A DNA stretch of 29,262 nt, taken from contig CBFDTI010000008.1 of NCBI GenBank assembly GCA_965612795.1, positions 1 to 29,262 of the forward strand, written 5' to 3'. Below the pieces are notes generated by a model that had not been told where the DNA came from, searched no databases, and saw only the letters and a list, made by a program, of their open reading frames with translations. Made by a program: the position numbers and the translations under genes. This document shows, one piece after another, positions 1 to 29,262 of this stretch; position 1 is the first letter of the stretch; every line of letters begins with the position of its first letter. Origin of the DNA: an uncultured bacterium. GTDB taxonomy: Bacteria > Hydrothermota > UBA3073 > NMUJ01.

Positions 1-375
<375 letters not shown>

Positions 376-428
376 TGCCAACCTTCAACCTCCGACCCCA
401 AAATTTACCCCTCATCTTACCCTCCTCT

Positions 429-455
429 ACCGCGGGGCCGCCCTCCCCCCGCGGT
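429..455 (+). terminator. GC-rich hairpin after 23S; possible terminator or processing stem
   Basis: ACCGCGGGG (429-437) / CCCCGCGGT (447-455), a perfect 9-bp stem with a 9-nt loop. No proper U-tract follows. Confidence 0.4.
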
Positions 456-486
456 TACTAATCAACTAAAAAGGAACCTATAACAC

Positions 487-513
487 TTGACACCCTCCCC
501 TATACTTTATCTT
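487..513 (+). promoter_or_regulatory. Putative sigma70-type promoter of the DUF5320/NifX cluster
   Basis: TTGACA at 487-492 and TATCTT at 508-513. The spacer is only 15 nt, so the -10 assignment is uncertain. Confidence 0.45.
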
Positions 514-516
514 TAA

Positions 517-534
517 TTATAGGATATCCTAAAA
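517..534. promoter_or_regulatory. Palindromic operator, DtxR/MntR/SirR-box-like
   Basis: Perfect 12-bp palindrome TAGGATATCCTA (520-531) within TTATAGGATATCCTAAAA, just downstream of the putative promoter. Resembles TTAGG-N4-CCTAA boxes. Confidence 0.55.
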
Positions 535-563
535 AAGTTTGGTAATTGAAAGAAGGAGGTGAG

Positions 564-794
564 ATGTGGTGGGGTTGGCATCCATGGTATTGGTGGGCAT
601 GTAGGTGGTTTCCGTGGTTACCGCGTTGGTGGTGGACCGGCATATATGGTCCGGTTTATTGGGGCCCTTATGGGCCGCAGGTTGTGTGGTCGAAGGAGGA
701 CGAGATTCGCATGTTGGAGGAGGAATCGCGCATGTTACGCGAACGCCTTGATATTATAGAGAAGAGGCTTGAAGAGCTTAAAAAGGAGGCATAA
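564..794 (+). CDS. DUF5320-like Trp-rich small protein with C-terminal coiled coil (76 aa)
   Basis: SD AGGAGGTG before ATG 564 (preferred to TTG 546). CRWFPWLPRWWW motif and EDEIRMLEEESRMLRERLDIIEKRLEELK tail. Confidence 0.8.
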   Translation: MWWGWHPWYWWACRWFPWLPRWWWTGIYGPVYWGPYGPQVVWSKEDEIRMLEEESRMLRERLDIIEKRLEELKKEA

Positions 795-1048
795 TGTGGC
801 GTGGTAGAGGTTGGTGGGGTCCATGGCCTGGTCATGGTCCTTTCAGTTACTTGCCACCGTGGTTACGACCTGGTTGGTGGTTCGGCCGCGGTTGGTGTTG
901 GTGGTTTTATCCCTATCTGATGGGTTATCCGTATTATTCACCCTGGCTATATCCTTATACACCTTTCTCATTTACTGGAATGTACCCTTATTCCCCCACT
1001 TATCCCACATCCGCCTACACACAGCTACCTAAATCGGAGGTTAAATGA
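794..1048 (+). CDS. Trp/Tyr/Pro/Gly-rich small protein (GPWPGxGPFSYLPPWxRPGW type)
   Basis: SD AGGAGG and TAATG coupling to the upstream gene. The motif resembles small proteins of archaeal NifX clusters. Confidence 0.75.
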   Translation: MWRGRGWWGPWPGHGPFSYLPPWLRPGWWFGRGWCWWFYPYLMGYPYYSPWLYPYTPFSFTGMYPYSPTYPTSAYTQLPKSEVK

Positions 1049-1653
1049 AGCTACTCATAGCGAGCGCAGGTGAGGGCGGGCTTGACGATATGGTATCACC
1101 TGTATTCGGTAGGTGTCCATCTTTCACTATAGTGGAGGTTGAGAATAGCCAGATCAAGAATGTTCGTGTCATACCTAACCAGTATGCATCAGCTGCGGGT
1201 GGTGCCGGTATTCAAGCTGCTCAACTAGCAGCCAACGAGGGTGTAACTGCAGTGATTGCAGGTCATTTTGGGCCCAATGCCGCGATGGTGCTACAGCAAG
1301 CTGGTATAGAAGCTGTGTCTGCATCCCAGATGACCATACGTGATGCAGTAAACCGTTATCTAAAGGGTGAGCTCACCTCCCAACCGAGTGCACCCACATA
1401 TGGGGTACCACCATATGGTCCAGGTATACCTTACGGGCCTGGTATGGGATATGGTCCTGGCATGGGTTACGGCCCCGGTATGGGTTATGGTCGTGGTATG
1501 GGATATGGTCGCGGTTATGGCGGTTGGGTACCTACCTCCTATCCACCTGCTGAACCTCCACGTGAACTTGAGAGAGAATGGCTCGAATTCGAGAAACGCA
1601 TGTTGGAGGAGCGGTTGAAGCAGATCGAACGTCGGCTGAAAGAGCTAAAATAA
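1045..1653 (+). CDS. NifB/NifX-family (FeMo-co biosynthesis-like) protein with Gly/Tyr repeat linker and DUF5320-like coiled-coil tail
   Basis: VSPVFGRCPSFTIVE, GGAGIQAAQ and GHFGPNA motifs; SD GGAGG; ATGA overlap with the upstream stop. Confidence 0.9.
   Translation: MKLLIASAGEGGLDDMVSPVFGRCPSFTIVEVENSQIKNVRVIPNQYASAAGGAGIQAAQLAANEGVTAVIAGHFGPNAAMVLQQAGIEAVSASQMTIRDAVNRYLKGELTSQPSAPTYGVPPYGPGIPYGPGMGYGPGMGYGPGMGYGRGMGYGRGYGGWVPTSYPPAEPPRELEREWLEFEKRMLEERLKQIERRLKELK
1414..1521 (+). repeat. Six tandem 18-nt units encoding YGPGIP-(YGPGMG)x3-YGRGMG-YGRGYG
   Basis: Visible in the translation. Third codon positions differ between units, so the repeat is conserved at protein level. Confidence 0.9.
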
Positions 1654-1925
1654 TGCCAGGCCGCAGATATCGAGGTGGTAGAAATCTATGGCCCGGTCGT
1701 TGGCCCTATCCCATAAGATGGTGGCGACCGGGCCAGTCTCAACTACCGGTTAGAACTTACCCCACAATTGACAGCTCCTTATGTAAAGGTTGTGGTATCT
1801 GTGCAACCGTATGTCCTACCGGTGCCATAAGAGTTGAAGATAAAGTAGCTAAGATTGATGCTTCTCAATGTATCCAGTGTGGTCAGTGTGTACATGCATG
1901 TCCGGTTGGTGCGATTAGGTTCTAA
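1653..1925 (+). CDS. 2x[4Fe-4S] ferredoxin with Arg/Trp/Gly/Pro-rich N-terminal extension (90 aa)
   Basis: CKGCGICATVCP and CIQCGQCVHACP motifs. ATG 1653 overlaps the upstream TAA (preferred to 1578). Confidence 0.9.
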   Translation: MPGRRYRGGRNLWPGRWPYPIRWWRPGQSQLPVRTYPTIDSSLCKGCGICATVCPTGAIRVEDKVAKIDASQCIQCGQCVHACPVGAIRF

Positions 1926-2767
1926 TGGTGATCGCTGTTGCTTCAGGCAAGGGTGGTACCGGTAAAACTACCGTCGCGGTCAACCTTGCGTTATCACTTT
2001 CTGATGTGCAATTCATAGATGCAGATGTGGAGGAGCCCAACGCTAACCTATTCCTTAAGGTTGATCTACAAAAGCTCGAAGATGTGGCGATACCCATACC
2101 ACAGGTGAACGCCAACTGTAGCTTCTGTGGCAGATGTACCGAATTCTGTCAGTACAATGCGATCGTGGTCATACCTAACAAGGTGATCGTATTTCCTGAA
2201 CTATGTCATGGCTGTGGTGGCTGTAAACTCGTATGTCCAAACAATGCAATCGCTGAGCAACCCCACGTCATAGGGTATATAGAACATGGTAAAACCGACA
2301 CTATCGAATTCTATCACGGTGTGTTGAAGCCGGGCAAACCCTCCGCTACTCCCATCATACGGCAACTCAAACGCAAGATCGACCCCACCCGTACCGTTAT
2401 CATAGACGTAGCCCCCGGTATCGGCTGTACGGTTATCGAATCCCTAAGGGGGGTGGATTTCTGTCTACTTGTGACCGAACCCACACCGTTTGGATTGTAT
2501 GATCTCGATCTCACCGTGAGCGTTATAAAACAACTTCATATACCCTGTGGTGTGGTAATCAATCGTTCCACTATAGGTGATGATAGGGTTCAACACTACT
2601 GTGAAGCCCAGAATATACCCGTACTTCTACAGATACCATATGATGATAAGATTGCGCAATTATATTCACAAGGTATACCTTTTGTCTCACAATTTGACAG
2701 TTGGCGTGATAAGTTTCGTAGCCTATTTGATAAAATAAATGAAGCAGCTCACCATAATAAGTGGTAA
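1925..2767 (+). CDS. MinD-superfamily P-loop ATPase with inserted ferredoxin domain (COG1149-type), copy 1
   Basis: SGKGGTGKTT, DADVEEPN, CSFCGRC..C and CHGCGGC..CP, VTEPTPFG. Confidence 0.93.
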   Translation: MVIAVASGKGGTGKTTVAVNLALSLSDVQFIDADVEEPNANLFLKVDLQKLEDVAIPIPQVNANCSFCGRCTEFCQYNAIVVIPNKVIVFPELCHGCGGCKLVCPNNAIAEQPHVIGYIEHGKTDTIEFYHGVLKPGKPSATPIIRQLKRKIDPTRTVIIDVAPGIGCTVIESLRGVDFCLLVTEPTPFGLYDLDLTVSVIKQLHIPCGVVINRSTIGDDRVQHYCEAQNIPVLLQIPYDDKIAQLYSQGIPFVSQFDSWRDKFRSLFDKINEAAHHNKW

Positions 2768-3608
2768 GGGTGGTACTGGTAAGACTACCATCACTGCCAG
2801 CTTTGCGATACTTGCAGACAGTCCAGTCATAGCTGATGCTGATGTGGATGCACCCGATCTACATCTTATTTTAGCTCCGAAACCGTTCGAAACCATCCCG
2901 TATGTTGGTATGAAAGTAGCCGTTAAGGACCATACCCTCTGTAAGCTCTGTGCTGAATGTCGTAAACACTGTAGGTTTGACGCCATCGATGAAGAGCTTA
3001 ACATCATCGAAGATATGTGTGAAGGTTGTGGCGTATGTGCACACGTATGCCCTAACGATGCAATAACTTTGAAACCTACCCCTGCAGGCTATGCGTATAT
3101 GTCAGAAACGAGGGCAGGCCCTATGTCACATGCGGTGTTGAAACCCGGTGCTTCAACCTCCGGTAAGCTTGTCACCCTTGTACGTGAAAATGCGCGTAAG
3201 CTCGCCAGCCGTTACAATAGGGAGTTGATAATAATTGATGGACCACCTGGTATCGGGTGTCCAGTTATTGCCGCTATCGTGGGGGTTGACCTTGTACTGA
3301 TAGTTACTGAACCCAGTGTCACCGCTATTCATGATATGGAGCGCATACTTGAGGTGGTAACCCATTTCCATATACCTGTACTTGTGTGCATCAACAAATG
3401 TGATCTTAACCCCTCCATGACACACGAGATCGAACACTATTGTAAAACCCGTAGCATATCAGTTGCGGGTAAGCTACCTTTTGACAAAGCTGCCACTATG
3501 GCGATGGTAGCTGGTAAATCTGTGGTTGAGTTCAACGATAGCATGCTTTCACCTAAGCTACATGATTTGTGGACTGTTGTATCACAGTATCTTTTCACTT
3601 CAACATAG
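2739..3608 (+). CDS. MinD-superfamily P-loop ATPase with inserted ferredoxin domain (COG1149-type), copy 2
   Basis: SGKGGTGKTT, DADVDAPDL, CEGCGVCAHVCP, DGPPGIGCPV. Confidence 0.93.
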   Translation: MKQLTIISGKGGTGKTTITASFAILADSPVIADADVDAPDLHLILAPKPFETIPYVGMKVAVKDHTLCKLCAECRKHCRFDAIDEELNIIEDMCEGCGVCAHVCPNDAITLKPTPAGYAYMSETRAGPMSHAVLKPGASTSGKLVTLVRENARKLASRYNRELIIIDGPPGIGCPVIAAIVGVDLVLIVTEPSVTAIHDMERILEVVTHFHIPVLVCINKCDLNPSMTHEIEHYCKTRSISVAGKLPFDKAATMAMVAGKSVVEFNDSMLSPKLHDLWTVVSQYLFTST

Positions 3609-3656
3609 ATCCTATATCACACTTGTTGATACACTATAGAAATTACTTTTATTAAG

Positions 3657-5411
3657 ATGAATTGGTACGGTTGGTGTGGCAGACTAATCGATGTTGATCT
3701 TTCACATAAAAAAATAGGAATTGTACCGTTAGATCCAGATACAGTCAGGTTGTATCTTGGTGGTAGGGGGTTAGGTGTTTACTTGGTGTATAATGAACTC
3801 AACAGGTATATCGATCCACTATCTGCCGATAACTTGCTGGTATTTGCAGCAGGGCCACTCACTGGTACACCAGTACCAACTACGGGAAGGTTTGCATGTG
3901 TATCGAAGTCACCTCTCACCGGTACAATATTGGATTCCAACTGTGGTGGTAGGTTTGGTCCCTACCTCAAGTTCGCCGGTTACGATGCTATCATAGTGCG
4001 TGGCGCCTCACGTACCCCGGTCTACATAAGGATTGCAGACGATGTTGTATCCATAGAGGATGCACGTTCGTTATGGAGTAAAAACGTACGTGATACCACA
4101 GCCGCATTAAAGGAATACGGTTCCGTACTATGTATAGGGACTGCTGGTGAGCGTTTGGTAAGATTTGCCAGCATAATGAATGACAACATCTCTGCGTTAG
4201 GTAGGGGTGGTTTGGGTGCAGTGATGGGTAGTAAAAACCTAAAAGCTATTGTTGTTAATGGTTCAAACCGGCCCAAGGTCTACGATCCCAATCTTTTGCG
4301 GTATCGTAACGCTGACATCACGCGGTTACTTGTTGCAAGCCCAGTATCTTCCAAGGGTTTGCGTGTGTACGGTACACCGGTACTTATGAATCTTATCAAT
4401 TACATGAAGGTATTACCAACCGCTAACTTCCGCAGGTCAACCTCCCCTCATGCGTATGAGTTATCCGGTGAACGCATACATGAGCGGTTTGGGGTTAAAC
4501 TTACCCCATGTTATGGATGCCCCATAGCTTGTAAACGTGAGATCAAACCCTCAGGTGTGGAGGTACCCGAATACGAAACATTGGCAATGTTGGGTACCAG
4601 CTGTGAAGTTACCAACCTAAATGCTATAATAGAGGCTAACCACCTCTGTAACGACTATGGTATGGACACCATATCCTGTGGCGCTACAATAGCATGTTAT
4701 GCTGAACTCAATAACTTACAGCTTGACCCTGGAACACTCATTTCACTTGTACATAAGATTGGTACCCGCAAGGACGTGGGGGATGAGCTCGCTGAGGGTG
4801 CACACCGTTACGCTAGCAAGATGGGGCACCCCGAACTTAGTATGGATGTTAAAGGGCTTGAACTCCCCGGATATGATCCACGAGGTGTGTTCGGTATGGC
4901 GCTCGGTTATGCAACCTCCAACCGCGGTGGTTGTCACACACGTGCATATATAGTGGGGATGGAAATCTTCGGTAAACCCAAACTCATACACCGTCTATCG
5001 TGGGTTGGCAAACCTAACCTCGTGGCGCTGCTACAGAACATATTTGCGGCAGTAGATTCAACCGTAATGTGTAAATTTGCATTATTTTCAGTAAGCGAGG
5101 AGGAGATCGCCAATGCATTATCTGCTGTTACGGGGATAGATTTTACCTCTGAGGATTTTATCCAGGTGGGTGAACGTATCTGGAATCTCGAGCGTCTTTT
5201 CAACCTACGTGAGGGGTTCACTAAATTGGATGATACGCTACCGGAACGTTTCTTCCAGGAAGATACAGATGTAAAAAGGATATCTAAATCCGAGTTCATG
5301 TCAGCATTACTGGAGTATTATCGTGCAAGAGATTGGACTAAGGATGGTATACCCACACACGATAAACTACAGGCGCTTTCAATAGCAGCTGAGTACAGTC
5401 ATGTGGCGTGA
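3657..5411 (+). CDS. aor: Aldehyde:ferredoxin oxidoreductase family (tungstopterin) enzyme
   Basis: YLGGRGLG, SKSPLTG..DSNCGG, GRGGLGAVMGSKNLKAI, CYGCPIAC, PEYET, GMDTIS, VKGLELPGYDPRG. Confidence 0.95.
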   Translation: MNWYGWCGRLIDVDLSHKKIGIVPLDPDTVRLYLGGRGLGVYLVYNELNRYIDPLSADNLLVFAAGPLTGTPVPTTGRFACVSKSPLTGTILDSNCGGRFGPYLKFAGYDAIIVRGASRTPVYIRIADDVVSIEDARSLWSKNVRDTTAALKEYGSVLCIGTAGERLVRFASIMNDNISALGRGGLGAVMGSKNLKAIVVNGSNRPKVYDPNLLRYRNADITRLLVASPVSSKGLRVYGTPVLMNLINYMKVLPTANFRRSTSPHAYELSGERIHERFGVKLTPCYGCPIACKREIKPSGVEVPEYETLAMLGTSCEVTNLNAIIEANHLCNDYGMDTISCGATIACYAELNNLQLDPGTLISLVHKIGTRKDVGDELAEGAHRYASKMGHPELSMDVKGLELPGYDPRGVFGMALGYATSNRGGCHTRAYIVGMEIFGKPKLIHRLSWVGKPNLVALLQNIFAAVDSTVMCKFALFSVSEEEIANALSAVTGIDFTSEDFIQVGERIWNLERLFNLREGFTKLDDTLPERFFQEDTDVKRISKSEFMSALLEYYRARDWTKDGIPTHDKLQALSIAAEYSHVA

Positions 5412-5955
5412 ATTCGATAAATTTGGCAAAAAATTGGTACAGTATGGGTTAACGCATTCGCATTTCGGTAACATGAGTGTGAGAGTAGGTGATAAGATGT
5501 TCATCACCCGTAGTGGTAGTATGCTTGATGAGTTGGATGAGAATCAGATCGTGGAGGTACATTTACATAAACCGACGAGCTTCGATATAATCGCATCCTC
5601 TGAGCTTATCGTACATCGTGAAATCTATAAGAATACATCTGCATTGGCAATAATACATGCACATTCGCCGTTCGCAGTTATATTGTCGTTGTTGACGGAT
5701 GAGAAAGAGATCATGCCGGTAGATTCCGAAAGCATATATTTTCTGCATGAAATCCCTATAATTACCGGTAAGGTGGGGTCAGCCGAACTCGCACGTAATG
5801 CTGCTAATGCGCTCAAAGATCATAAGGCTGTTATAATAAAGGGGCACGGTACAATTGCTATAGGTAAAATTTTAGAAGAAGCCTACGTCCATCTATGCTG
5901 TGTCGAACATGCTTGTAAAGTTAAGTATTTTATGGACTTACACAAAATACGCTAA
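5401..5955 (+). CDS. Class II aldolase/adducin family protein (fuculose-phosphate-aldolase-like)
   Basis: GNMSVR, ITRSG, SSELIVHREIY, IIHAHSP and GHG Zn-ligand motifs. Confidence 0.92.
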   Translation: MWREFDKFGKKLVQYGLTHSHFGNMSVRVGDKMFITRSGSMLDELDENQIVEVHLHKPTSFDIIASSELIVHREIYKNTSALAIIHAHSPFAVILSLLTDEKEIMPVDSESIYFLHEIPIITGKVGSAELARNAANALKDHKAVIIKGHGTIAIGKILEEAYVHLCCVEHACKVKYFMDLHKIR

Positions 5956-6323
5956 CTGGATGACTTATTTAGCTCCTCATAGGCAAGTTTCGCCAACCCA
6001 CCCGCAATGTGAGCTTTGAGTGTTTTCTCCCGTAATTCGCCTTCGAGTCGTTTCATAACAGTCTCAGTATCTGCACGCAATATATTGCGTACGGTTTGAC
6101 GTGTTATACCGAGATGTTCTGCGATCTCGGCTTCCGTCTTTTGATAATCATTAGCTAATACTACCACATAAGCAGCTTCAAATAAGCTAGGTAGCCAGGT
6201 GAGGTTACGGTACGTGATCAACTTCTTTGGGCCGCCCAAAATTTCTAAAGTTTTGAGAAATACACGGATGGCGGCACTGTCAACATCGGGACGCTGAATT
6301 TCGTCAGGCTTCAAAATTGCCAT
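5952..6323 (-). CDS. KaiC-associated regulatory (HTH) protein
   Basis: RNLTWLPSLFEAAY and HTH KTEAEIAEHLGITRQTVRNIL; SD GAGGAGGT; adjacent to the KaiC-like gene. Confidence 0.85.
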   Translation of the reverse strand: MAILKPDEIQRPDVDSAAIRVFLKTLEILGGPKKLITYRNLTWLPSLFEAAYVVVLANDYQKTEAEIAEHLGITRQTVRNILRADTETVMKRLEGELREKTLKAHIAGGLAKLAYEELNKSSS

Positions 6324-6334
6324 CTTACCTCCTC

Positions 6335-7210
6335 TTATGATGATCTACGCATAAGTGTAGTAAGACTTGGCCCTATGCGGACCAGTCCTGTTTTTGTGAT
6401 TTCCATAACATGTGTATCAGTGTCATGGCCACATAAGCGACAACCATCAATCCTAAACAACCGTATAAGTTCGCCAATCGGTCGTTTATAAAGACGTTCG
6501 TCGTATGTACTGCTGATCATCTTTTTGGTTAACACCATCGTACCATCCAATATATGGGCTACGGCATAGCCGCCGGCTGCTTCAGCAGAAAGTTCCTCAT
6601 GGCCTGACCGTTTCTGTGATACAAAAAGTGCAGTTTGATACCAGCGTTTCATAAAGTTATACAGTTGACGTACTATTGAGCGTGCCATCATCTCCCTTGC
6701 CTCAAACAACCCAGTAATTGAATCTATCACCGTAATTTTTATGCGATATTTTTTAATAGCATATGCGAGCGTATTAAGTAACGTGGGTATCTCCTCGCGT
6801 AGCGATGTGTATGATGCGGCATCTATTATGATGAGGTTGGATTCGATTTCCTCGTAATCCAAAGACATTGCAATCGAACGTGATTTTAATGCAGATGCCA
6901 GGAATGGAGCTGGTGTCTCAACTGTTACAAATGCTACGGGTAGACCTATTGAAGCTTGTTTCAATGCAAACTGTTCAACCATAAGGCTCTTACCGGTATC
7001 CGGTATGCCGGTGAGATTTAACACAGCATATTGGGGGAACCCACCTAATGGTACACGTTCTGGACCAGCCTCTGTTACCTTCGTTGTGAAAAACAGCCCA
7101 TCTAACCCCTCTACACCCGTTGGTATACCCCGTATTTCAGGGGCTGACTTGGCAGCTTCACCTAATTCCGTCACTGCGGATTCGACAATCTCATGCTCTT
7201 TATGGGTCAT
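6335..7210 (-). CDS. Single-domain KaiC-like ATPase (AF_0795-type thermophile family)
   Basis: GIPTGVEGLD, Walker A GIPDTGKS, Walker B VIDSITG, AEAAGGYAVAHILDG, IDGCRLCGHD. Confidence 0.9.
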   Translation of the reverse strand: MTHKEHEIVESAVTELGEAAKSAPEIRGIPTGVEGLDGLFFTTKVTEAGPERVPLGGFPQYAVLNLTGIPDTGKSLMVEQFALKQASIGLPVAFVTVETPAPFLASALKSRSIAMSLDYEEIESNLIIIDAASYTSLREEIPTLLNTLAYAIKKYRIKITVIDSITGLFEAREMMARSIVRQLYNFMKRWYQTALFVSQKRSGHEELSAEAAGGYAVAHILDGTMVLTKKMISSTYDERLYKRPIGELIRLFRIDGCRLCGHDTDTHVMEITKTGLVRIGPSLTTLMRRSS

Positions 7211-7305
7211 ATTATAAAATATGTCAAATAAAAGTGTGGCAACTGCAGCACTATGATAGGAGTTGACGTTACACTTTTTGGTAGAATTTTAAATAAGCTG
7301 TTAAC

Positions 7306-8256
7306 ATGAAACGCATCATGGTGACGGGTGCGTTGGGTCAGATAGGGTCGGAGCTTATCATTACACTACGTGAAAAATATGGTGCCGATTCGGTACTCGC
7401 TGTGGACTACAGGGCACCCGACAAGGATTATGCCGGATTGTTTGAATTAGCCGACGTACGTAACAGGGAGGTACTCGACCGGCTTGTCACTAAGTATAAG
7501 ATAGACACAATTTACCATCTTGCAGCTATACTATCAGCTAAGGGAGAAAATAATCCACAGCTTGCGTTCGAAACTAACATACTTGGGTTGTACAATGTGC
7601 TTGAGGTGGGGCTCAAACATAGGATTGAACGCATAATAGTACCGAGTTCAATAGCTGTGTTTGGTCCTGATGCCCCAAAGGAGAACACACCGGTTGAGGT
7701 GGCACTACAGCCTACCACCATGTACGGTATTACGAAAGTGGCAGGTGAATTACTGGGCAACTATTACTACCATAGGTTTGGGCTCGACGTACGCGGTGTA
7801 CGGTTACCAGGTATTATAAGTAGTGAAACACTACCAGGTGGTGGTACCACCGATTATGCGGTGGAAATGTTCTACGCTGCAGTTAAAGGTGAACCTTATA
7901 TATGCTTCGTACGTGCAGATACCGTATTACCCATGATGTATATGCCGGATTGCATAAAAGCGCTTATACAGCTGGCGGAAGCTGATGGCTCAAGCTTGCG
8001 CTATAGATGCAATTATAACGTAACCGCTATGAGTTTCTCTGCGGGTGAGCTGGCGGATGCGATCCGTGAGTTCATACCAGATTTTGTATGTGAGTTTAAA
8101 CCCGATCACCGTCAGAAGATAGCGGATGCGTGGCCAAGGTCGTTGGATGATTCTGCGGCACGCGAGGATTGGGGATGGCAACCCGACTACGATCTTAGAG
8201 CTATGACAAAAGATATGATAGATAAACTGAGGAAGAAACTTCATCCCCCGAAGTAG
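7306..8256 (+). CDS. NAD-dependent epimerase/dehydratase SDR, L-threonine 3-dehydrogenase-like
   Basis: TGALGQIG, YGITK, PGGGTTDYAV, LPMMYMPD. Confidence 0.88.
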   Translation: MKRIMVTGALGQIGSELIITLREKYGADSVLAVDYRAPDKDYAGLFELADVRNREVLDRLVTKYKIDTIYHLAAILSAKGENNPQLAFETNILGLYNVLEVGLKHRIERIIVPSSIAVFGPDAPKENTPVEVALQPTTMYGITKVAGELLGNYYYHRFGLDVRGVRLPGIISSETLPGGGTTDYAVEMFYAAVKGEPYICFVRADTVLPMMYMPDCIKALIQLAEADGSSLRYRCNYNVTAMSFSAGELADAIREFIPDFVCEFKPDHRQKIADAWPRSLDDSAAREDWGWQPDYDLRAMTKDMIDKLRKKLHPPK

Positions 8257-8264
8257 GAGGGCAA

Positions 8265-8957
8265 ATGTGGTGGTTCGACCCTCTTTATATTTTTATGATG
8301 ATACCTGTTTTTATAATATCCATAATAGCACAGATGTGGGTCAAAAATGCATATGCTAAATATTCGAGGATACCCAATCGCAATAAGATAACGGGTGCAG
8401 AAGCGGCGCAAATCATAGCACGTAGGATGGGCCTCCAGATAAACGTGGAGTTAACTTCTGGTTTGCTGTCAGATCATTATGATCCACGTACACGTACGTT
8501 AAGGCTATCGCCACACGTCTATAACGGGTACAGTATTGCGGCTGTCGGTATCGCTGCACATGAAGCTGGACATGCCATCCAACACGCATATGGATATGCA
8601 CCACTACAGCTACGTAGTGCACTCGTACCGGTGACAATGTTGGGGTCGAACCTCGCATGGCCGCTTATATTTGTGGGCTTTATATTTCATTGGCTTTCAC
8701 TCATAAAGTTGGGGATACTCTTCTTCACCGCGGTAGTGGTGTTCCAGCTTATTACCTTGCCGGTGGAGTTCAATGCCAGCCAGCGTGCACTGAAAGTTCT
8801 ACACGATACTAATATACTTACCAAGCGTGAGCTATCGGGTGCACGTGAGGTGTTGACGGCAGCTGCACTCACTTACGTGGCAGCTGCTACCGCAGCTATC
8901 TTACAACTACTATATTTCCTTATACGGGCAGGACTTATCGGTGGACGTGAAGAGTGA
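8265..8957 (+). CDS. Membrane neutral zinc metallopeptidase (YugP-like)
   Basis: LSDHYDP, AAHEAGHAIQH, TLPVEFNAS, AAALTYVA; SD AGGAGG. Confidence 0.93.
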   Translation: MWWFDPLYIFMMIPVFIISIIAQMWVKNAYAKYSRIPNRNKITGAEAAQIIARRMGLQINVELTSGLLSDHYDPRTRTLRLSPHVYNGYSIAAVGIAAHEAGHAIQHAYGYAPLQLRSALVPVTMLGSNLAWPLIFVGFIFHWLSLIKLGILFFTAVVVFQLITLPVEFNASQRALKVLHDTNILTKRELSGAREVLTAAALTYVAAATAAILQLLYFLIRAGLIGGREE

Positions 8958-9039
8958 AGAGCATACCATAGTTTGAGCCAAGAAACGTCTGTTATTGTTA
9001 TGTTTTAATTGACCTATACTATATCACGTTTATCTTAGT

Positions 9040-12000
9040 ATGATGGTTGATAGAAAATTAACTCAAAAATATAAATGGGGCAAATTTAGTGCATTATTAA
9101 TGGTATGGATTGTTACTACCGCATGTTTTGCGACCATTTATGCTACACTTGATTACGTGTTTGTGTTGACTTTTGTGTTACGGATCGCTTTGTTCACATT
9201 ATATCTAGTAACACTTGTTATCTCTATCTCCATGCAATTACGTAAGTTACCTCCACTACGTGAGGTAGCGTGGCAGATTGATAAGAGTGAGGGGTTCAAA
9301 GGACATCTTATCACATTGGTTGAACGCAAGAAGCTGACACATCCCCCCTACTCCAAGGATTTACTCAACCTTGTATCTGAGCGTGCGAACCAGTTTAAAT
9401 TTTTGCCATTCTTAAAATTCTGGCGCCGATACCTGTTGTATCCGTTACAGATTGGTTATATAAGTATAGGGGTGATAGCTTTAACTTTAATATCACCGTT
9501 ACGCCATAATATTTCACATCTGTTTAACCGCAACTACTTCAGCTTGCAGGTGTTACCCGGTGATACAGAGTTGGTGGTCGGTGACTCGCTCACCATAAAC
9601 GTTATACCTGTGGGGATAACACCACATAAAATCTATTTGTGGGTGGACTCCACCCGCTACGTATTGAAGCTGTCCGATGGGTTCACGTTTTCACTTATAC
9701 CACATCGTGGGTTCACCTATCGTGCACAGCTTGCGGATGTGAGTACCCCCGTTTACAAGGTTGATCTACTTGTACCGCCATGGGTTAAGCGATGGTCTAT
9801 CAGATGCAGATACCCAATCTATACGGGGTTACCACCTACTTTATTGGATAACCCCAACTTACAGGTACTGGTAGGTACACATGTGTCGATATCGGGGGTG
9901 GCAAATACGTCACTCGCTATGGTGGATTTCATACTGGGTGACGAACTTCACCCCGCCCAAATATATGGTGATAGCTTCACTTTTAACCTGATCGTCGATA
10001 CTTCACTCAATTATGGTGTGGTACTCCACGATATTAATGGGTTATCGAGTGATACCTGCTTCTACTCCATCTATGCATATGCGGACGACCCGCCTGAGAT
10101 ATCGCTTTTATATCCGCTGTACAGCCAACCCATACCTGAAGATGCACATGTACGTTTGATAGGTAGGTTACGTGACGATTATGGGGTGGCTAAGGTGTTG
10201 CTTATCAGCTCTTGTGATACGATTGAACTTGCTACATTCCGTAATGTGACGGATACAATTTACGATTACATATGGGATCTCAACCCCTACGGGTTGATGC
10301 CTGGTGATACTGTATGGTTTAAGCTACGGGTTTACGATAACGACACTTATAAAGGGCCAAAATATGCAGATAGCCCGGAATTATTTGTGTACTTTCCTAC
10401 ACTTGAAGAACTCTATACCCAAATGGAAAGATACAGCGAACAGCTACAGGTGGAAGGTACTGATCTGCAGTCGATGATCGACGAACTTACAACAAAAATT
10501 ATGGAACTCAAAGCACACGAACTTACTGACACTTTACGTGAGGAGATAAAGGAGCTTGAACAACAGGTTGAACTGCTTCGTCACCATGTGAAGCAGTTCG
10601 AACAGCAATTCACCCAACAGCTGGAGCATACTGAAGATATGGAGCTACTCGAGCCTGAAACTATTGCGAAGCTCGAACGCATAAAAGAGCTAACGTCGGA
10701 GATTATGACACCAGAGATGGAACGCTTGCTTAACGAAATAATGGATAAACTTCGTAACAATCCTGACATATGGCGTGAAGCGCTGTCAAAGATGGAAGAT
10801 TGGATGCATAAGCTTGAAGCTAACCTCGACAGGACGATTGAGTTGCTTGAAAACATAGTGAACGAGCGTCGCCTTAAGGAGTTGATGGAGGAAGCCACCC
10901 GCATAAAGGGGGCATGGGATAACCTTGCCGAACAGAGCAAGGTAGCAGCTCCAGAGACTCGTAGGGGGTTGAGTAAATTAGCACAGGACCTACAACAGGA
11001 TCTCCATATATTAAAAGAGGGGATTGATTCACTTGTAGCCGATATGTATCTATCAACTGAACTGTCGCGTATCGCACAGGATATACCATCAATACAGAGC
11101 AAAATGGAACAAGCGACAGAAACCATGCAGGCGGGTGAACATCCAACTCAACTTGCACCCTCCATAAGCCATGATTTAGATAAATTAGCCCAAGCCCTAC
11201 GTTCACTTTACGAGAAGGTGAGCCGTGGCACGTTTGTTGTGGAGGAGCTACAGGAGATGGAGCGTGAGTTGATACAACTTTCTCACTGGGAAGAGGAGAT
11301 TGCCACCAACCCAAGGGTTAAATCCCCTGTACGTCAGGCTGCTATCCGTGACGCCTTGCACAATATAAAGTTAAGGTATTTATCGCTCTACCGTAAATCG
11401 CCATTCCTGAGTGGTGAACCACTAAACTTTATCGATACTGCAATCAAGGAGATGGAACATACCTCACAGTTACTCTCACAGGGTAAACACTCAGAAGCTA
11501 CCCAATACGCTACCAACGCTATGTATAACGTTAATCAAGCCATATCGGTGTTGTCACAACAGCAAGCTGCATGCCAGCAATTAGCATGTCAGTCACAGGG
11601 ACAAAGTTCTATGAATATGTTGATGCAGATGTTGAACCAGATTGCACAGTCACATGAGGCACTTATACAGATGGCACAGAACATGCTTGCTACGTCAGGG
11701 TTACCACGTGTACTGGGTGAATCCGCACAACAGATAGCAACCCAAGAGCGTGAACTTGCAGATAAATTGCACAAAGTGGCTGAGGGGTTACGTGGACGTA
11801 CGCTTGGCGACCTTGGTCATGTAGCGGATGAACTCGATAAGCTTGCAGATAGGATCGAACAGGGTGGTATCACACCTGAAATCATCAACCGTCAAAAAGA
11901 GCTATTACGTCATATGTTGGATGCACAGAAATCCATCTATACCAAGAAGTTTTCACGTAGGAGGATATCCGAACCAGGGCAGGACTTTACCAACCTCATA

Positions 12001-12132
12001 GGGCCACAAGGGTTGAATCCCAAAACCCGTCATGGTGTATCACAGAAACAGATTTGGCATGCACTACGTGAAAGATTTATACCATATTATGAACATTACA
12101 TACGTGAATATTTCAGGAAGCTGGAGGAGTGA
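9040..12132 (+). CDS. Large membrane-anchored protein with beta-rich middle and coiled-coil C-terminal half (DUF4175-like)
   Basis: N-terminal TM helices, DDPPEI, DDYGV, LMPGD..DND, Gln/Glu-rich heptads, C-terminal YEHYIREYFRKL. Start is ATG 9040 or 9043. Confidence 0.75.
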   Translation: MMVDRKLTQKYKWGKFSALLMVWIVTTACFATIYATLDYVFVLTFVLRIALFTLYLVTLVISISMQLRKLPPLREVAWQIDKSEGFKGHLITLVERKKLTHPPYSKDLLNLVSERANQFKFLPFLKFWRRYLLYPLQIGYISIGVIALTLISPLRHNISHLFNRNYFSLQVLPGDTELVVGDSLTINVIPVGITPHKIYLWVDSTRYVLKLSDGFTFSLIPHRGFTYRAQLADVSTPVYKVDLLVPPWVKRWSIRCRYPIYTGLPPTLLDNPNLQVLVGTHVSISGVANTSLAMVDFILGDELHPAQIYGDSFTFNLIVDTSLNYGVVLHDINGLSSDTCFYSIYAYADDPPEISLLYPLYSQPIPEDAHVRLIGRLRDDYGVAKVLLISSCDTIELATFRNVTDTIYDYIWDLNPYGLMPGDTVWFKLRVYDNDTYKGPKYADSPELFVYFPTLEELYTQMERYSEQLQVEGTDLQSMIDELTTKIMELKAHELTDTLREEIKELEQQVELLRHHVKQFEQQFTQQLEHTEDMELLEPETIAKLERIKELTSEIMTPEMERLLNEIMDKLRNNPDIWREALSKMEDWMHKLEANLDRTIELLENIVNERRLKELMEEATRIKGAWDNLAEQSKVAAPETRRGLSKLAQDLQQDLHILKEGIDSLVADMYLSTELSRIAQDIPSIQSKMEQATETMQAGEHPTQLAPSISHDLDKLAQALRSLYEKVSRGTFVVEELQEMERELIQLSHWEEEIATNPRVKSPVRQAAIRDALHNIKLRYLSLYRKSPFLSGEPLNFIDTAIKEMEHTSQLLSQGKHSEATQYATNAMYNVNQAISVLSQQQAACQQLACQSQGQSSMNMLMQMLNQIAQSHEALIQMAQNMLATSGLPRVLGESAQQIATQERELADKLHKVAEGLRGRTLGDLGHVADELDKLADRIEQGGITPEIINRQKELLRHMLDAQKSIYTKKFSRRRISEPGQDFTNLIGPQGLNPKTRHGVSQKQIWHALRERFIPYYEHYIREYFRKLEE

Positions 12133-13817
12133 TGTGGTGGATTAGCTTATTTATTTTTATGAGTACTACAGATGTGGATTCGTCACGGGTGGCAGCCGAG
12201 TATGAGATACTCGTAACTGCCAAACGTATACCTATGGTATCTGAATATGCAGCATTTAGCTACAAAATTATACGGACTCAGCTATTGCCTGTATCTATAC
12301 CGTATTGGGTTGATGCATATACGTGGATAAACTATCAGGTTGAACTTGCCACGTGCTACATACGAGGGATATCGCAAAAACATAACCTCATATTGGTTAA
12401 TAGTGTACCGATAGCGCATGAGTTAATGTTAGATTTCGGTATATTATACCCCCTATGGGATAAGATTGAACTCGTCCGCGGTAGTGGCACCCTATACGGG
12501 TCGGCTGCTATAGGAGGGGTGATGAACTTTGTCTCCCTACCTATACGTAAGACAGGGGTACGGGTTTTCCTACCTACATACACGCATGAGGGTATCTTAA
12601 GGTTATCTTTAGACGCCAACTTACGGTGTAAAGGGGTAAACTTCCAGTTACGAGGTATACCGGAAAATGTAAGCACAGGGTGGGAGGTGCCAGGTCTGAG
12701 ATTTACAACCCGATACCAATGGGGTACATTTGAATACGATCGTCTCACCCGTACAAGGCGACCGCCCAATGGTGTACGTACTGATACAGTTAATTTAATT
12801 TCGTTGAAGTTGACCCCACCTTTTGCATTTAACCCACAACTTACAGTTTTTGACAACAGATTTATCGAACACTATTCCAGTACATGGGTGTACAGCTGTC
12901 ATCGTGAACATACTCGCGGTATGAAGTTAGAACTTCGGCACCACGGTACCATCAACATCGTCGTAGGTATCGACATCCTGCATACGAAGTTCAATAGTAC
13001 CGATGTGGGTGATAGGGAGCGTCACGAAATAGCGGGTTGGTCACGCAGTGAATACGTTATTGGTAACTTGATATTATGTCCAACGGTGAGGCTTGACTAC
13101 AATCGTACGTCGGGTAGGGTGATACCTACCTATAACTTAGGCGTCACCTACAGAGGTAAGTTGATAGTATTTGCTTCATACGGTACGGCGTTCCGATACC
13201 CTGGCTTTTTTGACCTGTATTGGCCTGCCCAGATTTGGGATGGCGGTGGAGTTGAAGGTAACCCCAATCTCACACCTGAATCAGCTAGTGATTGGCAAAT
13301 AGGGTTACGTCATAAGTATTTTGAGCTCACTATGTTTGATACACGTATAGATGACGAAATCGTATGGCTACCAGATACTGATAACGTGTGGCGTCCACAT
13401 AACTTAGGTAGGGTCAACTCCAGTGGACTGGAACTGACCCTACGCTATGCATTAGGTATCCTACATATGGAGGGTAACCTCACATACACACGTGCGATGT
13501 ACGATGGTACGCGCGTACCGTATTATCCACGATGGCGGGTGAATCTCAACTCATACATAAAGCTGAGTGATTATTCTATATTTAGTGTAACATATGTACG
13601 TGAGACCGACCGTGTTGATATATCAGGTAAGAAGTTGCCGGATGTGGGATGGCTCGATATCGAATCCCGTATACCGGTAGACCCACATGCGGTTGATATT
13701 GCACAGATTTACATTAAACTACGTAAGCCAATGGGTAAAGAAGTGGAGTGGTTACCGCCACTTAGTGAATGTATGGATGAACGCATATGTGTAGGGCTAA
13801 TACTAACAATCGAGTGA
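12132..13817 (+). CDS. TonB-dependent outer-membrane receptor (short, BtuB-like)
   Basis: EILVTAKR, plug motif YIRG..LILVNSVP..KIELVRG..LYGSAAIGGVMNF, barrel motifs TAFRYP and GNPNLTPE. Confidence 0.85.
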   Translation: MWWISLFIFMSTTDVDSSRVAAEYEILVTAKRIPMVSEYAAFSYKIIRTQLLPVSIPYWVDAYTWINYQVELATCYIRGISQKHNLILVNSVPIAHELMLDFGILYPLWDKIELVRGSGTLYGSAAIGGVMNFVSLPIRKTGVRVFLPTYTHEGILRLSLDANLRCKGVNFQLRGIPENVSTGWEVPGLRFTTRYQWGTFEYDRLTRTRRPPNGVRTDTVNLISLKLTPPFAFNPQLTVFDNRFIEHYSSTWVYSCHREHTRGMKLELRHHGTINIVVGIDILHTKFNSTDVGDRERHEIAGWSRSEYVIGNLILCPTVRLDYNRTSGRVIPTYNLGVTYRGKLIVFASYGTAFRYPGFFDLYWPAQIWDGGGVEGNPNLTPESASDWQIGLRHKYFELTMFDTRIDDEIVWLPDTDNVWRPHNLGRVNSSGLELTLRYALGILHMEGNLTYTRAMYDGTRVPYYPRWRVNLNSYIKLSDYSIFSVTYVRETDRVDISGKKLPDVGWLDIESRIPVDPHAVDIAQIYIKLRKPMGKEVEWLPPLSECMDERICVGLILTIE

Positions 13818-14722
13818 TACGGTTACTCGATTATATATTTCTGTTACGGCCGTCACTTATGGTGCCAAGTTGGACGTTCTTATTGCTTGGCTATTATCAT
13901 GCCACAGGTAAATTGCTGCACTTATCGACTGCTTTCTGGTGGGCTTTCTCCATAATGACATTACTTATGGGTGGTACTTACATATTGAATCAGATTGTCG
14001 ATCGTGAAAGTGATCGCATCAACCGCAAGCTATTCCTCATATCCGAGGGCCATATTGCGGTTAGACCTGCCTATACCTACATGTGTGCACTTTGGGCAAC
14101 TGCGGTGGGGTTGAGTTTGTGGAGGTTTCCGAAATACGATTATCTGTTCCTTATCGCCATCATCATGGGGATAACCTATTCGCTACCACCGTTTAAATTT
14201 AAAGCAAGGCCGTTCATCGACATAATCTGGAATGCTATTGGTTACGGGTACGTAAATTTTCTTATAGGATGGATGACAGGCAACCCCATAACTACGACAG
14301 CAACCGTTATCGCTATACCGTATGTTTTATTGGTGGCTGGCGTATTTGTGAACACTACTATACTTGATATCGAGGGCGATAAGCGGGTGGGTGAACTCAC
14401 CACGGGGGTGTATCTTGGTGCAAACCGTGCTGCTAAGTTAGCACTTGTGTTAATAGTGCTTACGGTGGTGATAAGCTACATATTGAGAGTATGGATTGCA
14501 CTTGGTGTAGCTGTTTTTGCATTACCCTTTTATATAAGTGCGGGGTTACGTGGTAGACGTGAAGATTATTTTCTATCGGTGCGGTTAAGTGCACCCATAC
14601 CCAGCATTGTAATGTCGATATTCTACCCGATCTTTATCCCCATATGGGGGGTGCTGTTCCTCTCCATGCGATGGTACTACAAGAGACGGTTTGACCTCAT
14701 CTATCCAAAGTTGATAGGGTAG
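13814..14722 (+). CDS. UbiA-family prenyltransferase
   Basis: NQIVDRESDRIN, YSLPPFKFK and DIEGD motifs, multiple TM helices. GTG 13814 overlaps the upstream TGA (preferred to 13787). Confidence 0.88.
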   Translation: MIRLLDYIFLLRPSLMVPSWTFLLLGYYHATGKLLHLSTAFWWAFSIMTLLMGGTYILNQIVDRESDRINRKLFLISEGHIAVRPAYTYMCALWATAVGLSLWRFPKYDYLFLIAIIMGITYSLPPFKFKARPFIDIIWNAIGYGYVNFLIGWMTGNPITTTATVIAIPYVLLVAGVFVNTTILDIEGDKRVGELTTGVYLGANRAAKLALVLIVLTVVISYILRVWIALGVAVFALPFYISAGLRGRREDYFLSVRLSAPIPSIVMSIFYPIFIPIWGVLFLSMRWYYKRRFDLIYPKLIG

Positions 14723-14788
14723 ATGATGGGTTGCCTTTTACGGGGGTGGGTTAATTTCTAAAATGGGATTTAGTTGAGGAGGTGCCAC

Positions 14789-16318
14789 ATGAAAAAACTA
14801 AGGCGTTATGGGATTATAATGGTAGCTATAGTACCTCTTCTACTATTTATACATGGGCAGATACAGCTGCAGACTACACGTCATAACCTGCAGAAGTTAA
14901 GTGAATTCACGTATATACTGCAGCTGGTGAAATCAAACTGGGTACAGGAAGTGGATCTCGACACGCTTATAGATTTTGCAATACAGGGGATGTTGAAATC
15001 ACTTGATCCACACTCAGCATACCTTACACCTGAGGGTACGGAGGAGCTCACCATCCAGAGTAAAGGTAAATATGGTGGATTAGGTATACAGATAGGTATA
15101 AGGGATGGATGGCTTACGGTGATTGCACCTATTGAGGGTACGCCTGCCGATCGTGCTGGTATGAGGCCAGGCGATCGTATCATCAAAATAGAGGGTGTAT
15201 CAACGAAAGGCATAACCCTACAGGAAGCAGTTAAGAAGCTGCGTGGTGACCCCGGTACAAAGGTGACAATCACAGTAGAACGTCCGGGCATGAAGGAGCC
15301 GTTCGACCTTACCATCACACGTGCAATTATAGAGATTAAAAGTGTACCATATTATGGGGTGTTGGAGGACGATATAGGATATATAAGGTTGGCACATTTT
15401 GACGGTGGTGCTGCAGATGAAGTACGTAAGGCGGTTGATGATCTACGTAGCAAGGGTGTACGTAAGTTCATACTCGACTTACGTAGTAACCCAGGTGGCT
15501 TACTTAAGGAGGCAGTCAATGTCGCAGATATATTTATTGGCAAGGATAGCCTGGTGGTATCGGTACAGGGGCGTAATCCATCCATAAATCGTGACTACAA
15601 GGCGACACAACCGGGGCCACCACCATGGCCGGTGGTTGTACTGGTGGATCGTGGTAGTGCATCCGCATCTGAGATTGTGAGTGGCGCGATACAGGATTGG
15701 GAGCGTGGTGTTATATTGGGTGATACAACGTTTGGTAAAGGTTCGGTACAGCATATCTTTAGGGTGACTGGAGATAGGGTGTTGAAACTTACCACTGCAT
15801 TGTATTATACGCCGAGCGGTAGATGTATACATCGAACTGATACACTACGATACCTGCTACGTGTACCTACAGCTAAGGATACATTCTATACGTTAGGTAA
15901 ACGGCATCGTCCACAGGTGGGAGGTGGTGGCATCATACCTGACATCGTACATGAGACTCGATACGTGTCACCGATAGTGGACAAAATTATGCGTAAAGGG
16001 TTATTCTTGACGTTTGGTGCCCGCTATGCACGTGAGCATACTGAGCTTAAGCCGGGCTTCGACCTATCCGATGACGTGTTGGAAAACTTCAAATCCGAGT
16101 TACGTGCACATGATGTGGAGTTCGCAGATAGTGAGTTTGTTGCACATAAAGATGAGATTAAGTTGCGCTTGAAGATGGCGATCGCCGAAACGAAATGGGG
16201 GAGCGCCGGTCGTTATGAGGTATGGTTGAAGGCAGATCCGTGGGTCAATGAAGCGATTGAAATCCTGAAAGCAAGTGAAACGTTGGATGACTTATTTGAA
16301 CAAGCAAGTAGGTATTGA
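14789..16318 (+). CDS. ctpA: S41A carboxyl-terminal processing protease (PDZ + peptidase)
   Basis: LDPHSAY, GLGIQI, LDLRSNPGG, SASASEIV, TFGKGSVQ; SD GAGGAGGT before ATG 14789. Confidence 0.93.
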   Translation: MKKLRRYGIIMVAIVPLLLFIHGQIQLQTTRHNLQKLSEFTYILQLVKSNWVQEVDLDTLIDFAIQGMLKSLDPHSAYLTPEGTEELTIQSKGKYGGLGIQIGIRDGWLTVIAPIEGTPADRAGMRPGDRIIKIEGVSTKGITLQEAVKKLRGDPGTKVTITVERPGMKEPFDLTITRAIIEIKSVPYYGVLEDDIGYIRLAHFDGGAADEVRKAVDDLRSKGVRKFILDLRSNPGGLLKEAVNVADIFIGKDSLVVSVQGRNPSINRDYKATQPGPPPWPVVVLVDRGSASASEIVSGAIQDWERGVILGDTTFGKGSVQHIFRVTGDRVLKLTTALYYTPSGRCIHRTDTLRYLLRVPTAKDTFYTLGKRHRPQVGGGGIIPDIVHETRYVSPIVDKIMRKGLFLTFGARYAREHTELKPGFDLSDDVLENFKSELRAHDVEFADSEFVAHKDEIKLRLKMAIAETKWGSAGRYEVWLKADPWVNEAIEILKASETLDDLFEQASRY

Positions 16319-16848
16319 TGGCGAGCCAAATACTTTCGAAGAAGGATATAAGCCGGTTATTGGAGGAGATTGCATGTAGAGTGGTGGAACACCATCAGAA
16401 CGAGGATACAATCTATGTGATAGGTATACATACACGTGGTTATCCATTAGCTAAGAGGTTGGCACAGAGGTTGAAAGCGTTGGGCAAATCGGTTAAGATA
16501 GGGTCGCTTGATATCACGTTTTATAGGGATGATCTGACAATGATAGATAAAAAGCCGGTTGTTAAGGCGTCCAACATATCGCCAGAGATCGACGATAAGG
16601 TGGTGTTGCTGGTGGATGATGTGATATTCACCGGCCGTACAGTACGTGCGGCATTATGTGAGATAATGGATTATGGGAGGCCCAAGCGTATTGAGCTGGC
16701 GGTGCTCATCGATCGTGGTGGCCGCGAGGTACCGATAGAAGCCACGTATGTGGGTAAAAAAGTGGAGATCGGTAGAGACTACATCGTGGATGTGAAGCTT
16801 ACTGAGGTGGATGGTACCGACGGGGTATGGATATTCAAGCGTAGCTGA
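16318..16848 (+). CDS. pyrR: Bifunctional pyrimidine attenuation regulator / uracil phosphoribosyltransferase
   Basis: GIHTRG, LDITFYRDD, LVDDVIFTGRTVRAA, LAVLIDRG.RE.PI. Confidence 0.95.
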   Translation: MASQILSKKDISRLLEEIACRVVEHHQNEDTIYVIGIHTRGYPLAKRLAQRLKALGKSVKIGSLDITFYRDDLTMIDKKPVVKASNISPEIDDKVVLLVDDVIFTGRTVRAALCEIMDYGRPKRIELAVLIDRGGREVPIEATYVGKKVEIGRDYIVDVKLTEVDGTDGVWIFKRS

Positions 16849-17585
16849 TGCCAAAGGTACATCTGGGTACATCTGGTTGGTATTATGAACATTGGAGGGG
16901 TATTTTTTATCCTGAGGATTTACCCAAAGGCGATTGGTTACTGCATTATCTGAAATATTTCAATACGGTTGAAATAAATGCCTCTTTTTATAGGTTTCCG
17001 TTCCCTAACATGTTGAAGGCATGGGTGAAGAAGACACCTGAGGGGTTCATATTTGCGGTAAAAGCTAACCGCAGGATAACACATGAGCAACCCATAGCAC
17101 GTGAAGATCTATTACGTGCATTTTACGATCGTATAGCGTTGTTGGGTGACCGCAAAGGCCCAATATTGTTTCAGTTACCGCCATCACTTAAGAAGGATAT
17201 TAAGTTGCTGGAGGAGTTTCTGGGTAAGCTGGATCCAGATGAAGAAAATGTGGTCGAGTTTCGTCACCCTACGTGGTTCGATAAAGATACATATAAAGTG
17301 TTGAGTGATTATAAAGTTGGGTACTGCATAGTGTCGGCACCTGGAATACCGATGGATGTGGAGGTAACTGCTGGCTTTGCGTATATAAGGTGGCACGGTA
17401 CTGTTAACTGGTACGCATCAGAATACTCGATTGCTGAGCTGAGGTATTGGGCGGATATCATCAAAGATATAGCTAAAGAATGCAAAGTTTATGGATATTT
17501 CAACAACGATTTCTACGGATATGCGGTTAAAAACTGTATGGAGCTCAAGGAGCTGTTGCGTGAAGCTGGTATCGACGTATCTTAA
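16848..17585 (+). CDS. DUF72 domain protein
   Basis: GTSGWYY..W...FYP, TVEINASFY, FQLPPS, EFRH..W, YIRWHG, YFNND. Confidence 0.93.
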   Translation: MPKVHLGTSGWYYEHWRGIFYPEDLPKGDWLLHYLKYFNTVEINASFYRFPFPNMLKAWVKKTPEGFIFAVKANRRITHEQPIAREDLLRAFYDRIALLGDRKGPILFQLPPSLKKDIKLLEEFLGKLDPDEENVVEFRHPTWFDKDTYKVLSDYKVGYCIVSAPGIPMDVEVTAGFAYIRWHGTVNWYASEYSIAELRYWADIIKDIAKECKVYGYFNNDFYGYAVKNCMELKELLREAGIDVS

Positions 17586-17588
17586 AAT

Positions 17589-19214
17589 ATGGCAAGAATA
17601 CTGGTGACAAGCGCGTTACCTTATGCGAATGGTAGGTTACATTTTGGGCACCTTGCGGGTGCGTATTTGCCGGCTGATATTTACACGAGGTTCAAGAAGC
17701 TACAGGGTGAGGATGTTATCCACATATGTGGGACGGACGAACATGGTGCCCCGATCACGTTTGCAGCCAAGAAGGAGGGTGTATCACCCAAACAGTTGGT
17801 GGATAAATACTATCGTATAATTTGTGATAGCTTTGAGCGGTTTGGGATAAAGTTTGATAACTTTTCGCGTACATCGTTACCGCTACATCATAGGGTGTCG
17901 AGGGAGTTCTTCCTGAACCTATATCAAAAAGGTTACATCTTCGATAAGGAGACCGATCAGTACTATTGCGAAACTGACAAGTCATTCTTACCCGATCGTT
18001 ATATAGAAGGTACGTGCCCGTACTGTGGGTACGAAGCGGCACGTGGTGACCAATGTGAGGAATGTGGTAGATGGTTAGAACCCGCGATGCTATTAAACCC
18101 ACACTGTACATTATGTGGTGGCACGCCAGTGAAACGCAAGACAAAACATTGGTACTTTGATCTACCGAAGTTCGAAGATAAGTTGGTGGAATGGCTTCAA
18201 AGCAAGGAGGATTGGAAGCCCAACGTGCGTGAGTTCGCACTTGGTTGGATACGTGAGGGGCTCGTACCGCGGCCGATAACGAGAGACTTAGATTGGGGTG
18301 TAACGGTGCCGTTGGATGAAGCCAAAGGCAAGGTACTGTATGTGTGGTTTGATGCCCCCATAGGTTATGTATCAAGTACTATGGAATGGGCGCTCAAACA
18401 GGGTAAGCATGAGCTATGGAAAGATTACTGGTTGGATCCGCAAACTAAACTCATACATTTCATCGGCAAAGATAACATTGTGTTCCACGCAATAATATGG
18501 CCTGCAGTACTTATGGGGCATGGTGAATTTGTGTTACCTGATAATATACCAGCGAACGAGTATCTGCTGCTGGGTAAGGGTAAGTTCTCCACCAGCCGCG
18601 GTACAGCGTTGTGGTTGGACGAGTATCTGGATAAGTATCCCGCGGATCCATTACGTTATACGTTGGCAATCAATCTACCCGAGACGGGTGATACTGAATT
18701 TACGTGGGAGCTGTTTATTGAACGTAACAACGAGCTGGCAGATGTATTAGGTAACTTCGTACATCGTACGTTGATGTTTGTACATAGGTATATGGGTGGT
18801 AAAGTGCGTACGCCGGTTGATGTGACGGCCGAGGATTTAACACTATTGCGTAAGGTTGAAGCTACACGTGATGAGGTGGCCAATGCCATAGATAGGTTTC
18901 AACTCAAGAAAGGGATAAAACTCATCATGGAGCTGGTACGTGAAGGTAACCGCTACTTTGACTATCAGAAACCATGGGTGTTACGTAAGGAGGATACGGA
19001 ACGTGCTAAAGCTGTTATGGGGGTATGTGCGACATTGATTGCTAACCTATCGGTGTTGGTTACACCTTACCTGCCGTTTACGGGGGAAGGGATCAAAAAT
19101 ATGCTCAACCTACCGGAATATAAATGGGATGATATTGGTAAGATAAAGGTTGATACCACCGTGGGTGAGGTGCAACCCCTATTTCAGAAATTAAAACCGG
19201 AAGATATACCATAA
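17589..19214 (+). CDS. metG: Methionine--tRNA ligase without C-terminal tRNA-binding appendix
   Basis: TSALPYANG.LHFGH, GTDEHG, Zn knuckles, YVWFDA, GKDNIVFH, KFSTS. Confidence 0.97.
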   Translation: MARILVTSALPYANGRLHFGHLAGAYLPADIYTRFKKLQGEDVIHICGTDEHGAPITFAAKKEGVSPKQLVDKYYRIICDSFERFGIKFDNFSRTSLPLHHRVSREFFLNLYQKGYIFDKETDQYYCETDKSFLPDRYIEGTCPYCGYEAARGDQCEECGRWLEPAMLLNPHCTLCGGTPVKRKTKHWYFDLPKFEDKLVEWLQSKEDWKPNVREFALGWIREGLVPRPITRDLDWGVTVPLDEAKGKVLYVWFDAPIGYVSSTMEWALKQGKHELWKDYWLDPQTKLIHFIGKDNIVFHAIIWPAVLMGHGEFVLPDNIPANEYLLLGKGKFSTSRGTALWLDEYLDKYPADPLRYTLAINLPETGDTEFTWELFIERNNELADVLGNFVHRTLMFVHRYMGGKVRTPVDVTAEDLTLLRKVEATRDEVANAIDRFQLKKGIKLIMELVREGNRYFDYQKPWVLRKEDTERAKAVMGVCATLIANLSVLVTPYLPFTGEGIKNMLNLPEYKWDDIGKIKVDTTVGEVQPLFQKLKPEDIP

Positions 19215-19235
19215 TCTGGCTACATTACAACGGAC

Positions 19236-19891
19236 GTGTGGATGAGATTGTGTGAATATTGTTATTTTTACGAATCGGATGGTTGGGGTAGTAACTCAAT
19301 ACTGATAGCGGGTGAACCGCTCACGCTTGTGGATACTGGTACGTGGGGGTTGGAGCAGCTTGAAGCTATGTTACGTGAGGATGGGTTTAAGCTCGAGAAT
19401 ATAGGGCTTATTGTGCATACACACTGTCATCCGGATCATGTAGGTATGGATGCAGAGATCAAGAAGGTGACAGGTGCAAAGATATTGATACATAAGAAAG
19501 AAGCAGCTCTGCTTAAAGTGAACGCAATTCTGTCGGTGTTACCATTCATGCCGGGAAAATTTAAGGTCGATGGTTACCTTGGTGATAGACTTGAATTAGG
19601 TGATGTAACACTTGAAGTGATACACACACCTGGACATACACCCGGTAGTGTATGTTTCTATGATCGGCAGCGTAAGCTGTTGATAAGTGGTGACACATTA
19701 TTTCCATATAGTGTGGGTAGATGCGATCTACGGGGGGTAACTATCGGCGGTTGATGGAATCACTGAAAAAGCTCATCACACTGGATATCGAATATCTGCT
19801 ACCAGGGCATATGGGGTGCTTAACTTCAAAGCATGCGGTGGAAGATAGCTTCCAAGTGATACGTGAGCTGATAGAATCCGAGTTGAGTTAA
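19236..19891 (+). pseudogene. MBL-fold metallo-hydrolase interrupted by a 1-nt frameshift at 19731-19737
   Basis: THCHPDH, HTPGHTPGS and SGDTLF lie in the first frame. After GRCDL the conserved C-terminus GGNYRRLMESLKKLITLDIEYLLPGH continues in another frame to TAA 19889-19891. Confidence 0.85.
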
Positions 19892-19892
19892 T

Positions 19893-21623
19893 TCACGTCT
19901 TACATTTAATTCTCAAACTACGTAGGCGGTTGAGTGCAGCTGCTATCTCGAAGCGTCTCACGTATGCGAGGTTGTGCGGCTTGATATGTGGGCTAGGTGC
20001 GAGTATATCAAACCCCTTTGTTTTGAGGTCGTGTTCAACTTTATGCATGATTTCGCTCATTGTACGGCTACCATCTACGTAGGTTTTAGCTGCATAGTAT
20101 ATCGCATATGCGATGGTGCGGGTTTGGCTCGTATCTACGAGCTGTTCCACACATGATAGGTCGATCGTGTGACGGCCGAACACTATCTGGTGCTTGCCTT
20201 TTGCTTCCATGCGTAGCTTGTTACCTTTACGTGGATCTATGCCTTCACGTAACGGTATACGTTGACGGATGGGGTTGAGTGGTGGTGCCTCTTCACGGTT
20301 ACGACCGGGATCTACCATCTGTGCTACTTGTTTGGCGGTATGGGTTACATCTTTTGGTAGGTAGCTATCCATCATTATCACTGTATCGGCGACATCAAAG
20401 TAGTCACCGGAGCCACCCATCACCAGTATCGTTGATACACCAAGCTTATCGTAAAGTTCACGTACACGGTCGATGAATGGTGTGATGGGTTCCTTAGACT
20501 TATGTACTAACCGTTGCATGCGGGCATCACGTATCATGAAATTGGTGGCTGAGGTATCTTCATCCACCAGTAACAACTTAGCACCCAATTCAAGCGCTTC
20601 GACAATGTTGGCTGCCTGTGAAGTCGACCCCGATGCGTTATCCGTGGAGAAGCATGTTGTATCGCTACCTGTTGGTAAGTTATGTATGAACCCACTTATA
20701 TCTACACATTGTATGGCTCTACCATCTTCTGCACGTATTTTGACAGTAGCTTCGATGGTTATCACCCATTCCCTACCATCACCCGGTACGTGGTTGTAGA
20801 TACCACGTTCGATAGCTCGCAGTAGGGTGGACTTACCGTGGTAACCGCCACCTACGATGAGGGTGACACCTTTGGGTATACCCATACCACGTAGCTTACC
20901 GTGGTTGGGTGTGTCGAGCTCCAGTTCTAACGAGTGGGGTGCCTTGAATACCACTGCACGGTCGGGTGACATGGGTAGCTCCGATACGCCACTCCTACGT
21001 GGTAGTATCGCACCGTTACCTATGAATGCAACCAAGCCCAACTCTGGTAGCTTATCCCTTATGTAGCTGGCATCCTCGTAGAGGGTGACGAACTCATGTA
21101 GCTCGTCTGTGGGTAGGTTTTTATATAAACATGAATGTTCAATCACTTTGGGTAGCTCGTTAAAGAACATATCCTCTGCTATACGTGCGAGTATCGTCCT
21201 ACCGCGTGCGGGTAGACCCATGACAAACCTAACCTCAAGCTTATCACCTACAATCCGTACGCAGCTACGATCGAGTATCTCCTGGCCACCGGCATCTATC
21301 GCGAATACGCCACTGTTGCCTGAGCCACGTAACCCTTTGGTGTATCTGGTGATCGCCTTACGGAATGTACGTGCTATGTAATCACGTAATGCTATCGCAC
21401 GTTCGTTATTGGAGTACAATGAACTCGGTATACCGGTGTGGGTGAGTGGTATCACTATGCTCACTTTCGATGGTGGTGCGAATGGATCGGCTTGCACATG
21501 ATCGATGTGGAGTATGAAATTGCGGAAATCGTAACTACCTTCGATATCCCTGTACGCTTTGTAACCACGATGATCGATACGGTAGAGTATCTGGCGTAAC
21601 CTGGTCGCTGGATAGATGCGCAT
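19893..21623 (-). CDS. Predicted ABC-class ATPase (COG3044-type)
   Basis: HVQADPFAPPS, GGGYHGKSTLL, IRAEDGR, ASGSTSQAA, DEDTSATNFMIRD. Confidence 0.92.
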   Translation of the reverse strand: MRIYPATRLRQILYRIDHRGYKAYRDIEGSYDFRNFILHIDHVQADPFAPPSKVSIVIPLTHTGIPSSLYSNNERAIALRDYIARTFRKAITRYTKGLRGSGNSGVFAIDAGGQEILDRSCVRIVGDKLEVRFVMGLPARGRTILARIAEDMFFNELPKVIEHSCLYKNLPTDELHEFVTLYEDASYIRDKLPELGLVAFIGNGAILPRRSGVSELPMSPDRAVVFKAPHSLELELDTPNHGKLRGMGIPKGVTLIVGGGYHGKSTLLRAIERGIYNHVPGDGREWVITIEATVKIRAEDGRAIQCVDISGFIHNLPTGSDTTCFSTDNASGSTSQAANIVEALELGAKLLLVDEDTSATNFMIRDARMQRLVHKSKEPITPFIDRVRELYDKLGVSTILVMGGSGDYFDVADTVIMMDSYLPKDVTHTAKQVAQMVDPGRNREEAPPLNPIRQRIPLREGIDPRKGNKLRMEAKGKHQIVFGRHTIDLSCVEQLVDTSQTRTIAYAIYYAAKTYVDGSRTMSEIMHKVEHDLKTKGFDILAPSPHIKPHNLAYVRRFEIAAALNRLRSLRIKCKT

Positions 21624-21720
21624 AAGTTAATAATCGTTTCAGCAGGTTTAGAGTCAACCATACTGGAGACTGTTTATGTATGTTAGGTGTTGTCTATCTG
21701 ATAATTTGGTTATAAAATAG

Positions 21721-23244
21721 ATGATGGAGAATATTGTTAAGGAGTTCGAAACCCCTCAAATATATCCACATCCTGTTAAGTATATAAAAAAGATAGAGAC
21801 ACACTGTTCATGGGTATTCCTGACGGGCGAGTATGCGTATAAGATCAAGAAGCCAGTGAATTATGGGTTTCTGGACTTCTCCACAGCGGATAAGCGTAAG
21901 TATTACACCGTGAGAGAGTACGAACTTAACCGCGAGCTATCACCTGAGATATACCTTGATGTGGTCAAGATAGGGTTTAAAGATGGTAAACTGAACCTAC
22001 AAGGTGAGGGCGATATACTTGAGTACGCACTGAAGATGAAGGAGATGCCACAGGAAAGTATAATGCGTAACCTGCTACAAAAAGATATGGTATCACTTAA
22101 AGAGCTACATATGCTTATCGAGAAGATAGCCAGCTTCCATAAAAGGGCTGAAACCTCGGATGAAATCAAAAAGCAAGGTGCATTTGCAACGGTGAAGTTC
22201 AACTGGCGGGAGAATTTCGACCAGACCGAGGAATTCATAGATGTGACAATAGATGGGACAACCTTCCACAAGGTGAAACAGAGTATCGAAAACTTTATGG
22301 AGAGCCAACAGGAGCTTTTCATCAAACGTGAGGAAGAGGGTAAGATAAGGTTCTGTCACGGTGATCTACACTCGGGTAACATATTCATATACGAAGGTAT
22401 ACCTTACATATTTGATAGGATAGAGTTTAACCTTAGGTTCGCATGCTCCGATACTGCTGCTGATATAGCGTTTATGTTGATGGATCTCGACTTTATGGGT
22501 AAAAAGTATTTTGCGGATTTCGCTGCGGTCAGGTATGCGGAGTTGATGGGGGATTATGAGTTGTTCAAGCTACTCGATTTCTACATGTGTTATAGGGCTT
22601 ACGTAAGGGGTAAGGTGGACAGCTTCCTGTATAGTTCCACAAAAGATGGGGCGGTTCAACAGCGTGCAGCGAAATACTTTATGTTGGCTTCAAAATATGC
22701 GACACAACTTAATAGTGAACCTGAACTGTATGTGGTTTGTGGGTTACCGGGTACAGGTAAGAGTACGGTCGCTGAACTGGTGTCGGGATTGAAGTCCGGT
22801 ATCCACATAAGGAGTGATATTGAGAGGCGGCTCATATTTAAGCTGGATTTCGACAAACATTACTATCGGGATTTCGAGAAAGATGTATATTCACCAGAAG
22901 CTACGTACATGACGTACCGTAAGATGCACGAGATAGCGGATAAGTTGCTCGAGAACCACAAAACTGTGATATTGGATGCTACATACTCAAAGCGTGAGCT
23001 ACTCGATGAGGCGATAAGGGTTGCAACCACCAAAAACGTACCCGTAAAGCTATTGTACTGCAAGACGAGTGACGAGATAGCAAGAGAAAGGATAACAGCA
23101 AAACGTGAAGCTTACGAATCAGATGCTACATGGGCGGTATATCAAAAGATGAAGCAGCGGTTTACACCACCAGCAAACGCGATAGCTGTGGATACATCGG
23201 GTAGTGTGGACGAGTTGAAGGAAAAGTTGCAGAAACTATTGTAA
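21721..23244 (+). CDS. Aminoglycoside-phosphotransferase-like domain fused to a P-loop (gluconokinase-like) kinase
   Basis: IETHCSWVFL..AYKIKKPV..GFLDF, CHGDLH..NI, YRAYVRGKV, GLPGTGKST, RSD..R, SDAT. Start is ATG 21721 or 21724. Confidence 0.9.
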   Translation: MMENIVKEFETPQIYPHPVKYIKKIETHCSWVFLTGEYAYKIKKPVNYGFLDFSTADKRKYYTVREYELNRELSPEIYLDVVKIGFKDGKLNLQGEGDILEYALKMKEMPQESIMRNLLQKDMVSLKELHMLIEKIASFHKRAETSDEIKKQGAFATVKFNWRENFDQTEEFIDVTIDGTTFHKVKQSIENFMESQQELFIKREEEGKIRFCHGDLHSGNIFIYEGIPYIFDRIEFNLRFACSDTAADIAFMLMDLDFMGKKYFADFAAVRYAELMGDYELFKLLDFYMCYRAYVRGKVDSFLYSSTKDGAVQQRAAKYFMLASKYATQLNSEPELYVVCGLPGTGKSTVAELVSGLKSGIHIRSDIERRLIFKLDFDKHYYRDFEKDVYSPEATYMTYRKMHEIADKLLENHKTVILDATYSKRELLDEAIRVATTKNVPVKLLYCKTSDEIARERITAKREAYESDATWAVYQKMKQRFTPPANAIAVDTSGSVDELKEKLQKLL

Positions 23245-23424
23245 AATAGACTCCCCCATTTTTGATAAACATAAAGTGCAGGTCCAGAAAAATTAACTTA
23301 ACTTCTACTTCTCTTAAAAGATGGAAAAAATAAATTTATAAAATTACTTGACCAAAAATTTTCATGATTTATTTTTATATTTTTCCGGGACGCCAAGTGG
23401 ACGGCCCGTAGGTAGAGGGATATA

Positions 23425-23896
23425 ATGCAATATCTAGTAAAAATTTTAAGGGGTCTTCTTATTTCCATAGTTTTAATTCCATGTATTTTTCAAATTTCTG
23501 CCCAAGAGAAGCATCAAACACCCATGGATCTTTTTACGGGTAAGTGGAGTGGAAATCTATGGTTTCAAGCAATGTGTTTTGGGAAAGGATACATCGTTGC
23601 ATACTTCGAAGCTAAAGTAAAGGGAATTGTAATCTTGAAGCGATTGCCTAAGAATTATATTTTAAAAGTAAGAACACCTCAAGCAGTATTGGCTTCTAAA
23701 GGGATTGAATTCCTAACAAAAGTCAACGGTGACACTATTATAACAGTCCTTGAGGGTGAAGTAGGGTTTTCTGACATAAACGGAAAAAATACCGTGGTTG
23801 CGAGAAAAAAATCAGACTTCTACATGCCAGCAAGGGGAATTACCCACCAACGCGGTGTCTATAAATTCGAACATTATACCAAAATGATAGGAATAA
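23425..23896 (+). pseudogene. Degraded exported FecR-domain protein (paralog 1): internal deletion, +1 frameshift, nonsense codons
   Basis: Signal peptide + QEKHQTPMDLFTGKW, then VRTPQAVLASKGIEF..TVLEGEV. Removing one A from the A7 run (23805-23811) gives KNQTSTCQQGELPTNAVSINSNIIPK**E*, which aligns with paralog 2 ENQKSVVNPGGLPSEPVSIDPNQILRWWE*. Confidence 0.8.
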
Positions 23897-23945
23897 AAGG
23901 CGAGGCGGCGACAAAGAAAGGAGGCTATTTTAGGATAGAGGAGCT

Positions 23946-24024
23946 CCTGTTGTATTTGGAGGTTTATTATGGGTGGGATAAACCTTCAAATGTGACAGGT
24001 AAAAATATGGGCGAAATCCACCCA
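23946..24024 (+). ncRNA. Candidate structured leader, copy 1: 23-bp stem with GGGTGG loop complementary to pre-SD CCACCC
   Basis: Arms 23946-23968 / 23977-23999 pair at all 23 positions if G-U is allowed. Loop ATGGGTGG; CCACCCA at 24018-24024. Confidence 0.6.
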
Positions 24025-24037
24025 AAAGGAGGATATA

Positions 24038-24538
24038 ATGAAGGGCAGCTTTGTAATAATGTTTGTAATGATAGTATGTGTTGCAGTTGTATTTTTAACT
24101 AACTGCGCAACGGTGGGGAAAAAGGTTCCAGCTCCTTTGGAGGAGGCGCTTACAGAACCCAAGGTCGAAGTGCTGGAAGTGAAGGTTGAAAAGGTAACTT
24201 GGATCTCGCAAGTATGGGGAGAAAAGGTTTATGGTGTTAATATAACGGGTAAGGCGGTATATCACCCAGCTAAGGTTGGGGGTAAGAGTTTCGTTGAAGC
24301 AACAAAAGGTAAAGAGTTTTATTTTGATTTCTACGATTCTCAAGGATTAAAGTTACCCCTTCAGGTAAGTTTTAACGCTCAAGAGGGTAAATGTGGGCCA
24401 AATGGTATGCCAGAAAATGTTGTGCCTGGAGAACCGTTTACATTCGAAAAAAGAGCAGGAATTGCGAGCGAGGATGAACCAGATAGAATAGCGCTTTGGG
24501 AAAGAATCGCTACTACTAAATTTGTGAAATGGGAATAA
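24038..24538 (+). CDS. Hypothetical lipoprotein (166 aa)
   Basis: SD AGGAGG at 24027-24032; hydrophobic signal peptide ending in lipobox-like LTN-C. Confidence 0.8.
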   Translation: MKGSFVIMFVMIVCVAVVFLTNCATVGKKVPAPLEEALTEPKVEVLEVKVEKVTWISQVWGEKVYGVNITGKAVYHPAKVGGKSFVEATKGKEFYFDFYDSQGLKLPLQVSFNAQEGKCGPNGMPENVVPGEPFTFEKRAGIASEDEPDRIALWERIATTKFVKWE

Positions 24539-24595
24539 AGGAGATGGTTGTAGACAAGGGGTTCACGGGTTGGTAAAACAAAGTGCTGCCGCCTC

Positions 24596-24669
24596 GCCTA
24601 ATACAGGCTTTGCGGCTCGCCGTGTTCGCCCAAATGCTTTGCACTTCGCAAAGCCCGAAACCGTTAGGC
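24596..24669 (+). mobile_element. Integron attC-like recombination site (74 bp)
   Basis: R'' GCCTAAT (24596-24602, one change from RYYYAAC), inner inverted repeat GGCTTTGCG (24606-24614) / CGCAAAGCC (24647-24655), R' GTTAGGC (24663-24669). It lies after a stop codon and is followed by SD + ATG. Confidence 0.72.
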
Positions 24670-24698
24670 GAAACGGCAACAAAAAGAGGAGGTAATTT

Positions 24699-25699
24699 AT
24701 GGAAAGATATTTAATATTACTTCTTCTGGTGATTTTAGAGGTTTCTCAAATCTTTGCACAGGACAAGCAGAAAATACCGAGAGGTTTTTTAAAGGAAAGT
24801 GGGGAGGGGTTATCTCTGGCAAAATAAAACTTGCACAGGAAAATGAAATCTTACCTTTTTATTTAGAACTAATTGGTAATACTGGTGATAGCACAGCGCA
24901 ATTAAAACTCAATGCAGTTCGTTTTGACTCAGATTTAAAAACTTGTGATTTAGTAAAAAAGCCTATTGTTGTTTTTGATTCTCAGGCTCCTTGTGGAATT
25001 TTTTCCAAGATTAGTCCACCAGTTTTTACTATTAATTTTTCGCAGGATTTTGGTAAACGTGTAGCTAAAGGTATGAAACTTGATCCTTGCGGTAATTATA
25101 CTGGGTTCAATACATTTGCTGCATATCAGCTTGCTTTTGTCACAGGGTTTGAAATGGAACCCAAAAATGAAAATCTTATAATTCTTAGTGATAGAGAGAA
25201 AACATTAGCATGGAAAGGAGGTAATGCAAGAGGCAAACTACACAGAATCTATGTAAGAAAAGATTCTTTAGGTAAAACCGTTCACGTAAATGAATTAATA
25301 AAGACTAATAAATTCACTCAACGGGAGATCGTTGTTCCAGATGTGGGAGAAGTTATTGTTAGACCAAATTCAGAGTGTAAGTTTTCTGACGAAGATGAAC
25401 TTAATCAAGCTTGGGGAGAAATTATGGAGAAAATAGAAAAACTCCCACCTGATTATGATTTTAAAGTTCGTTCTCCACAAGCCGTCTTAAGTGTTAGGGG
25501 AACGCAATTTATAACGAGGGTAGAAAAAGATGGCACTACAACTTTGACTGTTCTTGATGGTGAAGTTGAATTTTCAGACATACAAAAGAGAAAAACTGTA
25601 TTGGTGAAGGAAAATCAGAAGTCAGTTGTCAATCCTGGTGGATTGCCTTCTGAACCGGTATCCATCGACCCTAACCAGATTCTAAGATGGTGGGAATAA
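24699..25699 (+). pseudogene. Exported FecR-domain protein (paralog 2) with a 1-nt frameshift near 24778-24790
   Basis: SD GAGGAGGT, ATG 24699, signal peptide ...IFAQDKQKIP. The frame of the 25073 ORF is open from at least 24782 (FFKGKWGG...). C-terminal VRSPQAVLSVRGTQF..TVLDGEV FecR motif. About 333 aa if repaired. Confidence 0.82.
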
Positions 25700-25717
25700 G
25701 TGGCGATGTGGCGGCAA

Positions 25718-25796
25718 CCATATTACATCCGGGTTTTATTAAAGGGTGGGGTAAAACTGCTGGATGTGATATGGGAAATAACAAAAACACCACCCA
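25718..25796 (+). ncRNA. Candidate structured leader, copy 2
   Basis: Arms 25718-25740 / 25750-25774 give 23 pairs with a 2-nt bulge. Loop AAAGGGTGG; CCACCCA at 25790-25796; SD at 25799-25804. Confidence 0.6.
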
Positions 25797-25809
25797 AAAG
25801 GAGGTAATC

Positions 25810-26295
25810 ATGATGAAGCACAAAATCGCCGTAATGATGGTGGCACTTGTTGCAATCGCGGTGTTGGTAAGTAATGTAGGCGAACTAAAAGCACAAGTGC
25901 CTGGGCAGCTTTCCCCGGAACTTATGGAATTCGTATCCGAGTGGGGCGTATTATATTCCATGGCACCAGTTATTCCAGCATTACTTGACTATAACGACAT
26001 GCTTTACGAAGGTAAGAAAGTGACTGTTAATGAATGTGTCGAGTTTGACAAAGCAATTGGCACAATTGCCAGTGTGATGAAAAAGGCATGGGCTGGAATT
26101 AAAGATGCAACTATAAAGAAGGAGATGCAACTTCTGGCAGATGATTATATCAATGCGTCCAAACTATATGCAGACTACCATAAGACTGGTAAAGAAGAGT
26201 TTAAAAATAAGGCGGATGAACTGCTTGAGTCGGCAGATAAACATTGGGACAATGTAAATAAATACATAGAAGATAAGATAGGAGGAGAAAAGTAA
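25810..26295 (+). CDS. Hypothetical secreted alpha-helical protein (161 aa)
   Basis: SD AGGAGGT before ATG 25810 (preferred to 25687); signal peptide MMKHKIAVMMVALVAIAVLVSNVGELKA. Confidence 0.8.
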   Translation: MMKHKIAVMMVALVAIAVLVSNVGELKAQVPGQLSPELMEFVSEWGVLYSMAPVIPALLDYNDMLYEGKKVTVNECVEFDKAIGTIASVMKKAWAGIKDATIKKEMQLLADDYINASKLYADYHKTGKEEFKNKADELLESADKHWDNVNKYIEDKIGGEK

Positions 26296-26338
26296 ATAAA
26301 GTGAGCCGTAAGGCAGGTAAACAAAATGCCGCCGCATC

Positions 26339-26380
26339 GCTTAAATGCTTCACATTTCGCAAAGCATGGTAGTATTATTG
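26339..26380 (+). mobile_element. Collapsed, degenerate attC-like remnant
   Basis: TCGCTTAAATGCTTCACATTTCGCAAAGC matches the 24594-24654 site with its left inner arm deleted. The upstream flank GGTAAACAAAATGCCGCCGCATCGC is homologous to GGTAAAACAAAGTGCTGCCGCCTCGC. Confidence 0.55.
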
Positions 26381-26414
26381 AAATTGCCATAGTGGTTTAT
26401 AGAGAGGAGGAAAG

Positions 26415-28925
26415 ATGAAAAGGCTATTATTTGTTGTTATCTTTGCCTTCTTATTTGGTTTACCCATTCGGACATACGGACAATGGGCTACTGAGTTCGT
26501 GGATACGGTTGGAGATGTTGGATTCGCATGTGCTATTACAGTGGATGCAAATGGCTATCCTCATATCAGCTACAGGGATGGTAGCCGACGACTCAAGCAT
26601 GCCCACTGGGATGGTTCTTTATGGCAGATAGCATTCGTTGAAACTACTGACGGTGTCTCTTGGGTCACCTCTATTGCCCTTGACGGGCCTGGAAATCCCC
26701 ACATTGCCTTTGGCAAGAGAATTTTGTGTCCCCAACTCTGGCATGCCTGGTGGGATGGTGCTAACTGGCAACAGGAGGGGGTAGATTCTTTACCCTGGAA
26801 TGGGGATGTCGGCGAGTGGAATTCTATAGCATTTGATACAGACGGCTATCCCCATATTGCATACACATACTCCACCTATGGAGGAGTTTGTTATTTAAAG
26901 TATGCTTACAAAGATGCATCAGGCTGGCATACCCAGATTGTAGACAGTCTTGTGAATGATGTATATAAGTATATCTCCTTAGCATTGGATGGAAATAACA
27001 ATCCCCACATAAGTTACTATGATTGGAGCACCTGCGATTTAAAATATGCGCGGTTTGAATCTGGAACCGTGGATACACAATGGAGTAGAGTGTATGGAGG
27101 AAGTAGCGGGGATTGGCTTTATGGGATAGAGACTATGGATGATGGTGGATACATTACCTGTGGGTTTACATACTCTTTTGGGGCAGGGAATCAGGATTTA
27201 TGGATTCTTAAAATTGATGAAAACGGGGATACCTTATGGTCATACACTTACGGTGGTTGGGGAAATGACAGAACCTATGATGATTTGGAGAAGACAGATG
27301 ATGGGGGATATATAATAAATGGAACAACACATTCCTTTTCTCCTGATGGGACTCATGCTATGTGGCTTGTGAAACTTGATCCCACAGGTCAAATTGAATG
27401 GGACAACAGTTTTTCAACAGGTCAACCTTATGATTATGGTGAGAGTGGTGAGGCCATTCAAACATTTGATGGTGGCTATATTATAGCAGGTTCTTCCTTT
27501 TCCTGGGGTCATGCAACATCCGTAGGCTTTGTTGTTAAAACCGATTCTACTGGTAACGAGATATGGAGAAAAACATTCGGACTTCCTGATAGCCATACTC
27601 AACTCTTTGATGTAATCCAAGCACAGGATTCAGGGTACCTGTTTGTGGGACAAACCAACGCTTATGGTGCAGGTAACAATGATATGCTTATCTTGAAAAC
27701 AGACCATTTGGGAGATTCTGTATGGGCCAAAACTTACGGAGGAACAGAGCAAGACGGTGCAAGGGAGATATTGCCCACAGAGGATGGGAACTATTTAGTA
27801 ATAGGTTATACCCACTCTTTCGCACAGTACTCTTCTGCTATCTGGCTTTTGAAAATAAATCCCGATGGTGATACACTATGGTCAAGGATATACGATTACT
27901 GGTATTCAGCAGGTGTTAATGATATGGAGAATACCAGTGACTCCAATTACATAATAGTTGGCTCATGCATTCCTGACTCCTCAGATAGTGCCCATGTTCT
28001 GTTAGTCAAAATTACACCCAATGGTGATACATTATGGACGAAATATTCAGGTGGTGATGGCTTTCAAGCTTGGGGGTCATCAGTTGTTCAAACCATAGAT
28101 CAGGGGTACATTACTGTGGGTGGAAAAAGAAATTATGGAAGCACTGATGCAGATGGATATCTGCTCAAATTCAATTATACTCCGTCTTTCTGGCATATTG
28201 AGAGGGTGGATACTACAGGTGGTGTAGGTGCATATTCTTCTATTGCACTGGATAGTTTTGACTACCCTCACATAGCTTATATGGATGGCACCAATTACGC
28301 GGTTAAGTATGCAAGATGGGATGGTTCAGCTTGGCAGATTGAGACAGTTGAATCGGATATTGGATATGGATTTTATACCTCGCTTGCTCTTGATGCAAAT
28401 GACCGTCCACACATTAGCTCTGGTGAATATGCGGGCAGGCTAAGATTTGCCTGGTGGGATGGTTCGGATTGGCAAATTGAGGTTGTGGACAGTACCGTCT
28501 GCTGTGGCTGGACATCACTTGCTATTGATGATAGTGGTTATTGCCATATTGCTTACTATAATGGTGGGTTTGGGGATCTTAAATATGCCAAAAGAATCCC
28601 TACTACAAGTGTAGAAGAAAGGGAGGCTGCTTCCCATCCTATTCCGGGGATTCCTCAACTAGCACAGAATTATCCTAACCCGTTTAATTTTGCCACTTCT
28701 ATCCAATATATCCTCCCGAGGGGCGGATTTATACGACTCGCCATCTATAATATCTCAGGTCAACTTGTAAAGACACTAGTGCACGGTAAACAACTCGCTG
28801 GAAAGTATACCATCACTTGGAACGGAAAGGATAAGCAAGGTAGGAGCGTTAGCAGTGGGGTCTACTTTTACTGTTTAGAGATGGGTGATTTTAAGAGTAC
28901 AAGGAAGATGCTGTTATTGAGGTAA
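26415..28925 (+). CDS. Secreted double beta-propeller-like repeat protein with C-terminal FlgD-Ig/T9SS type A-like sorting domain
   Basis: Signal peptide; 7 repeats of SIALD..PHI.Y..LKYA.WDG and 7 repeats of DTLW...YGG..DGGY; C-terminal QNYPNPFN...IYNISGQLVKTL...WNGKD..G..VSSGVYFY. Confidence 0.9.
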   Translation: MKRLLFVVIFAFLFGLPIRTYGQWATEFVDTVGDVGFACAITVDANGYPHISYRDGSRRLKHAHWDGSLWQIAFVETTDGVSWVTSIALDGPGNPHIAFGKRILCPQLWHAWWDGANWQQEGVDSLPWNGDVGEWNSIAFDTDGYPHIAYTYSTYGGVCYLKYAYKDASGWHTQIVDSLVNDVYKYISLALDGNNNPHISYYDWSTCDLKYARFESGTVDTQWSRVYGGSSGDWLYGIETMDDGGYITCGFTYSFGAGNQDLWILKIDENGDTLWSYTYGGWGNDRTYDDLEKTDDGGYIINGTTHSFSPDGTHAMWLVKLDPTGQIEWDNSFSTGQPYDYGESGEAIQTFDGGYIIAGSSFSWGHATSVGFVVKTDSTGNEIWRKTFGLPDSHTQLFDVIQAQDSGYLFVGQTNAYGAGNNDMLILKTDHLGDSVWAKTYGGTEQDGAREILPTEDGNYLVIGYTHSFAQYSSAIWLLKINPDGDTLWSRIYDYWYSAGVNDMENTSDSNYIIVGSCIPDSSDSAHVLLVKITPNGDTLWTKYSGGDGFQAWGSSVVQTIDQGYITVGGKRNYGSTDADGYLLKFNYTPSFWHIERVDTTGGVGAYSSIALDSFDYPHIAYMDGTNYAVKYARWDGSAWQIETVESDIGYGFYTSLALDANDRPHISSGEYAGRLRFAWWDGSDWQIEVVDSTVCCGWTSLAIDDSGYCHIAYYNGGFGDLKYAKRIPTTSVEEREAASHPIPGIPQLAQNYPNPFNFATSIQYILPRGGFIRLAIYNISGQLVKTLVHGKQLAGKYTITWNGKDKQGRSVSSGVYFYCLEMGDFKSTRKMLLLR

Positions 28926-28938
28926 TTGGTAATGGAAG

Positions 28939-29022
28939 AATTGCGTTATTAACCTTTCGCCAGGTAAACGGAGAGTTTTTACCGAGGCATTTAGGATACT
29001 AAAATCAGGTGGAAGGTTGATG
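28939..29022 (+). pseudogene. Fragment of an arsenite-methyltransferase-like (ArsM) SAM methyltransferase
   Basis: Translates to [28 protein letters not shown]. No start codon; in-frame stop at 28930-28932. Confidence 0.7.
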
Positions 29023-29139
29023 GGAGAAAGAAAAACGTCCGGTGAGATAGCTAAGGAAATGGGGATTTCTGATACATTTTTCAAAGGGTTTGGTAAAAAA
29101 TTCTACACTTTTGGGCGGATAAGATTATTTTTGATTTAA
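29020..29139 (+). other. 39-codon ORF with an HTH-like start; probable gene remnant
   Basis: [45 protein letters not shown] upstream. Confidence 0.3.
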
Positions 29140-29144
29140 AATCG

Positions 29145-29262
29145 CCCTAACCAGATTCTAAGATGGTGGGAATAAGTGGAGATGCGGCGGCAACCATATT
29201 ACATCCGGGTTTTATTAAAGGGTGGGGTAAAACTGCTGGATGTGATATGGGAAATAACAAAA
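29145..29262 (+). repeat. Direct repeat of 25669-25786 (FecR gene tail + structured leader, copy 3), runs off the window
   Basis: 118 bp with 2 substitutions relative to 25669-25786. The hairpin at 29194-29250 is identical to copy 2. Confidence 0.95.

What the first reader, a model, noticed from the sequence alone, without database searches (positions are those of the whole stretch)
23946..24037. Candidate novel cis-acting RNA: 23-bp diverged-but-paired stem whose loop can pseudoknot next to the Shine-Dalgarno (3 copies)
Seen: the same architecture sits upstream of two unrelated small exported proteins (24038, 25810) and again at 29194-29250. Copy 1 CCTGTTGTATTTGGAGGTTTATT / GATAAACCTTCAAATGTGACAGG pairs at 23 of 23 positions. 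Copy 2 CCATATTACATCCGGGTTTTATT / GGTAAAAC(TG)CTGGATGTGATATGG gives 23 pairs with a 2-nt bulge. The stem sequences differ at many positions yet keep pairing, and the non-Watson-Crick pairs are G-T on the + strand, which fits folding of the sense RNA. The loop GGGTGG is invariant and complementary to CCACCC in an invariant CCACCCAAAAGGAGG, reached by an A-rich 15-18 nt linker. Inference: an H-type pseudoknot abutting the RBS that acts as a translational switch or enhancer, an RNase III/processing site or an mRNA stabiliser. I recognise no known family with this layout.
Basis: partly seen in the sequence, partly recalled or inferred. Interest (0 to 1): 0.85.

Follow-up and report, generated by a model that had tools for sequence, protein, structure and literature searches.

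The report
Conserved hairpin-pseudoknot mRNA leader before lipoprotein genes
A previously undescribed folded stretch of messenger RNA, a long hairpin whose loop reaches over to pair next to the ribosome-binding site, sits in front of small exported-protein genes in a few uncultured bacteria and most likely tunes how well those genes are translated.

Summary
Copies 1 and 2 are 23-pair hairpins with the loop GGGUGG and a CCACCC just before the Shine-Dalgarno (SD) sequence. Copy 3 is a 98% duplicate of copy 2, cut by the contig end.

Covariance models and pattern scans found the same layout in 7 other genomes of the phylum, 3 further MAG contigs and 27 metagenome contigs, giving 30 distinct sequences.

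- **Hairpin:** 16 of 23 stem pairs show changes on both sides, and 93.8% of cells are paired against 33-54% when partners are slid.
- **Strand:** G.U outnumbers A.C 136 to 16, so the sense RNA is the folded strand.
- **Pseudoknot:** one genome has loop CGGUAG with downstream CUACCG, a double compensatory change. Loop lengths fit an H-type pseudoknot.
- **Context:** the element always precedes SD plus start codon of a small lipoprotein, exported or membrane protein, often after a FecR-domain gene.
- **Known families:** no Rfam family matches.

Function is inferred. I favour a translation-activating pseudoknot that keeps an anti-SD-like CCACC away from the SD, as in the IncI-alpha repZ leader. 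RNase III processing is disfavoured, because no RNase III was found in three near-complete carrier genomes.

It is a new, rare RNA motif of a known general kind.

The parts
23899..23916 (+). Upstream conserved box, copy 1 (GGCGAGGCGGCGACAAAG)
   Evidence: A GGCGAWRYGGYGGCAA-like block recurs upstream of most members. No pairing partner was predicted for it. Its role is unknown.
23917..23924 (+). Upstream SD-like AAAGGAGG of the 'long form', copy 1
   Evidence: Long-form members carry AAAGGAGGUGAU(G) about 25 nt before the hairpin. It is complementary to the 16S 3' tail GGAUUACCUCCUUU. The uORFs that start there are inconsistent.
23946..23999 (+). Hairpin 1 (S1). 5' arm 23946-23968, loop 23969-23976 (GGGUGG at 23971-23976), 3' arm 23977-23999.
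   Evidence: 23 pairs, -27 kcal/mol for the hairpin alone. Covariation is shown.
24000..24017 (+). A-rich linker (L3), 18 nt
   Evidence: L3 is 12-25 nt across the 30 members.
24018..24023 (+). CCACCC, the pseudoknot partner (S2 3' strand) and anti-SD-like segment
24026..24040 (+). Shine-Dalgarno AAGGAGG (24026-24032) and start codon ATG (24038-24040)
24038..24538 (+). Downstream gene 1: a 166-aa lipoprotein (lipobox LTNC), family A
   Evidence: No Pfam or NCBIfam match.
25073..25699 (+). Upstream FecR-domain gene 2, ending ..ILRWWE*
   Evidence: Pfam FecR, E 2e-10. Its C-terminal end is conserved upstream of many members.
25702..25717 (+). Upstream conserved box, copy 2 (GGCGATGTGGCGGCAA)
25718..25774 (+). 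Hairpin 2. 5' arm 25718-25740, loop 25741-25749 (GGGUGG at 25744-25749), 3' arm 25750-25774 with a 2-nt bulge at 25758-25759.
25775..25812 (+). Linker (25775-25789), CCACCC (25790-25795), AAGGAGG (25798-25804) and ATG (25810-25812)
25810..26295 (+). Downstream gene 2: a 161-aa exported protein, family B
29145..29262 (+). Copy 3: the last 31 nt of a FecR-type gene, the box and a hairpin (arms 29194-29216 and 29226-29250, GGGUGG at 29220-29225). It is cut by the contig end.
   Evidence: (98% identical to 25669-25786), and (model match truncated at its 3' end).

Best explanation
**What it is.** This is a cis-acting mRNA leader, or intercistronic element, read on the + strand.

**Shown**
- A 20-24-bp hairpin whose sequence drifts while its pairing is kept.
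- A loop whose 3' six bases (GGGUGG) directly abut the 3' arm.
- An A-rich linker of 12-25 nt.
- A complementary CCACCC 2-9 nt before a strong Shine-Dalgarno sequence and the start codon of a small exported, lipoprotein or membrane protein gene.
- The loop and CCACCC covary in one lineage.
- The loop lengths fit a classical H-type pseudoknot, so S2 would stack on S1 as a rod of about 30 bp ending right at the ribosome-binding site.

**Inferred.** The pseudoknot acts on translation initiation of the downstream gene. The segment A(U/A)ACCACC copies the organism's own anti-SD (UUACCUCC) with one change. It can weakly pair with the SD. Capture of CCACCC by the hairpin loop is far more stable, and it keeps the SD free and presents it next to a rigid helix. 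The element would therefore be a translation activator or standby structure. Anything that opens the hairpin or occupies its loop would switch it down. Candidates are ribosomes reading through from upstream, an RNA, a protein or temperature.
For: **Structure**
- On 31 rows, 94.8% of cells are paired, against 84.0% in shuffles (0 of 500 shuffles reach the observed value) and 33-54% when partners are slid by 1-3 columns. Of 23 stem pairs, 16 change on both sides.
- RNAalifold on an unfitted MAFFT alignment of 10 members recovers the hairpin, with 13 of 25 pairs compensatory.

**Strand**
- G.U outnumbers A.C 136 to 16 in stem cells, and 65 to 12 among 16 representatives below 85% identity.
- The minus-strand folds are weaker.

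**Pseudoknot**
- All 9 complete copies found by sequence or model search without any loop constraint have a 6/6 complement.
- G032 has loop CGGUAG with CUACCG. Its own duplex scores -7.2 kcal/mol, against -2.8 for its loop on the consensus target.
- Four rows have G.U at the first pair.
- An unconstrained seventh pair is U-A in 12, C-G in 4 and U.G in 2 of 30 rows.

**Geometry**
- L1 is 2-4 nt in 29 of 30 predicted folds.
- L2 is 0 in 25 of 30.
- L3 is 12-25 nt.
- The stem has 20-24 pairs in 29 of 30.

**Position**
- All 30 members are followed by AGGAG and a start codon of an exported or membrane protein.

**Anti-SD mimicry**
- The 16S 3' end reads GGAUUACCUCCUUU.
- A CCACC/GGAGG mini-hairpin is predicted in 17 of 30 members at -2 to -6 kcal/mol, against -10.1 to -11.7 for the loop duplex.

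**Analogy**
- A loop-to-RBS pseudoknot is essential for RepZ translation in IncI1 and IncB/O plasmids (passages of PMC8053102).
Against: - No expression, probing or reporter data exist, and no RNA run was available to examine.
- Compensatory change inside the pseudoknot rests on a single lineage (G032).
- 20 of the 31 aligned rows were ascertained with patterns that required GGGTGG and CCACCY, so their invariance there is not evidence.
- The alignment used for the counts was fitted to the model.
- The predicted SD-sequestering mini-hairpin is weak, carries an A.A mismatch, and is absent from the predicted fold in 13 of 30 members.
- The distance from CCACCC to the SD varies from 2 to 9 nt.
- The conserved upstream box and the conserved signal-peptide DNA are not explained by this model.
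- The element is rare: 8 of 272 genomes of the phylum, mostly in single copy. Its selective value is therefore unclear.
Confidence: 0.55

Rival explanations
1. mRNA stabiliser or processing signal. The hairpin and pseudoknot form a protective structure near the 5' end of the downstream cistron. Alternatively they mark an endonuclease site that separates the FecR-gene message from the lipoprotein message, with little direct effect on initiation.
For: - The stem length is kept at about two helical turns, 20-24 bp in 29 of 30 members.
- The element often lies between two co-directional genes.
- No sigma-70-like promoter is predicted directly upstream of copies 1 and 2.
- G000 encodes RNase Y.
Against: - RNase III, the enzyme that cuts such stems, was not found in G000 (99.5% complete), G003 (97%) or G032 (99%). 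It was found in G011 and G015.
- RNase J and RNase E/G were not found in G000.
- A pure stabiliser needs neither an invariant loop nor a matching hexamer beside the SD.
- Cleavage within the stem would destroy the pseudoknot.
Confidence: 0.2
2. Regulated switch. The pseudoknot is the sensing part of a riboswitch, an RNA thermometer, or a target of an antisense RNA or protein that competes for the loop, as Inc RNA does in the repZ leader.
For: - The layout is an H-type pseudoknot with an A-rich L3 next to the SD, as in small pseudoknot riboswitches (recalled).
- The loop-proximal stem (UUUAUU/GAUAAA) and the 3' end of L3 are sequence-conserved.
- In IncI1 plasmids an antisense RNA blocks the equivalent pseudoknot (PMC8053102 passages).
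- In the copy-1 subfamily a linker GGG(C/U)G offers an alternative partner for CCACCC, at -5.2 to -9.1 kcal/mol.
Against: - Few unpaired conserved nucleotides are available to form a ligand pocket.
- No Rfam riboswitch matches.
- The many G.U pairs would be A.C mismatches in an antisense hairpin.
- No promoter-like site is placed to drive an antisense transcript across hairpins 1 or 2.
- The regulated genes have no known function that would suggest a ligand.
Confidence: 0.15
3. DNA-level element. The inverted repeat and its flanks are a recombination module (attC-like site, MITE end or homology block). This module moves or swaps exported-protein cassettes, and the RNA fold is incidental.
For: - The conserved block runs from the FecR gene end through the hairpin into the signal peptide, and it is joined to unrelated mature domains. 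L201 compared with copy 2 is 96-100% identical in the FecR gene and 82-100% per 30-column bin (mostly about 90%) through the hairpin and signal peptide, then 26-43%.
- Copy 3 is a recent 118-nt duplicate carrying only the gene end.
- A near-identical element occurs in a genome of another class (G114).
Against: - Orientation and distance to the SD and start codon are fixed in 30 of 30 members.
- There is a strong G.U over A.C asymmetry.
- The loop and the downstream hexamer covary.
- Copy number is only 1-3 per genome.
- No integrase or transposase was seen among the 16 window ORFs scanned.
- None of 5 pattern matches in viral contigs has the hairpin.
- The arm ends do not read as attC core sites (read; the consensus is recalled).
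Confidence: 0.06
4. Coding sequence or factor-independent terminator. The region is a leader peptide or an N-terminal extension. Alternatively the hairpin simply terminates transcription of the FecR gene.
For: - Open frames cross the hairpin in several members. In two of them the stop overlaps the main ATG (G011, L086), and in three the frame is continuous with the main ORF (L192 and L204; copy 2, ORF 25687-26295).
- In short forms the hairpin starts 19 nt after the FecR stop codon.
Against: - The frame through loop and CCACCC is not conserved. GGGTGG-to-CCACCC distances of 46, 47 and 48 nt cover all three phases.
- The uORF starts, lengths and stops are inconsistent, and the uORF is absent in many members.
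- No U-tract follows the stem, and the terminator scan does not call it.
- Several members have no upstream co-directional gene nearby.
Confidence: 0.04

Closest known systems
Translational activator pseudoknot of the repZ/repA leader in IncI-alpha (ColIb-P9) and IncB (pMU720) plasmids
   Same: The loop of an upstream stem-loop pairs with a short sequence just 5' of the RBS of the regulated gene, and this long-range pseudoknot is needed for its translation (passages of PMC8053102; details beyond those passages are recalled). Some members here also have a uORF whose stop overlaps the main start (G011 and L086).
   Different: - The gene is chromosomal and encodes an exported protein, not a plasmid replication initiator.
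- The stem is 20-24 bp.
- The linker is only 12-25 nt.
- The leader ORF is not conserved.
- No antisense RNA is indicated.
- There is no sequence similarity.
- The primary papers (PMC1170848, PMC139621) were not held.
Small H-type pseudoknot riboswitches next to the SD (preQ1-I/II, SAM-II/V, fluoride)
   Same: An H-type pseudoknot with a short L1, almost no L2 and an A-rich L3 that would lie along S1, sitting at the ribosome-binding site (architecture recalled; geometry here).
   Different: - S1 is about four times longer here.
- The SD lies outside S2, 2-9 nt downstream.
- There are few conserved unpaired bases.
- No Rfam model matches at gathering score, or even at E up to 10.
Platform-binding pseudoknot operators of ribosomal-protein and phage mRNAs (E. 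coli rpsO/S15, T4 gene 32)
   Same: A pseudoknot directly upstream of, or overlapping, the RBS that governs 30S binding (recalled; the rpsO pseudoknot is the subject of PMC7038950, of which I saw only the search listing and the start of the abstract).
   Different: Those operators are bound by the encoded protein for autoregulation. Here the products are exported proteins, so autoregulation is unlikely. The sequences and sizes are unrelated.
RNase III processing hairpins (T7 R1.1-type, lambda N leader)
   Same: A stem of about two helical turns with small bulges between cistrons (recalled).
   Different: RNase III was not detected in three near-complete carrier genomes. Those sites need no conserved loop or pseudoknot.

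Membership tests
Any Rfam 15 family | Covariance-model match at the family's gathering score | tested here: not met
   - Whole window: the only hit is the LSU rRNA at 1-377.
- Eight member loci: only tRNAs.
- Window 23800-24100 at E up to 10: three matches of 11.6-17 bits, against gathering scores of 40-79.
IncI-alpha/IncB repZ/repA activator pseudoknot | The loop of an upstream stem-loop pairs with a sequence immediately 5' of the regulated gene's RBS | tested here: met
   GGGUGG pairs with CCACCC 2-9 nt before the SD. All 9 of 9 loop-unconstrained copies are complementary, and G032 is compensatory.
IncI-alpha/IncB repZ/repA activator pseudoknot | A conserved leader-peptide ORF whose translation and termination at the main start is required | tested here: not met
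   A uORF stop overlaps the main ATG in only 2 members (G011, L086). Elsewhere the uORF has other frames or lengths, or is absent.
IncI-alpha/IncB repZ/repA activator pseudoknot | An antisense RNA transcribed across the stem-loop that competes for the loop | tested here: inconclusive
   - No promoter-like site is placed for it.
- G.U pairs would weaken an antisense hairpin.
- No RNA data are available.
IncI-alpha/IncB repZ/repA activator pseudoknot | Controls a plasmid replication initiator gene | tested here: not met
   The downstream genes encode small lipoproteins, exported proteins or membrane proteins on chromosomal contigs.
H-type pseudoknot (structural class) | Order S1-L1-S2-L2-S1'-L3-S2', with a short L1 crossing a 6-7-bp S2 and an L3 long enough to span S1 | tested here: met
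   - L1 is 2-4 nt in 29 of 30 predicted folds.
- L2 is 0 in 25 of 30.
- S2 is 6-7 bp.
- L3 is 12-25 nt for a 20-24-bp S1.

Whether 12-25 nt suffices sterically is inferred, not modelled.
RNase III substrate | RNase III present in the organism | tested here: not met
   TIGR02191 and PF14622 give no match in G000. PF14622 gives no match in G003, G019 or G032, and matches in G011 and G015.
Integron attC site / MITE | An integrase or transposase nearby, many dispersed copies, and function independent of the neighbouring gene's RBS | tested here: not met
   - Three copies in the genome, all in one 5.3-kb stretch.
- One copy in each of the other genomes.
- Fixed relation to SD and ATG.
- No such enzyme among the 16 ORFs scanned. 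Smaller ORFs were not scanned.
Intrinsic terminator | A G+C-rich stem followed by a U-tract | tested here: not met
   The stems are followed by A-rich sequence, and the terminator scan does not call them on the + strand.

The most novel reading that the evidence does not exclude
The element is a new class of portable expression-control module. A regulated hairpin/anti-SD-mimic pseudoknot switch has a loop that is read by an as yet unknown trans-acting RNA, protein or physical signal. It is packaged with a promoter-proximal box and a shared signal peptide. The whole cassette is exchanged by recombination among surface-lipoprotein genes, coupling surface-protein variation to a common translational control.
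Probability: 0.2. Interest if true: 0.8.

Novelty: new variant of a known kind. Interest (0 to 1): 0.6.

Why it matters
Structured cis-regulatory RNAs are almost unknown in uncultured candidate phyla. This is a well-supported new motif with a tertiary (pseudoknot) contact.

It has an unusual design, a two-turn helix whose loop captures an anti-SD look-alike beside a near-perfect SD. The repZ-type activator-pseudoknot principle would then reach beyond plasmid replication control to chromosomal genes for exported proteins.

The element is small (about 95 nt) and modular, and the mutations needed to test it are obvious. It also marks a mosaic locus of FecR-domain and lipoprotein genes of unknown function.

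Its rarity (8 of 272 genomes) limits its general importance.

Tried and rejected
- **Rfam.** Gathering and E-value scans gave no family.
- **Earlier findings of this scan.** Nothing by place or by sequence.
- **RNA-seq evidence.** No RNA holder was listed.
- **Viral contigs.** Five pattern matches, none with the hairpin.
- **More pseudoknot variants.**
  - Model R2 on three other classes found only the already known G032, G062 and G114 (1 of 64, 1 of 19 and 1 of 26 genomes).
  - A loop-agnostic pattern over all 272 genomes of the phylum gave 19 matches, of which only G000 (2), G114 and G032 are members.
- **Weak model hits.** The R1 hits I looked at (L034-L036, L038-L040, E 0.003-0.008) lack the loop and hairpin. 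The other weak hits were not examined.
- **Leader peptide or coding reading.** Frames, starts and stops are inconsistent.
- **Pairing of the upstream box.** No partner was predicted in the leader or the signal-peptide region. An apparent complement in copy 2's signal peptide is not kept in copy 1 (read).
- **Promoter and terminator scans.** Nothing informative at the elements. The one minus-strand terminator-like site, at 24024-24008, uses copy-1-specific linker sequence.
- **Function of the downstream proteins.** No Pfam or NCBIfam family, and Atlas hits at or below 0.90 without a common family.
- **Literature.** Full-text searches for WOR-3 with structured RNA or pseudoknot, and for GGGUGG/CCACCC with pseudoknot, listed nothing on this motif. 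One search was malformed. The two primary repZ/repBA papers were not held.

Full report
**1. The observation**

The window is a whole contig (G000:C8) of a 1.42-Mb, 128-contig genome rated 99.5% complete.

Copy 1 is a 23-pair hairpin with arms at 23946-23968 and 23977-23999.
- It has 18 Watson-Crick and 5 G.U pairs, and the loop is AUGGGUGG.
- An 18-nt A-rich linker follows, then CCACCC (24018-24023), AAGGAGG (24026-24032) and ATG at 24038.

Copy 2 has 23 pairs and a 2-nt bulge, with arms at 25718-25740 and 25750-25774.
- A 15-nt linker follows, then CCACCC at 25790 and ATG at 25810.

Both sense-strand folds beat all 200 dinucleotide shuffles (z -4.28 and -3.50). The antisense folds are weaker. 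GGGTGG-N30-55-CCACCC occurs twice in the window against 0.03 expected.

Copy 3 (29145-29262) is a 98% direct repeat of 25669-25786, cut by the contig end. It adds no independent evidence, and its CCACCC cannot be seen.

BLAST and a hairpin scan found no further copy in the genome.

**2. It is a family**

A blastn-type search of 40 relatives gave one homologue, G011. Its stem sequence is quite different, but its loop and CCACCCAAAAGGAG are identical.

A covariance model built from copy 1 and G011 (R1) was run over 151 genomes of the phylum. It found full-length matches in G003, G011, G015, G019, G032, G062 and G114. The six weaker hits that I inspected are not members.

Pattern scans, filtered afterwards with the model, gave these results.

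| Collection | Pattern matches | With the hairpin |
|---|---|---|
| metagenome contigs | 43 | 27 |
| viral contigs | 5 | 0 |

All 8 genome contigs members lie in MAGs whose titles read WOR-3, Stahlbacteria, Neomarinimicrobiota or, for one, just 'uncultured bacterium'. Three of them were new (L086, L109, L120).

In all there are 39 matches and 30 distinct sequences.

The motif is rare and patchy.
- It occurs in 5 of 22 genomes of the window's own class.
- It occurs in 1 of 64, 1 of 19 and 1 of 26 genomes of three other classes.
- A loop-agnostic pattern over all 272 genomes of the phylum added no new member.

**3. The hairpin is selected as RNA, on the sense strand**

I aligned 31 rows. I gave the model 29 of the 38 member sources, leaving out 9 loci that were exact duplicates.
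- 94.8% of cells form standard pairs, against 84.0% in shuffles. None of 500 shuffles reaches the observed value on any of the five measures.
- When partners are slid by 1-3 columns, 33-54% of cells pair.
- In the stem, 16 of 23 pairs change on both sides.

That alignment was fitted to the model. As a check, RNAalifold on a plain MAFFT alignment of 10 long-form members predicts the same hairpin, with 13 of 25 pairs compensatory.

Non-Watson-Crick stem cells are G.U 136 times and A.C 16 times. Among 16 representatives below 85% identity the counts are 65 and 12. This asymmetry is expected only if the strand that also carries the downstream gene is the folded one.

**4. The pseudoknot**

Every complete copy found without constraining the loop has a six-base complement 12-19 nt after the stem. 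That is 9 of 9: two in the window and seven genomes.
- In G032 the loop reads CGGUAG and the downstream hexamer CUACCG, so two positions changed on both sides.
- G032's own duplex scores -7.2 kcal/mol, against -2.8 for its loop on the consensus target.
- Four rows have CCACCU, giving a G.U pair.

The base before GGGUGG and the base after CCACCC were not constrained by any search pattern. They can pair in 18 of 30 rows: U-A in 12, C-G in 4 and U.G in 2. This is suggestive, but the rows are related.

The geometry is that of a textbook H-type pseudoknot.
- L1 is 2-4 nt in 29 of 30 predicted folds.
- L2 is 0 in 25 of 30.
- S2 is 6-7 bp.
- L3 is 12-25 nt and A-rich, for an S1 of 20-24 pairs in 29 of 30.

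The loop-proximal stem (UUUAUU/GAUAAA) and the last bases of L3 are the conserved parts outside S2. This is where L3 would lie in S1's minor groove, which is an inference.

There is a weakness. 20 of the 31 rows were found with patterns that demanded GGGTGG and CCACCY. True compensatory evidence for S2 therefore comes from one lineage.

**5. Context**

All 30 members are followed by AGGAG(G/A) and a start codon of a 58-238-aa protein with a signal peptide, lipobox or membrane anchor.
- 20 belong to one lipoprotein family, which includes the gene at 24038.
- 4 belong to a second family, which includes the gene at 25810.
- 4 belong to a membrane-anchored family.
- 2 are singletons.
- None of these proteins has a Pfam or NCBIfam family.

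Many members lie directly after a secreted FecR-domain gene ending ..WWE* (Pfam FecR, E 2e-10 for 25073-25699). Others have no such neighbour.

- A box GGCGAWRYGGYGGCAA lies upstream of most members.
- 'Long forms' carry a further AAAGGAGGUGAU(G) about 25 nt before the hairpin.
- The DNA of the signal peptide is also conserved.

L201 was compared with copy 2 in 30-column bins.
- It is 96-100% identical in the FecR gene.
- It is 82-100% identical, mostly about 90%, through the hairpin and signal peptide.
- It is 26-43% identical in the mature protein, which belongs to a different family.

The 5' module is therefore exchanged among genes.

The rest of the window is ordinary chromosome: MetRS, aldehyde ferredoxin oxidoreductase, a TonB-dependent receptor and others. 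No integrase or transposase appears among the 16 ORFs scanned.

**6. Mechanism (inferred)**

The 16S 3' end of G000 reads GGAUUACCUCCUUU.
- The main SDs are near-perfect complements of it. Copy 2 reads AAAGGAGGUAAUC.
- The pseudoknot strand A(U/A)ACCACC copies the anti-SD with a single U-to-A change.

A CCACC/GGAGG mini-hairpin is predicted in 17 of 30 members, but only at -2 to -6 kcal/mol. The loop:CCACCC duplex is worth -10.1 to -11.7 kcal/mol.

The simplest reading is an activator pseudoknot that holds the anti-SD look-alike away from the SD and places the SD at the end of a rigid helix of about 30 bp. Opening the hairpin or occupying the loop would lower translation.

The closest known working principle is the repZ/repA leader of IncI1 and IncB/O plasmids. 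There a pseudoknot in the leader (a stem-loop loop pairing next to the RBS, as I recall it) is essential for translation, and an antisense RNA blocks it (passages of PMC8053102). The primary papers were not held.

Two members even have a uORF stop overlapping the main ATG. However, uORFs are inconsistent across the family. The three phases of the loop-to-CCACCC distance exclude a coding reading.

RNase III processing is unlikely to be general.
- No RNase III was found in G000, G003, G032 or G019.
- It was found in G011 and G015.
- G000 has RNase Y, but no detectable RNase J or RNase E/G.

A stabiliser role, a regulated switch and a DNA-level recombination role remain as rivals or additions.

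**7. Comparison and novelty**

No Rfam 15 family matches the window, the element at E up to 10, or eight member loci. Two full-text searches listed nothing on such a motif. This scan's earlier notes hold nothing.

The general kind is known: a pseudoknot next to the RBS. This family is new, and so is its design of a two-turn S1, an anti-SD mimic and an association with a swapped signal-peptide module.

**8. Limits**
- There are no expression data, because no RNA run was available to examine.
- Related rows inflate the counts.
- The upstream box and the super-SD of the long forms are unexplained.

Noticed in passing
window 23774-23896: The FecR-domain gene before copy 1 looks degraded. Its C-terminal homology (GELPTNAVSINSNIIPK**E*, against GGLPSEPVSIDPNQILRWWE* in gene 2) lies in a different frame from its N-terminal part. 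The two Trp codons are stop codons (TGA, TAG). Close metagenome relatives (L217, L194) keep an intact gene end (TGGGAATAA), and L217 keeps both Trp codons. This could be a pseudogene or an assembly error.
   Followed up: partly
window 29145-29262: Copy 3 carries only the last 31 nt of a FecR-type gene, plus the box and the hairpin, behind an unrelated 40-aa ORF. It ends the contig. No other contig continues it. This looks like a repeat-induced assembly break that hides a third regulated gene.
   Followed up: partly
L201 vs window 25470-26070: The locus is mosaic. The FecR gene, hairpin and signal peptide are near-identical, then the mature domain switches to a different protein family right after the signal peptide. 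L209 shows the reverse pattern, with an identical downstream gene and a divergent FecR 5' part.
   Followed up: partly
window 23899-23924, 25702-25717; loci: There is a conserved upstream box GGCGAWRYGGYGGCAA. In long forms there is also AAAGGAGGUGAU(G), which is complementary to about 12 nt of the 16S 3' tail. Its AUG lies too close for normal initiation. No pairing partner was predicted.
   Followed up: partly
G000 whole genome: No RNase III (two models), RNase J or RNase E/G was detected in a genome rated 99.5% complete. RNase Y is present at 646 bits.
   Followed up: partly
L030 (G114:C32): A genome of another class carries an element almost identical to window copy 2, together with the FecR gene end. 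It sits on a 4.7-kb contig in a 75%-complete bin. This is either horizontal transfer or a mis-binned contig.
   Followed up: no
window 24000-24023 and L217, L194: In the copy-1 subfamily the linker holds GGG(C/U)G, which can pair locally with CCACCC (-5.2 to -9.1 kcal/mol). This gives a third competitor for that hexamer. It is not seen in other subfamilies.
   Followed up: no
window 1-377: The contig starts inside the 3' end of a 23S rRNA gene. No 5S rRNA was called anywhere in the window at Rfam gathering scores.
   Followed up: no
window 1414-1510: An 18-nt tandem repeat encodes a Gly/Tyr/Pro-rich tract. It lies inside a gene with a dinitrogenase FeMo-cofactor-binding domain and DUF5320.
   Followed up: no
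window 26415-28925: An 836-aa repeat-rich protein with a type IX secretion C-terminal sorting domain lies between copies 2 and 3.
   Followed up: no
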